Shown here one piece after another: positions 1 through 11,131 of a stretch of 11,131 bases of DNA. Source of the DNA: a virus. Numbering within the stretch: the first letter of the stretch is position 1; every line of letters begins with the position of its first letter. The notes under the pieces were generated by a model. It made no database searches and was not told the DNA's origin. It saw only the letters and a list, made by a program, of their open reading frames with translations. A program made the position numbers and the translations under genes. The stretch lies in the UHGV virus genome UHGV-0072311; one strand, written 5' to 3'.

Positions 1-133
1 TTACAGGACAATGGCAGGAGGAAGACTACAGCCCGCAATACGAAAAAGGCCGCGCTATTGCGCAGAGTGATTACTGTCGGATATTATTCGCCAGCTGAAA
101 TATTACTTCACGTTTTGTTGTTTATTCCTTGCC

Positions 134-162
134 GCCCGCGTCTCCCAGCGCGGGCTTTTTTT
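134..162 (+). terminator. Intrinsic terminator-like hairpin (GCCCGCG / loop / CGCGGGC followed by T7)
   Basis: Seen in sequence: 7-bp GC stem 134-140/149-155 with an 8-nt loop, immediately followed by TTTTTTT at 156-162. No convincing + strand gene lies upstream, so its function is unclear. Confidence 0.45.
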
Positions 163-164
163 GT

Positions 165-192
165 CCATAAGAAAGCCCCTCCGGAGAGGGGC
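165..192 (-). terminator. Terminator-like hairpin on - strand (GCCCCTC / CGGA / GAGGGGC, then UUUCUUAU)
   Basis: Seen in sequence: 7-bp GC stem 175-181/186-192 with a tetraloop. On the - strand it is followed by a T-rich but interrupted tract (rc of 165-174). It lies downstream of the pR'-like promoter in the late direction. Confidence 0.3.
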
Positions 193-625
193 TGGAGAGT
201 GGCGCTATGTGCCATTGCATGGTGCCGGGTGCCTCCCGGTGAGTTCAGTATCAGCACCTGAACCCGCACAGAAAGGATAAGGGTCGGTGACAAAACACCA
301 GTTGCTGATTGCCCCTCCGCACAGGGGGATTCACCATGCCAGTTTCTTTTAACAAACTCCCCGCAAACCAGACAACAGTCAACCGCCTGAATTGTGAGGT
401 ATTTAAAAATTTCAACGGGTAACTGATACCCTGCTAATCGCCTGATGATGGATTGTAATCAACAACAGAAAGCACCATTTCTGGCGTTAATTTTATTTCT
501 TTCATCGCTTTACCTTAGGGATAGAGCCTGTTCGCGTAGATATGACAGCCAAGAGCGGAGCGATGTTTCCACCACCATATCTCAGGCCCATATCACTAAG
601 ACTCTTGTTTTGATTGCACGCGAAT

Positions 626-650
626 GCAAAAAAGCCCACAGGAGGTGGGC
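626..650 (-). terminator. Intrinsic terminator of the short pR'-type transcript (tR'-like)
   Basis: Seen in sequence: on the - strand GCCCAC-CTCCT-GTGGGC (634-650) is followed by TTTTTT (rc of 628-633). It sits about 60 nt downstream of a consensus promoter that overlaps the Q stop codon. Confidence 0.7.
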
Positions 651-686
651 TTGTGATGGTTGCTGAATGCAAAAGCAGCAGCATAT
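628..686 (-). ncRNA. Predicted short constitutive late-leader transcript (lambda 6S-RNA analogue), about 55-60 nt
   Basis: Inference from the promoter (-10 at 693-698) and the terminator at 626-650. In lambdoid phages Q modifies RNA polymerase on this transcript so that it reads through tR'. The ends are not determined. Confidence 0.4.
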
Positions 687-689
687 GTG

Positions 690-722
690 AATATTATGGC
701 TAAATGGCTAATTGCATGTCAA
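690..722 (-). promoter_or_regulatory. pR'-like late promoter (-35 TTGACA, 18-bp spacer, -10 CATAAT), with the presumed Q-utilisation site
   Basis: Seen in sequence on the - strand: TTGACA (rc of 717-722), an 18-nt spacer, then CATAAT (rc of 693-698). The -35 lies inside the last codons of the Q-like gene (stop codon at 700-702), the same arrangement as lambda Q/pR'. Confidence 0.65.
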
Positions 723-1218
723 GGCTTTTAACAGCAACATGCTTAACTTTCTCAACACGTTTACGCATTTTGAAAGCATTTTGCATTGGTTGGTACAAAA
801 CAAATAATGACGCTTTCAGGATATCGTCAATTTCGTTTCTACAGGTTGCCAGTGAAGGTTTTCTCCATCCCTCGCCACCGCGTCCACACATCTTGCGTGG
901 CTTTGCAGTCTCGTGATAGTAGGATGCAATTGCTCTCTTAGATGAACCATGAGCGTAGTAGCTGAGGAGGATGCCAAAGGCTTTCTTGTCAATGTACATG
1001 ACGGAATCGACGACCTGAGAAATCAACATTCCATCATCATCATTACACATTGGTCTTGTCATAACTCTTCCCGGCTCTACGCTCTCCATGAACTTCGCTA
1101 TTACGCTGCTCATGCGCTTTTCCAGACGACCTGAATAAACCCATGCGCCCCACAGTTCAAGCCAGCCATTCAGCCAATCGTGCTGTTCTTTGGTGAGGTT
1201 TAGTTCTCTTATGCCCAT
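700..1218 (-). CDS. Q: Late-gene antitermination protein Q (QuuD/phage-82-like family, not lambda-Q-like)
   Basis: 172-aa ORF with an N-terminal L-x-x-WGAW motif and a CNDDDGM motif that I recall as typical of the E. coli prophage QuuD-type Q family. It sits directly after ninG, and its 3' end overlaps a consensus promoter followed by a short terminated transcript. SD GGGAG lies 5 nt before the ATG. Confidence 0.75.
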   Translation of the reverse strand: MGIRELNLTKEQHDWLNGWLELWGAWVYSGRLEKRMSSVIAKFMESVEPGRVMTRPMCNDDDGMLISQVVDSVMYIDKKAFGILLSYYAHGSSKRAIASYYHETAKPRKMCGRGGEGWRKPSLATCRNEIDDILKASLFVLYQPMQNAFKMRKRVEKVKHVAVKSLDMQLAI

Positions 1219-1261
1219 GCGACTTCTCCCTTGTTATCTGGAATGGTTTTTACTGAGAGCG

Positions 1262-1867
1262 TCATGCGGCCTCACTTCTGCTGTTTCGCAGGTCTTTGAG
1301 TTTCTGTTGGTACTCTGCCTTGATGGCCCTGCACTCTTCGACAGTCCAGCGATGGCGGTTATGGTTTGATTCGATTTCATCTACTGCTTCCTGCCCGATG
1401 CGGCTAATCAGTTCGACGCGATACGGAACGAGATTTCCGCTTTTGTGCTGGTTGCACACCACGCATTGCTTGTGAATATTGCGTTCATCAAATCGGAGTT
1501 GAGGTGCCGCAGCAGTTGTCCGGTAATGTCCGGCATCCCACTGAGCAGACGTGAGCGTTCCGCACGAGATACATGGTAAGTCGCGGTCTCTTTCTCTGAT
1601 GAAGGCGTTTACGGCTTGTTGGGCTTGTTTAATCCAGTAACTGCGGGGCTTTAAGGCGAGTTTTCGAATCTTCAGTTTATCTTTCTGTTTCTGCTCCTCT
1701 CGTCGTCGTTTCTTCTCTGCTGCTTTTTCCGCTTTTTCGCGTTCTTTACTTCGTCGTTCGAGTGCTAATTGAGTTCCGTGTTCCGGGCAGCACCACCACT
1801 GATTTGAGAATGCCGGGTGAAACCATTCCTTGCATATTTTGCATTTCCTTCGCGCTGGTTTAGCCAT
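1262..1867 (-). CDS. ninG: NinG / Rap recombination-promoting structure-specific endonuclease
   Basis: 201-aa product that closely matches my recollection of lambda NinG, including MAKPARR..., the [13 protein letters not shown] Cys-rich N-terminus and the lysine/glutamate-rich stretch. Its start codon overlaps the upstream gene's stop (TAATG). Confidence 0.9.
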
Positions 1868-2589
1868 TAAGCAGCCTCCCCTGTTACTTTCAGCATTCCG
1901 TTATCGAGCAGCTTTCTGGTCAGCCACTGTTGACCACGTCCGGTGATTTTTGTGGTGAACGATATCTGTATTCCGTGATTTGTGTTGACCGCTGTTTCTT
2001 TCACTGTGAAATAGCCGCGCTCCATATATTCCTGCATTGGCACATTTCGCCGGGAACCTGAAGCGATAAGGATTTTGTGATCGCGCATCCACGCAAACAG
2101 TTTGTTTGGACCAATTCCAACAACCTTTGCATAGTTTCCAATCAAAATTCCGCTGGCCTCGCCAACGCGATCGGCAAACTCAACTTTAGGTGCTGCGAGA
2201 GCAAGCTGTTTCTCCAGTTCAGCCTTCTGGTCTTCAAGGTCGGCCGCAAGGCGCAATGCCTCAGAAAAGGTTTGTGGTATTTTCGCGGTTGCCCCTTCGA
2301 GTTCTCGCCAACGGTCAACAAGACGAGCGGTGAATTCCGGCGACAACTGAGCGACGACAATAATGCTGTCTCGCTTACCTTGTTCGCCTTCGAATATATA
2401 CACGCTTGTGAATTTGTTAGGGCTAATTGTTTGTTTATTTTCAACTTTTTGCATTGGAGGAAGTTGAATCACCCCACGCTTTGCCAGACGTTCTATTGAT
2501 ATTCTGACATTACCGTGTTGGCTTCCCACCAACTCAGCGATTTCAATGCTTGTCATTTTGATGACGTTGCTATTTATCAGCTCATTCAT
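1867..2589 (-). CDS. Phage regulatory protein, Rha-family N-terminal domain plus KilA-C (antirepressor-type) C-terminal domain
   Basis: The N-terminus ([24 protein letters not shown]) resembles the Rha domain, and the C-terminal half (PKVEFADRV...[16 protein letters not shown]) resembles the antirepressor KilAC domain. I chose the ATG at 2589 because GAGAGGA lies 8 nt upstream; the in-frame ATG at 2595 has only a 2-nt spacer. The stop overlaps the ninG start. Confidence 0.7.
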
Positions 2590-2620
2590 TGTCATGTCCT
2601 CTCATATTGAAAATTCAGCA

Positions 2621-2645
2621 ATAAAAAACCCAGCCGAAGCTGGGT
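2621..2645 (-). terminator. Intrinsic terminator between the ORF6N gene and the Rha gene
   Basis: Seen in sequence: on the - strand CCCAGC-TTCG-GCTGGG (2628-2643) is followed by TTTTTT (rc of 2622-2627). Confidence 0.6.
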
Positions 2646-2663
2646 TTGTTAAGTTGTCAATTG

Positions 2664-3341
2664 TCAGTAGCGATGCAGTGAAGGCGGCAACTCTTTGTTC
2701 TTAAGCCTTTCCCATGCCAGAAGGTTCGTCGGCCCGTCAGGCTCATAAATATCTATATCCCGCGTGTGATTAATTAAAACGCCCCTCGCCCTCCCGATGA
2801 TATACGAGAACTCATAGCCGTAGTCGTGGCATATGCCGGAATAGCCAGACTGAATCAGTTTTAATGCGGGATACAACTCACGGAACAATGCCTGTGAGCG
2901 GTTGGCATAATCCCACAGCCATACAAGGCTGTCTGTTTCTTTTGCGGAAAGCCCGTTGAGCTTCTTCTCTTGTTTACCAGTATTTTTCTCGCACTGGCTG
3001 AAATAGCAGTCTTCCAGTTTTTCGAACACATCCCACGCCTGATCGGTTTCTAGCATTTTGGCGTGACGGGCTGCGCCTCGTTCTGTCCAGAGGATGAGGT
3101 GCTTTGCTCGCGGTGCAACTAAGTTACTGTGAGTAACCTTGTTCTTAAATTCCCGCAATTCACCACCCTCCAGTTTAAAGTAGTGCTTACCACAAACAAA
3201 ACGCCCGGCATTGCGCGTATAGTTCACTTTAATGTTGTTGGTCTCAGTGCCGTAAAGTCGTGCCAGTAGTTCGGTAGTGATGACGGGGATGTGGTTATAG
3301 GTAATTGGGGAAAGAGTTTCAACGGAAATTTGAGTCGCCAT
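2664..3341 (-). CDS. ORF6N-domain DNA-binding protein (Roi/antirepressor-like)
   Basis: 225-aa ORF whose N-terminal segment [40 protein letters not shown] fits the ORF6N (KilA-N-related) pattern LYGV.T..LN..V.RN..RF. SD GAGGG lies 8 nt upstream. The Roi assignment is from memory and not verified. Confidence 0.6.
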
Positions 3342-3503
3342 GACAACGCCCTCTGGTTGATGAATTTAACTATCACCACCGTCAGGTGCAAATCTTTGGG
3401 TGGTGAGACGTACAGGGTTTGCACTACCGGATCAACCAACCGGCGAGCCTTTCGGCTCCCCCATACGCCCCACCATAATTCAGATGTGCGTGTGCTTACG
3501 ACA

Positions 3504-3527
3504 ACAAAAAACACGCTCGCGGCGTGT
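3504..3527 (-). terminator. Intrinsic terminator on the - strand (ACACGC-CGCGA-GCGTGT then U5GUUGU)
   Basis: Seen in sequence: 6-bp stem 3511-3516/3522-3527, followed on the - strand by TTTTTGTTGT. It would stop - strand transcription that runs antisense through the + strand island before it reaches the ORF6N gene. Confidence 0.5.
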
Positions 3528-3609
3528 GTCTGTCGCGGTTGAATATCCGGGGTGCAAATCCCGACGCCAGATTTTGCTGGCGTGCGAAGAATATAATCCC
3601 GGATATGTG

Positions 3610-3650
3610 TTGTCGTCAACATACCTTGAATGTATATAACAAATTTGTTA
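3610..3650 (+). promoter_or_regulatory. Candidate promoter (TTGTCG, 17 bp, TATATA) and 14-bp perfect palindrome TAACAAATTTGTTA, a likely operator for the toxin-antitoxin operon
   Basis: Seen in sequence: -35-like TTGTCG at 3610-3615 and -10-like TATATA at 3633-3638. The perfect palindrome at 3637-3650 overlaps the -10 and the first toxin ATG, which is the usual layout for autoregulation by an HTH antitoxin. Confidence 0.4.
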
Positions 3651-3991
3651 TGTTTACTCTCATGAACTACATTATCGAATACTACAGTGACGAGGTTGAA
3701 GCTGAGATCCTTTCTCTTCCTGAGACCTTACAAGCCCGGTACATTCGGTACACGGAGAAAATGCGTATTTACGGAGCTAATCTTGGTTCCCCGCATACAG
3801 AGGCATTTGGCGACGGTTTGTTTGAAATCCGCCTTAAGGGCTCGGAAGGCATAGGGCGTGTTTTTTACTGCACGCTAAAAGGAAAGCGAATCATTATGTT
3901 GCATAGCTTTGTAAAGAAAACGCAAAAAACTCCACCTGCCGAGCTTAGAAAAGCTGAAACCAGAATGAAGGAGGTTAAGCATGACTGGTAA
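3650..3991 (+). CDS. Type II toxin, RelE/ParE superfamily (Gp49/HigB-like 'addiction module killer')
   Basis: The product carries the signature ...DGLFEIRLKG...GRVFYC...RIIMLHSFVKKTQKTPPAEL... typical of Gp49-like toxins. The toxin gene is upstream and its stop overlaps the antitoxin start by 11 bp. The start is uncertain between the ATG at 3650 and the in-frame ATG at 3662; neither has a clear SD. Confidence 0.75.
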   Translation: MFTLMNYIIEYYSDEVEAEILSLPETLQARYIRYTEKMRIYGANLGSPHTEAFGDGLFEIRLKGSEGIGRVFYCTLKGKRIIMLHSFVKKTQKTPPAELRKAETRMKEVKHDW

Positions 3992-4289
3992 ACGTACCCC
4001 ACCTACCATGACACACGATGAAATGGTAGAAAAAATGTTGTCTAACCCCGCAGTAAAAGCAGAATACGACGCCATCGCCGATGAATTCGCACTACTTGAT
4101 GAAATGCTGGCAGCACGAAAAGAAGCTGGCTTAACCCAGGCTGAAGTTGCTGAACGTATGGGAACAAAAGCGACTGCGATAACCAGAATGGAAAGCAATC
4201 TTGCATCAGGTACAAGCGGCCCATCATTTGCCACACTGAAAAAATTCGCCCGTGCTACAGGGAAAAAACTCCAGATCCGCTTCGTTTAA
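3981..4289 (+). CDS. HTH (XRE-type) antitoxin, HigA-like 'addiction module antidote'
   Basis: 102-aa product with the helix-turn-helix motif GLTQAEVAERMGTKATAITRME and a C-terminus ending LKKFARATGKKLQIRF, typical of antitoxins paired with Gp49/HigB-like toxins. A strong SD GGAGG lies 6 nt before the ATG. Confidence 0.8.
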   Translation: MTGKRTPPTMTHDEMVEKMLSNPAVKAEYDAIADEFALLDEMLAARKEAGLTQAEVAERMGTKATAITRMESNLASGTSGPSFATLKKFARATGKKLQIRFV

Positions 4290-4301
4290 CTCTCCACTAC
4301 C

Positions 4302-4326
4302 GCGCCGTCATTCTGGCGGCGCTTTA
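4302..4326 (+). terminator. Weak terminator-like hairpin after the antitoxin gene
   Basis: Seen in sequence: 8-bp stem with one G-U pair (4302-4309/4315-4322) followed by TTTA. The U-tract is short, so this is low confidence. Confidence 0.3.
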
Positions 4327-4343
4327 CCCCAGAGAAATATCAA

Positions 4344-4589
4344 TCACCGGATTACCACATCCCACTCCGGCTCCTGCCATCTCAAATCCGGTGAATCATT
4401 TCTCTCAGGAATAACCATTACGTCCTTTTCCCTTCGCTCCCTTTCTATCGCCATCACAGCCAATGCTGCAACCATGATGTATTTTTGTTCGTCGGTTCCT
4501 GTTTCATAACGACGCATGAGGGTAAACTCGGGGCGATCAGTAACCTCAATGATTTCGTTAATTTCTTTAATTTCGCGAGGAATATCCAT
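4344..4589 (-). CDS. Hypothetical acidic protein (81 aa)
   Basis: The ORF begins MDIPREIKEINEIIEV... and has an excellent SD, AAGGAG, 8 nt upstream on the - strand. Its ATG overlaps head-to-head with the ATG of the DUF4145 gene at CCATGG (4586-4591). I recognise no family. Confidence 0.45.
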   Translation of the reverse strand: MDIPREIKEINEIIEVTDRPEFTLMRRYETGTDEQKYIMVAALAVMAIERERREKDVMVIPERNDSPDLRWQEPEWDVVIR

Positions 4590-5262
4590 GGGTTTAGTCT
4601 CCTTTGATATCACATGCCCGCACTGTTTAAAAGAGCGAGCTGTTATTGAGGCATTTGCCGAAAAACAAATTGAAAAAACACCTTTTTTTAACGTCGCTTT
4701 TGTATGCAGAAGTTGTCATCGAGGAGGTGTTGCTATTGTTGAAATCCCATCAGACCACTATCACGGTCCCATGGCGGAAAGCCAGAAAAAAGACCTCGAT
4801 ATTCTGATTTCAGGAAATAGCCAGTACCGTTTCCGCAAGATCTATCCTGTGGTCAAAAAAATTACCGCACCAGAATATACGCCCCCGGTTGCAGACCGTA
4901 CTTTTGTTGAGGCAAAAGAGGATTTACAGAGGAGGCGGTACGACACAGTGGTTATTCTTTGTCGCAGAGTCCTCGATATCTCCACGAAAAAACTGCTCGG
5001 CGATGAAGCAGGAAAAGAATCGCTGTCGCAACGTATTCAGATGATTTACAAAAAAGGCCTGATCACTGAACAGATGAAGGAATGGGCTCATATTGTACGA
5101 ATTGATGCCAATAAAGCAGTTCATACAGATGAAGTTTTCACACCAATTGAGGCAAGCCAGATCCTGAGTTTTACCGAAATGTTTTTAGTCTACGCCTTCA
5201 CTCTGCCTGCAATGGTGGAAGCCAGACGTGAACAAAAAAGATCAGATTCAGCCTCTATATGA
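4588..5262 (+). CDS. Zinc-ribbon plus DUF4145-like (HEPN-superfamily-like) protein; candidate abortive-infection/defence effector
   Basis: The N-terminus has two Cys pairs (CPHC ... CRSCH), consistent with a zinc ribbon. The C-terminus carries EWAHIVRIDANKAVH followed by a hydrophobic helix, matching the DUF4145 pattern wA..iR..GN.aaH as I recall it. SD GAGG lies 5 nt before the ATG at 4588; the upstream in-frame ATGs at 4516 and 4549 lack one. Confidence 0.65.
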   Translation: MGLVSFDITCPHCLKERAVIEAFAEKQIEKTPFFNVAFVCRSCHRGGVAIVEIPSDHYHGPMAESQKKDLDILISGNSQYRFRKIYPVVKKITAPEYTPPVADRTFVEAKEDLQRRRYDTVVILCRRVLDISTKKLLGDEAGKESLSQRIQMIYKKGLITEQMKEWAHIVRIDANKAVHTDEVFTPIEASQILSFTEMFLVYAFTLPAMVEARREQKRSDSASI

Positions 5263-5284
5263 ATCACTTTTCTGAACACGTAAG

Positions 5285-5305
5285 CCCCCGTCATTCACGA
5301 CGGGG
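5285..5305. other. GC-rich hairpin between convergent genes (CCCCGTC-ATTCAC-GACGGGG), no U-tract
   Basis: Seen in sequence: 7-bp stem overlapping the stop codon of the - strand gene and lying between the convergent DUF4145 and HTH genes. With no U-run on either strand it is not a canonical intrinsic terminator. Confidence 0.3.
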
Positions 5306-5726
5306 AGAACATCAATCCCTCTGCACTCCCTCGCCAGAATGCCAGCACACGCTGCATCGTTTCGCTGTTACGGCACTCGCGACAAATTGTGTTGTAGCGT
5401 CTGTCGTAGCGCCGTATTTCCCCATCTGGTAATGCCCGGATAAGGTCTGGATCAACGACAACCGGTTTCTTCGACTTTGCCCTTGAGAGTTTTTTGCGGG
5501 CATTTTGCCAGTCCTTACGAGCCTGTTCAGACGGGAATACTCCGTAACCGGAATTGTAAACATCACCACTGGCGGCCAGCTCCATGCATAAACGACCGAC
5601 AGACGCATGACTGACACCAATTTCATCCGATAACTGCCGAATCGTGCCTCGTCCGTTAAGGCGTACGAATTCCACGATCAGCCCCTTAATTTTTTCCCGC
5701 TCTTCTGGTGTAAATGCTCTTGTCAT
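5295..5726 (-). CDS. Hypothetical HTH-containing protein (143 aa)
   Basis: The ORF has an SD GGAGG 5 nt upstream of the ATG at 5726; the GTG at 5732 used by the ORF track is less likely. A helix-turn-helix-like segment (GTIRQLSDEIGVSHASVGRLCMELAASG) is present, and the C-terminus has a CRECRN motif. It sits in the nin-equivalent region. Confidence 0.55.
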   Translation of the reverse strand: MTRAFTPEEREKIKGLIVEFVRLNGRGTIRQLSDEIGVSHASVGRLCMELAASGDVYNSGYGVFPSEQARKDWQNARKKLSRAKSKKPVVVDPDLIRALPDGEIRRYDRRYNTICRECRNSETMQRVLAFWRGSAEGLMFSPS

Positions 5727-5741
5727 AAGCACCTCCGGAGA

Positions 5742-6512
5742 TCACTTTGTTGTCGGTGAATGAACCGGAATATCAGCAATCGAACTGAAAATATCCCGGT
5801 GTTTATTCAGCTCCCGCAGCGCGGCGCAGACTCGCTCCCACTTCTGAACATCACTTTTCGCCCTGCGCAGCGCCAGGTTTGCCCTGCGCAGGGACGGAAA
5901 AATCAGCTCATCTGCTTGCGTTTCGGTAAACGATGGCAACGACTGCACAATGTCCGCCACAGTTTCTGTTTTAATTTCTTCCTGTGTTGCGGCTTCCCGG
6001 ACTGGTAACGCAGCACCTGCTGGCTGAGGAAAGGCCTTACCATCATTTTCCGTTACCGGCGCGGTTTTCGGATCTGCTGGTAAATTACCCCCCGGCATGC
6101 AGTAACGAAATTTACCGTTCTGATTAACGCGTGCCAGCCGCCCCGTTGCGGTTACCACCGCCAGCGTGGAAGCAACCTTGCGAGTGGTAACTCCGAACTT
6201 ACCCGCTATTTCTTCACAGGTTTTAGCCCCCTCCTGAGAGATAAACTCAATCATCATGTCAGCGCTAACTTTTGGAGCGACCTCTTCGGTCAGCATATCC
6301 TGTGTTTCAGATTTTACTGGCCGCTCTTCGGTTACCCCAGCTTCACCTTCGACAGCCAGAAACCAGGTGTGACCCGTTTTATCAACAACGCCATTTTTTT
6401 TGAGCTCCCACAGTTCGTTGAGAACTTCTTCACGGCTGATATCAAGCCGCGCCGCCAGTTCAACAGAATTGGCTTTTCCCATCGCTTTCAGTGCATGCAA
6501 TACGGTTTCCAT
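5742..6512 (-). CDS. Hypothetical protein with two winged-helix-like segments (256 aa)
   Basis: Two segments resemble wHTH recognition helices (SVELAARLDISREEVLNELWELKKNGVV and TCEEIAGKFGVTTRKVASTLAVVTATGRLARV). It lies immediately downstream of the DnaC-like gene with a 25-bp gap. I recognise no specific family. Confidence 0.55.
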   Translation of the reverse strand: METVLHALKAMGKANSVELAARLDISREEVLNELWELKKNGVVDKTGHTWFLAVEGEAGVTEERPVKSETQDMLTEEVAPKVSADMMIEFISQEGAKTCEEIAGKFGVTTRKVASTLAVVTATGRLARVNQNGKFRYCMPGGNLPADPKTAPVTENDGKAFPQPAGAALPVREAATQEEIKTETVADIVQSLPSFTETQADELIFPSLRRANLALRRAKSDVQKWERVCAALRELNKHRDIFSSIADIPVHSPTTK

Positions 6513-6537
6513 CGAAAATTTACCTCGTCAAAAATTC

Positions 6538-7278
6538 TCACATACCCTGACGTCCAACGTTTGACCGCCAGCTCTCCCAGTTAAAATTCACCCAACGACC
6601 ACCGTTCATGGTCATCCGGTCCATAATCCTCTCACCAAGAAGCGTGCTCATTGCGGCATGATTCAGGTTTGTCAGCATCCCGACACTGCGCAGTGATGCC
6701 GTCCGGCGGTCAACAATCTGGTGCAGTACCACCTGCTCGTTTTTCGTCTCACGCTGGATGCCAATTTCGTCAAGAACCAGGAGGTCCACTTCGCACAGTT
6801 CACGCAAAAATTTTTCCCCTGACAGTCCGTCGTCATAGCTGGCATGTAACGCGCTCATCACATCCGCCACGGTGACCACTATCACGGATTTACCGGCCTT
6901 CAGCAGACGATTACCCACAGCCGCCGCCAGATGATTTTTTCCGGTTCCCGGATTCCCGCTGAACACGAAGTTTGTATAACCGGTCATCAATTCATCGACA
7001 ATGGATTTCGCCTGGCTCAGAGCATGGCGCTGACCGTCGTTCTGCACCCGGTAGTTCCCGAATGAGCACTTCCTGTGAAGCGGCTGGATGCCCGAACGAT
7101 TCAGGATTTTTTCAACCCGCGTCTGGTGATTCTGGCGGTTAACTTCCTCGCTGCGCTTCCGGCCCTCAGCCAGTTGCCATTCCCGCCATTCGTCGGTCGT
7201 CCGGAACGGTGCTGCCACGTGCGGTGGTGCCAGACGGCGCACCCGTTCAAGAATCCCTCCTGTCGAAATGTTTTTCAT
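6538..7278 (-). CDS. DnaC-type replicative helicase loader (AAA+ ATPase, IstB-like)
   Basis: The product is closely similar along its length to my recollection of E. coli DnaC, including the Walker A motif GNPGTGKNHLAAAVG, the SGIQPLHRKCSFGNYRV region and the C-terminal MLTNLNHAAMSTLLGERIMDRM. SD GGGGG lies 8 nt upstream. Confidence 0.9.
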   Translation of the reverse strand: MKNISTGGILERVRRLAPPHVAAPFRTTDEWREWQLAEGRKRSEEVNRQNHQTRVEKILNRSGIQPLHRKCSFGNYRVQNDGQRHALSQAKSIVDELMTGYTNFVFSGNPGTGKNHLAAAVGNRLLKAGKSVIVVTVADVMSALHASYDDGLSGEKFLRELCEVDLLVLDEIGIQRETKNEQVVLHQIVDRRTASLRSVGMLTNLNHAAMSTLLGERIMDRMTMNGGRWVNFNWESWRSNVGRQGM

Positions 7279-7284
7279 GGCTGA

Positions 7285-8367
7285 TTACCCCCTGAAACCC
7301 GGCGGAATTTCGGTGTCCGGTTCAGAAATGTGATTCACGCAACGCAGGCTGACTGCGCCAGCCTTCGGCAGCGACCACGGATTTTCGAAATTCCTGTTCG
7401 GGCCAAAAAACGTCGATGCCTGCTGAACAAATTCAGTTCCCGCTTTCCCGGTAGCCTCCAGGTATCTTGCGTAACGCCTCACGCCATCCAGCACGACATC
7501 CGGTGACACCCCTTCGCGTAATCTGGCCCTCCAGGCATTGAACGCGGATTTCTTCGGGTTTGACCCTGCCCGATGCGGATATTCACGCCAGACCCGTTCG
7601 AACACGTCAGGATAATCAACTCGTCCCGCAGACGGTCCCGGCATCGCCCGGGTTAACCCAATCGGCTTCCCGCTCATCGCGGAATCGGCTTCAGGCTGCT
7701 GCGGTTGGCGTTGTTGCTCCGGTTCGACGATCAGCACCTGCTGCACACAACGCCCGGAATCTGCTTCCGGTGTCGTGCCATCTGGTCCTGGACGTTCAGT
7801 CAGAACAGGACAAAAATCCCCCTGTGGGTCCGTGGCGATTTTTTCGCCATGGACCAGAAGGGTTTTATCCCTTTCCTGTTCCTGTTCCTGTTCCTGTTCT
7901 TGGCTTGAAAGGGGCTCTGAAGGGGCTTCAATTTTCCGACATGATTCACGTCTGACATCCAGGTGGAAATCATCCTTATATCTATCATAAAAGGATGATA
8001 AAAAAGGATTTTCCAGCAACGCGGAATATTCATTTCTTACCCCAGCACAACGGTTATCGCCAGGTTTCAGCGATTCACCAACCTGCCATGCTGCCATTTC
8101 ATGCACCCATACAACCTCAGAATCATGGTCATAGCTGCAAAAACCAGCCTCGCAAGCCATTTGAAGCCCCTTAGAAGCCCCTTCAGGAGCAAGTCCGGTT
8201 TCGTGAGCAATGTACAAAACAGGCAGGTAATAAAGGCCCAGCATATTGGAATGAGGCGAGGTCATCATATACAACGCCACTACCATACATTCCGGACCAG
8301 ACTTCCTTAGTTTTCGCCCTGTATCGCCTAACCAGAACTGAGGTGAAATTGTTGCGTAATTACGCAT
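7285..8367 (-). CDS. Putative replication initiation / replisome-organiser protein (non-lambda-O type)
   Basis: The position (after the cII-like gene, directly before the DnaC-like loader with a 6-bp gap) matches the lambdoid O/P slot. The C-terminal motif FERVWREYPHRAGSNPKKSAFNAWRARL resembles the F..FW..YP.K..K..A..AW motif I recall from phage replication initiators. The gene contains an (EQ)n linker and AT-rich palindromic DNA. The family assignment is not verified. Confidence 0.6.
   Translation of the reverse strand: MRNYATISPQFWLGDTGRKLRKSGPECMVVALYMMTSPHSNMLGLYYLPVLYIAHETGLAPEGASKGLQMACEAGFCSYDHDSEVVWVHEMAAWQVGESLKPGDNRCAGVRNEYSALLENPFLSSFYDRYKDDFHLDVRRESCRKIEAPSEPLSSQEQEQEQEQERDKTLLVHGEKIATDPQGDFCPVLTERPGPDGTTPEADSGRCVQQVLIVEPEQQRQPQQPEADSAMSGKPIGLTRAMPGPSAGRVDYPDVFERVWREYPHRAGSNPKKSAFNAWRARLREGVSPDVVLDGVRRYARYLEATGKAGTEFVQQASTFFGPNRNFENPWSLPKAGAVSLRCVNHISEPDTEIPPGFRG
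7626..7718. repeat. Copy A of a ~70-bp direct repeat (copy B at 8398-8466); copy A carries a 23-bp internal insertion
   Basis: Seen in sequence: ccgcagacggtcccgg...aacccaatcggcttc...aggctgctgcggttgg(c/t)gttgttgct is shared at about 90 percent identity. Copy A lies inside the initiator coding sequence; copy B lies in the spacer upstream of it. Confidence 0.8.
7872..7899. repeat. Hexanucleotide microsatellite (CCTGTT)n, about 4.5 copies, encoding an (EQ)n linker on the - strand
   Basis: Seen in sequence: ttcctgttcctgttcctgttcctgttc at 7872-7899, translating to QEQEQEQEQE within the initiator protein. Confidence 0.9.
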
Positions 8368-8515
8368 AGTCCCCTCGCATACAAGATTTACTCCATACCG
8401 CAGACGGTCCCGGTATCTCCGGGATAACCCAATCGGCTTCAGGCTGCTGCGGTTGGTGTTGTTGCTGGCGAAATTCTTCCAGATGTGGCAGAATTATTCC
8501 CGTGTATTGCTCCAT
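8360..8515 (-). CDS. Small ORF (51 aa) between the cII-like gene and the initiator gene; possibly a remnant
   Basis: Translation is MEQYTGIILPHLEEFRQQQHQPQQPEADWVIPEIPGPSAVWSKSCMRGDYA. It spans repeat copy B, so part of the peptide mirrors residues inside the initiator. Its stop overlaps the initiator start and its SD is weak. It is below the ORF-track length cutoff. Confidence 0.3.
   Translation of the reverse strand: MEQYTGIILPHLEEFRQQQHQPQQPEADWVIPEIPGPSAVWSKSCMRGDYA
8398..8466. repeat. Copy B of the ~70-bp direct repeat (copy A at 7626-7718)
   Basis: See copy A. Copy B also contains the short palindrome CCCGG-TATCT-CCGGG. Confidence 0.8.
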
Positions 8516-8587
8516 GCCCTGCCTGAATATCAGATATTCATCAGGATTTGCTCAGAACGTCCGGCCCCAACCGGACGTTTTTTATTT
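8508..8587 (+). ncRNA. oop: oop-like antisense RNA overlapping the 3' end of the cII-like gene
   Basis: Seen in sequence: GGATTTGCTCAGAACG followed by a perfect 9-bp stem AACGTCCGG / CCCCAA / CCGGACGTT and TTTTTTATTTG at 8556-8587, with an upstream hairpin TGAATAT-CAG-ATATTCA at 8524-8540. Order and sequence closely resemble lambda oop RNA and its terminator as I recall them. The 5' end and promoter are not mapped. Confidence 0.6.
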
Positions 8588-8826
8588 GCATGAACGTTAA
8601 TGGCATGCTGGAAAGCCCGGCTGATCGGACTGATATCAGATGCCATCTGGAACGCGCATAAAATCGCCGCGATGTATCGCCAGTCGGTACGACTGACCTT
8701 CGATTCATGGCAGCCAATCATCTTTGCCAGTCCCCTTTGCGTCAGAGCTGACAGGTTGATGAGTAAATCTGTTTCTGCGCGATCAACGTCACGCTGTGAT
8801 AGTTTGCTGTAACTTGTTTGTGTCAT
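8530..8826 (-). CDS. cII: CII-family transcriptional activator (non-lambda allele)
   Basis: The position (first gene after cro/nutR) and the C-terminus ...ANKKRPVGAGRSEQILMNI resemble lambda CII (...TNKKRPAATERSEQIQMEF). The N-terminal two-thirds differ from lambda. An antisense oop-like terminator is embedded in the 3' end, as in lambda. Confidence 0.7.
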   Translation of the reverse strand: MTQTSYSKLSQRDVDRAETDLLINLSALTQRGLAKMIGCHESKVSRTDWRYIAAILCAFQMASDISPISRAFQHAINVHANKKRPVGAGRSEQILMNI

Positions 8827-8836
8827 TTCTTAATAT
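8804..8836 (+). promoter_or_regulatory. pRE-like promoter with a CII-box direct repeat (TTGC-N6-TTGT) and -10-like TAATAT
   Basis: Seen in sequence: TTGC (8804-8807), tgtaac, TTGT (8814-8817), then TAATAT at 8831-8836 followed by TTCC. This parallels lambda pRE (TTGC-N6-TTGC ... TAAGTAT TTCC), lies across the start of the cII-like gene and points toward cro and cI. Confidence 0.45.
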
Positions 8837-8911
8837 TTCCAATAGTGAATAGTTAGTTGAAAGGTATGCGTGGAAACGCATATGGCCTTAGTTGGTCAGA
8901 TATCTTGGGAC

Positions 8912-8957
8912 TCGCTTTGTCAGCGACGTAGGACGAATGTCCATTGTGAAAAGAGCG
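8912..8957 (-). promoter_or_regulatory. nutR-like site: boxA-like CGCTCTTTTC and boxB hairpin UCGCUGACAAAGCGA
   Basis: Seen on the - strand: boxA-like CGCTCTTTTC (rc of 8948-8957) just after the cro stop, and the hairpin TCGCTGACAAAGCGA (rc of 8912-8926). The GACAA loop in a 5-bp GC stem matches the P22-type boxB as I recall it, not lambda boxB. The 21-nt boxA-boxB spacing is longer than in lambda. Confidence 0.5.
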
Positions 8958-8964
8958 GTGTTAC

Positions 8965-9165
8965 TTATGCAGTTGTTTTTTTGTTACTTGGGAAGGGCTT
9001 TATTTCTTCCGCATAAACGCTTCCATCAGCGTTTATAGTTAAAAAAATCTTTCGGCCTGCATGAATGGCCTTGTTAATCGCGCTTTGATATACGCCGAGA
9101 TCTTTAGCCGTCTTGGTTTGCCCAAAGCGTATTGCATAATCTTTCAGGGTTATGCGTTGTTCCAT
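8965..9165 (-). CDS. cro: Cro repressor (lambda-type)
   Basis: 66-aa product essentially identical to lambda Cro as recalled ([64 protein letters not shown]). SD AAGGAGG lies upstream. Confidence 0.95.
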
Positions 9166-9191
9166 ACAACCTCCTTAGTACATGCAACCAT

Positions 9192-9255
9192 TATCACCGC
9201 TAGAGGTAAAATAGTCAACACGCACGGTGTTAGATATTTATCCCTTGCGGTGATA
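9192..9255. promoter_or_regulatory. Lambda right operator OR1-OR2-OR3 with divergent pR (- strand) and pRM (+ strand)
   Basis: Seen in sequence: the 17-bp operators at 9192-9208 (OR1, TATCACCGCTAGAGGTA), 9216-9232 (OR2) and 9239-9255 (OR3) match lambda operators. OR1 has one base (T at 9201) that differs from the lambda sequence I remember (C). Confidence 0.9.
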
Positions 9256-9262
9256 GATTTAA

Positions 9263-9979
<717 letters not shown>

Positions 9980-10010
9980 TTGTTTTATTTTTCACGTAAT
10001 AGGATGATTT

Positions 10011-10772
10011 ATGACACAGTTTCAACTTGCATTAATCGCTAGAGAAGTTGATGGAGAAGTCATCCATCTTCGCACCAAAGACGGATACATCAATGCCACC
10101 GCGATGTGCAAGTCTGCGGGGAAGCTACTTGCTGACTATACACGACTAAAAACAACACAAGATTTTTTTGATGAATTATCACGCGATATGGGGATTCCCA
10201 TATCGGAGTTAATTCAATCATTTAAAGGCGGAAGAGCAGAGAATCAAGGGACTTGGGTTCATCCAGACATCGCAATTAATTTAGCTCAGTGGCTATCTCC
10301 AAAATTTGCAGTGCAAGTATCGAGATGGGTGCGTGAGTGGATGTCAGGTGAAAGAGCGCCTGCCGAACTCCCTATCCACCTTAAGCGGTATATGACAAAC
10401 CGAGGCAGAGTTCCTCATACGCACTTTTCTATGCTTAATGAACTGACGTTTAACTTGGTTGCGCCACTTGAACAGGCCGGATATACGCTGCCAGAAAAAA
10501 TGGTCCCTGATATTTCAGAGGGTAGGGTTTTCTCGCAATGGCTCCGTGACAACCGGGGGGTTGAGCCGAAGACATTCCCAACATATAACCATGAGTACCC
10601 AGATGGCCGGACATTCCCGGTACGTCTATACCCAAACGAATATCTTGCAGATTTCAAACAACACTTCAACGAAGTGTGGCTGCCTCAGTACGCTCCTAAA
10701 TATTTTGCTGAACGAGACCAAAGGGCATTGACGTTGATTGAGAAAATCATGCTACCTGACCTTGATTCCTAA
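10011..10772 (+). CDS. KilA-N-domain protein in the cI operon, at the position lambda uses for rexA/rexB
   Basis: 253-aa ORF starting 32 bp after the cI stop with SD AGGA. The N-terminal ~115 aa fit the KilA-N pattern (GYINATAMCKSAGKLLADYTRLKTTQDFFDEL...GTWVHPDIAINLAQWLSPKFAVQVSRWV). I recognise no family for the C-terminal ~135 aa. A strong terminator follows. Confidence 0.75.
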   Translation: MTQFQLALIAREVDGEVIHLRTKDGYINATAMCKSAGKLLADYTRLKTTQDFFDELSRDMGIPISELIQSFKGGRAENQGTWVHPDIAINLAQWLSPKFAVQVSRWVREWMSGERAPAELPIHLKRYMTNRGRVPHTHFSMLNELTFNLVAPLEQAGYTLPEKMVPDISEGRVFSQWLRDNRGVEPKTFPTYNHEYPDGRTFPVRLYPNEYLADFKQHFNEVWLPQYAPKYFAERDQRALTLIEKIMLPDLDS

Positions 10773-10780
10773 ATGTTATT

Positions 10781-10807
10781 CCCGGCCACAGAGCCGGGTT
10801 TTCTTTG
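10781..10807 (+). terminator. Intrinsic terminator ending the cI operon (timm-equivalent)
   Basis: Seen in sequence: CCCGGC-CACAGA-GCCGGG (10781-10798) followed by TTTTCTTTG. Confidence 0.7.
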
Positions 10808-10958
10808 CCTCACCCCCCCCACCTAAAGACACATAACCAAATGTATTTATTGAAAAATAAATAGATACAACTCACTAAACATCGCAATTCAGATCTCTCG
10901 ATCACCTCCCAAGCCACTCAACCCTGCAAAAAATAAATCCATATAAAAAACATACAGA

Positions 10959-11027
10959 TAACCATCTGCGGTGATAAATTATCTCTGGCGGTGTTGACAT
11001 AAATACCACTGGCGGTGATACTAAACA
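10959..11027 (+). promoter_or_regulatory. Lambda left operator OL3-OL2-OL1 with promoter pL (-35 TTGACA, -10 GATACT), oriented toward the window end
   Basis: Seen in sequence: ACCATCTGCGGTGATAAATTATCTCTGGCGGTGTTGACATAAATACCACTGGCGGTGATACT matches lambda OL/pL as recalled. The N-leader begins downstream, and the window ends before any N gene. Confidence 0.9.
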
Positions 11028-11090
11028 CATCAGCAGGACGCACTACTCACCAGGGCGGTGAATATACAACGATTCAAATATGAATCTACG

Positions 11091-11105
11091 GCGCTGACAA
11101 AGCGC
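11091..11105 (+). promoter_or_regulatory. nutL boxB hairpin GCGCUGACAAAGCGC (P22-type)
   Basis: Seen in sequence: a perfect 5-bp stem with a GACAA loop in the pL leader. It is identical to the P22 boxB-left sequence as I remember it and has the same loop as the nutR hairpin at 8912-8926. No clear CGCTCTTA-type boxA was found upstream. Confidence 0.55.
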
Positions 11106-11131
11106 AATAACCAAAGTGAACTTTGGGGTGT

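Follow-up and report, generated by a model that had tools for sequence, protein, structure and literature searches.

In a phage early operon, a group of genes that runs against the other genes raises the question of whether it forms a single functional unit. The DNA analysed here, a stretch of 11,131 nucleotides from the UHGV virus genome UHGV-0072311 (the window), carries its early-operon genes on the - strand throughout, from cro (8965-9165) to Q (700-1218). Between the DUF977 and ORF6N genes, three genes for a toxin, an HTH antitoxin and a DUF4145 protein lie on the + strand. The original prediction considered these three genes as one horizontally acquired, autonomously expressed island, in which a toxin-antitoxin (TA) pair and a HEPN-like protein were combined for defence.

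The opposite-strand region of this lambda-like E. coli prophage is real, rare and accessory. The + strand orientation and the three genes were confirmed, but the block is not contiguous, as a - strand gene for an 81-aa protein intervenes. We consider it probable, at roughly 60%, that the 3.6-5.3 kb region is a recombination hotspot with three independently assorting cassettes (the TA pair, the small gene and a RAZR-like DUF4145 gene), the latter two forming a divergent pair. The features are listed in Table 1.

Table 1. Coordinates of the features of the opposite-strand region and its flanks in the window.
Feature	Coordinates	Strand	Evidence or remark
ORF6N + P22_AR_C antirepressor-like gene, left neighbour, outside the block	2664-3341	-	Pfam ORF6N E 3.9e-20; P22_AR_C E 1.5e-23
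C4 antisense RNA (RF01695), ORF6N leader	3396-3480	-	74.4 bits vs gathering score 45
IsrK-like small RNA (RF01394)	3506-3583	-	full-length model match, 75.4 bits vs gathering score 50
Sigma-70-like promoter TTGACG-18-TATATT	3590-3619	-	10/12 matches
TA cassette, Gp49/HigB-like toxin + HTH antitoxin	3602/3620-4291	+	prophage comparison
TA control region	3602-3661	+	about 95% conserved within a cassette 82% identical overall, next to a different left flank (L005)
Toxin, Gp49/HigB-like, RelE/ParE superfamily, 109 aa	3662-3991	+	Pfam Gp49 94.2 bits vs cut-off 23.9
Antitoxin, HTH_3, 102 aa	3981-4289	+	Pfam HTH_3 43.4 bits; phrog_1373
Hairpin + small-gene cassette	4296-4585	small gene -	prophage comparison
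GC-rich 9-bp hairpin, then TTTA	4302-4322	+	dG about -19 with flanks
81-aa protein gene, overlooked in the original prediction	4344-4589	-	PGAP CDS; phrog_8371 E 7e-56
DUF4145 cassette	4588-5283	+	prophage comparison
Cys4 zinc-ribbon + DUF4145/HEPN protein, RAZR-like, 224 aa	4588-5262	+	ATG overlaps the ATG of the small gene
7-bp hairpin across the DUF977 stop codon (5295-5297)	5286-5305		dG -14.5
DUF977 ('LygF', 'Ren-like') gene, right neighbour	5295-5732	-	Pfam DUF977 E 1.1e-25; phrog_142

Flanks and apparent boundaries

The left end of the island had been placed at a - strand terminator at 3504-3527. A - strand stem-loop with a T run does lie there (3511-3527, tail to about 3501), but it is the 3' end of the isrK match and belongs to the IsrK-like RNA. 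The predicted start of the upstream promoter, at about 3583, coincides with the first isrK base, so this promoter is the candidate isrK promoter. Besides the window, 6 related loci gave matches to isrK and C4 upstream of ORF6N genes; one of them is phage PA28, which has the IsrK/C4 leader and lacks the + strand block. Because the terminator is part of this leader, which is kept in the block-less PA28, it is no island boundary. The a1/b1 element scores just below its gathering score in the window (42.2 vs 46.7) and above it in three loci. A short upstream ORF of 14 codons, with two AUGs 12 nt apart, lies at 3476, and the ORF6N gene belongs to phrog_377 ('anti-repressor Ant'). As judged by the RNA family matches, IsrK and C4 are the P1-immI/Gifsy-1-type leader of the ORF6N antirepressor gene, and the annotation of this leader, previously taken for a terminator or small ORFs, was corrected.

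On the right, the bracket predicted at 5285-5305 corresponds to a 7-bp hairpin at 5286-5305. However, neither strand of the hairpin carries a U tract, and homology of the DUF4145 cassette stops at 5283, before the hairpin begins. DUF977 genes in other settings also lack it. A literature search on 'LygF' returned nothing relevant.

Promoter-like elements of the block itself, which the prediction had described, were not above chance (2 sites vs 3.1 expected), and the best one reads leftward toward isrK. In the control region before the toxin, the sigma-70 scan gave no + strand promoter at its threshold, and the toxin ATG is not preceded by a Shine-Dalgarno sequence. Upstream of the DUF4145 gene, no sigma-70 promoter was found in the window, nor one at a conserved position in relatives from 9 genera. 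Base composition did not set the block apart: its GC content of 44.4% differs slightly from that of the flanks (47.8% and 51.4%) and falls inside the range of 41-55% covered by the individual genes of the window, and GC3 was likewise undiscriminating. The ORFs 3224-3622(-), 3524-3991(+) and 4516-5262(+) were dropped as gene models, since they cross the IsrK/C4 RNAs or merely prolong supported starts upstream.

Exchange of cassettes among related prophages

The proposed hotspot separates the replication/DUF977 module from the ORF6N antirepressor module in an Stx-type lambdoid prophage. Many related lambdoid prophages that share the DUF977 or ORF6N genes lack the block at the same position, which supports an accessory, horizontally exchanged region. 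Among 5,426 complete E. coli genomes, the flanking genes were present in 1,880, the DUF4145 module in 36 and the window's TA cassette in 13; at least 80% of window positions 3300-5450 was found in 19.

Comparison of related prophages placed mosaic boundaries at about 3602-3621, 4291-4296, 4585-4588 and 5283. Over the block, PhiR5_2 is 99.9-100% identical. PhiR12_3 carries ORF6N, TA, small gene and DUF4145 in the same arrangement, near int. VT2phi_272, with ORF6N and a TA cassette near int, has neither the small gene nor DUF4145 and keeps the hairpin stretch alone (4296-4321), and phiSTEC1589 has the small gene without DUF4145. The TA slot may instead hold RelE/HigA, or ParD with a hypothetical protein and HigA, and the small gene and DUF4145 are 96-99.9% identical across loci whose TA cassettes differ. 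Thus the three elements have separate recombination boundaries and each is found independently, and the prediction of one acquired island did not hold.

The TA pair was analyzed by its domain matches and gene layout. The toxin is labelled 'RelE/ParE family toxin' by PGAP, matches HigB of PDB 6af3 with E 7e-5, and its gene shares 11 nt with that of the antitoxin. The control region, conserved above the cassette average, contains a perfect 16-bp palindrome, ATAACAAATTTGTTAT, at 3636-3651, a candidate operator. The hairpin at 4302-4322 is a weak candidate for a terminator and marks the cassette boundary. On these matches, the pair is classified as a HigBA-like type II TA operon of the Gp49/HTH class.

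A single acquired island, in which the TA pair and the HEPN protein cooperate within their own terminator and hairpin, would account for three adjacent genes on the same strand in a wholly accessory region, and E. coli DUF4145 genes are indeed usually preceded by a TA cassette of some type. We nevertheless regard this explanation as highly improbable. The cassettes have separate boundaries, with the TA cassette 82% identical at related loci where DUF4145 is 96-98% identical; different TA types stand beside the same DUF4145 gene; the - strand gene interrupts the block; and the left bracket belongs to the neighbouring module, as its isrK terminator. Outside E. coli, none of the 9 loci whose gene context was examined has a TA gene adjoining DUF4145, which speaks against a TA and HEPN-like unit as predicted; in the wider sets of relatives, the comparison covered the strand of the neighbours. 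The comparative data argue that the TA pair and the DUF4145 gene would be able to work without each other.

The DUF4145 protein and its divergent partner

The DUF4145 gene had been assigned a start at 4516, but the supported start is the ATG at 4588. In the resulting protein, C10, C13, C40 and C43 are invariant among 37 homologues, beta strands are modelled at the N-terminus (pLDDT 89-97), and RPB9-type zinc ribbons gave weak profile matches. An invariant R171-x7-H179 has the spacing of the catalytic R146/H154 of RAZR (PMC13017515). The protein thus has an N-terminal Cys4 zinc ribbon and a C-terminal DUF4145 HEPN-fold domain with the catalytic Arg/His, as does RAZR. Its R-x7-H departs from the canonical HEPN R-x4-6-H motif, as does the R146-x7-H154 of RAZR (PMC13017515). 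The hhalign comparison with RAZR (96.4%, E 1.4e-9) extends across the linker and HEPN domain only; the PADLOC PD-T7-4 model gave a weak partial match (E 0.0022, 15.5 bits), and the RAZR chain 9y9c (9y9c_OA) a weak one (E 0.16). By the profile comparison the protein is homologous to RAZR/PD-T7-4 over the linker and HEPN domain, and it probably has a defence function. This places a distinct and widespread prophage clade beside the recently solved RAZR abortive-infection RNase.

The PHROG family of the protein, phrog_1305, is labelled 'DNA binding protein', and a zinc ribbon could bind nucleic acid, which would suit a protein that works for its own phage rather than in defence, such as a DNA-binding regulator or an RNase for host takeover. 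Such a role appears very unlikely indeed in view of the distribution of the gene, which is patchy, and its orientation. In Enterobacterales prophages of other genera the DUF4145 relatives are lone opposite-strand genes, and their closest ORF is encoded on the other strand in 47 of 53 cases to the left and in 48 of 52 to the right (about 90%). Furthermore, an IS3 insertion lies inside the gene in one strain, indicating that it is dispensable, and both the conserved HEPN catalytic residues and the homology to a characterized defence RNase point to defence. The dN/dS of the gene is 0.16.

Together with the DUF4145 gene, the small gene makes up a conserved divergent pair. The two genes lie head-to-head, and their start codons overlap in the palindrome CATG (4587-4590). 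Of 41 MG-type relatives, 33 carry the small gene, every one of them with the CATG overlap. The small gene is absent from the other 8 and from all 13 MA-type relatives (21 of 54 in total), and about 12 E. coli genomes have it but no DUF4145; since it persists alone and many relatives have no such partner, the pairing is not obligatory. Pairs with the overlap span at least 7 genera, with DNA too diverged for blastn alignment, and they are found at differing genome positions, in the nin region, near int and beside different neighbours.

The relatives of the small protein emerged stepwise with the method used: a word-indexed search gave E. coli only, an exhaustive phmmer search gave 6 clusters, and the family became visible by tblastn on fetched loci. 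Homologues in Yersinia, Atlantibacter, Enterobacter, Symbiopectobacterium, Tatumella and Rosenbergiella are 42-52% identical, and those in Photorhabdus 32-44%. The variable sites within E. coli (5, 9 and 11 at codon positions 1, 2 and 3) were too few, and the counts were replaced by cross-genus dN/dS, with a median of 0.33 over 102 pairs. The AlphaFold2 model has helices at 3-16, 20-30 and 33-55, so the product is modelled as a three-helix protein. It has no match in Pfam, NCBIfam or PADLOC, no similarity to known antitoxins, and its model has no Foldseek match in PDB (best E 3). The small gene was overlooked by gene callers in several genera, and its annotation was corrected together with the wrongly placed DUF4145 start codon.

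The small gene could be an ordinary early-operon gene and the head-to-head overlap the footprint of a DUF4145 insertion, devoid of regulatory meaning; the small gene is oriented with pR, stands alone in phiSTEC1589-like prophages, and lambdoid mosaic joints often fall at gene boundaries. We judge this unlikely, because the exact CATG overlap recurs in 33 of 33 paired relatives beyond the reach of blastn, and the pair relocates jointly. Alternatively, the two proteins could form a TA-like addiction pair, HEPN toxin and small antitoxin, that stabilizes the prophage rather than defending it. HEPN RNases are often toxins, and the pairing is kept in most MG-type relatives with both genes under purifying selection. 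However, this too is improbable, and somewhat more so: a divergent arrangement that is not co-transcribed is atypical of type II TA systems, the partner is missing in 21 of 54 relatives, the small gene survives without DUF4145, and the small protein is unlike known antitoxins. In addition, RAZR overexpressed alone is reported in a review to be non-toxic (PMC13434031).

Proposed mechanism and comparison with known systems

The most likely course of events is the following. In the lysogen, the RAZR-like protein would be produced. Upon infection by a second phage, its zinc-ribbon domain would sense a phage protein and the RAZR-like protein would oligomerize, and the HEPN RNase would then cut cellular RNA, so that the infection is aborted. 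The TA pair would work on its own, for addiction or abortive infection.

In the divergent pair, the ribosome-binding site of each gene is inside the coding sequence of the other, and the mRNAs would therefore have to overlap antisense at their 5' ends. As the small gene reads in the direction of the early (pR) operon, lytic read-through should express it and run antisense across the DUF4145 and TA genes, which would lower their expression during the prophage's own lytic growth. Autonomous expression of the + strand genes and its coupling to the lytic/lysogenic state, both part of the original prediction, are plausible from this geometry, but the scan found no DUF4145 promoter.

Tentatively, and with low confidence, we suggest that the 81-aa protein is a self-immunity or regulatory partner of the RAZR-like RNase and that the CATG overlap works as a toggle in the manner of an excludon. 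The RNase gene would be on and the small gene silenced in the lysogen; at the lytic switch, early-operon read-through would silence the RNase by antisense transcription and would yield the small protein, which would block triggering of the RNase by the phage's own ring-shaped proteins, e.g., the portal. If so, the lone small gene in some phages could be an anti-RAZR counter-defence. The previously unnoticed partner and the overlapping starts of this clade offer a concrete way to test how an abortive RNase responsive to conserved phage ring proteins can be carried by a temperate phage without killing its owner's lytic cycle.

Excludons, in which two divergent genes have 5' transcript ends that overlap, have been described in Listeria. 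The pair resembles them in its overlapping start codons, which would force 5'-complementary mRNAs.

[quoted passage not shown] The two share an N-terminal Cys4 zinc ribbon, a conserved linker and a C-terminal DUF4145 HEPN domain with R-x7-H inside R-I-x-x-N-x-A-V-H, and are of similar length (224 aa here vs 219 aa). They differ in sequence: the part that aligns, which is the linker and HEPN domain and leaves the zinc ribbons outside, is about 21% identical. RAZR has been described as a one-gene system, whereas the clade in the window usually has a divergent small partner with overlapping start codons; the sampled relatives of RAZR proper have integrase genes as neighbours and share their direction, whereas this clade is opposite-strand in lambdoid prophages. 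For the DUF4145 protein, the RAZR activity (a ring-protein trigger, oligomerization and RNA cleavage) is a prediction from its sequence. DS-38, described as a validated E. coli defence protein with HEPN and zinc finger from the DefensePredictor screen, has a HEPN domain that aligns with PD-T7-4 and a zinc finger that does not (bioRxiv 10.1101/2025.01.08.631726). Compared by description only, it stands in the same relation to PD-T7-4 as the DUF4145 protein does.

The TA pair resembles the HigBA-type Gp49 (PF05973)/HTH_3 systems, of which S. pneumoniae HigBA (PDB 6af3) is an example, in having the toxin first, an overlapping HTH antitoxin, an upstream palindrome and a strong Pfam Gp49 match. In contrast, the toxin is a distant match to the solved HigB (E 7e-5), the candidate promoter falls short of the scan thresholds, and toxicity is a prediction. 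The left flank follows P1 immI (c4-icd-ant) and Gifsy-1, whose layout is PisrK-isrK-orf45-anrP (PMC4825925), with a promoter, an IsrK-like RNA and terminator, a C4-type RNA and an antirepressor-like gene, the ORF6N gene being analogous to AnrP. The upstream ORF resembles Gifsy-1 orf45 in its pair of AUGs, spaced by 12 nt, but has 14 codons instead of 45.

As a whole, the region is comparable to prophage moron and defence hotspots (rexAB or BstA beside cI; P2 hotspots), which likewise have variable accessory content with defence-type genes, counter-transcribed to the surrounding operon. With regard to the promoter and terminator of their own that define morons, the block has promoter-like sites at chance level, the hairpin with a TTT tail at 4302-4322 and the one at 5286-5305 without a U tract, so that neither element stands out clearly. 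It differs from those hotspots in lying between replication genes and nin/antirepressor genes, with cassettes that are singly exchangeable. Lambda carries ren at roughly this position, and the cassette-exchange hotspot defined here in Stx-type phages could be mined for further defence genes.

Cassette structure and exchange of the region

The window is a Stx-type lambdoid E. coli prophage, and the block carrying the plus-strand genes is located between DUF977 and the ORF6N antirepressor-like gene. The block is 99.9–100% identical to Escherichia phage PhiR5_2, and the wider region (3300–5450) shows ~98% identity to PhiR5_2 and to prophages of human-derived E. coli, such as strain G1/2. The original prediction treated 3504–5305 as a single, self-bracketed island of three plus-strand genes. 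The toxin (nearest solved structure HigB, 6af3, E 7e-5), the antitoxin, and the DUF4145 gene are all real, but they are not contiguous, being interrupted by a small minus-strand gene.

Features of the window and the evidence for them
Feature	Position	Strand	Evidence
KilA-N protein gene	10011–10772	+	Pfam E 8e-27
cI	9266–9979	+	
cro	8965–9165	-	
cII	8530–8826	-	
O-like replication protein	7285–8367	-	
DnaC/IstB-like	6538–7278	-	
DUF1627	5742–6512	-	
DUF977	5295–5732	-	
Hairpin	5286–5305		
DUF4145 gene (224 aa)	4588–5262	+	GAGGA 6 nt upstream of ATG 4588
Small gene (81 aa)	4344–4589	-	PGAP; PHROGs (phrog_8371, E 7e-56)
Inverted repeat	4324–4353 / 4385–4414		30 nt, imperfect, 77% complementary
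Hairpin	4302–4322		
HTH_3 antitoxin	3981–4289	+	11-nt overlap with toxin gene
Toxin, Gp49-family RelE/ParE	3662–3991	+	Pfam 94.2 bits
isrK promoter-like element	3619–3590	-	TTGACG-18-TATATT
c4 a1/b1 target	3596–3544	-	Rfam 42.2 bits, below gathering score 46.7
isrK small RNA	3583–3506	-	Rfam 75.4 bits, gathering score 50
Stem-loop and T run	3511–3527	-	Scan
C4 antisense RNA	3480–3396	-	Rfam 74.4 bits, gathering score 45
14-codon ORF	3432–3476	-	
ORF6N + P22_AR_C antirepressor-like	2664–3341	-	
Rha/ANT	1867–2595	-	
NinG	1262–1867	-	
Q	700–1218	-	
STnc100 small RNA	163–368	-	Rfam, full-length; 143 bits, gathering score 47

Pairwise blastn against related loci placed the cassette boundaries at sharp homology breaks. 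Homology on the ORF6N side stops at 3619–3621 (at 3605 in phage PA28), that of the toxin-antitoxin cassette covers 3602–4291, that of the hairpin and small gene 4296–4585, and that of DUF4145 ends at 5283. Other strains carry varied cassettes in the same slot (RelE/HigA; ParD, a hypothetical protein, and HigA; or the window's toxin-antitoxin cassette with an orphan HigA), followed by the small gene and DUF4145 at 96–99.9% identity. A 71-nt scar of the antitoxin 3' end (4221–4291) is retained within other cassettes, for example in O157 Stx2a phages, and is a trace of past cassette exchange. Examples of the scar are found in related loci L003 (3456–3526) and L012 (phage VT2phi_272; 4179–4248) at 94–96% identity, and in many O157 and Stx2a prophages it persists between the genes of a different, ParD-type cassette. 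In phiSTEC1589-Stx1c, the small gene is retained and a different gene replaces DUF4145; downstream of DUF977, other prophages bearing this gene have only co-directional small genes. PhiR12_3 (L011 2256–4928) carries ORF6N, IsrK/C4, the toxin-antitoxin pair, the small gene, and DUF4145 at the integrase end rather than in the nin region, and VT2phi_272 (2591–4570) has ORF6N with a toxin-antitoxin cassette there, lacking the small gene and DUF4145, so the plus-strand cassettes move together with the antirepressor module.

Of 5,426 complete E. coli genomes, 1,880 carry the flank genes (DUF977/ORF6N); the small gene plus DUF4145 module occurs in 36, the window's toxin-antitoxin cassette in 13, and at least 80% of 3300–5450 in 19. 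From the homology breaks, swapped cassettes, and rarity, the region is accessory and horizontally exchanged, as predicted, but it is a hotspot of three separately mobile cassettes and not a single island. GC content does not set the block apart, its 44.4% (flanks, 47.8% and 51.4%) lying inside the spread of the window's genes. The expected promoter-like elements were not enriched (2 seen vs 3.1 expected); the better site faces leftward, and the scan upstream of DUF4145 gave no promoter-like site. The toxin-antitoxin control region, which holds a palindrome at 3636–3651, is ~95% conserved in a related cassette with 82% overall identity.

Elsewhere in the prophage, the PADLOC BstA model matches the C-terminal half of the KilA-N protein encoded directly downstream of cI (E 2.5e-20). 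The gene thus appears to be a BstA-like abortive-infection gene, placed in the classical moron slot beside cI, in which case the prophage would have at least one further defence-type gene. The O-like replication protein, without a match in the Pfam search, contains a (QE)n low-complexity run, and its G1/2 orthologue is annotated as frameshifted. STnc100 lies downstream of Q.

The isrK/C4 leader of ORF6N

Both hairpins proposed as brackets exist. The left one (3504–3527), which does contain a minus-strand stem-loop and T run, belongs to the ORF6N module, since isrK and C4 precede ORF6N-type genes in six related loci, including PA28, which is without any plus-strand block. The start predicted from the promoter-like element is exactly the first isrK base. 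This layout reproduces PisrK-isrK-orf45-anrP of Gifsy-1, where the antirepressor mRNA arises by read-through of the IsrK terminator and short IsrK activates antirepressor translation (PMC4825925); it also fits the scheme of P1 immI, in which a C4 RNA controls ant.

The 14-codon upstream ORF (MVGRMGEPKGSPVG) begins at the C4 match's 5' end and contains two AUGs 12 nt apart, a spacing equal to that of the AUG pair mediating IsrK-dependent antirepressor translation in Gifsy-1 orf45. The small ORFs phrog_20442 and phrog_34583, annotated over 3506–3628 in phage records, are probably mis-annotated RNA genes. A stretch of ~19 nt at 3602–3620 (GATATGTGTTGTCGTCAAC) is common to the leader module and the toxin-antitoxin cassette. 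In it, the -35 elements of two promoters overlap, that of isrK (leftward) and a candidate one for the toxin-antitoxin genes (rightward), and the stretch may be a recombination joint for cassette exchange. Rfam sRNA-Xcc1 matches (L005 474–562 and L006 619–709; ~69 bits, gathering score 53) adjoin other antirepressor genes of related prophages.

The DUF4145 protein and its divergent partner

DUF4145 has been assigned to the HEPN superfamily, in which zinc-ribbon fusions and viral members have been noted (Anantharaman et al., PMC3710099). Residues C10, C13, C40, C43, R171, D173, N175, and H179 are invariant in 37 homologues (37–71% identity to the query; many Enterobacterales and a few other Proteobacteria), and the protein combines a HEPN fold, the catalytic motif, and a zinc ribbon. 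RAZR (PD-T7-4), an abortive-infection RNase assembling around ring-shaped phage proteins, has the same architecture, and its catalytic R146/H154 are spaced identically to R171/H179 (PMC13017515). The PADLOC match (E 0.0022) and that to RAZR chain 9y9c_OA (E 0.16; R-I-x-x-N-x-A-V-H aligned) were weak; profile-profile comparison with the RAZR-family alignment gave 96.4% probability (E 1.4e-9) over 127 columns of linker and HEPN domain. Over this part, the protein is homologous to RAZR. A DUF4145 start at 4516 was rejected in favour of ATG 4588.

The start codons of DUF4145 and the small gene overlap head-to-head in the palindrome CATG (4587–4590). This overlap is conserved: among 54 viral-contig relatives, the partner is present in 33 of 41 MG-type and 0 of 13 MA-type proteins (two groups of relatives), and all 33 partnered MG-type relatives have it. 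A 71-aa Yersinia ORF shows 52% identity to the first 52 residues of the small protein (E 3e-17), and homologues with a DRPEF-L-QRYE motif in Atlantibacter (missed by the gene finder), Enterobacter, Symbiopectobacterium, Tatumella, Rosenbergiella, and Photorhabdus lie immediately upstream of, and divergent from, DUF4145. Its dN/dS of 0.33 (Nei-Gojobori; median of 102 pairs, all <1) identifies a real gene under purifying selection; DUF4145 gives 0.16. Three helices and a disordered tail are predicted (pLDDT 74.7), and family and fold searches returned no match. The inverted repeat spans the small gene's 3' end.

DUF4145 is embedded against its neighbours' strand. Atlantibacter, Yersinia, and Citrobacter relatives are single genes opposing every neighbour, in most cases located between ninB and the replication genes, in some next to the small terminase gene, and no toxin-antitoxin pair was found beside them in the gene contexts examined. 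Relatives in nine Enterobacterales genome loci likewise oppose their neighbours, and for 54 distinct proteins on IMG/VR viral contigs the closest ORF lies on the opposite strand in 47/53 (left) and 48/52 (right) cases. The sampled RAZR-proper relatives lie beside integrases and have no small partner gene. An IS3-family element disrupts DUF4145 in E. coli S1-CAM-02-A (L124 2715–4344), truncating the ORF to 137 aa, and is followed by an ISEc10 element.

Proposed function and relation to known systems

The lysogen would make the RAZR-like protein, which proteins of an incoming phage would trigger as an abortive RNase, and the toxin-antitoxin pair may work independently as an addiction or abortive module, with autoregulation at a candidate operator palindrome (3636–3651). 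As each ribosome-binding site lies inside the other gene's coding sequence, the DUF4145 and small-gene mRNAs would be complementary at their 5' ends, and with the small gene oriented like the pR operon, transcripts reading through in the lytic phase would be antisense to the DUF4145 and toxin-antitoxin genes. A role of the small protein in regulating or inhibiting the RNase is speculative, and we consider it unlikely.

The original observation and its interpretation thus both hold in part. By description, the DUF4145 protein can be likened to DS-38, a validated HEPN and zinc-finger system of which the HEPN domain alone aligns with PD-T7-4 (DefensePredictor preprint). An accessory prophage region that combines a toxin-antitoxin pair with a defence-type HEPN gene is of an already known kind; what is new is a distinct RAZR-like clade in which the divergent partner is conserved and the two start codons overlap, a variant that merits experiment.

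Follow-up and report, generated by a model that had tools for sequence, protein, structure and literature searches.

A toxin-first Gp49/XRE-HTH cassette in an Escherichia coli lambda-like prophage, with a predicted operator inside its promoter and a predicted leaderless toxin message

Closest described systems and identity of the module

The closest described system is HigBA of Streptococcus pneumoniae TIGR4 (6AF3/6AF4; PMC7984235). Its XRE-HTH antitoxin binds palindromes of its own promoter, and mutagenesis identified R68, R73, F90 and K92, and also E66, as the catalytic residues of HigB (PMC7984235). HigB1 of the Mycobacterium tuberculosis TAC system (Rv1955; 7NBU, 7AWK) cleaves mRNA at the A site in a ribosome-dependent manner, and its K95 is catalytic (PMC9098466). 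Gp49-type toxin–antitoxin units can abort phage infection, as in the case of E. coli HigBAC (bioRxiv 10.1101/2024.02.24.581848). In Acinetobacter baumannii, HigA2 represses its own promoter with the toxin as co-repressor, and the way in which toxin-first modules hold the antitoxin in excess is called an open question in the field (PMC5906591). Leaderless mRNAs are rare in E. coli. Lambda cI expressed from PRM and paaR2 of prophage CP-933P are such cases in lambdoid prophages; their transcripts were mapped by experiment to the start codon, and their promoters are overlapped by operators of HTH repressors (PMC8630535).

The locus described here lies in a window of 11,131 nucleotides, the whole stretch of DNA that was analysed (virus genome UHGV-0072311). 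The module is an ordinary two-gene toxin–antitoxin unit of a known kind, which a lambda-like prophage of E. coli carries as an exchangeable cassette. According to our reading, it is a type II cassette of ~670 bp composed of a Gp49 (Tad / 'HigB1-type') toxin and an XRE-HTH antitoxin, with an operator inside the promoter and a predicted leaderless toxin mRNA, and it is a moron of a lambdoid E. coli prophage, inserted on the other strand from the early-right operon. We give this whole explanation a probability of roughly 0.75. The coding features are as follows.

3662..3991, plus strand: toxin gene, 109 aa, Gp49 family (RelE/ParE superfamily); from Pfam, the RefSeq start, homologue alignment, AF2 and Foldseek
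3969..3974, plus strand: antitoxin Shine–Dalgarno sequence AGGAGG, within the 3' end of the toxin gene, 6 nt before ATG 3981
3981..4289, plus strand: antitoxin gene, 102 aa, N-terminal neutralising segment (predicted) and C-terminal XRE-type HTH; from Pfam, the PDB match, AF2 and gene order

The original prediction had named a Gp49/HigB-type toxin followed by an XRE-HTH antitoxin and had proposed a profile search, which agrees with it. The toxin matches Gp49 PF05973 with 94.2 bits (cut-off 23.9) over profile positions 2–90 of 90, and the antitoxin matches HTH_3 PF01381 with 43.4 bits (cut-off 23). Gp49 is the sole Pfam family found for the toxin at E <= 0.01; the canonical HigB families PF05015 and PF09907 and the VcHigB2/RelE family PF06296 gave no match at this threshold. 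The canonical HigB/HigA pairs of Proteus vulgaris Rts1, E. coli K-12 and Vibrio cholerae share with the module the reverse gene order, the RelE-like fold, the HTH antitoxin and promoter-overlapping palindromes. However, as the toxin has no canonical HigB match in Pfam and superposes on V. cholerae HigB2 with a TM score of only ~0.5, 'HigB' is a loose label for it. In the NCBIfam search, both proteins fell below the cut-off of every model.

The AF2 model of the toxin (pLDDT 86.3) has the order beta-alpha-alpha-beta4-alpha with an extra C-terminal helix, and the modelled fold is RelE-like (BECR). Foldseek ranks S. pneumoniae HigB 6AF4 first (TM 0.74–0.76), together with M. tuberculosis HigB1 7NBU/7AWK (TM 0.72–0.74), and RelE, YoeB and YafQ are ranked lower. 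The best PDB sequence matches of the toxin and of the antitoxin belong to one solved complex, 6AF3, at an identity of only ~20%. The module resembles the pneumococcal system in its toxin-first order, the extra C-terminal helix of the toxin and the catalytic E/R/R/F/K set. Allowing for the 20-residue tag offset in the deposited chain, E55, R57, R66, F83 and K85 of the toxin align with the catalytic E66, R68, R73, F90 and K92 of S. pneumoniae HigB. All five are invariant across 35 homologues, whose alignment contains 32 invariant columns. M. tuberculosis HigB1 has the same Gp49 Pfam family and fold, and its catalytic residues R68, R77 and K95 are the counterparts of R57, R66 and K85 (PMC9098466). 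By analogy with these two enzymes, the toxin when free would act as an mRNA endonuclease that depends on the ribosome.

In the antitoxin, residues ~1–35 are the predicted toxin-neutralising segment, and residues ~37–92 form the XRE-type HTH. Among PDB sequences, S. pneumoniae HigA (6AF3_B) matches the antitoxin best. The AF2 model (pLDDT 84.7) has helices at 12–20, 23–49, 53–60, 64–76 and 83–92. The HTH consists of helices 53–60 and 64–76, and Lys63 directly precedes the recognition helix 64–76. The fold matches are HTH domains of the HipB, C-protein (C.AhdI) and ClgR types. Between E. coli alleles, the toxin differs at 28–32 of its 109 residues, and in the allele L084 all the antitoxin changes (9/9) are located within residues 6–25.

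The toxin-first order with an 11-nt overlap (toxin TAA at 3989–3991, antitoxin ATG at 3981) and the strong antitoxin Shine–Dalgarno sequence are present as originally described. We compared the module with 80 distant relatives (81 loci with the window). A homologous antitoxin gene is located 3' of the toxin gene in 78 of these 80 loci, with toxin identities of 50–71%, and the overlaps are mostly 8, 11 or 14 nt. The product of phage N15 gene 49, the namesake of the family, is 43% identical to the toxin over residues 15–105 (E = 4e-15). The N15 gp49-gp48 / tad-ata modules and A. baumannii HigBA2 are likewise toxin-first, have HTH antitoxins and occur on prophages and plasmids. TAC and HigBAC differ in two features: a third gene, which encodes a SecB-like chaperone, and an antitoxin with a chaperone-addiction tail. 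No SecB-like gene was found after the antitoxin gene, where a hairpin and a minus-strand ORF follow the stop codon ending at 4289. The tail is also absent; the antitoxin ends 10 residues past the last HTH helix. The pair matches no known anti-phage defence system in PADLOC-DB v2 and the other libraries searched. In PADLOC, the toxin gives a partial, domain-level match to NsnC (30.7 bits over 51 residues; the profile has 293 positions), and the antitoxin gives generic HTH matches. The module itself is thus a routine find, and the comparisons leave its classification unchanged. Its role would be prophage addiction or abortive infection.

The predicted operator and its recognition by the antitoxin

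The features upstream of the toxin gene are as follows.

3626..3631, plus strand: predicted -35 hexamer TTGAAT; from the TTG conserved at this offset and the E. coli alleles
3636..3651, no strand: predicted operator, perfect 16-bp palindrome ATAACAAATTTGTTAT, core TAACA-N4-TGTTA; from conservation, half-site co-variation and the residue-63 association
3649..3654, plus strand: predicted -10 hexamer TATGTT, which holds a non-conserved ATG (3650–3652); from the hexamers in 74 loci

A perfect 14-bp palindrome had been reported at 3637–3650. This 14-mer, TAACAAATTTGTTA, has a single exact match in the window, and it extends to the perfect 16-mer at 3636–3651. Its last A is the A of the in-frame ATG 3650. 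The operator occupies the promoter spacer and covers the first two bases of the -10 hexamer. The palindrome taken alone was rejected as evidence: among first-order Markov simulations of 11 kb, 53% contain a perfect 14-bp palindrome and 16% a 16-bp one. The window itself contains another 14-bp palindrome at 8353–8366. Therefore, only the location of the 16-mer and its conservation in relatives make it significant.

The degenerate site TA[A/G]C[A/G]-N4-[C/T]G[C/T]TA is located upstream of the toxin gene in 54 of the 81 loci, as against 1 of 2873 control windows, using exact and 1-mismatch versions of the pattern. A looser version (<=2 mismatches) was discarded as too permissive because it matched 255 of 1496 control windows. 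In the distant loci the site is an island of conservation within unconserved upstream DNA. The two half-sites co-vary symmetrically at positions +/-5, with A/T in 33 loci, G/C in 29 and an asymmetric combination in 12, giving TAACA/TGTTA or TAGCA/TGCTA. About one quarter of the related loci have no clean consensus site, or have the start codon at another distance; uncertainty of start prediction accounts for some of them. A second copy of the operator was not found in the window: TAACANNNNTGTTA with <=2 mismatches gives four matches against 4.45 expected, and only the known site is close to the operon. The imperfect repeat TGTTG-tcgt-CAACA at 3608–3621 was rejected as a second operator, as it belongs to the divergent isrK promoter. 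The module has one site of 14–16 bp, whereas the pneumococcal promoter has four palindromes with a different consensus.

The operator base at +/-5 is associated with residue 63 of the antitoxin. At this position, Lys, Gln, Arg or His is invariably paired with A:T, and Thr or Ser with G:C (50/50 loci). When the helix columns are left out of the tree, each of the two characters changes in four parsimony switches; the association thus comprises about four independent switches, with operator calls made automatically. We propose that residue 63, located where the recognition helix begins, recognises base pair +/-5 in both half-sites. The resulting protein–DNA recognition rule (K/Q/R/H with TAACA, T/S with TAGCA) allows a clean specificity-swap test and a better prediction of cross-talk among paralogous modules.

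According to the conservation and the co-variation, the palindrome evolves like the operator of the antitoxin, and it is the predicted repressor site inside the promoter. These results favour the proposed autoregulation of the antitoxin through a promoter palindrome. An antitoxin dimer, alone or toxin-bound, would occupy TAACA-N4-TGTTA. As the palindrome fills the spacer and overlaps the -10 hexamer, the bound antitoxin would shut off transcription of its own operon.

Promoter geometry and the predicted start of the toxin message

For the promoter columns, 74 loci were aligned. The bases T, T and G at -18 to -16 from the palindrome centre are found in 40, 38 and 36 of these loci, respectively, and the adjacent columns are uninformative. 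The diverged E. coli alleles have TTGAAT, TTGCGC or TTGTAC as the -35 hexamer and keep the 17-nt spacer. The -10 hexamers of the 74 loci read TAATAT (22), TATATT (11), TAACAT (9), TATTAT (7) or similar, and T is found at position 6 in 71 of them, although this position was outside the search pattern. TATGTT is unchanged in four diverged E. coli alleles with the same promoter geometry. This promoter was missed by a simple sigma-70 consensus scan, as TATGTT shares just four of six positions with TATAAT. The scan called a minus-strand promoter at 3619–3590 and a plus-strand site at 4008–4036. The latter site is located inside the antitoxin gene, past its start.

Two ATG codons, 3650 and 3662, are in frame with the toxin. 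In an E. coli prophage that is 98.9% identical, RefSeq starts the protein at ATG 3662. The homologues (107–111 aa) can be aligned from residue 1 of the 109-aa form. Thus, ATG 3662 is the predicted start codon.

In the original prediction, a -10-like TATATA (3633–3638) was proposed, and the first ATG (3650) was taken as the start. Together with TTGTCG (3610–3615) as the -35 hexamer and a 17-nt spacer, this geometry is readable in the window. Transcription would then start at ~3645, a 113-aa toxin would be made from ATG 3650, and the operator would lie over the -10 hexamer, the +1 position and the start codon. RefSeq uses the equivalent of the in-frame ATG 3650 in the diverged allele L084 (113 aa), and several clusters of 113-aa proteins exist. 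A start at 3650 would also make G3664A a harmless M5I; this substitution, the only change over the 690-nt cassette in phage PhiR5_2 and at least two E. coli prophages, destroys ATG 3662. However, TATATA is unconserved even among the E. coli alleles, in which it is replaced by ACATAT or AAACAT; the distance between TTGTCG and TATATA is altered in L084, the sequence is absent in the alleles L086 and L087, and TTGTCG is part of the divergent isrK promoter region. The conserved promoter is TTGAAT-17 nt-TATGTT. ATG 3650 lies inside its -10 hexamer, and distant relatives have no ATG at the equivalent position because their hexamers read TAATAT, TATATT or similar; their proteins align from MNY/MxW, i.e. 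from 3662. In addition, neither ATG is preceded by a Shine–Dalgarno sequence. We therefore place the operator in the promoter spacer and the -10 hexamer, and not over the start codon, and regard the original geometry as unlikely.

With TTGAAT(3626)-17 nt-TATGTT(3649) as the promoter that RNA polymerase would use, ATG 3662 is located 7 nt past the -10 hexamer. Transcription would begin at the A of ATG 3662 or 1 nt before, and the mRNA translated into toxin would be leaderless and lack a ribosome-binding site. The start codon lies 6–7 nt past the -10 hexamer in 42 of the 74 loci; in about 12 relatives, the spacing implies a leader of 2–7 nt instead of none. An SD-like 4-mer precedes 3 of 66 toxin starts and 58 of 61 antitoxin starts in the related loci. 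The 5' end of the message is no more structured than shuffled sequences (z = +0.97). Judging from this comparison, the 5' end of the toxin message probably coincides with the start codon. We tentatively extend this arrangement to the subfamily: the toxin mRNA would be leaderless, with +1 fixed by a promoter bearing the operator in its spacer and -10 hexamer, and the antitoxin would be translated from an internal strong ribosome-binding site. N15 gene 49 differs from the module toxin in having a normal AGGAGG ribosome-binding site and no TAACA-N4-TGTTA. Thus, the predicted operator-in-promoter/leaderless design is a trait of the subfamily (toxin identity >=50%) and not of the whole family. The arrangement is predicted for the module, and none has been reported for S. 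pneumoniae HigBA. In the cases of lambda cI and paaR2 the leaderless gene encodes the repressor, whereas here it would encode the toxin, with a predicted start.

With its own strong AGGAGG, the antitoxin would be in excess despite the toxin-first order. Its N-terminal segment would neutralise the toxin, and any free toxin would cleave mRNA. If this is true, the leaderless toxin message combined with the strong antitoxin Shine–Dalgarno sequence is a hard-wired translational answer to the question of antitoxin excess. A leaderless toxin message predicted in Proteobacteria would then offer a concrete way to set the toxin:antitoxin ratio in reverse-order modules. Toxin synthesis could also become selectively responsive to situations in which leaderless translation is favoured, for example stress or the takeover of initiation by a phage. 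With such a selective response, the module would be a sensor and not a passive addiction device.

The natural G3664A also bears on another reading, in which decay or domestication has left a remnant of the module; the HTH protein would be mainly a transcription or anti-addiction factor, and the toxin would be inactive or not made. [quoted passage not shown] In the window, however, ATG 3662 and the ORF are intact and all the catalytic residues are present, and the invariant columns show that the toxin is clearly conserved across the family. We consider the remnant reading quite improbable.

Cassette boundaries and the neighbouring gene

The features that define the surroundings of the module are as follows.

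3622..4291, plus strand: mobile cassette with promoter, operator, toxin and antitoxin; from comparison with the O22:H8 prophage
4302..4325, plus strand: hairpin with a 9-bp G+C-rich stem and a 3-nt loop, then UUU; from fold energy
4588–5262: zinc-ribbon/DUF4145 (HEPN-like) gene with a RAZR-like architecture

The O22:H8 prophage carries a different cassette in the same slot, and its similarity to the window covers 2994–3621 and 4301–5748. The diverged alleles of the cassette are found in other prophage contexts. The hairpin at 4302..4325 has a fold energy of -19.1 kcal/mol (z = -4.95), and none of 200 shuffles is equally stable. It is likely a weak intrinsic terminator of the operon, which a simple terminator scan missed because the U-tract is short. 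As similarity resumes at 4301, the hairpin belongs to the conserved flank, common to prophages with a different cassette.

The DUF4145 protein has CPHC at residues 10–13 and CRSC at 40–43, and it matches DUF4145 with 36.6 bits (cut-off 23.1). RAZR/PD-T7-4, of which the gene is a candidate member, is defined by an N-terminal Cys4 zinc ribbon, a C-terminal DUF4145 HEPN-like domain and an R-x7-H active site; R171-x7-H179 of the neighbouring protein is spaced like R146/H154 in RAZR. The PADLOC PD-T7-4 model gives only E = 2e-3, and a sequence search of the PDB gave no match. That the pair and this gene form one defence unit, with the pair, for example, regulating or backing up the RNase, is very unlikely. 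In its favour, the two are neighbours in the same orientation in the window and in ~20 E. coli genomes, the domains of the gene are arranged as in RAZR/PD-T7-4, which is proven to abort infection as a single-gene RNase, and defence genes tend to cluster. Against it, a 98% identical DUF4145 gene adjoins a ParD-family/HigA-family cassette in the O22:H8 prophage, an arrangement seen in many O157-type genomes. No DUF4145 gene accompanies the module in three diverged E. coli alleles or is located within 3 kb of any of the 80 distant loci. The module is also set apart from the gene by a strong hairpin and a small divergent ORF, and RAZR acts alone from its own promoter (PMC13017515). Of the placement beside a HEPN-like gene that had been pointed out, the adjacency stands; conserved linkage was rejected, as the same gene is found beside other cassettes and relatives of the module have no DUF4145 neighbour.

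The slot between the isrK/C4/ant unit and the RAZR-like gene in Stx-type lambdoid prophages thus holds different toxin–antitoxin cassettes and relics of earlier occupants, and it documents a moron hot-spot for accessory-gene exchange. One such relic is kept in the O22:H8 prophage, where 71 nt correspond to the 3' end of the antitoxin gene of the window (4221–4291).

The toxin-antitoxin pair and its relatives

The pair originally predicted, a HigB/Gp49-like toxin followed by an HTH antitoxin, was borne out by the profile search. The toxin (3662–3991, plus strand) matches Gp49 in Pfam (PF05973, 94.2 bits) and the antitoxin (3981–4289, plus strand) matches HTH_3 (43.4 bits); the canonical HigB Pfam families gave no match. 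The predicted toxin-first order, 11-nt overlap and strong SD of the antitoxin are all present. The toxin stop codon TAA is located at 3989–3991, the antitoxin ATG at 3981, and AGGAGG at 3969–3974, 6 nt ahead of this ATG.

In PDB sequence searches, both proteins matched the HigBA complex of S. pneumoniae (6AF3) best, the antitoxin matching HigA. The structures nearest to the AlphaFold model of the toxin (35 homologues as input, pLDDT 86.3) are those of S. pneumoniae HigB and of M. tuberculosis HigB1 bound to the ribosome (TM 0.72–0.76), followed by RelE, YoeB and YafQ. The toxin residues E55, R57, R66, F83 and K85, all five invariant among homologues, align with E66, R68, R73, F90 and K92 of pneumococcal HigB, which are experimentally supported active-site residues (PMC7984235); their HigB1 equivalents are described in PMC9098466. 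The antitoxin model (pLDDT 84.7) consists of an N-terminal helical segment and an XRE-type HTH with the recognition helix at 64–76.

A scan covering a single genome for each species found 80 loci with toxins 50–71% identical, most of them in Beta- and Gammaproteobacteria, and a homologous antitoxin lies directly downstream in 78. At least 2354 related toxin clusters are present in the protein collection. When the two E. coli allele groups are compared, 28–32 of 109 toxin residues differ; the antitoxin differences are almost confined to residues 6–25, and the HTH is nearly identical. This pattern fits an antitoxin composed of a putative N-terminal neutralising segment co-evolving with the toxin, and a DNA-binding domain conserved together with its operator.

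No SecB-like third gene follows the antitoxin, and therefore the module is not a TAC system. HigBAC, a three-gene relative, aborts phage lambda infection (bioRxiv 10.1101/2024.02.24.581848). Two kinds of relative, the tad-ata modules (as cited in PMC5906591) and HigBA2 of A. baumannii (PMC5906591), were shown to stabilise replicons. The pair was not recognised by PADLOC, and its role may be either prophage addiction or abortive infection. The module is thus an ordinary one of known kind; what the comparison adds is a definition of its operator, its promoter and the recognition residue, together with the prediction that the toxin message is leaderless.

Predicted operator and promoter

The perfect 14-bp palindrome TAACAAATTTGTTA is located at 3637–3650 as reported, and in fact extends to a perfect 16-mer (3636–3651). 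Taken alone it is not remarkable, because 53% of simulated sequences of the same size and composition contain a perfect 14-mer (16% contain a 16-mer). Another perfect 14-bp palindrome, TGCGTAATTACGCA, is located at 8353–8366, at the 5' end of the replication gene O.

Within the 70 nt preceding the toxin, 54 of 81 loci carry the degenerate site TA[A/G]C[A/G]-N4-[C/T]G[C/T]TA, compared with 1 of 2873 control windows taken from these loci. When the loci were aligned on the palindrome centre, the surrounding information was confined to a TTG, a hexamer and the start codon. About half of the loci have the TTG, at offsets −18 to −16. The hexamer begins with the last TA of the palindrome and reads TAATAT, TATATT, TAACAT or TATTAT; its sixth position, which lies outside the search pattern, is T in 71 of 74 loci. 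According to this alignment, the conserved features correspond to a sigma-70 promoter with the operator within its 17-nt spacer:

3626–3654, plus strand: predicted toxin-antitoxin promoter (TTGAAT 3626–3631, spacer 3632–3648, TATGTT 3649–3654)

The geometry is identical in four diverged E. coli alleles, which are 76–81% identical at the nucleotide level; in some of them the upstream DNA is otherwise unrelated. The TATATA at 3633–3638, first proposed as the −10 element, is not kept.

The half-sites co-vary symmetrically at ±5 (A/T in 33 loci, G/C in 29, asymmetric in 12). The best antitoxin predictor of this base pair is K63 of the window (mutual information 0.99 bit), directly preceding the recognition helix; the next is T65, the second helix residue. 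In 50 of 50 loci, TAACA is paired with K, Q, R or H at residue 63, and TAGCA with T or S. On a neighbour-joining tree that leaves out the helix columns, residue 63 and the operator base pair each need four changes, and therefore the association arose several times. On comparative grounds, these results strongly support reading of the TAACA/TAGCA-type palindrome by the antitoxin dimer.

Start codon and toxin message

The homologous toxins (107–111 aa) align from the second ATG of the window (MNY..., 3662), which is also the RefSeq start. The first ATG (3650), originally taken as the start covered by the palindrome, is part of the −10 hexamer and is not matched by an ATG in distant relatives. 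ATG 3662 is located 7 nt after the −10 hexamer, and the start codon lies 6–7 nt past it in 42 of 74 loci. This distance is the normal place for transcription to begin. An SD-like motif precedes the toxin start in 3 of 66 loci, versus 58 of 61 for the antitoxin start, and the first 66 nt of the predicted toxin message have no more structure than shuffled sequence. From these observations, we infer that the toxin mRNA is leaderless and that the antitoxin is SD-driven. This arrangement would yield antitoxin excess despite the reverse gene order; the source of such excess in reverse-order modules is described as unknown (PMC5906591). Few E. coli genes are leaderless, but lambdoid immunity regions contain some, such as cI and paaR2 (PMC8630535). 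A statement in PMC8485053 describes M. tuberculosis toxin-antitoxin transcripts as predominantly leaderless.

Gene 49 of phage N15, the source of the family name, is 43% identical to the window toxin. In the N15 region L088 788–865, unlike in the window, gene 49 has a standard AGGAGG ribosome-binding site. TAACA-N4-TGTTA is lacking there, and the inverted repeat upstream is a different one, with an annotation as a terminator stem-loop. Thus, the operator and predicted leaderless design is specific to the subfamily of the window toxin.

Over the 690-nt cassette, phage PhiR5_2 (L002) and an E. coli prophage (L089) differ from the window only by G3664A, which changes the conserved toxin start from ATG to ATA. 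A third prophage (L090) carries G3664A and C3737A. RefSeq annotates a truncated 76-aa toxin for the G3664A allele, which may be toxin-silenced with the antitoxin kept.

Prophage setting and the DUF4145 neighbour

The window covers, in reverse orientation, the early region of an E. coli prophage that is lambdoid and Stx-phage-like. Positions 3400–5300 are 98.9% identical to an E. coli G1/2 prophage and 98.2% to PhiR5_2.

9266–9979, plus strand: cI
minus strand: cro, cII, O, DnaC-like gene, DUF1627, DUF977/LygF
minus strand, left of the DUF977/LygF group: ORF6N/P22_AR_C and Rha/KilAC antirepressor-like genes, ninG, Q
3619–3590, minus strand: promoter-like site TTGACG (3619–3614)-18-TATATT (3595–3590)
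3583–3506, minus strand: isrK Hfq-binding sRNA (Rfam 75.4 bits), directly left of the cassette
3480–3396, minus strand: C4 antisense RNA (Rfam 74.4 bits), just upstream of the antirepressor gene
3341–2664, minus strand: ORF6N/P22_AR_C antirepressor gene
4302–4322: stable hairpin in the flank common to different cassettes

The isrK, C4 and antirepressor genes form an immI-like ant control unit. Transcription from the promoter-like site would begin at the 5' end of isrK, and the site is back-to-back with the predicted toxin-antitoxin promoter; 6 bp separate the two −35 boxes, and the cassette junction lies between these boxes. A hairpin at 3527–3511 looks like the isrK terminator, and that at 4302–4322 is probably a terminator for any cassette in the slot. 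Downstream of Q, the antiterminator gene, Rfam matches the sRNA STnc100 at 163–368 (minus strand, 143 bits).

Similarity to the O22:H8 prophage (L003) ends at 3621 and resumes at 4301; between these points that prophage holds a ParD-family gene, a hypothetical gene and a HigA-family gene. A 71-nt relic of the antitoxin 3' end (window 4221–4291; L003 2358–2428) sits between the ParD-family/hypothetical pair and the HigA-family gene, and is common to many O157:H7-type genomes. The relic points to serial cassette replacement in the slot. At least 80% of the cassette is present in 30 of 5426 complete E. coli genomes. Diverged alleles are found in prophages with a different context, where they are antisense to the neighbouring genes in every case.

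The pair and the DUF4145 gene (4588–5262, plus strand) lie in a small island on the plus strand that runs antisense to the early-right operon; antisense read-through from pR in lytic growth could silence this island. The DUF4145 product (domain score 36.6 bits) has CPHC (residues 10–13) and CRSC (40–43) forming a Cys4 zinc ribbon, and R171-x7-H179. This architecture and the R-x7-H active-site spacing are as in the abortive-infection RNase RAZR/PD-T7-4 (PMC13017515). The PADLOC PD-T7-4 model matches weakly (E = 2e-3), and a PDB sequence search gave no match. The adjacency to this HEPN-like gene, the point of interest in the original prediction, is real; its significance did not hold, because the gene is lacking near the diverged alleles and within 3 kb of the distant loci (0/80). 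The two are independent accessory units in one hot-spot, adjacent incidentally. An 81-aa ORF (4344–4589, minus strand, phrog_8371) and the DUF4145 gene are divergent, and their start codons overlap by 2 nt. All prophages examined (L001–L003, L084) have this ORF together with the DUF4145 gene, of which it could be a partner or regulator.

Follow-up and report, generated by a model that had tools for sequence, protein, structure and literature searches.

A conserved start-codon overlap joins a putative RAZR-like defence gene to a small early gene of lambdoid prophages

The window, i.e., the whole stretch of 11,131 nt analyzed here (UHGV virus genome UHGV-0072311), contains two divergent genes that meet at their start codons. 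The + strand gene encodes a protein with a zinc ribbon and a DUF4145/HEPN domain (the large protein), while the - strand gene encodes a small protein with three predicted helices. The features assigned to the two genes and their surroundings are as follows.

4302 to 4322, + strand: 9-bp hairpin between the higA stop and the stop of the small ORF, followed only by UUUA
4344 to 4589, - strand: gene for the 81-aa small protein (phrog_8371; WP_001624507.1), stop at 4344-4346; based on PHROG and coding signature
4419 to 4589, - strand: conserved three-helix core of the small protein, residues 1-57; based on AF2 and a conserved motif, the C-terminal tail being variable
4577 to 4581, + strand: Shine-Dalgarno sequence (SD) GAGGA of the DUF4145 gene, 6 nt before the + strand ATG and inside codons 3-5 of the small ORF
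4586 to 4591, both strands: junction CCATGG, in which the start codons overlap head-to-head by 2 nt (4588-4589); read from the sequence
4599 to 4604, - strand: SD AAGGAG of the small ORF, 9 nt before the - strand ATG and inside codons 4-6 of the DUF4145 gene
4588 to 5262 including the stop, + strand: zinc-ribbon and DUF4145/HEPN gene, probably RAZR-like, 224 aa (WP_032144013.1); based on ORF, Pfam, PHROG and AF2
4588 to 4752, + strand: N-terminal Cys4 zinc-ribbon domain, about residues 1-55; based on invariant Cys and AF2 strands
4615-4617, 4624-4626, 4705-4707 and 4714-4716, + strand: codons of C10, C13, C40 and C43
4885 to 5259, + strand: C-terminal HEPN (DUF4145) domain, about residues 100-224
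5098 to 5124, + strand: putative catalytic motif R171-IDA-N175-KAV-H179 (R-x7-H); based on invariance and alignment to RAZR
5286 to 5305, either strand: hairpin between the convergent DUF4145 and DUF977 genes, with no U-tail on either strand

The first-pass annotation had placed both starts within CCATGG, and the sequence confirms this reading, with the + strand ATG at 4588-4590, the - strand ATG at 4589-4587 and 2 nt common to both. The 225 aa it gave for the large protein should read 224, as the 225th codon is the stop. Both starts were assigned by comparison and not by ORF length. An upstream ATG at 4516 (248-aa ORF) was excluded as the DUF4145 start, given that M1 and an MGxLS N-terminus are conserved family-wide, and a GTG at 4613 (89-aa ORF) was excluded as the start of the small ORF, since the ATG lies within CATG in all distinct paired loci. 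The same 2-nt overlap is already present in the RefSeq/PGAP annotation of the two proteins, and the annotation of Shigella phage 75/02 Stx also carries the same two genes with the same 2-nt overlap.

The large protein carries CPHC (C10, C13), CRSC (C40, C43) and WAHIVRIDANKAVH (R171 to H179). The DUF4145/HEPN identity suggested by the first-pass annotation was borne out by the profile check, in which Pfam DUF4145 (HEPN clan CL0291) matched residues 118-197 over profile positions 11-88 of 88 (E=3.9e-9, 36.9 bits versus a gathering cut-off of 23.1); PF13643 is present in all 83 database homologues of the large protein. The R-x7-H motif is invariant family-wide, as are R171, N175 and H179 in the homologue alignment, and C10, C13, C40 and C43 are invariant among 40 homologues. 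The protein is also a full-length member of phrog_1305 (E=1.3e-63, profile positions 11-225 of 226), whose label, "DNA binding protein", probably stems from the zinc ribbon. In the AF2 model (mean pLDDT 90), the zinc ribbon has beta strands at residues 4-6, 20-27, 33-40 and 46-52; this domain gave weak profile matches to the RPB9 zinc ribbon, which is also the comparator in the paper on RAZR (PMC13017515), and is the most variable part of the family, with a mean pairwise distance of 0.56 versus 0.32 for the HEPN domain. The nearest solved folds for the C-terminal domain are those of HEPN toxins (5yep, 7ae2/7ae6/7ae8). The association of DUF4145 with restriction, which had also been brought forward, is inapplicable at the present locus.

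The idea that the large protein is a defence effector has an experimental precedent in RAZR (PD-T7-4), a ring-activated zinc-finger abortive-infection RNase of the same build and with the same R-x7-H spacing (Zhang et al., Nature 2026, PMC13017515; PDB 9y9c). RAZR-Ec and RAZR-Kv have been shown to cleave ssRNA non-specifically and to cause abortive infection through a catalytic R and H, and either R146A or H154A abolishes defence (PMC13017515). RAZR becomes active when it assembles, as a 24-mer, into a ring that surrounds the portal or Gp77 rings of a phage; D179, D180 and R184 lie at the oligomer interface (PMC13017515). It is a one-gene system that is non-toxic alone, even when overproduced, and its safety depends on a host without large protein rings (PMC13017515).

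RAZR and the large protein are alike in that each is one polypeptide of about 220 aa, in which an N-terminal Cys4 zinc ribbon opening with a CPHC knuckle is followed by a linker and a C-terminal DUF4145/HEPN domain with an unusual R-x3-N-x3-H, so that two defining features of RAZR, the Cys4 zinc ribbon and the C-terminal DUF4145/HEPN domain with R-x7-H, are both found in the large protein. R171 to H179 are in register with R146 to H154 of RAZR (RIVGNQAVH); moreover, RAZR and the family of the large protein share a zinc-ribbon half that is the most variable part and an occurrence in Enterobacterales mobile elements. By sequence, however, neither the PD-T7-4 model nor RAZR itself gave a significant match over the full length. 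The PADLOC PD-T7-4 model failed to give a stringent match to the window protein (E=0.0022, 15.5 bits, positions 64-158 of 211), although PD-T7-4 matches were obtained for 22 of 40 family members, with E-values as low as 2.8e-7. A phmmer search of PDB with the large protein gave no match, the family profile aligned in register with PDB 9y9c at E=0.14, and hhalign against RAZR gave 71.6% probability and E=3.5e-5 over the HEPN core only. The large protein also has about 25 more residues N-terminal to the catalytic motif than RAZR, and the RAZR interface residues D179/D180/R184, which lie beyond the alignable core, are unrecognizable in it. Furthermore, RAZR is a stand-alone gene, whereas the clade of the large protein has a conserved head-to-head partner and is thus not a single-gene system, even though unpaired sister lineages exist. 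Phage Cartapus, which carries its homologue in the P2 cos/portal hotspot, was considered as a strict PD-T7-4 bridge and rejected, as were homologues from other genera; Cartapus and the Klebsiella, Citrobacter, Enterobacter and Yersinia homologues gave E-values from 1e-6 to >1e-3 and are not strict PD-T7-4. Judged from these comparisons, the large protein appears to have a homologous domain and an architecture shared with RAZR and yet to belong to a separate clade, and may best be called RAZR-like rather than a RAZR member. It is probably a RAZR-like defence RNase, where the presumed RNase activity, Abi phenotype and trigger are extrapolated from RAZR, a distant relative by sequence, with no more than about 28% identity over the HEPN core.

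The small ORF is a real gene. Its product is a full-length member of phrog_8371 (E=6.8e-56, positions 1-81 of 81); neither phrog_8371 nor phrog_1305 is a group with a tested function. Across a diverse set of homologues, variability at the three codon positions was 0.33/0.27/0.52 and pN/pS was 0.43, compared to 0.98 and 1.09 in the shifted frames, a coding signature that equals that of the neighbouring gene. The E. coli alleles alone offer 18 variable sites for dN/dS, which are too few to decide; the frame is open in all alleles examined. Homologues that are about 35-50% identical and keep the motif DRPEF-L-x-RYE...QK...A-L-I-G-K-L-I-E-x-DR were found in six genera, including Yersinia, Serratia, Proteus, Arsenophonus and Enterobacter. 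An AF2 model, made from a shallower alignment than the diverse locus-derived one, predicts helices at residues 3-16, 20-30 and 33-57 with pLDDT >90 and a tail with pLDDT <55. The description of the product as a small acidic protein holds for the E. coli allele only, since family pI values span 4.3 to 10, and the acidic tail, for which disorder is predicted, varies between members. Family members are about 55-90 aa long, and the stop of the small ORF often overlaps the start of the next operon gene by 4 or 8 nt. No similarity of the small protein to a known inhibitor, a regulator or a fold of defined function was detected; it has no Pfam match and is not an MNT nucleotidyltransferase. One profile match, to the RFX1 winged-helix DNA-binding domain, was weak and non-significant (E=0.96). 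Database entries for the small protein are from E. coli and Yersinia only. The small ORF is truncated in one GenBank record and omitted from several source annotations.

The DUF4145 gene is the sole gene that runs against the direction of the lambdoid early-right operon, in which cro, cII, O, a DnaC-like gene, DUF1627 and DUF977 are followed by nin genes and Q. As it is the lone opposite-strand gene in nearly all loci, the first-pass suggestion of a moron fits well, and members of the DUF4145 family are also found in other known moron or defence slots, i.e., int/xis, lysis/terminase and P2 cos/portal. The small gene, on the other hand, is co-directional with the early operon and is a member of this phage operon, not part of the moron. 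The hairpin at 4302-4322 (-16.5 kcal/mol; z=-3.6 on the + strand and z=-1.0 on the - strand) is kept in phiSTEC1589 despite a different TA module, and is at best a weak terminator of the + strand TA operon. The hairpin at 5286-5305 has -14.5 kcal/mol on the + strand (z=-2.7) and -16.5 kcal/mol on the - strand (z=-2.2).

The CATG overlap is kept in 42 of 42 distinct DUF4145 loci that bear the small gene, at about 45-50% protein identity, and is present in 1 of 26 unpaired loci, where the one is a decaying pair (Fisher p about 1e-17, in a test without correction for phylogeny or physical linkage). The start overlap exceeds chance, and it is the conservation of the pair and of the CATG overlap that is new here. 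With the taxonomic range taken from named homologues, the paired genera are Escherichia/Shigella, Yersinia, Serratia, Proteus, Arsenophonus and Enterobacter; the CATG overlap was found in four further genera beyond the 42-locus set. In E. coli, divergent overlaps are rare, accounting for 2 of 663 overlapping gene pairs (PMC4161906). An SD-like tetramer or longer precedes the DUF4145 gene at 24 of 33 paired junctions, and an antisense SD for the small ORF is present at 22 of 33 paired compared to 2 of 20 unpaired junctions. Moreover, Leu codon 4 of the DUF4145 gene is CTC at 23 of 26 paired versus 1 of 14 unpaired junctions (p=5.8e-7, uncorrected for phylogeny), a bias that is gone in each unpaired lineage of the DUF4145 tree. 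Synonymous choice in the RNase gene thus keeps the antisense ribosome-binding site (RBS) only where the partner is present, and the dual-use sequence is under selection. The mutually embedded promoters of the first-pass annotation turned out to be an assumption, as neither a consensus scan nor a PWM scan over 41 loci found a sigma-70-like site that exceeds the shuffle background on either strand. TTGATC-N16-TATCGT recurs at -75 in some loci, where the small ORF has its conserved DQK and RY codons; the site is a poor match in the window, and no promoter is claimed from it.

The paired loci are all found at replication/nin junctions of lambdoid prophages, where 24 families of left neighbours and 22 families of right neighbours surround an unchanged pair. 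In the DUF4145 tree, paired loci occupy a basal, paraphyletic position, within which the small ORF was lost at least 3 times. DUF4145 genes without the small ORF make up whole clades, and those in other genome slots are without it; in one locus (L080), the small ORF is decaying while the RNase gene is intact. Conversely, 16 E. coli loci, which represent two other contexts, have an intact small ORF and no DUF4145 gene, and these solo copies have gained new start codons. Solo loci have a 166-aa gene in place of DUF4145; neither this gene nor the Yersinia neighbours gave a match to a known domain. Divergence of the small protein follows that of the distal HEPN domain (Mantel r=0.82) more closely than that of the adjacent zinc ribbon (r=0.57), in comparisons uncorrected for phylogeny and linkage. 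The two genes therefore form a conserved interlocked module with a real small gene, a conclusion in which we have high confidence, and the conserved pairing suggests that either the small protein or the interlock itself controls the RNase. Linkage of the pair could also reflect shared ancestry and the absence of a recombination-permissive spacer.

Taking the RAZR precedent and the geometry of the locus into consideration, a tentative model, to which we give a little less than an even chance, is that a defence RNase is made in the lysogen, while the small early gene shows the reciprocal pattern of expression and may confer self-immunity on the prophage. The architecture shared with RAZR/PD-T7-4 would make the large protein an abortive-infection RNase produced in the lysogen, in which, by analogy with RAZR, the variable zinc-ribbon domain may sense a protein of the infecting phage, upon which the HEPN domain would cleave RNA via R171 and H179 and thus shut down translation. 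During lysogeny, the geometry predicts that the early operon would be repressed and the RNase gene read. Upon induction or infection, RNA polymerase from pR would run antisense across the whole RNase gene and its initiation region, and the pR transcript would carry the small ORF; since this transcript would be complementary to the 5' end of the RNase mRNA, including the SD, RNase synthesis would fall as the small protein appears. Such reciprocal expression of both genes seems evenly poised between being right and wrong. In the least certain step, the small protein would also neutralize or modulate the RNase and thus keep it from aborting the lytic cycle of the prophage itself, which produces portal and recombinase rings; that the small protein is a self-immunity or anti-RNase factor is possible, at a probability of roughly a third. 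Slightly more doubtful is the specific version in which the small protein is a dedicated antidote, made only when the early operon fires, and together with antisense read-through and RBS occlusion forms a toggle set by the direction of transcription, with the RNase on in lysogeny, and the RNase off and the inhibitor on in the lytic cycle. As RAZR is active and non-toxic as a single gene, its known mechanism can do without a partner.

Several other explanations for the pair have to be weighed. The small ORF could be an unrelated early (nin-region) gene against which a DUF4145 moron was inserted, with the RNase working alone like RAZR and the pair persisting as a frozen accident, only because no spacer lets recombination part the two genes without destroying their initiation regions. 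Such hitch-hiking would agree with the confinement of all paired loci to the replication/nin junction, with the single-gene, non-toxic nature of RAZR and with the DUF4145 clades that occupy other slots without the small ORF, while the intact solo copies in E. coli indicate that the small ORF has a value of its own, and selection on the antisense SD shows only that the small ORF is translated, not that its product interacts with the RNase. However, mosaicism has often swapped the neighbours on both sides, and outside E. coli the pair is unseparated; a split at CATG is mechanically possible, as the solo copies with new starts show, yet it is rare. In addition, linkage alone would not predict that the small protein co-diverges more tightly with the HEPN domain, which is distal, than with the zinc ribbon next to it. 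Overall, such a frozen accident is the principal rival to the reciprocal model, although it seems less likely than not. The small three-helix protein could alternatively bind DNA or RNA and repress or activate the DUF4145 gene; many defence genes have a divergently transcribed small regulator, the divergent layout is conserved along with the effector, and the RFX1 winged-helix match, albeit weak and non-significant, points in the same direction; we consider a regulator improbable.

A classical toxin-antitoxin module of the HEPN-MNT or RnlA-RnlB type, with a constitutively toxic HEPN RNase restrained by a small labile antitoxin, is suggested by the position of a HEPN RNase next to a small protein and by the HEPN toxins 5yep and 7ae2 among the nearest solved folds. 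The genes are divergent and not co-transcribed, though, so that stoichiometric co-expression is not built in; besides, the small ORF decays beside an intact RNase gene in L080 and has been lost in at least 3 lineages, overproduced RAZR is not toxic, and the small protein is no MNT nucleotidyltransferase, all of which makes a toxin-antitoxin module very unlikely. The first-pass annotation had left it open whether the small ORF encodes a partner or an antagonist or is spurious. A chance frame antisense to the region upstream of DUF4145 might explain the narrow database footprint, the lack of a Pfam family and the truncated or absent annotations; it is at odds with a coding signature equal to that of the neighbour gene, with diverged homologues that conserve motifs across six genera, with a confident fold, with an SD upheld by synonymous choice on the opposite strand and with new starts in solo contexts, and is effectively refuted. 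A partner or antagonist, by comparison, stands as a serious hypothesis because the pair and its overlap are conserved across genera.

A prophage with a RAZR-like gene makes rings (portal, recombinase) on induction and thereby faces a self-killing problem. A large prophage-borne clade of the RAZR architecture travels with a conserved, nearly unannotated small gene, start to start, and this small gene represents a testable candidate for switching off or neutralizing the defence in the lytic cycle. Should the antidote reading be true, the solo copies of the small gene in lambdoid phages would be a new family of anti-defence (anti-RAZR-like) genes. Independently of function, the locus provides a rare and well-replicated case of a conserved divergent start overlap, in which synonymous codons of one gene maintain the RBS of the other, and could serve as a model in which to study dual-use sequence and interference in transcription or translation. 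As the small gene was missed or truncated in several annotations, similar partners of defence genes may be systematically overlooked.

Among known systems, HEPN-MNT and other HEPN toxin-antitoxin modules share with the present locus the C-terminal fold and the logic of an RNase toxin. They differ in that the present locus has no MNT partner, is divergent and not operonic, has a partner that is dispensable in several lineages and has a zinc-ribbon sensor added; no adjacent co-transcribed MNT antitoxin was found, the sole conserved neighbour being the divergent three-helix protein. T4 Dmd counters the HEPN RNases RnlA and LsoA, and the LsoA-Dmd complex (5hy3), in which a small phage protein inhibits a HEPN RNase, was among the fold matches. 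Dmd is a protein of the attacking phage, however, and not of the element that carries the RNase, and a comparison of Dmd with the small protein revealed no resemblance in sequence or fold. Coliphages 186 and P2 have switches with face-to-face (convergent) promoters, in which a strong lytic unit interferes with a weak lysogenic one. The present locus is alike in having opposed transcription units with overlapping 5' ends, a geometry that overlapping divergent starts force; what overlaps between the switch promoters of 186 and P2 is untranslated leader sequence, whereas here it is the coding starts and RBSs themselves, and the promoter scans gave no site above background.

Precedents for the self-targeting problem of prophage Abi systems are provided by HepS and BstA/aba. 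HepS of Salmonella prophage Gifsy-1 (Sargen et al., Nature 2026, PMC13043305; PDB 9oik) is without a zinc ribbon and outside the DUF4145 family; its self-protection relies on a non-triggering tail-tip variant and not on a linked gene, and no interlocked partner has been described. BstA/aba is a prophage defence with cognate self-immunity (Owen et al., 2021, PMC8585504) and resembles the present locus in that a prophage Abi protein and a tightly linked element that spares the carrier's lytic cycle are interlocked in one locus. It differs in that aba is a DNA element inside bstA and not a protein, and BstA is a KilA-N protein that acts on DNA replication and not an RNase; immunity at the present locus is hypothesized. 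If the antidote reading is correct, the small gene would represent a third, protein-based route to prophage self-immunity, after BstA/aba and the trigger evasion of HepS.

The window, when read on the minus strand, corresponds to the early-right region of a prophage that is lambdoid and Stx-phage-like. Its sequence matches Escherichia phage PhiR5_2 and several E. coli chromosomes at 100% identity, and the Shigella phages 75/02 Stx and POCJ13 at 96-98%. The features run in the following order:

9266-9979, plus strand, cI
8965-9165, minus strand, cro
8530-8826, minus strand, cII
7285-8367, minus strand, O
6538-7278, minus strand, DnaC-like loader
5742-6512, minus strand, DUF1627
5295-5732, minus strand, DUF977/'LygF'/Ren-like
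4588-5262, plus strand, and 4344-4589, minus strand, the DUF4145 gene and the small ORF, which come next in order
4302-4322, stable hairpin with only a UUUA tail, lying, like the small ORF, between the toxin-antitoxin operon and the DUF4145 gene
3635-4289, plus strand, Gp49/HigB-like and HTH/HigA-like pair, convergent with the small ORF
then, minus strand, antirepressors and NinG, and finally Q at 700-1218

The slot at 3635-4289 holds HigB-like+HTH, RelE+HTH+HTH or TumE+HVO_A0114+HTH in related E. coli prophages (loci L007, L009, L010, L016 and L018) and is therefore a toxin-antitoxin swap hot spot; the module always has the orientation of the DUF4145 gene. Rfam models place isrK at 3506-3583 and a C4 antisense RNA at 3396-3480 (both minus strand), immediately 5' of an ORF6N/P22_AR antirepressor gene (2664-3341, minus strand), with a promoter-like site (TTGACG-18-TATATT, 3619-3590, minus strand) ahead of both RNAs; this stretch is a P1/P7-type C4-ant immunity module within a lambdoid prophage. 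Straight after cI, a gene for a 253-aa KilA-N domain protein (10011-10772, plus strand) is possibly a further prophage defence gene; the post-cI slot is occupied by a BstA_C-domain protein in the Yersinia loci L026-L028, and no BstA_C match to the window's KilA-N protein was found. The sRNA family STnc100 has a strong match (143 bits) at 163-368 (minus strand), downstream of the Q antiterminator gene.

The DUF4145 identity proposed in the first-pass annotation was confirmed by a Pfam match above threshold (E=3.9e-9), and the protein also matches phrog_1305. In an alignment of 40 homologues (37-71% identity), C10, C13, C40, C43, R171, N175 and H179 are invariant. The confident AlphaFold model (mean pLDDT 90.2) shows the architecture and fold of a zinc-ribbon + DUF4145/HEPN protein: a beta-ribbon at the N-terminus and a helical domain at the C-terminus, joined by a linker. 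The sequence features described in that annotation are present in the DNA, except that the product has 224 residues rather than 225. The start region consists of:

4588-4590, plus strand, ATG start of the DUF4145 gene, read from the sequence
4589-4587, minus strand, ATG start of the small ORF, read from the sequence
4577-4581, plus strand, Shine-Dalgarno GAGGA, 6 nt ahead of the DUF4145 start
4604-4599, minus strand, Shine-Dalgarno AAGGAG, 9 nt ahead of the small ORF start

The two ATGs have two bases in common, within CCATGG (4586-4591), and from the Shine-Dalgarno positions it follows that each ribosome-binding site sits within the initial codons of the other gene. The same 2-nt overlap is annotated for both genes by RefSeq/PGAP and in the 75/02 Stx record. 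Divergent overlaps are generally rare: of the 663 overlapping pairs counted in E. coli, 2 are of this type (PMC4161906). Two upstream starts were ruled out: ATG 4516 (plus strand) by the family N-terminus MGxLS, conserved from M1, and GTG 4613 (minus strand) by the small ORF's ATG, which lies in CATG at every paired locus.

While it was initially considered that the small ORF might be spurious, this is refuted by distant homologues, a pN/pS of 0.43 and a confident predicted fold. A phrog_8371 match spans its entire length; no Pfam family was found for the protein, and database searches returned E. coli entries only, to which a profile added Yersinia. Neither a 15-nt in-frame duplication nor a 1-nt deletion close to the 3' end closes the frame in any E. 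coli allele, and of the frames compared the ORF's own has the lowest dN/dS (0.30, from 18 variable sites only). A Yersinia prophage with a DUF4145 homologue 47% identical to that of the window carries a divergent 71-aa ORF with the identical CATG overlap, and its product is clearly homologous to the small protein (MNIPYLSDEIQRMLQNADRPEFNLMQRYETSSDEQK... vs MDIPREIKEINEIIEVTDRPEFTLMRRYETGTDEQK...). Such distant loci gave the decisive evidence for a real small gene. Over 35 distinct sequences, variability by codon position was 0.33/0.27/0.52, and the pN/pS of 0.43 compares with 0.98 and 1.09 in shifted control frames and with 0.36 for the DUF4145 gene at the same loci. In the AlphaFold model, residues 3-57 form a core of three helices with high confidence (pLDDT >90), followed by a disordered tail. 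One allele (L007/L008) repeats ERERM through the 15-nt tandem duplication, and in L016/L017 the 1-nt deletion gives a different tail in place of the last ~8 residues; the C-terminal tail is therefore evolutionarily free and the 55-residue core fixed. The description of the product as a small acidic protein holds for the E. coli-specific tail but not as a family trait (pI 4.3 to 10). In domain, profile and fold comparisons, no resemblance to anything of known function was found.

The small gene is systematically under-annotated in source records; for example, the GenBank entry of PhiR5_2 (L001 5055-5228) shortens it to 57 aa. Gene finders disfavour opposite-strand 5'-5' overlaps, which is a likely reason that it was missed. 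The pair extends beyond Escherichia/Shigella and Yersinia to named genomes of Serratia marcescens, Proteus mirabilis, Arsenophonus and Enterobacter; in these added records the small gene is uncalled and occupies a ~200-nt gap (L142, L143 and L144, ~2300-2500, for Arsenophonus, Serratia and Proteus).

To follow the pair across loci, 80 viral contigs carrying a DUF4145 homologue and 31 carrying a homologue of the small ORF were fetched, and six-frame translations of all loci were scanned with HMMs of both families. After removal of duplicates, 68 distinct combinations of DUF4145 gene and upstream region remained. The small ORF was present in 42, all 42 with the head-to-head CATG overlap; among the 26 without it, the overlap was found only in L080 (IMG/VR 3300050491_000010; Fisher p ~1e-17). 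At the L080 junction (3001), the DUF4145 frame is intact and CATG and a CTC codon are kept, with the small ORF decayed to 32 aa and its motifs degraded; this locus appears to be a snapshot of partner loss.

Where DUF4145 codon 4 encodes Leu, it is CTC in 23/26 paired junctions vs 1/14 unpaired (p=5.8e-7, phylogeny ignored), the sole unpaired case being L080. On the opposite strand CTC is GAG, and the Shine-Dalgarno of the small ORF has GAG as its core. In unpaired lineages the codon is CTT, CTG, CTA, TTA or TTG, and the CTC bias is absent from each independent one. Likewise, an antisense Shine-Dalgarno of >=4 nt occurs in 22/33 paired vs 2/20 unpaired junctions (phylogeny ignored). These patterns are evidence that initiation of small ORF translation is under selection and constrains synonymous sites of the RNase gene.

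At 41 paired loci, crude gene calls gave 24 neighbour families beyond the small ORF and 22 beyond the DUF4145 gene; since the flanking families vary, the two genes move together among mosaic phage genomes. Within E. coli alone the pair adjoins DUF977 in one phage type and Roi/Ea22 in another. The DUF4145 gene is almost always the sole gene opposing a co-directional array, to which the small ORF belongs in direction, its stop often sharing 4 or 8 nt with the start of the following gene. In a neighbour-joining tree of DUF4145 proteins, without support values, the deep branches are paired and at least three unpaired lineages are nested (a 212-aa clade by the small terminase gene, an int/xis-adjacent clade and L078), as well as the decaying L080. 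This topology suggests a paired ancestor and repeated loss upon relocation. Unpaired DUF4145 homologues occupy other classic moron/defence slots (phage Cartapus, L006 162-860; L020-L022; L023-L025, L004 and L141), namely the P2-type cos/portal junction, the space from int/xis to the early-left genes, and that from the lysis genes to the small terminase or HNH gene. Each lies antisense to the genes around it.

By homology, the RNase would be an abortive-infection effector expressed in the lysogen, its zinc ribbon sensing a phage protein and its HEPN site (R171/H179) degrading RNA. Because the divergent starts overlap, the mRNA of either gene must begin inside the other, and the transcripts would therefore be complementary across both initiation regions. 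An early-operon transcript would have to cross the entire RNase gene antisense before reaching the small ORF, and this geometry predicts reciprocal expression, of the RNase during lysogeny and of the small protein during lytic growth. For neither gene was a conspicuous sigma-70-like promoter found; the highest-scoring site in the window has 5.2 vs a shuffle median of 8.2. In several paired loci (e.g., L106, L111, L113 and L115), a promoter-like site, TTGATC-N16-TA(T/A)(C/A)(G/T)T, lies at about -75 from the DUF4145 ATG, coinciding with the small ORF's conserved DQK and RY codons on the opposite strand; its score does not exceed the 95th percentile of shuffles, the window has only a poor version, and it could be either an embedded promoter or a by-product of the protein motifs. 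At E. coli loci the DUF4145 gene is closely preceded by a toxin-antitoxin operon of the same orientation, and as the intervening hairpin has only a UUUA tail, higBA read-through is an alternative source of RNase transcript.

We propose that the small protein may additionally neutralise or modulate the RNase, sparing the prophage's own lytic cycle, which makes ring assemblies of exactly the kind that triggers RAZR, the ring-activated anti-phage RNase. Dmd-LsoA (5hy3) is a precedent for a HEPN RNase inhibited by a small phage protein. Divergence of the small protein follows that of the distal HEPN domain more closely (r=0.82) than that of the adjacent zinc ribbon (r=0.57), a pattern compatible with neutralisation and confounded by linkage and fast zinc-ribbon evolution. 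Linkage is not obligatory, as the small ORF occurs without DUF4145 at 16 E. coli loci and whole DUF4145 lineages lack the small gene. Since each gene also occurs without the other, a classical toxin-antitoxin relationship is unlikely; RAZR alone is not toxic (PMC13017515), which also counts against it. In the main rival reading, which has a fairly low probability, the small gene would be a functionally unrelated nin-region gene, kept locked to the moron by the absence of any spacer. At solo loci, homology to the window ends within the small ORF's first codons, and a new GTG, equipped with a separate GAGG, serves as the start. Most have a 166-aa protein upstream on the same strand, and one has a quite different context. 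This protein, for which no Pfam match was found, substitutes for the DUF4145 gene in L002 (4606-5106, minus strand) and equivalents in L010-L014 and L017, its gene lying on the operon strand and followed by a ~300-nt gap and then the small ORF.

For the self-targeting problem that neutralisation by the small protein would address, two other solutions have been described, BstA/aba (PMC8585504) and HepS (PMC13043305). DUF4145 was already a HEPN family, with zinc-ribbon fusions and dsDNA virus members, in a 2013 survey (PMC3710099), and zinc-ribbon + DUF4145 proteins form a large family, with 3,346 representatives after clustering at 50% (E up to 1e-3). RAZR, formerly PD-T7-4 and described in 2026, is a ~219-aa protein that joins a Cys4 zinc ribbon at the N-terminus to a DUF4145/HEPN domain at the C-terminus, and its defence requires R146 and H154, likewise R-x7-H (PMC13017515). 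Phage proteins that form rings (portal or Erf-like Gp77) become surrounded by a 24-mer of RAZR, which then cleaves RNA non-specifically; specificity is determined by the zinc-finger domain, RAZR's most variable part (PMC13017515). The window protein has the same build, including the CPHC knuckle at its beginning and a motif in register with RIVGNQAVH of RAZR, and its family's zinc-ribbon half is likewise fast-evolving (mean pairwise distance 0.56 vs 0.32). The PADLOC PD-T7-4 model matched the window protein over part of the model only (E=0.0022; best among family members, 2.8e-7), a phmmer search of PDB with the large protein gave no match, the family profile reached E=0.14 against RAZR (9y9c), and hhalign of the HEPN cores gave E=3.5e-5 with 28% identity. 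Judged from these comparisons, the sequence relationship is remote, and the window protein is therefore a distinct clade, RAZR-like in architecture, rather than a RAZR member; ring activation is, by analogy, a lead only. The RNase gene is thus a new, distant RAZR-like relative, and its conserved start-to-start interlock with an unannotated small gene, of which no description was found in the RAZR paper or the DUF4145 literature, is a new variant.

Follow-up and report, generated by a model that had tools for sequence, protein, structure and literature searches.

A short segment of the replication initiator gene of an "Eru4"-type Stx/lambdoid prophage is repeated in the spacer between cII and that gene. 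The spacer copy (copy B) is best explained as a non-coding paralogous duplicate of the linker-coding DNA of the initiator gene (copy A), which has since behaved as unstable repeat DNA, while the small open reading frame (ORF) that runs through it would be a by-product. We hold this reading at a probability of roughly two in three. The window, i.e., the whole stretch of 11,131 nucleotides of the virus genome UHGV-0072311 that was analysed, is the early-right region of such a prophage, in which cII, the spacer, the initiator and a DnaC-like loader follow one another in this order on the minus strand. The surroundings of the repeat are as follows.

5742-6512, minus strand, DUF1627
6538-7278, minus strand, DnaC/IstB-like loader
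7285-8367, minus strand, replication initiator of 360 aa (phrog_1701, Eru4 type)
8530-8826, minus strand, cII (Pfam Phage_CII)
8965-9165, minus strand, cro
9218-9190, pR
9266-9979, plus strand, cI

Copy B is situated at the junction of the lambda-type cII/oop module with the non-lambda replication module. The nearest phage records, at 97-99% identity, are PhiR5_2, phiSTEC1589-Stx1c and the Shigella phages POCJ13 and 75/02 Stx. The last of these is also the reference phage of the Eru4 replication type, the replication proteins of which are unstudied, and nothing is known about the replication mode of Eru phages (PMC8951638). In the literature searched, the Eru4 type is named and the repeat is nowhere described. 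The Pfam search with the initiator, its halves and the small ORF returned nothing significant, and the names used for them come from PHROGs only.

The repeat and the ORF occupy the following positions.

7626..7718, minus strand, copy A, the full-length unit in the initiator gene, encoding the interdomain linker ...QQRQPQQPEADSAMSGKPIGLTRAMPGPSAG...
7660..7682, minus strand, 23-bp subunit of copy A, composed of GAAGCCGATT and the palindrome CCGCGATGAGCGG, missing from copy B of the window
8398..8466, minus strand, copy B, the short-form unit in the cII-initiator spacer, located by repeat search and alignment
8360..8515, minus strand, 51-aa ORF with a truncated match to phrog_2751, its stop overlapping the initiator ATG at 8367

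The original prediction, that a segment of about 70 bp from inside the initiator gene recurs in the spacer, holds on formal alignment. The gapped local alignment of the two copies contains 64 identical bases among 69 aligned, with gaps of 1 bp and 23 bp, and its score of 97 lies well above that of 500 shuffles (21.1 ± 3.1, maximum 36.5). The repeat search pairs 7626-7658 with 8398-8430, and 7683-7718 with 8431-8466 (97%). The copies are separated by 748-772 bp; both are GC-rich and have no AT-rich neighbour. The ORF exists in the ORF list as described, with its stop overlapping the initiator start, and the predicted echo between its peptide QQHQPQQPEAD and QQRQPQQPEAD of the initiator is present in the translations.

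The larger gap requires a different description from the one it was first given. It had been read as an insertion in copy A that is itself a partial duplication. The partial duplication is there: the extra 23 bp consist of a second GAAGCCGATT (minus strand) and the 13-bp palindrome CCGCGATGAGCGG, and exact GAAGCCGATT is found at 7660, 7683 and 8431, with a one-mismatch version at 7758. The direction of the change is in doubt, because the 23 bp are retained in the spacer copies of related loci (L004, L097, P0005, P0010) and are present in all other linkers of the copy A module. Therefore, the difference is better read as a slippage deletion in copy B.

The part of the initiator from which the repeat is drawn appears suited to such changes. 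The protein consists of an N-domain, an (EQ)n stretch, a variable linker and a C-domain. Part of the region connecting the two domains is encoded by copy A; in an alignment of 25 protein sequences this region is rich in indels, and about 60 of its residues are missing from the Klebsiella homologues (302 aa). The C-domain begins at about aa 247 and is found widely in phage replication proteins from many hosts, and the N-domain has its own relatives, a set distinct from those of the C-domain. The linker and C-domain form a module fused to at least three unrelated N-domains: the type of the window (marked by AAGGGGCTT), the Tritos type (CGTGAC) and the P0127 type. The window and Tritos alleles differ by a -1 and a +1 indel, so that about 40 linker bases are read in different frames (MSGKPIGLTRAMPGP versus IQREADRVVPENTGQ), and the DNA of this stretch is still 75-81% identical. 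The 24-bp subunit of GAAGCCGATT plus hairpin is itself present or absent across Tritos-type alleles. Such indels, frame differences and variable subunit content indicate that the linker is a tolerant, slippage-prone stretch.

The spacer copy has a much narrower distribution than the linker. In the survey, relatives of the N-domain were encoded at 80 IMG/VR loci. In 31 of these the N-domain is near-identical, and each has one or two spacer copies. None was found in the 32 loci with a 78-80% identical N-domain, which have a Tritos-type linker and a different cII context, and the remaining, more distant loci (17/80) lack this linker altogether. A spacer copy was also looked for upstream of Tritos-type and P0127-type genes, and none was present. 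By this distribution, copy B is a lineage-specific paralogous duplicate.

Within the lineage, the spacer is highly variable. The number of copies in close relatives ranges from one to three, the 23-bp subunit may be present or absent, and a 16-bp minisatellite comprises 0, 2 or 5 units. The following spacer alleles were distinguished.

148/149 bp, one copy
239 bp, the commonest allele, two copies about 91 bp apart and two 16-bp TGTGCAGTCACACCAA units, yielding a 72-aa ORF
262 bp, the 23-bp subunit kept in the first copy
287 bp, five 16-bp units
Three-copy arrays in TOE17 and 23CRST047, the latter with a 113-bp period and the 23-bp subunit in each copy

The one-copy allele of the window equals an L016-like two-copy allele (the GGGTTATCCC variant) minus 91 bp, and its copy B is the hybrid single copy left by this deletion relative to the common two-copy allele. 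The crossover point differs in the L018-type one-copy allele, so the loss to one copy occurred more than once. The locus was found in 81 of 5426 complete E. coli genomes; in 60 of these 81, about 46 are two-copy, 9 one-copy and 3 three-copy, and 2 are deletions. Every intact locus seen, including a lineage about 5% divergent, has at least one spacer copy. This universal presence could mean selection; the loss of the last copy would need an illegitimate deletion, and would be rare anyway.

The dispersed copies also exchange sequence with each other. In L097, a rare GATGCCGATT variant and the 23-bp subunit are common to copy A and all three spacer copies, and in L005, L042 and L043 the gene and spacer copies share mosaic variants. 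Paralogous copies sharing such lineage-specific variants point to gene conversion. The most direct example of exchange is L094 (E. coli SW071611), an exact recombinant of copy B and copy A, in which the spacer copy is fused to the distal part of copy A and the whole initiator N-domain is deleted; the RefSeq annotation of the product is a frameshifted pseudogene with a missing N-terminus. This deletion, with removal of the initiator N-domain, was seen in two E. coli genomes. All the features by which a segmental duplication would be recognised are found here: significant similarity, absence at orthologous loci, copy-number polymorphism, a recombinant between the copies and shared variants. The alignments thereby present the spacer copy as a live recombination substrate. 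A further observation speaks against a neutral repeat: copy B persists even though it is hazardous, as the deletion between the copies kills the initiator.

The history suggested by these data has several steps. We infer both the timing and the mechanism of the original duplication: the linker DNA of copy A would have been copied into the spacer between cII and the initiator in a single Eru4-type Stx/lambdoid prophage lineage, most likely on the occasion of joining the replication module to the lambda-type cII/oop module. Slippage or unequal exchange between the GAAGCCGATT subrepeats, and between the tandem spacer units, would then change the copy number, and gene conversion would maintain the similarity of the spacer copies to the gene copy. 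When copy B recombines with copy A, the N-domain of the initiator is lost, and the probable origin with it. The small ORF would start in the pO/oop region and enter the duplicated linker codons, as a by-product of the reading frame. A cis-acting function is not needed to explain the data, and none is supported.

An alternative is that the repeat unit is a functional cis element retained at two places, either a binding array or a structured DNA or RNA made of GAAGCCGATT repeats and GC hairpins, with possible roles in the modulation of pO/oop, in the translation of the initiator from the pR transcript or in replication, e.g., as a secondary loading or priming site. We regard it as unlikely. In its favour are the conservation of the unit itself and the presence of a spacer copy in all intact loci. 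Short GC stems (CCCGG...CCGGG and CCGC...GCGG) are kept in all units, across copy A, the spacer copies and the Tritos-type and P0127-type linkers, while the loops are variable, and two changes in the closing stem, each on one side only, would still allow G-U pairs to form in the sense RNA. The linker DNA is identical between module types at 78 of 96 positions (81%) versus 34 of 50 fourfold sites (68%) of the adjacent C-domain, a difference which is suggestive, not decisive; the out-of-frame linker segment is identical at 30 of 40. The folding energy of copy B in the sense strand also departs from shuffles (z = -2.2; antisense -1.6), but copy A folds no better than they do (-0.3 and +0.6, respectively). 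There are no compensatory double changes in RNAalifold over 14 distinct units (0/20 pairs, covariation term about 0), and Rfam at a permissive threshold gave no family in 7200-8900. A structured RNA element was rejected on the copy A fold, the lack of compensatory pairs and the Rfam result. A check by eye for cII sites (TTGC-N6-TTGC) and DnaA boxes in the unit revealed spacings and sequences that do not fit. The variation described above also counts against a cis element: prophages that are nearly identical differ freely in the number of copies, in the subunits these contain and in their distances from the initiator ATG and from pO. Relatives that share the initiator family and the linker do without a spacer copy altogether.

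The original prediction proposed two more specific forms of such a function, namely initiator-binding sites and the pO region. The first of them is not supported, as the same linker unit is found with three unrelated N-domains, and conserved iteron-like AAGGGGCTT repeats are located elsewhere in the gene. The linker units are unlikely to be iterons: they form no short phased array, are GC-rich, have no AT-rich neighbour and do not co-vary with the N-domain, so by its composition and arrangement the repeat unit would not be an origin site. Exact AAGGGGCTT occurs in the window only in the initiator gene, in the part that codes for the N-domain, as two inverted clusters with an 11-bp period around an AT-rich stretch.

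7909..7931, iteron-like cluster 2, AAGGGGCT twice, inverted relative to cluster 1
7960-8010, AT-rich stretch between the iteron-like clusters
8161..8186, plus strand, iteron-like cluster 1, GAAGCCCCTT twice, outside the repeat

The same paired AAGGGGCTT clusters, with the 11-bp period and a distance of some 255 bp, recur in phages of Klebsiella, Acinetobacter and E. coli, the N-domains of which are only 54-72% identical; in Tritos, which has a different N-domain, CGTGAC clusters take the corresponding place. Because they track the N-domain and flank the AT-rich stretch, the AAGGGGCTT clusters are the likely iterons of the Eru4 initiator family.

The second proposal was partly right. An oop homologue is present next to copy B.

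8529..8584, plus strand, 3' part of an oop-like antisense RNA with an intrinsic terminator (stem 8554-8581), by alignment to lambda

This segment aligns with nucleotides 22-77 of lambda oop (41/55 identical, score 58 versus 15 ± 2.8). By the same alignment, the oop start would be near 8502, and copy B ends at 8466, about 35 nt upstream, where it would abut the predicted pO at its -35 region, a proximity in favour of a cis element. The neighbourhood is therefore that of pO as proposed, but copy B itself is placed just upstream of the oop-like unit and outside its conserved part. Scans of the spacer in its one-copy and two-copy alleles for consensus sigma-70 promoters and terminators found only pR and the oop terminator, i.e., none in the spacer, which again argues against a cis role.

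In a stronger version, the unit of GAAGCCGATT plus hairpin would be a selected cis element of the linker and C-domain module, from which the Eru4 lineage recruited upstream copies to regulate replication or the pO/oop-cII circuit. Such recruitment seems quite improbable to us. If true, the unit would be a secondary site for protein binding or for priming/loading, or an mRNA element by which the synthesis of the initiator is adjusted, and its copy number would be a tunable switch.

The original prediction had also offered a recombination scar, understood as the remnant 5' end of a displaced replication gene. In the broad sense the scar is supported, with a lineage-specific duplicate at a module junction that serves as a live recombination substrate. 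Taken literally, copy B and the small ORF would be the 5' end and linker of an earlier replication gene, displaced by the present N-domain cassette. This reading has its attractions. The ORF starts where lambda O starts relative to cII and oop; the linker and C-domain module has been exchanged among at least three N-domain types, which makes the linker a recombination joint; and the natural recombinant L094 demonstrates that the two arrangements interconvert by deletion. The difficulty is that only about 50 unique bases precede copy B, and nearly the whole older N-domain must also have been lost. These bases have no match outside the lineage in the phage collection or among 5.8 billion proteins, and their similarity to the 5' end of lambda O is weak and not colinear (score 25 versus 15 ± 2.8, a value reached by 2 of 500 shuffles). 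No gene starting with MEQYTG... (MEQYTGIILPHLEEF...) and running into a full initiator or C-domain is found among the 10 protein matches, the sole fusion being the L094 pseudogene. In sequence, the spacer copies resemble the resident copy A much more than they resemble other linker alleles, as would be expected if they arose within the genome or underwent conversion. The literal remnant, which we likewise judge unlikely, accounts for the data no better, and perhaps less well, than an ectopic duplication of some 97 bp of copy A with later slippage and conversion.

The small ORF deserves separate consideration, as several phage records list it and it makes up a PHROG family. Its start is located in the oop/pO region. 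In the window it covers positions 1-39 of the 72-position phrog_2751 profile (E = 2e-25), and the 72-aa two-copy allele matches this profile in full. The family appears to be confined to this lineage: the six records matched by tblastn in the phage collection all belong to it, the 10 matches among 5.8 billion proteins are all alleles of the 51-aa ORF, and neither search returned a homologue from outside. The homologues are 38, 42, 46, 51, 58, 62, 72, 76 or 88 aa long, their 3' ends use three frames, and the distance from the stop to the initiator ATG varies across alleles. The first 28 codons are present in all alleles, but the distinct substitutions within them are all nonsynonymous (7/7, in a small sample, with about 19% synonymous expected by chance). 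Because its homologues are limited to the lineage, its length, frame and stop are variable and all its substitutions are nonsynonymous, the ORF does not behave as a conserved gene. A conserved independent small gene without an internal copy had been named beforehand as evidence against the duplication; the ORF occurs only where the internal copy exists. To judge from these alleles, the 51-aa ORF is probably not a gene, and the same probably applies to the "hypothetical protein" (phrog_2751) between cII and the initiator in Eru4-type Stx phages. That the ORF is a real gene, the peptide of which would mimic the initiator linker, e.g., to compete for a linker partner, is very improbable: the stop in the window would permit translational coupling, but the divergent L097 locus has no annotated ORF, and the echoed linker is itself translated in another frame in Tritos-type genes.

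With copy B read as a duplicate of linker DNA, the practical value lies mainly in annotation and in the understanding of prophage decay. The repeats destabilise the replication module, and the natural deletion of the N-domain and probable origin is one route to defective prophages. More useful than the repeat itself is a location for the probable origin iterons: in the Eru4 initiator family, which is unstudied, they would lie within the N-domain coding region.

Several known systems can be compared with this locus. The first is lambda oop/pO, with which the window agrees in that 8529-8584 (plus strand) aligns, has a terminator and keeps the same geometry relative to the cII end. The difference is that the repeat is upstream of the predicted pO and outside the oop unit, and that no consensus promoter was found. 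The second comprises the lambda ori iterons in the O gene, which are likewise repeats within the DNA for the interdomain linker of an initiator and likewise differ in copy number between related phages. Unlike them, the repeat unit is GC-rich, shows no co-variation with the DNA-binding domain and lacks an AT-rich neighbour, and the iteron-like repeats of the Eru4 family are the AAGGGGCTT clusters in the N-domain coding part.

The third comparison concerns the mosaic joints of lambdoid phages, at which modules are exchanged through short sequences that they share, whether between genes or inside them. The linker and C-domain, found with at least three unrelated N-domains, and the duplicate at the border of the cII/oop and Eru4 modules resemble such joints. 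The mosaicism of Stx phages and the Eru replication types are treated in PMC8951638. The locus differs from such joints in that the joint sequence itself has been duplicated ectopically and then tandemly amplified, and its copies now flank the N-domain/origin cassette as direct repeats, an arrangement for which no description was found in the literature. The last comparison is with VNTR-like loci and concerted evolution, which share with the spacer its copy-number alleles, the slippage of subunits, the variants common to paralogues and the natural deletion between dispersed copies. Here, however, one copy is coding, within a tolerant linker, the other is intergenic, and the product of the deletion inactivates the replication initiator of the prophage.

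Two clusters of iteron-like AAGGGGCTT(C) repeats, with a period of 11 bp, lie about 250 bp apart within the part of the replication initiator gene which encodes its N-domain. Their positions in the window and in three related loci, each in its own coordinates, are as follows.

Window: 7909-7931 and 8161-8186, with an AT-rich stretch at 7960-8010 in between
L011: 2181-2203 and 2436-2458
L012: 1955-1987, 2174-2206 and 2439-2473
L013: 2178-2205 and 2445-2472

The clusters are kept in phages of Klebsiella, Acinetobacter, and E. coli, despite an N-domain identity of only 54-72%, and they probably constitute the origin of the Eru4-type replication module.

In the related locus L094 (2160-2640, E. 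coli SW071611), as in SW07163, the DNA from the spacer copy of the repeat to the copy inside the gene has been lost naturally. This deletion takes out the initiator N-domain together with the iteron clusters, leaving a frameshifted pseudogene which adjoins an intact cII and a DnaC-like gene.

Between the N-domain and the linker, the initiator carries an (EQ)n stretch encoded by a run of the GAACAG hexanucleotide (window 7868-7900, minus strand). The length of this run differs among near-identical relatives, the initiators of which have 358, 360, 362, or 366 aa. The linker itself differs between the window-type and Tritos-type alleles by a compensated frameshift, -1 and then +1 (window 7626-7700 versus 2860-2960 of L003); over around 40 bases the two alleles use different reading frames, yet their DNA is still about 75% identical.

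In the spacer between cII and the initiator gene, tandem units are separated by a 16-bp minisatellite, TGTGCAGTCACACCAA in the gene orientation, found at 4255-4286 of L001 and also in the L008 spacer. It is absent from the window (0 units), present in 2 units in most alleles, and in 5 in L008. The 3′ end of cII contains an antisense RNA homologous to the 3′ two thirds of lambda oop, terminator included (window 8529-8584, plus strand); no consensus pO promoter was detected upstream of it.

Two overlapping ORFs of 155 and 102 aa occupy 3524-4289 on the plus strand. In the phage PhiR5_2 the annotation of the second one is antitoxin HigA, which suggests a toxin-antitoxin pair. Matches to Rfam families in the window, on the minus strand, are as follows.

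3396-3480, minus: C4 antisense RNA, above the gathering score
3506-3583, minus: IsrK, above the gathering score
163-368, minus: STnc100, above the gathering score
3544-3596, minus: c4 target a1b1, score just under the threshold

Taken together, these matches suggest a control region for immunity or an antirepressor, downstream of the replication genes, which resembles the C4 system of P1/P7.

What the first reader, a model, noticed from the sequence alone, without database searches (positions are those of the whole stretch)
8508..8587. oop-like antisense RNA and terminator embedded in the 3' end of the non-lambda cII-like gene
Seen in sequence: on the + strand (antisense to cII) GGATTTGCTCAGAACG is followed by a perfect 9-bp hairpin and U6, preceded by a second perfect hairpin (8524-8540). 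The order and much of the sequence resemble lambda oop RNA as I recall it, although the cII allele differs from lambda. Inference: a conserved antisense regulator of cII is retained across a mosaic junction.
Basis: partly seen in the sequence, partly recalled or inferred. Interest (0 to 1): 0.45.

Follow-up and report, generated by a model that had tools for sequence, protein, structure and literature searches.

The report
Divergent oop antisense RNA gene
This is a diverged copy of the classic phage lambda oop gene, a small RNA made from the strand opposite the end of the lysogeny gene cII; it is an ordinary, expected part of a lambda-like prophage, although this copy has a weakened promoter and has lost an SOS-repressor-like site.

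Summary
On the + strand, GGATTTGCTCAGAACG (8544-8559) precedes a perfect 9-bp GC-rich hairpin plus T6 (8554-8583), inside the last 55 nt of a cII-family gene (8530-8826, - strand) of a lambdoid, Stx-phage-like prophage. A covariance model built from 24 oop-region sequences of other phages, none of this allele, matches 8502-8584 (+) end to end (49 bits, E 3e-8). This places the predicted RNA at 83 nt, from G8502 to U6A at 8584, against 77 nt in lambda. The terminator stem covaries across the family, and the window adds one more compensated pair. This argues for selection on RNA or DNA structure, not only on the CII C-terminus. It is an oop orthologue, a kind already described in lambda, P22, BTP1 and Stx phages. 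Transcription and function here are inferred, not shown. This allele differs in several ways. Its -10 is CAGAAT rather than CATAAT (the TG extension is kept, the -35 is poor). The LexA-like CTG-N10-CAG box over the start site is destroyed. The 5' half carries a 6-nt insertion. The RNA's 5' end overlaps the start of a doubtful small ORF. The second hairpin (8524-8540) is real but no better than chance. Interest is low: a new member of a known kind.

The parts
8486..8494 (+). Predicted po promoter, extended -10: TGg-CAGAAT. It aligns to lambda TGt-CATAAT.
   Evidence: Alignments. The lambda -10 lies 8-13 nt upstream of the oop 5' end (PMC5869508). The TG is retained. The hexamer matches 4/6 of consensus, with A at -11 and T at -7 kept. 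The best -35 is TGGCGA (8466-8471), 3/6. The simple promoter scan does not call it, whereas it does call lambda's po.
8502..8584 (+). Predicted oop-like antisense RNA, 83 nt, from G8502 to U6A at 8584.
   Evidence: Covariance model R1 (24 family members, this allele excluded) matches 8502-8584 over model positions 1-77 of 77, at 49.2 bits and E 2.8e-8. The ends are placed by homology to the lambda 77-nt RNA, 38675-38599.
8502..8516 (+). Conserved 5' leader block GTGTATTGCTCCATG. It is homologous to the family's GTGGATTGATCCAGT and carries a degenerate LexA-like box (CCG..CAT instead of CTG..CAG).
   Evidence: CTG-N10-CAG is present in 49 of 86 unique family sequences, including lambda. No match within 2 mismatches occurs here.
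8518..8545 (+). 5' stem-loop: outer CCUG/CAGG, inner TGAATAT/ATATTCA at 8524-8540. It spans the cII stop codon.
   Evidence: Predicted. It is not better than shuffles (z = -0.37). Other family members form 5' hairpins in different registers, so there is no column-wise covariation.
8544..8559 (+). Conserved linker GGATTTGCTCAGAACG (lambda has GGATTTGTTCAGAACG).
   Evidence: It is invariant among variants of the window-type allele.
8554..8583 (+). Intrinsic terminator (to): stem AGAACGTCCGG/CCGGACGTTTT, loop CCCCAA, then T6.
   Evidence: Terminator scan, fold, and family covariation: 98.1% of cells paired, 5 of 9 pairs with changes on both sides, 0 of 500 shuffles as good. The window adds a C-G to U-A change at one pair and U-G to C-G at the next.
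8530..8826 (-). cII-family gene (98 aa). Its last 55 nt, including the stop codon, are the antisense target.
   Evidence: Pfam Phage_CII E 1e-25 and PHROG 191. Identity to lambda CII is 29%, with only the C-terminal NKKRP...RSEQI.M shared.
8360..8515 (-). Small ORF (51 aa, PHROG 2751). Its ATG (8513-8515) and upstream 14 nt lie under the 5' end of the predicted RNA. Its coding status is doubtful.
   Evidence: Homologues occur only in E. coli, are 38-88 aa long, and end in three different C-terminal frames. Relatives carry variable tandem repeats here.

Best explanation
The element is the po-oop-to unit of a lambdoid prophage, an orthologue of lambda oop. Inferred mechanism: RNA polymerase starts at an extended -10 promoter (TGgCAGAAT, 8486-8494) that faces the PR operon. 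It begins near G8502 and stops at the intrinsic terminator at 8554-8583, giving an RNA of about 83 nt. This RNA is perfectly complementary to three parts of the cII-replication mRNA. These are the last 55 nt of cII including the stop codon, the 14-nt spacer, and the first 14 nt of the next ORF. As in lambda, the duplex would be cut by RNase III. This would lower CII and push the phage towards lytic growth. Convergent transcription from po would also dampen PR read-through into the replication genes. Shown here: the homology, the geometry, the terminator and its covariation. Inferred: promoter activity, the transcript itself, RNase III dependence and the effect on CII.
For: The genomic context is a lambdoid immunity and replication region: cI, cro, cII, then a DnaD-like loader and a DnaC-like protein. 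It is 96-98% identical to the Stx phages POCJ13 and 75/02 and to PhiR5_2. The pairwise alignment to lambda oop shows the same order of -10, start site, linker, hairpin and U6A. Covariance model R1, built without this allele, matches 8502-8584 (+) end to end at 49.2 bits and E 2.8e-8; the next best hit in the window is E 0.12. The overlap with cII is 55 nt, exactly as in lambda. All 16 cII loci from eight other genera carry an antisense GC-rich hairpin plus T5-6 inside the end of cII, each with a different stem sequence. Stem covariation is strong: 98% paired, 5 of 9 pairs doubly changed, 0 of 500 shuffles as good, and slid controls at 66% or less. The amino acids encoded by the stem differ (lambda PAATE, window PVGAG) while pairing is kept. 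Positions 8540-8592 are invariant among variants of this allele, while flanking positions vary. Literature: lambda OOP inhibits CII through RNase III (PMC5869508, PMC2327240). po interferes with pR (PMC3985674). oop RNAs have been detected in P22 (PMC13397905) and BTP1 (PMC7067206). oop-like sequences are known in Stx phages (PMC5488031).
Against: There is no transcript evidence for this allele. The -10 is CAGAAT, whereas every other family member examined has CATAAT or TATAAT. The -35 matches only 3/6. The consensus scan that calls lambda po does not call this one. In lambda, sequences 45-94 nt upstream of the start are needed for full po activity (PMC5869508), and here that region is unrelated. 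The 5' hairpin is not statistically supported. Rfam has no oop model, so there is no curated threshold to apply.
Confidence: 0.75

Rival explanations
1. Relic. The sequence descends from an oop gene, but po is now too weak to matter (CAGAAT, poor -35, unrelated upstream sequence). The hairpin and T-run would persist only through descent and the coding constraint on the CII C-terminus.
For: This is the only allele among about 86 unique family sequences with G at the third -10 position. The promoter scan is negative here and positive for lambda. The LexA-like box and the start codon embedded in the -10 have both been lost. Together these suggest a general loosening of promoter-region constraints.
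Against: The TG extension and the critical A(-11) and T(-7) are kept, and lambda's own -10 is also imperfect. The stem carries compensated changes relative to other alleles, so pairing was selected during its divergence. The terminator and linker are invariant among variants of this allele while neighbouring codons vary.
Confidence: 0.15
2. Protein constraint only. The similarity to lambda reflects conservation of the CII C-terminal tail, which is needed for CII activity and turnover. On this view the hairpin is a by-product.
For: Deleting the C-terminal 20 residues abolishes the CII activities (PMC5869508). NKKRP and RSEQI are shared with lambda CII.
Against: The CII C-terminal tails are the most variable part of the protein across genera. 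Every allele nevertheless keeps an antisense hairpin plus T-run, with compensatory changes that alter the amino acids. Homology also continues beyond the stop codon into the non-coding leader and the -10.
Confidence: 0.04
3. A + strand terminator that stops antisense transcripts starting further inside the replication region, insulating cII, cro and cI. On this view it is not the end of a dedicated small RNA.
For: The terminator is strong and works only on the + strand. On the - strand the hairpin is followed by UUCUGAGC, not a U-run.
Against: No + strand promoter-like site was found in 8200-8500. The homologous unit in lambda and P22 yields a discrete short RNA (PMC5869508, PMC13397905).
Confidence: 0.04
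4. A trans-acting, prophage-encoded anti-sRNA of the AgvB type.
For: There is a weak Rfam match to AgvB at 8522-8583 (20.7 bits, E 0.18).
Against: The score is far below the family's gathering score of 56 bits. The match rests on the generic terminator. The GcvB-mimic seed is not matched. AgvB-type genes lie at the moron site downstream of PR', not at the cII-replication boundary (PMC4104026).
Confidence: 0.02

Closest known systems
Phage lambda OOP RNA (po-oop-to; 77 nt, lambda 38675-38599)
   Same: Both sit antisense across the cII / replication-gene boundary and overlap cII by 55 nt including the stop codon. Both have an extended -10 placed 8 nt before a G start. The linker GGATTTGYTCAGAACG is shared. 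Both end in a GC-rich hairpin followed by U6A. The covariance-model match is full length.
   Different: The window RNA is 83 nt rather than 77, with a 6-nt insertion and a rebuilt 5' hairpin. The -10 is CAGAAT, not CATAAT, so it no longer contains the start codon of the next gene. The LexA-like CTG-N10-CAG box over the start site is lost. The stem is CGTCCGG/CCGGACG rather than CGCTCGG/CCGGGCG. The cII allele is only 29% identical at protein level. The downstream module is a DnaD-like loader plus a DnaC-like protein, not O/P.
oop of Stx phages carrying the common (933W-like) cII allele
   Same: The cII proteins are 78-81% identical. The 5' leader is close (GTGTATTGATCCAG in L038 against GTGTATTGCTCCAT here). 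Architecture is the same.
   Different: Those phages carry an almost lambda-identical oop. It is joined to at least four unrelated replication modules, with the junction at the -10. The window allele is about 70% identical over this stretch and has been seen with one module only.
P22 oop and OOP-BTP1 (Salmonella P22-like phages)
   Same: Both lie antisense to the 3' end of c1/cII. They share the TGgCATAAT-tactcct-GTGGATTGATCCAGT promoter and leader. The RNAs have been detected by RNA-seq (PMC13397905, PMC7067206).
   Different: The RNA is shorter (about 63-66 nt) and the terminator sequence is unrelated. The lambda-type covariance model does not find it at E 1 or better, whereas it does find the window element.
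AgvB anti-sRNA (Rfam RF02702)
   Same: Both are short and prophage-encoded, with a terminator hairpin plus U-run.
   Different: The Rfam score is sub-threshold (20.7 against 56 bits). The genomic position differs and the seed is not matched.

Membership tests
lambda-type OOP antisense RNA (po-oop-to) | Encoded antisense to the 3' end of a CII-family activator gene, spanning the boundary with the replication genes | tested here: met
   The cII gene is at 8530-8826 (-), Pfam Phage_CII E 1e-25. The predicted RNA at 8502-8584 (+) overlaps it by 55 nt, as in lambda.
lambda-type OOP antisense RNA (po-oop-to) | Sequence and structure homology to known oop RNAs | tested here: met
   A model built from 24 family members, excluding this allele, gives a full-length hit at 49.2 bits, E 2.8e-8. 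The pairwise alignment to lambda agrees. Rfam 15 has no oop family, so no curated cut-off exists.
lambda-type OOP antisense RNA (po-oop-to) | Intrinsic terminator (to) inside the cII ORF on the antisense strand, supported by covariation | tested here: met
   The stem has 11 pairs, 6 of them G-C, followed by T6. In the family, 98.1% of cells are paired and 5 of 9 pairs are doubly changed, with 0 of 500 shuffles as good. The window stem is perfect and adds further compensated changes.
lambda-type OOP antisense RNA (po-oop-to) | Functional po promoter with its -10 placed 8-13 nt upstream of the 5' end | tested here: inconclusive
   TGgCAGAAT is at the homologous position. However, the hexamer matches 4/6 and the -35 matches 3/6. 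The scan that detects lambda po does not call it. Promoter activity cannot be measured with these tools.
lambda-type OOP antisense RNA (po-oop-to) | LexA-type operator overlapping the start site (reported for lambda; CTG-N10-CAG is present in long-form members) | tested here: not met
   Lambda has CTGTTGATAGATCCAG across +1, and 49 of 86 unique family sequences keep CTG..CAG. The window has CCGTGTATTGCTCCAT, with no match within 2 mismatches. This is an accessory feature rather than a defining one: short-form members also lack it.
lambda-type OOP antisense RNA (po-oop-to) | A discrete transcript of about 77 nt is made | not testable with these tools
   No expression data are available here. 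Related RNAs have been detected in lambda, P22 and BTP1 (PMC5869508, PMC13397905, PMC7067206).
lambda-type OOP antisense RNA (po-oop-to) | RNase III-dependent cleavage of cII mRNA and reduced CII activity | not testable with these tools
   Known for lambda only (Krinke and Wulff, cited in PMC5869508 and PMC2327240).
AgvB anti-sRNA (RF02702) | Score at or above the Rfam gathering threshold | tested here: not met
   The score is 20.7 bits against 56 bits, E 0.18, and the match is driven by the terminator.

The most novel reading that the evidence does not exclude
In this allele the oop unit may have been rewired. The start codon of the next gene has moved out of the -10 and 24 nt into the transcribed region. 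As a result the RNA's first 28 nt cover the ribosome-binding site and start codon of the first ORF of a non-lambda (DnaD/DnaC-type) replication module. The LexA-like operator has also been lost. The RNA would then be a dual-target antisense regulator, acting on CII and on translation of the replication operon, and it would be uncoupled from the SOS response.
Probability: 0.1. Interest if true: 0.4.

Novelty: new member of a known kind. Interest (0 to 1): 0.2.

Why it matters
oop is a textbook cis-antisense regulator of the lysis-lysogeny decision. This allele sits in Stx-converting and related prophages, including those of E. coli O104:H4 outbreak strains, and is found in 81 of 5426 complete E. 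coli genomes. No record annotates it and Rfam has no model for it. Recognising it completes the regulatory map of these prophages. It also offers a natural variant with a weaker -10 and no LexA-like box, which could be used to test how much po strength and SOS control contribute to the decision. It does not change what is known about the mechanism.

Tried and rejected
1. Rfam, at gathering and at permissive thresholds, has no oop family. Its only hit in the region, AgvB, is sub-threshold and driven by the terminator, so it was rejected.

2. The second (5') hairpin as evidence. It is present, but no better than dinucleotide shuffles (z = -0.37). Perfect 7-bp hairpins occur 22 times in the window. 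Across the family the 5' hairpins form in different registers, so no column-wise covariation can be claimed.

3. The scan of genome contigs with a CII alignment returned only 16 loci. These sufficed for diversity but not for large-scale statistics.

4. Model R1 does not detect the P22-type oop. It therefore tests membership of the lambda-type subfamily only.

5. I looked for this allele joined to other replication modules and found none. The same 81 E. coli genomes match whether or not the upstream side is included in the query.

6. I tried to establish the 51-aa ORF as a real gene. Its homologues have variable lengths and three C-terminal frames, so it was left as doubtful.

7. The literature search found no transcript data for this allele.

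8. One preprint could not be fetched.

Full report
**Context**

The window is the immunity and early-right region of a lambdoid prophage, with PR reading leftward on the - strand.
- cI lies at 9266-9979 (+), with Peptidase_S24 and HTH domains.
- cro lies at 8965-9165 (-).
- A CII-family gene lies at 8530-8826 (-), Pfam Phage_CII E 1e-25.
- A 51-aa ORF lies at 8360-8515 (-).
- A 360-aa DnaD-like helicase loader or initiator lies at 7285-8367 (-).
- An IstB/DnaC-like ATPase lies at 6538-7278 (-).

The stretch 8300-8900 is 96-98.5% identical to Escherichia phage PhiR5_2, phiSTEC1589-Stx1c and the Shigella Stx phages POCJ13 and 75/02. The core 8440-8620 occurs in 81 of 5426 complete E. coli genomes, including O104:H4 outbreak strains. 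No record annotates an RNA here.

**Checking the observation**

- GGATTTGCTCAGAACG is at 8544-8559.
- A perfect 9-bp stem AACGTCCGG/CCGGACGTT sits within 8554-8581, followed by T6 at 8578-8583 and A at 8584.
- A perfect 7-bp hairpin lies at 8524-8540.

The whole stretch folds better than shuffles (z = -3.8).

The terminator is rare: only 4 perfect 9-bp hairpins occur on the window's + strand. The 7-bp hairpin is not rare: there are 22 in the window. The 5' part alone folds no better than dinucleotide shuffles (z = -0.37, p about 0.28).

On the - strand the hairpin is followed by UUCUGAGC. It is therefore not a terminator for the PR transcript.

**Homology to lambda oop**

I fetched lambda 37800-39800. 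The 77-nt oop RNA runs from G38675 to U6A at 38599. This agrees with the -10 lying 8-13 nt to the right of 38675 (PMC5869508).

The pairwise alignment places these window features against lambda:
- TGgCAGAAT (8486-8494) on lambda TGtCATAAT;
- G8502 on the lambda start;
- the linker, hairpin and T6A on their lambda counterparts.

The overlap with cII including the stop codon is 55 nt in both phages.

The CII proteins are only 29% identical, and they share just the C-terminal NKKRP...RSEQI.M. The DNA similarity is therefore confined to the oop unit.

**The family**

From IMG/VR and GTDB genomes I collected cII loci and extracted the antisense strand around each cII stop.

Every cII allele examined carries an antisense GC-rich hairpin plus T5-6 inside the end of cII. 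This includes alleles from E. albertii, Shimwellia, Superficieibacter, Atlantibacter, Tatumella, Yersinia, Symbiopectobacterium and Edwardsiella. The stem sequences differ between alleles.

Most alleles also carry a conserved TGnCATAAT (or TATAAT) 8 nt before a G start.

On an alignment of 24 distinct oop RNAs that excludes the window's allele (A5), the terminator shows clear covariation:
- 98.1% of cells are paired;
- 5 of 9 pairs have changes on both sides;
- 0 of 500 shuffles reach this;
- slid controls reach 66% paired at most. RNAalifold agrees.

The stem codons change the amino acids (lambda PAATE, window PVGAG) while pairing is kept. The CII C-terminal tail is also the most variable part of the protein across genera. 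Selection is therefore acting on nucleic-acid structure and not only on the protein.

**Formal membership test**

Rfam has no oop family. I therefore built a covariance model from A5 (R1) and searched the window with filters off.
- The top hit is 8502-8584 (+), covering model positions 1-77 of 77, at 49.2 bits and E 2.8e-8, with one 6-nt insertion. The next hit is E 0.12.
- Lambda scores 96 bits and PhiR5_2 scores 47.9.
- The P22-type oop is not found.

The window element thus belongs to the lambda-type subfamily. The window's stem adds one compensated change not seen in the 24 training sequences (C-G to U-A) and one U-G to C-G change.

**How this allele differs**

1. The -10 is CAGAAT. Every other family sequence examined has CATAAT or TATAAT. 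The TG extension, A(-11) and T(-7) are kept. The best -35 is TGGCGA (3/6). The simple scan calls lambda po (TTGAGT-17-CATAAT, TG) but not this one. In lambda, 45-94 nt upstream of the start also contribute to po activity (PMC5869508). Here that region is unrelated.

2. In the other members the CAT within the -10 is the start codon of the downstream gene, whatever that gene is. Here the homologous triplet is CAG, and an in-frame ATG appears 24 nt further into the transcribed region. Compare lambda-type CTGGATCAATACACAGGAGTCATTATGACA with window ATGGAGCAATACACGGGAATAATTCTGCCA (23 of 30 identical). The RNA's first 28 nt would therefore cover the start and ribosome-binding region of the 51-aa ORF. 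That ORF is doubtful. Its homologues occur only in E. coli, are 38-88 aa long, and end in three different frames. Relatives also carry variable tandem repeats there.

3. The palindrome CTG-N10-CAG spans the start site in lambda (CTGTTGATAGATCCAG) and in 49 of 86 unique family sequences, with seven spacer variants. It fits the LexA box consensus. PMC5869508, citing Lewis et al. 1994, reports a LexA site in oop-po. I could not confirm that this is the same site. In the window it reads CCG...CAT, and no match within 2 mismatches exists.

4. The 5' half has a 6-nt insertion and a different 5' hairpin.

**The mosaic claim**

Alleles of cII that are 78-81% identical in protein to the window's carry an almost lambda-identical oop. 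That oop is joined to at least four unrelated replication modules, with the break exactly at the -10. The oop unit is therefore a recurrent module boundary.

The window's copy is not a conserved cassette.
- Against the nearest other allele (L038), identity is 100% from about 8800 rightwards.
- It is about 90% over 8700-8800.
- It is about 63-80% over 8540-8700.
- It peaks locally at 77% over 8480-8509.
- It falls to background level to the left of that.

The window's copy is always linked to the same replication-side sequence in 81 genomes. Within this allele, 8540-8592 is invariant while flanking positions vary.

**Mechanism**

Taken from lambda, the RNA would pair with the cII-replication mRNA and trigger RNase III cleavage. 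This would lower CII and favour lysis (PMC5869508, PMC2327240, PMC12197685). Convergent transcription from po also attenuates pR transcription and tunes replication (PMC3985674).

Diverged oop RNAs are really made in P22 (63-nt reads, PMC13397905) and BTP1 (PMC7067206). oop-like sequences in Stx phages are already noted in the literature (PMC5488031).

For this allele, everything beyond sequence homology and terminator structure is inference. The weaker promoter is the main uncertainty. I put about 0.75 on an expressed, functional oop orthologue and about 0.15 on a relic with negligible transcription. The remainder is spread over the minor rivals.

**Verdict**

The element is a new, divergent member of a well-known kind. 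Interest is low.

Noticed in passing
window 163-368 (-), 3396-3480 (-), 3506-3583 (-): Three Rfam hits above gathering score lie elsewhere in the window: STnc100 (143 bits), C4 antisense RNA (74 bits) and the adjacent isrK Hfq-binding RNA (75 bits). The isrK plus C4 pair resembles the Gifsy-1 IsrK/AntQ or P1-type c4-ant module.
   Followed up: no
window 8380-8470; L202 1602-1751: The region between the oop promoter and the replication gene holds repeats of variable copy number in relatives. PhiR5_2 has a 90-91-nt tandem duplication containing the palindrome GGGTTAACCC and a 16-nt repeat TTGGTGTGACTGCACA present twice. The window has a single copy. This shifts the frame and length of the annotated small ORF (38-88 aa). 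It may be a protein-binding or origin-related array rather than coding sequence.
   Followed up: partly
loci L001-L218, oop promoter region; window 8486-8494: Across unrelated downstream genes, the gene's start codon (CAT on the oop strand) is embedded in the oop -10. Where the hexamer is the imperfect CATAAT, the second codon is usually NCA, which gives the TGn extension. Alleles with a perfect TATAAT lack the TG. This looks like a promoter constraint imposed on the first two codons of whichever replication gene is attached.
   Followed up: partly
L001 863-878 (lambda 38662-38677) and homologous positions in 49 of 86 unique family sequences: A LexA-box-like palindrome, CTG-N10-CAG, spans the oop start site. 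Its half-sites are invariant and its spacer is variable in all long-form oop genes, including the P22 type. It is absent from short-form alleles and degenerate in the window.
   Followed up: partly
window about 8700-8830: There is a mosaic breakpoint inside cII. Against the common Stx-phage allele (L038), the 5' end of cII and the upstream nutR/tR1 region (8800-8889) are 100% identical, whereas the 3' two-thirds of cII are only about 63-80% identical.
   Followed up: partly
window 10011-10772 (+): A KilA-N domain protein (253 aa) is encoded immediately downstream of cI on the same strand.
   Followed up: no

Follow-up and report, generated by a model that had tools for sequence, protein, structure and literature searches.

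A predicted BstA-family gene with a canonical KilA-N domain at the rexA-rexB position of a lambda-immunity prophage

In the Salmonella prophage BTP1, a single protein, BstA (st313-td), acts as an abortive infection system (Owen et al. 2021; PMC8585504). The bstA-BTP1 gene is situated behind cI in BTP1, and its expression in lysogens is high; the product acts against P22, ES18 and 9NA and, in E. coli, against lambda, phi80, P1 and T7 (PMC8585504). The protein stops phage DNA replication and colocalises with phage DNA. Over-expression of BstA-BTP1 is without effect on growth, and tested BstA leaves the frequency of lysogeny unchanged (PMC8585504). Before this defence role was known, BTP1 bstA had been tied phenotypically to virulence (st313-td; PMC8585504). 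The N-terminal domain of BstA-BTP1 was called KilA-N-like through HHpred only, and BstA homologues are often found downstream of prophage repressors, where lambda has rexAB at the corresponding site (PMC8585504). RexB is reportedly an ion channel of the membrane that RexA triggers, while BstA associates with DNA and inhibits the replication of phages (PMC8585504).

A phage that carries bstA evades its own BstA via aba, an element specific to the cognate protein (PMC8585504). In BTP1, aba is a 63-bp DNA made up of 29 bp upstream and the first 34 bp of bstA; it works as DNA, and its terminal CCCGCC direct repeats are essential (PMC8585504). BstA-Ec and BstA-Kp are tested homologues of BstA-BTP1, and all three loci have a cognate aba; these elements are unrelated in sequence (PMC8585504). 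In our set of loci, the BTP1 aba is located at 2462-2524 of L001.

KilA-N, Bro-N, Rha and AntA are also known from antirepressor-like phage proteins (domain families of Iyer et al. 2002). The protein studied here has the KilA-N domain in common with this group, together with a modular design in which a DNA-binding N-terminal domain is joined to an exchangeable C-terminal domain. In our search of the literature after 2021, no paper was found linking BstA with canonical KilA-N proteins or resolving the BstA mechanism, and no experimental test of any BstA member with a canonical KilA-N domain was found. The same search found no paper on phage PhiR5_2, which carries the gene described below.

The immunity operon and the replacement of rexA-rexB

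The window, i.e. the whole stretch of 11,131 nucleotides analysed here (UHGV virus genome UHGV-0072311), is the early region of a lambdoid prophage. Its + strand is the lambda leftward strand. The features of the immunity region are:

8965-9165, - strand: cro
9218-9190, - strand: pR
9220-9265, + strand: pRM, whose sequence reads as lambda-type; drives cI
9266-9979, + strand: cI (lambda-immunity repressor, 237 aa), upstream member of the operon (ORF; lambda match)
9980-10010, + strand: cassette leader, 31 nt, between the cI stop and the ATG
10011-10772, + strand: predicted BstA-family gene, 253 aa plus TAA stop (ORF, PHROG 6287, hhalign)
10047-10346, + strand: KilA-N domain, residues 13-112, predicted APSES-type DNA-binding fold (Pfam PF04383, AF2, Foldseek)
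10368-10721, + strand: predicted BstA C-terminal domain, residues ~120-237, fold ~116-248 (PADLOC, BLASTP, PF26567)
10781-10807, + strand: intrinsic terminator closing the cI-bstA-like operon (terminator scan, fold, lambda homology)
10960-11022, + strand: OL3-OL2-OL1 and pL, the downstream boundary of the slot (promoter scan, lambda homology)

From cro through cI, OR included, the window (9106-9980) is 96.8% identical to lambda 38100-37226. A second block of 90% identity (window 10781-11052, lambda 35824-35559) runs through OL/pL, where OL1-3 are annotated in lambda. The first block ends at window position 9980, which is lambda 37226, one base past the cI stop; the second begins at window position 10781, which is lambda 35824, one base past the rexB stop. 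The lambda segment that is replaced, 35825-37225, corresponds to rexB and rexA. Bases 9981-10780 of the window therefore replace rexA-rexB exactly. The segment taking the place of lambda 35825-37225 has no significant similarity to the rexA/rexB segment, and the PADLOC search returned BstA and PDC-S22 only, with no RexAB. The gene thus shares with lambda rexA-rexB an identical slot, to the base, and the terminator; it would also share the operon logic of transcription with cI in the lysogen and, judging by homology, the role of prophage-encoded abortive infection. It differs from rexA-rexB in being unrelated in sequence and in encoding one protein, not two. The locus illustrates, to the base, that rexAB and a BstA-type gene are cassettes exchangeable behind one repressor.

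The cI stop codon TGA ends at 9979, and the spacer to the next ATG is 31 nt long (TTGTTTTATTTTTCACGTAATAGGATGATTT). A Shine-Dalgarno motif, AGGA, is located at 10001-10004, 6 nt before this ATG. The ORF at 10011-10772 has 2748 homologues at E<=1e-3, and the identical protein is present in 2229 blocks of the assembly collection; it is therefore not a chance reading frame. Past the gene, the terminator consists of a 6-bp all-GC stem (10781-10798) followed by TTTTCTTT, ending near 10807. Its RNA folds with -12 kcal/mol (z = -2.0), and 10 of 200 shuffled sequences fold as well, so that by folding energy alone this terminator is modest, or ordinary. The operators follow as OL3 (10960-10976), OL2 (10980-10996) and OL1 (11004-11020), as read from the sequence and the lambda annotation, and pL is TTGACA-17-GATACT at 10994-11022 (+).

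A preliminary description of this DNA had placed a 253-aa ORF with its own Shine-Dalgarno motif in the rexA/rexB slot of a lambda-immunity cI operon, 32 bp after the cI stop, with a strong intrinsic terminator and then OL/pL behind it. The slot, the ORF, its ribosome-binding motif and the position of OL/pL all agree with the present analysis. The close spacing was also correct, although the spacer is one base shorter than reported. The terminator is present at the expected place and is backed by lambda homology, but its folding energy does not justify calling it strong.

The terminator matches the lambda sequence that follows rexB and is therefore not a new element. We take this lambda segment to contain the immunity-operon terminator; the lambda record annotates none there. 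Phage HK544 is 100% identical over 10782-10813, and its record annotates this place as 'immunity region' and 'terminator'. The stem-loop is retained, with base changes, in L016, in E. coli H6 (EcH6) and in Proteus phage V3. On the + strand, scanning from the cI start to the terminator after the ORF detected no intervening terminator-like or sigma-70-like site, and a crude sigma-70 scan of the same strand gave no pLIT-like internal promoter between cI and pL. The lack of such sites fits co-transcription of the gene with cI. The arrangement is that of BstA-BTP1, which is likewise encoded by a single gene directly after a cI-type repressor gene on the same strand, with its own Shine-Dalgarno motif, a rho-independent terminator after the gene, and then pL/N.

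Domain composition and predicted structure of the protein

Residues 13-112 match the Pfam KilA-N profile (PF04383) with E 8.2e-27 and 93.6 bits, against a cutoff of 23.8, so that the KilA-N assignment made in the preliminary description holds. KilA-N was the only Pfam match of the protein, with no ANT/KilAC domain (PF03374), and the NCBIfam search returned no family. Over nearly its whole length (residues 1-252) the protein matches PHROG 6287, 'BstA abortive infection system, replication inhibitor' (E 1.8e-82), the alignment covering profile positions 6-301 of 304. The PADLOC BstA HMM matches residues 120-237 (E 2.5e-20; 123 of its 292 positions).

By BLASTP, the similarity to BstA-BTP1 is confined to the C-terminal domain: residues 133-251 align with BstA-BTP1 171-302 at 29% identity (E 5e-15). 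The BLAST identity to the BstA-Ec-type protein is 22%, again in the C-terminal domain only. Comparison of the two families by hhalign, that of the window protein against that of BstA-BTP1, extended the match to both domains (probability 97.7%, E 1.7e-12, 228 columns). Moreover, an identical protein in a public collection carries PF04383 KilA-N and PF26567 BstA_C, the latter as a precomputed annotation on that protein. BstA-BTP1 homologues carry PF26567 as well, and their UniRef name is 'BstA-like C-terminal domain-containing protein'. The C-terminal ~135 residues, which the preliminary description could not place in any family, thus correspond to the BstA C-terminal domain. Fourteen residues are invariant across both subfamilies (R126, N130, P135, F139, E144, D167, S169, G171, W177, H194, Y207, P208, F215 and Y231) and are candidates for mutagenesis.

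These matches indicate that the gene is a divergent member of the known BstA family, shorter than the described members and equipped with a canonical KilA-N domain. The two-domain build, a KilA-N or KilA-N-like N-terminal domain followed by BstA_C, is common to the window protein, BstA-BTP1, BstA-Ec and BstA-Kp. The window protein has 253 aa, compared to 307 for BstA-BTP1 and 301 for the BstA-Ec type. Its N-terminal domain is a canonical Pfam KilA-N domain (E 8e-27), whereas BstA-BTP1 itself gave no Pfam KilA-N match.

The full-length AF2 model had a pLDDT of 91.5, and the model of residues 116-253 a pLDDT of 92.3 and a pTM of 0.84, so that both are confident. With Foldseek, the N-domain model matched the Mbp1 DNA-binding domain (1bm8; probability 1.00, E 1.7e-3) and also the PCG2-DNA complex 4ux5. 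A sequence search of solved structures yielded only a weak Mbp1/APSES match to the N-domain (E 0.04). For the C-domain model, no informative fold relative was found among solved or viral structures.

Existing records label the window variant 'hypothetical protein' or 'KilA-N domain-containing protein' and nothing more specific. As the PADLOC BstA model aligns with less than half of the protein, defence-annotation pipelines may miss this variant, depending on their coverage thresholds.

Genomic contexts, alleles and spread

In all eight places read (8/8), the identical protein is encoded directly after a repressor gene of the HTH_3 + Peptidase_S24 type. The replication modules of these eight prophages are lambda O/P, O with a DnaC-like gene, or others; at one of the eight loci, the repressor is different and accompanied by a YdaS-type cro. 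The cultured phage PhiR5_2 also has the identical gene, annotated 'hypothetical protein' and likewise after a repressor, which makes function and self-immunity directly testable. In Proteus phage vB_BPM-V3, a homologue with 80% identity lies directly downstream of cI. Between repressor contexts, similarity extends from the last codons of the repressor genes to just past the terminator. Therefore the mobile unit is the leader, the gene and the terminator.

A 96%-identical copy is found in E. coli H6 (L006 3530-4291) after a different XRE/S24 repressor. RefSeq splits this copy into two ORFs (3530-3871 and 3950-4291), and it is probably disrupted and decayed.

A BstA-Ec-type gene from Table S1 of Owen et al. 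is 42% identical to BstA-BTP1 and follows a cI that is 99% identical to the cI of the window. It is therefore an alternative occupant of the slot, and one lambda-type repressor can precede rexAB, a BstA-Ec-type gene or the window gene. The occupants were counted in 5426 complete E. coli genomes:

rexAB: 99 of 5426
BstA-Ec type: 33 of 5426
window allele (>=90% DNA identity): 24 of 5426
second allele (78% DNA and 86.5% protein identity): 117 of 5426

With 141 genomes for its two alleles against 33, the window gene is about four times commoner than the tested BstA-Ec type in this collection. In the three records read, the second allele is found within the nin region, where its neighbours are on the other strand, and not beside a repressor. 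It is present in phage vB_EcoS-673R7 (L003 4001-4774) and in E. coli DA33137 (L007 3468-4241), where it is near a hok/gef gene. Its first ~33 coding bases and the DNA upstream are unrelated to those of the window allele.

With the C-terminal domain alone as query, 415 clusters (50% identity; E<=1e-3) were retrieved. The N-terminal domains preceding BstA_C in a set of 94 full-length representatives were KilA-N (30), Bro-N (21), Rha (16), AntA (12) and ORF6N (2). One metagenomic representative of 1230 aa (P0268) joins PriCT_2 and DUF3987, which we take to be of primase-helicase type, to a C-terminal KilA-N + BstA_C unit. In view of the replication block exerted by BstA, this fusion is of interest; only one such protein was seen, and a mis-called gene may lie behind it.

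We found the KilA-N + BstA_C form in 365 species, Proteobacteria included. Its identity is still 53-60% in Verrucomicrobiota, Bacteroidota, Planctomycetota, Spirochaetia and CPR bacteria, which is unusually high for a mobile accessory gene. Outside enterics, an S24 repressor was the upstream neighbour in only 3 of 74 cases, the neighbours being chosen by a crude longest-ORF rule that makes these counts approximate. Other upstream neighbours were genes with aceK kinase/phosphatase domains (8/74, all apparently Stenotrophomonas loci) and, in other taxa, IS1595-type transposases (6). Scattered defence-type neighbours of the KilA-N + BstA_C gene were also seen, namely AbiTii, SIR2 and NgoFVII.

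A repressor linkage universal to the canonical-KilA-N subfamily was considered and rejected on the 3/74 figure; the linkage is therefore not general, and the function of the subfamily might differ outside enterics. In Stenotrophomonas and relatives (L039, L041, L044-L046, L048, L052, L056, L061 and others), KilA-N + BstA_C is a chromosomal gene standing alone, and a large divergent ORF lies upstream of it.

Tentatively, the BstA proteins with a canonical KilA-N domain may form a distinct branch, with a far wider range than the characterised BstA proteins and mostly outside prophages, and BstA_C may serve as a general effector for at least five N-terminal domains; we regard this as possible but less likely than not. 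If it were true, many prophage genes called 'antirepressor', 'Bro' or 'KilA' would be abortive-infection defences, and the N-terminal domain would set the recognised DNA, the target or the cognate aba. With its canonical KilA-N domain, the branch may be well suited to studying how aba and the DNA-binding domain recognise one another. The range of N-domain partners, the spread over 365 species and the scarcity of repressor neighbours outside enterics go somewhat beyond the 2021 paper (PMC8585504).

Proposed function, self-immunity and other elements of the window

We think it likely that the gene encodes a BstA-family abortive-infection protein, carried on a compact leader-gene-terminator cassette that replaces rexA-rexB after cI. 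In the lysogen, the gene would be read with cI from pRM and the protein would always be present, as expected from homology to BstA-BTP1, BstA-Ec and BstA-Kp. When a foreign phage begins lytic DNA replication, the protein would move to the phage DNA. The KilA-N/APSES-type N-terminal domain is the likely DNA-binding part, and the BstA_C domain would mediate the block of phage DNA replication. The infected cell would die without releasing progeny, and the lysogen population would be protected. On induction, the prophage would have to evade its own protein; by analogy, the cassette itself would hold a cognate aba element that acts as DNA and probably covers the leader together with the first codons.

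The preliminary description had suggested a possible single-gene exclusion or regulatory function, and homology predicts the former. The idea is not new. BstA, its position and the analogy with rexAB were described by Owen et al. (2021), and BstA was already known as a prophage abortive-infection protein with DNA self-immunity and a preference for the site downstream of cI, that of rexAB (PMC8585504).

Some features of the protein would also suit a KilA-N/Bro-type antirepressor, or a transcription regulator of the phage's own development with no part in defence. Indeed, the N-domain matches PHROG 129 'transcriptional regulator' (E 8e-24), homologues are labelled 'DNA-binding protein' or 'transcriptional regulator' in phage records, and BstA_C is also found behind Bro-N, Rha, AntA and ORF6N, typical of antirepressor-like proteins. 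We nevertheless consider such a role quite unlikely. The full-length match is to BstA and not to antirepressors, and the C-terminal domain is BstA_C, with no ANT/KilAC domain. Lysogeny would be undermined if an antirepressor shared the pRM transcript with cI. In addition, the nin region of the window already has two antirepressor-type genes. Both the position in the immunity operon and the tested function of the family point to defence; the tested relatives are abortive-infection proteins without effect on lysogeny frequency (PMC8585504).

Constitutive expression beside cI would be incompatible with a toxic product, which speaks against a host-killing or growth-modulating gene of the 'kil' type, although the name KilA-N derives from P1 KilA, a host-killing protein. 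Over-expression of BstA-BTP1 does not alter growth either (PMC8585504). The implication of BTP1 bstA in virulence before its defence role was found (PMC8585504) could favour a lysogenic-conversion gene, but the carriers are commensal, animal and environmental E. coli, and the family extends to many phyla, a distribution unfit for a host-specific virulence factor. Either function, if it excluded an anti-phage role, is very unlikely.

The abortive-infection reading leaves the question of how carriers escape their own protein. Unlike the BTP1 aba, the region 9950-10120 contains no pair of directly repeated hexamers placed ~57 bp apart around the ATG, and a CCCGCC-type repeat is lacking at the window locus. 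Near the start codon, only repeats of chance size were found: GAGAAGT twice, the inverted pair TCAACTT/AAGTTGA, and GGATGA/TCATCC 58 bp apart. When the leader and 5' codons were aligned with seven other copies or alleles, no conserved DNA element emerged, and alleles whose proteins are 80-92% identical share no conserved leader. Since each aba is specific to its own homologue, sequence alone cannot show that one is absent at the window locus. In L016 and EcH6, where the repressor genes are different ones, the leader again accompanies the gene. By analogy with BTP1, the 31-nt leader is a candidate site for the upstream half of a cognate aba-like element.

That no aba-like repeat was found and that the leader differs between alleles would also agree with a BstA-like defence working without aba, either because its carriers are naturally insensitive or because self-immunity amounts to pRM shut-off on induction. 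Most members outside enterics are not in prophages and would need no self-immunity. However, the identical allele occurs with at least three different replication modules, and natural insensitivity of all carriers is therefore unlikely. Lambda itself is BstA-sensitive, and all three tested BstA loci have a cognate aba, these elements being unrelated in sequence (PMC8585504). Moreover, a leader of ~30 nt moves with the gene between repressor contexts. We therefore judge an aba-free system rather unlikely. Since the identical allele accompanies differing replication modules and lambda-type replication is BstA-sensitive, the abortive-infection cassette would need to bring its own immunity determinant, and carrier prophages probably require such a cassette-borne determinant.

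Several other elements were noted in the window. On the - strand, Rfam matches identified a C4 antisense RNA (3396-3480, 74 bits) and isrK (3506-3583, 75 bits) immediately upstream of an antirepressor-type gene with ORF6N + P22_AR_C domains (2664-3341, -). This group presumably resembles the P1/P7-style c4-ant module, here in a lambda-immunity nin region. The second antirepressor-type gene, with Rha + ANT/KilAC, is at 1867-2595 (-). A full-length match to the STnc100 sRNA family (143 bits) lies at 163-368 (-), downstream of the gene for the antiterminator Q (700-1218, -), in what we take to be the expected site of the late-promoter leader.

Finally, two overlapping genes (3524-3991 and 3981-4289, +) run counter to the nin genes around them, as expected of a moron. 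They encode a Gp49/DUF891 protein (E 1e-26), which we assume to belong to a HigB/RelE-like toxin family, and an HTH_3 protein, and look like a toxin-antitoxin pair. They are followed on the same strand by a gene at 4516-5262 (+), whose 248-aa product has an N-terminal pair of CxxC motifs and a C-terminal DUF4145 (E 5e-9). This protein had no PADLOC match, and its gene is a possible further accessory or defence gene.

What the first reader, a model, noticed from the sequence alone, without database searches (positions are those of the whole stretch)
11071..11086. Perfect inverted repeat GATTCA-AATA-TGAATC in the pL leader just upstream of boxB
Seen in sequence: a 6-bp perfect inverted repeat with a 4-nt spacer lies 4 nt before the nutL boxB hairpin, where a boxA element would be expected. 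It could be an RNA hairpin or a protein-binding site that affects N-dependent antitermination, or it could be fortuitous.
Basis: seen in the sequence. Interest (0 to 1): 0.2.

Follow-up and report, generated by a model that had tools for sequence, protein, structure and literature searches.

The report
Known H-19B-type nutL spacer hairpin
The small inverted repeat is real and encodes an RNA hairpin just before the N-binding boxB hairpin, but it is the spacer dyad already described for Shiga-toxin phage H-19B, so it is ordinary.

Summary
A 6-bp repeat alone is only marginally unusual (3-6% of shuffled leaders have one). Comparison settles it. The leader matches phage PhiR5_2 at 100%, HK97/mEp234/HK106 at about 98% and H-19B/933W-type Stx phages at 98-99%. 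It occurs in 447 of 5,426 complete E. coli genomes.

In lambda, P22-type and a third related leader class, boxA sits in this slot. Here boxA and its short spacer are replaced by ATATACAAC-dyad-TACG, and no boxA is recognisable in nutL. The window's own nutR has a different-sequence hairpin (GGAC-ATTC-GTCC) at the same distance from its boxB. Two further different stems sit in the same place in nut-like sites of satellite-like islands. Variation among about 117 nutL copies falls only in the central 6 nt.

It is therefore the RNA spacer hairpin of an H-19B-type NUT site, which always accompanies H-19B-type N. Published H-19B work, partly recalled from memory, suggests it is an accessory structural element, not an N recognition determinant. 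Already known; low interest. One side lead: arrays of nut sites of several specificities between int and alpA of PICI-like islands.

The parts
10960..11022 (+). oL3-oL2-oL1 operators and the pL promoter (-35 TTGACA 10994-10999, -10 GATACT 11017-11022); transcript +1 at 11029
   Evidence: Sequence read. Coordinates transferred from the annotated mEp234 immunity-region record EF120460, which is 98.5% identical. The same arrangement is seen in lambda.
11039..11047 (+). CGCACTACT, labelled 'putative nutL boxA' by depositors; probably not a boxA
   Evidence: Annotated in EF120460, and it is the left end of 'nutL' in GQ499363. The homologous block CGCACTGAC/CGCACTACT is also present in lambda and in class-C leaders, where the real boxA lies about 20 nt further downstream. 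It matches CGCTCTTTA at only 5 of 9 positions, and no + strand match with 2 or fewer mismatches exists in the leader.
11047..11061 (+). Upstream leader hairpin TCACC-AGGGC-GGTGA, shared scaffold with the lambda and class-C leaders
   Evidence: Predicted in the minimum-free-energy fold of the leader. The homologous CACC...GGTG is present in lambda and class C. In those phages boxA follows it directly.
11062..11070 (+). ATATACAAC: the slot where boxA lies in relatives. It ends in the ACAAY motif that also precedes the nutR and satellite spacer hairpins.
   Evidence: Alignment A1. nutR has CACAAT. The satellite sites have AACAAC and AYAAAC.
11071..11086 (+). The finding: dyad GATTCA-AATA-TGAATC, the NUTL spacer hairpin (6 bp, 4-nt loop)
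   Evidence: H-19B has GATTCG in the left arm. There are five variants among about 117 loci, all confined to the central 6 nt.
11087..11090 (+). TACG linker between the spacer hairpin and boxB; identical in nutL, nutR and the satellite nut sites
11091..11105 (+). nutL boxB GCGCTGACAAAGCGC (5-bp stem, GACAA loop), the N-binding hairpin
   Evidence: Annotated as boxB in EF120460. Identical to the boxB annotated for P22/L nutL in X94331.
11111..11126 (+). Downstream leader hairpin CCAAAGT-GA-ACTTTGG
   Evidence: (repeat I2). The lambda counterpart is CAAAGC-AGAA-GGCTTTG.
8949..8957 (-). nutR boxA CGCTCTTTT
   Evidence: H-19B has CGCTATTTT here.
8931..8942 (-). nutR spacer hairpin GGAC-ATTC-GTCC, followed by TACG (8930-8927). 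It is the structural counterpart of the finding.
   Evidence: Identical in H-19B. One variant, GGGC/GTCC, keeps a G.U pair.
8912..8926 (-). nutR boxB TCGCTGACAAAGCGA

Best explanation
The inverted repeat is the DNA image of the spacer hairpin of an H-19B-type NUTL site. On the pL transcript, nucleotides +43 to +58 fold into a small hairpin (GAUUCA/UGAAUC, loop AAUA). After a fixed UACG linker comes boxB, which the arginine-rich motif of H-19B-type N binds. This much is shown by sequence, comparison and prediction.

In this nut family the architecture is (boxA)-ACAAY-hairpin-UACG-boxB. In nutL the boxA has been lost or replaced, which fits the reported independence of H-19B N from BOXA, NusB and S10.

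Inferred, and partly from the literature: the hairpin is not a sequence-specific recognition element. It is an accessory structural element that keeps the unusually long spacer compact and base-paired. The spacer then cannot pair with neighbouring sequences, and boxB and the single-stranded flanks (ACAAY, UACG) stay available to N and NusA. Its stem matters only in that half a stem left unpaired can misfold the NUT RNA.
For: Identity:
- The leader is 100% identical to PhiR5_2 and 98-99% identical to H-19B, 933W-type Stx phages, HK97, mEp234 and HK106.
- H-19B nutL differs in the dyad only by A to G at the loop-closing position, giving a G.U pair.
- N downstream of the identical leader in PhiR5_2 is 98% identical to H-19B N and carries the ARM RSRRRER quoted for H-19B N.
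- All 35 class-B loci, and 79 of 80 loci selected for H-19B-type N, have dyad-TACG-boxB. The remaining locus showed no boxB.

RNA structure:
- Minimum-free-energy and centroid folds of the leader keep the hairpin next to boxB.
- The window's nutR has GGAC-AUUC-GUCC ending at the same UACG.
- Nut-like sites in PICI-like islands have GAAGAU-GGA-AUCUUC and GAAGG-N9-CCUUC (5 Watson-Crick pairs; the predicted fold adds a closing G.U), each followed by UACG and a boxB.
- The chance of such anchored perfect stems is 0.0024, 0.019, 0.0032 and 0.0086 respectively.
- Variation among about 117 nutL copies is confined to the loop and the loop-closing pair, and the outer 5 bp never change.

Experiment, H-19B nutR (PMC3526286):
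- N with NusA/NusG protects the spacer and boxB but not boxA.
- Rho alone protects the spacer.

From memory, Neely & Friedman 2000, Mol Microbiol 38:1074. The title was seen in reference lists but the text is not held.
- H-19B nut spacers have dyad symmetries.
- Changing one arm inactivates the NUT RNA, and compensatory changes restore it.
- Deleting the dyad has little effect.
- BOXA, NusB and S10 are not required.
Against: - Thermodynamic folding does not show that boxB needs protection. Complementing either arm, or deleting the dyad, leaves P(boxB stem) at 0.98-0.99 in nutL, and the hairpin does not raise it in nutR.
- The whole H-19B-type leader is so uniform (10 variable positions out of 103) that stem invariance within nutL says little on its own.
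- The variation is equally compatible with a GATTC-N6-GAATC DNA palindrome.
- No compensatory double change was seen inside one orthologous hairpin. The support comes from paralogous or analogous sites.
Confidence: 0.75

Rival explanations
1. Active substitute for boxA. The hairpin, with its ACAAY and UACG flanks, is a positive assembly element. It might be a NusA S1/KH contact or a pause-type hairpin that helps N-NusA load, and this would explain why H-19B-type N needs neither boxA nor NusB/S10 at nutL.
For: The hairpin occupies the boxA/spacer slot in nutL, and no boxA is detectable there. N with NusA/NusG protects the hairpin-containing spacer of H-19B nutR but not boxA. The dyad-UACG-boxB unit is carried intact, with different flanks, into satellite nut arrays. 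The architecture co-segregates strictly with H-19B-type N, whose region after the ARM differs from P22-type N.
Against: By my recollection of Neely & Friedman 2000, deletion of the dyad had little effect and the compensatory changes used altered sequences, which argues against a required or sequence-specific role. The stems differ completely between nutL, nutR and the satellite sites, so any recognition would have to be of shape only.
Confidence: 0.12
2. Neutral relic. The hairpin potential has no function of its own and persists because the whole leader is a young, nearly clonal mosaic module spreading among E. coli phages.
For: A 6-bp repeat arises in 3-6% of shuffled leaders. The leader is 98-100% identical across all carriers. 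Arm changes and deletion have no in-silico effect on boxB.
Against: Four different stems end exactly at the UACG linker in nutL, nutR and two satellite sites. The joint chance is far below 1e-6, even allowing several possible offsets. Within nutL the only mutational hot spot is the apical 6 nt, while both 5-bp arms are untouched in about 117 copies. By recollection, one-arm mutations in H-19B inactivate the NUT RNA.
Confidence: 0.08
3. DNA-level site. GATTC-N6-GAATC is a palindromic operator for a dimeric phage or host protein acting at +43 to +58 of pL, for example as a roadblock or repressor.
For: The outer 5-bp arms form a perfect palindrome that is invariant in every copy, and all variation lies in the central 6 bp. 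That pattern is also typical of dimer-binding sites.
Against: The sequence is not repeated at pR/nutR, which instead has a different hairpin in the same register to boxB. The satellite sites keep the position and pairing but not the sequence. The register is tied to an RNA element (UACG-boxB), not to the promoter. I know of no matching regulator, and the resemblance to an ArgR box has the half-sites in the opposite order (my own comparison from memory).
Confidence: 0.05

Closest known systems
NUTL/NUTR of Shiga-toxin phage H-19B (also 933W, HK97, mEp234, HK106), with spacer 'dyad symmetries' (Neely & Friedman 2000, Mol Microbiol 38:1074)
   Same: Same leader (98-99%), same boxB, same TACG linker. 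The dyad is identical at 15 of 16 positions (GATTCA here, GATTCG in H-19B). nutR has the same GGAC-ATTC-GTCC dyad, and the N protein is 98% identical in the phage with the identical leader.
   Different: The loop-closing pair is A-U here and G.U in H-19B. The nutR boxA is CGCTCTTTT here and CGCTATTTT in H-19B. The immunity region is lambda-type (cI/oL/pL) rather than H-19B/933W-type, which is ordinary lambdoid mosaicism.
P22 / phage L nutL (boxA CGCTCTTTA, short spacer, boxB-left GCGCUGACAAAGCGC)
   Same: Identical 15-nt boxB. The transcript starts with the same ATCAGCAGGA. The N proteins are homologous, with related arginine-rich motifs and C-termini.
   Different: P22-type nutL has a canonical boxA followed by a spacer of about 10 nt, with no dyad. 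The window has no boxA and has a 29-nt replacement carrying the hairpin. The N protein is P22 gp24-type there, not H-19B-type.
Lambda nutL / nutR (boxA CGCTCTTA(A), spacer of 7 nt in nutL and 9 nt in nutR, boxB GCCCUGAARAAGGGC)
   Same: Same operators and pL, the same first ~33 nt of leader including the CACC...GGTG hairpin, the same downstream hairpin, and the same overall logic of an N-binding hairpin in the leader.
   Different: Lambda has boxA immediately after the GGTGA hairpin, a short unstructured spacer, and a different boxB and N specificity. Lambda N needs boxA, NusB and S10 (established knowledge). The H-19B type reportedly does not.

Membership tests
H-19B-type NUT site | boxB GCGCUGACAAAGCGC (nutL) and UCGCUGACAAAGCGA (nutR) | tested here: met
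   Exact matches at 11091-11105 (+) and 8926-8912 (-). Identical to the H-19B record AF034975.
H-19B-type NUT site | Dyad symmetry in the spacer, ending 4 nt (UACG) before boxB, in both nutL and nutR | tested here: met
   nutL has GATTCA-AATA-TGAATC-TACG and nutR has GGAC-ATTC-GTCC-TACG. The same elements are in H-19B. The hairpins are predicted in the minimum-free-energy folds.
H-19B-type NUT site | Cognate H-19B-type N protein (127 aa, ARM RSRRRER) encoded downstream of nutL | tested here: inconclusive
   The window ends at 11131, before the N gene. In PhiR5_2, whose 202 nt across pL/nutL are 100% identical to the window, N is 98% identical to H-19B N. 35 of 35 class-B loci and 79 of 80 N-selected loci pair this N with the dyad.
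H-19B-type NUT site | N-dependent antitermination independent of BOXA, NusB and S10; the dyad is dispensable, but one-arm mutants are defective | not testable with these tools
   These are genetic and biochemical properties. They are recalled from Neely & Friedman 2000, whose text is not held. In vitro H-19B N works with NusA plus NusG (PMC3526286 and PMC4499122).
P22-type nutL | boxB-left GCGCUGACAAAGCGC | tested here: met
   Identical to the boxB annotated in phage L by identity with P22.
P22-type nutL | boxA CGCTCTTTA followed by a spacer of about 10 nt before boxB, with no secondary structure in the spacer | tested here: not met
   There is no + strand match to YGCTCTTTA with 2 or fewer mismatches in 11029-11131. 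Alignment A1 shows boxA plus spacer replaced by ATATACAAC-dyad-TACG.
Canonical lambda-type nut site (boxA-spacer-boxB) | Recognisable boxA 5' of boxB | tested here: not met
   Not met for nutL. The depositor's 'putative boxA' CGCACTACT is a leader block that lambda and class C also carry in addition to their real boxA. Met for nutR: CGCTCTTTT at 8957-8949.
Rfam RNA families | Match to a curated covariance model over 11029-11131 | tested here: not met
   No hit in the leader at E <= 1. The only hits lie elsewhere in the window.

The most novel reading that the evidence does not exclude
ACAAY-hairpin-UACG-boxB is a self-sufficient, boxA-independent N/NusA loading module in which the hairpin's shape contributes positively. 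The same unit, including the window's exact dyad, has been co-opted into arrays of nut sites of several boxB specificities (lambda-type, P22/H-19B-type and another) between int and alpA of PICI-like satellite islands. That would let a satellite sense the N proteins of different helper phages by antitermination.
Probability: 0.15. Interest if true: 0.55.

Novelty: already known. Interest (0 to 1): 0.12.

Why it matters
For this window it matters little. It identifies the antitermination system as H-19B type, not P22 type and not lambda type, inside a lambda-immunity phage. It also corrects two likely annotation slips: calling nutL 'P22-type', and labelling CGCACTACT as boxA.

H-19B/933W-type N/nut controls early transcription that leads to Shiga-toxin expression, and the same module sits in about 8% of complete E. 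coli genomes. A correct anatomy of its NUT sites is therefore useful.

The comparative data add modestly to what I recall of the literature. The hairpin-UACG-boxB arrangement recurs with four unrelated stems, and it is not confined to H-19B-type phages.

Tried and rejected
- **Rfam.** A scan of the whole window at E <= 1 found nothing in the leader.
- **Primary paper.** I could not read Neely & Friedman 2000 or Cheeran 2007; neither is held. Searches for H-19B with 'dyad symmetry' found nothing, and the citing papers give only the title. One literature search was wasted because 'nutL' matched 'nutlin'.
- **Species-representative genomes.** A scan for TACG+boxB gave 18 chance hits in unrelated taxa and one 251-nt contaminant-like contig. 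No new diversity came from it.
- **N-protein search.** Searching IMG/VR for more divergent relatives returned only 99-100% identical proteins, so no orthologous compensatory changes were available.
- **In-silico mutagenesis.** Complementing either arm, both arms, or deleting the dyad left boxB folding unaffected. The 'protects boxB' idea could not be reproduced thermodynamically.
- **Satellite boxB.** CAGCTGAAAAGCTG with the TACG linker was found only in the islands themselves, with no phage source in IMG/VR.
- **Terminator or attenuator.** Rejected: the stem is weak and no U-tract follows it.
- **Mini-ORF.** Rejected. ATGAATCTACGGCGCTGA begins in the right arm, but I see no Shine-Dalgarno sequence upstream (read).
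- **Coding constraint.** Rejected: no ORF of 40 aa or more covers 11071-11086.
- **ArgR-box resemblance.** Rejected: the half-sites are in the wrong order (from memory).
- **Formal covariation count.** Not attempted. The stems and loops differ in length, so an automatic alignment would not put them in register.

Full report
**Observation**

Positions 11071-11086 read GATTCA AATA TGAATC. They are followed by TACG (11087-11090) and the hairpin GCGCTGACAAAGCGC (11091-11105).

Upstream lie lambda-type operators and pL: -35 TTGACA at 10994-10999, -10 GATACT at 11017-11022, and the transcript start at 11029. I placed these by transferring the annotation of the 98.5%-identical mEp234 immunity record EF120460.

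Taken alone it is not remarkable.
- Perfect 6-bp repeats with 3-8 nt loops occur 52 times in the window, against 18 +/- 4.6 in dinucleotide shuffles.
- 6% of shuffled leaders, and 3% of shuffled 30-nt upstream segments, contain one.
- The RNA hairpin is worth only -3.6 kcal/mol.

**Context**

The window is a lambdoid early region drawn in the reverse of the lambda map.
- cII at 8530-8826 (-)
- cro at 8965-9165 (-)
- cI at 9266-9979 (+)
- a KilA-N-domain ORF at 10011-10772 (+), in the place of rexAB
- then oL/pL and nutL

The window stops before N. In phage PhiR5_2 the 202 nt across pL/nutL are 100% identical to the window, and a 127-aa N gene follows. That N is 98% identical to H-19B N. It carries the ARM RSRRRER that Muteeb et al. 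quote for H-19B N (PMC3526286).

**What sits in this slot in relatives**

I scanned IMG/VR for the exact boxB and then read the lambda, phage L and H-19B records. This gives three leader classes that share the same boxB.
- **P22/L type:** ...GGCAA-CGCTCTTTAAC-TCGATGAT-boxB.
- **Class C:** shares the first ~34 nt with the window, then GGTGA-TGCTCTTTAACA-ACATTGCA-boxB.
- **The window's class:** GGTGA-ATATACAAC-GATTCRAATATGAATC-TACG-boxB.

Lambda itself has GGTGA-CGCTCTTAA-AAATTAA-boxB on the same scaffold. So boxA and its short spacer have been replaced by a 29-nt segment that contains the dyad.

No + strand match to YGCTCTTTA with 2 or fewer mismatches exists in 11029-11131. Depositors labelled CGCACTACT (11039-11047) as 'putative boxA'. 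That block is common leader sequence, which lambda and class C carry in addition to their real boxA. I do not think it is a boxA.

**Identity**

H-19B nutL (AF034975) is the same sequence, except that the left arm is GATTCG. The loop-closing pair is then G.U instead of A-U.

The window's nutR on the minus strand reads CGCTCTTTT-CACAAT-GGAC-ATTC-GTCC-TACG-TCGCTGACAAAGCGA. This equals H-19B nutR apart from one boxA base.

- The leader is present at 98-100% identity in H-19B, 933W-type and other Stx phages, HK97, mEp234 and HK106.
- It is present in 447 of 5,426 complete E. coli genomes.
- Leader class and N type co-segregate without exception. 35 of 35 class-B loci encode H-19B-type N, while classes A and C encode P22-type N.
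- Of 80 further loci selected by H-19B-type N, 79 have dyad-TACG-boxB upstream. The remaining locus showed no boxB.

**RNA or DNA?**

Within nutL the evidence is weak, because the module is nearly clonal. Among 37 leaders only 10 of 103 positions vary. Five of those fall in the apical 6 nt of the hairpin, and both 5-bp outer arms are invariant. The five dyad variants seen in all loci are central AATA, GAGA, AACA, AGCA-A, and G at the closing position. This pattern fits an RNA hairpin with a free loop. It fits a GATTC-N6-GAATC DNA palindrome equally well.

The comparison between sites is what decides. Each of the following ends exactly at a UACG linker before a boxB hairpin and is preceded by ACAAY or AAAC.
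- nutR carries GGAC/GUCC.
- One nut-like site in PICI-like islands carries GAAGAU/AUCUUC.
- Another carries GAAGG/CCUUC.

The chance of a perfect stem of the observed length anchored at that position is 0.0024 (nutL), 0.019 (nutR), 0.0032 and 0.0086. Position and pairing are conserved while sequence is not, which is the signature of an RNA structure. One nutR variant (GGGC/GUCC) keeps the pairing through G.U.

[quoted passage not shown] N with NusA/NusG protected the spacer and boxB but not boxA, and Rho alone protected the spacer (PMC3526286).

**What it does**

[quoted passage not shown] I saw the title in reference lists, but the text is not held. From memory of its abstract:
- H-19B nut spacers have dyad symmetries that are absent from other nut sites.
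- Changing one arm inactivates the NUT RNA, and compensatory changes restore activity.
- Deleting the dyad has little effect.
- BOXA, NusB and S10 are not needed.

I therefore commit to an accessory structural role. The hairpin keeps a long spacer folded and inert, so that boxB and the short single-stranded flanks are presented to N and NusA. An unpaired half-stem can misfold the site.

My own folding only partly agrees. The hairpin is in the minimum-free-energy and centroid structures. But complementing either arm, or deleting the dyad, does not lower the predicted probability of the boxB stem: it stays at 0.98-0.99 in nutL and 0.79-0.95 in nutR. That result is consistent with 'deletion has little effect'. 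It gives no independent support for a protective role.

In nutR the left arm GGAC can alternatively pair with a GUCC/GCCC just after boxB. In nutL the left arm can pair with an upstream UGAAU at 11059-11063. Alternative structures of the kind named in the paper's title are therefore available.

**Rivals**
- **Positive substitute for boxA (0.12).** N with NusA/NusG protects the spacer, nutL has no boxA, and the unit is portable. The recalled deletion result and the complete lack of stem sequence conservation argue against it.
- **Neutral relic (0.08).** The recurrence of anchored hairpins with unrelated stems argues against it.
- **DNA operator (0.05).** The site's register is tied to boxB, and the other sites have different sequences.

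**Verdict**

'P22-type' is wrong for the site as a whole. This is the already-described H-19B-type NUT spacer dyad, here in a lambda-immunity mosaic. Novelty: already known. Interest: low.

**Side observation**

The same dyad-TACG-boxB unit (ATACAAT-GATTCAAATATGAATC-TACG-boxB-AAT) occurs inside dense arrays of nut-like sites. The arrays lie between a P4-type integrase gene and alpA in islands inserted at a tRNA-Thr gene next to proA. Those islands also carry antA, ash and a TOPRIM/DUF927 primase.

- The arrays combine boxA-like sequences with boxBs of lambda nutR type (GCCCTGAAAAAGGGC), near-lambda nutL type (GCCCTGGAGAAGGGC), P22/H-19B type, and another type (CAGCTGAAAAGCTG or CTGCTGAAAAGCGG).
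- The long form is present in 29 complete E. coli genomes. The short form is seen in sampled rows of the same search, but its overall count was not determined.
- Downstream, before alpA, lie several strong hairpins and a C-rich unstructured stretch.
- I found no paper in the held library that links PICIs or alpA with nut sites or antitermination.

A satellite that reads the N proteins of several helper phages through antitermination is an attractive hypothesis. It lies outside this window and is untested.

Noticed in passing
L098 1480-1840 (+), L045 1190-1335 (+); also L143-L147, L016 and L150 9001-9426: Dense arrays of nut-like sites with different boxB specificities lie between a P4-type integrase gene and alpA. 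The boxBs are lambda nutR-type GCCCTGAAAAAGGGC, near-lambda nutL GCCCTGGAGAAGGGC, P22/H-19B-type GCGCTGACAAAGCGC or TCGCTGACAAAGCGG, and CAGCTGAAAAGCTG. Most are flanked by boxA-like TGCTCTTTAACA or CGCTCTTTTA. The islands are PICI-like, sit at tRNA-Thr next to proA, and carry antA, ash and a TOPRIM/DUF927 primase. One unit is the window's exact dyad-TACG-boxB. The arrays may sense helper-phage N proteins by antitermination into alpA. I found no description in the held literature.
   Followed up: partly
window 11039-11047: Public records (EF120460; GQ499363 nutL left end) label CGCACTACT as the putative nutL boxA. The homologous block is also present in lambda (CGCACTGAC) and in class-C leaders, which have a genuine boxA about 20 nt further on. 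The label is probably wrong, and H-19B-type nutL has no boxA.
   Followed up: yes
window 8942-8905 (-); L062: In nutR the left arm GGAC can pair either with the spacer GUCC or with a GUCC just 3' of boxB (GUCCCAAG). Natural variants have GCCCC there. The one nutR with left arm GGGC (L062) has GCCCC downstream, and the predicted fold switches to the structure that encloses boxB. This may be the 'alternative NUT RNA structure' of the H-19B literature.
   Followed up: partly
window 10011-10806: A 253-aa ORF with a KilA-N domain occupies the rexA/rexB position between cI and pL. It is followed by a terminator-like hairpin, CCGGCCACAGAGCCGGGTTTTCTTTG. mEp234 carries a different cargo here (hicB plus a hypothetical gene), so this is a variable moron slot.
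   Followed up: partly
window 163-368 (-), 3396-3480 (-), 3506-3596 (-): Rfam matches above the gathering score are STnc100 sRNA (143 bits), C4 antisense RNA (74 bits) and isrK (75 bits). The overlapping c4-a1b1 target element scores 42.2 bits, just below its gathering score of 46.7. Together they suggest a P1/P7-type C4/ant-like antisense immunity module elsewhere in the same prophage region.
   Followed up: no
L138 (NZ_JPLE01000293.1, 251 nt, 'Xanthomonas pisi DSM 18956'): A 251-nt contig in a Xanthomonas assembly carries the H-19B-type nutL (dyad-TACG-boxB and flanks). This is almost certainly contamination from E. coli or phage DNA. Otherwise the module is absent from the species-representative genomes scanned.
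   Followed up: partly
window 11029-11131 compared with lambda 35582-35480: The pL leaders of lambda, P22-like class C and the H-19B type share a scaffold: a 5' ATCAGCAGGACGCAC block, a CACC...GGTG hairpin, and a 3' CAAAG...CTTTGGGGTG hairpin. Only the central boxA-spacer-boxB cassette is exchanged. The recombination joints appear to lie immediately after GGTGA and a few nt after boxB.
   Followed up: partly
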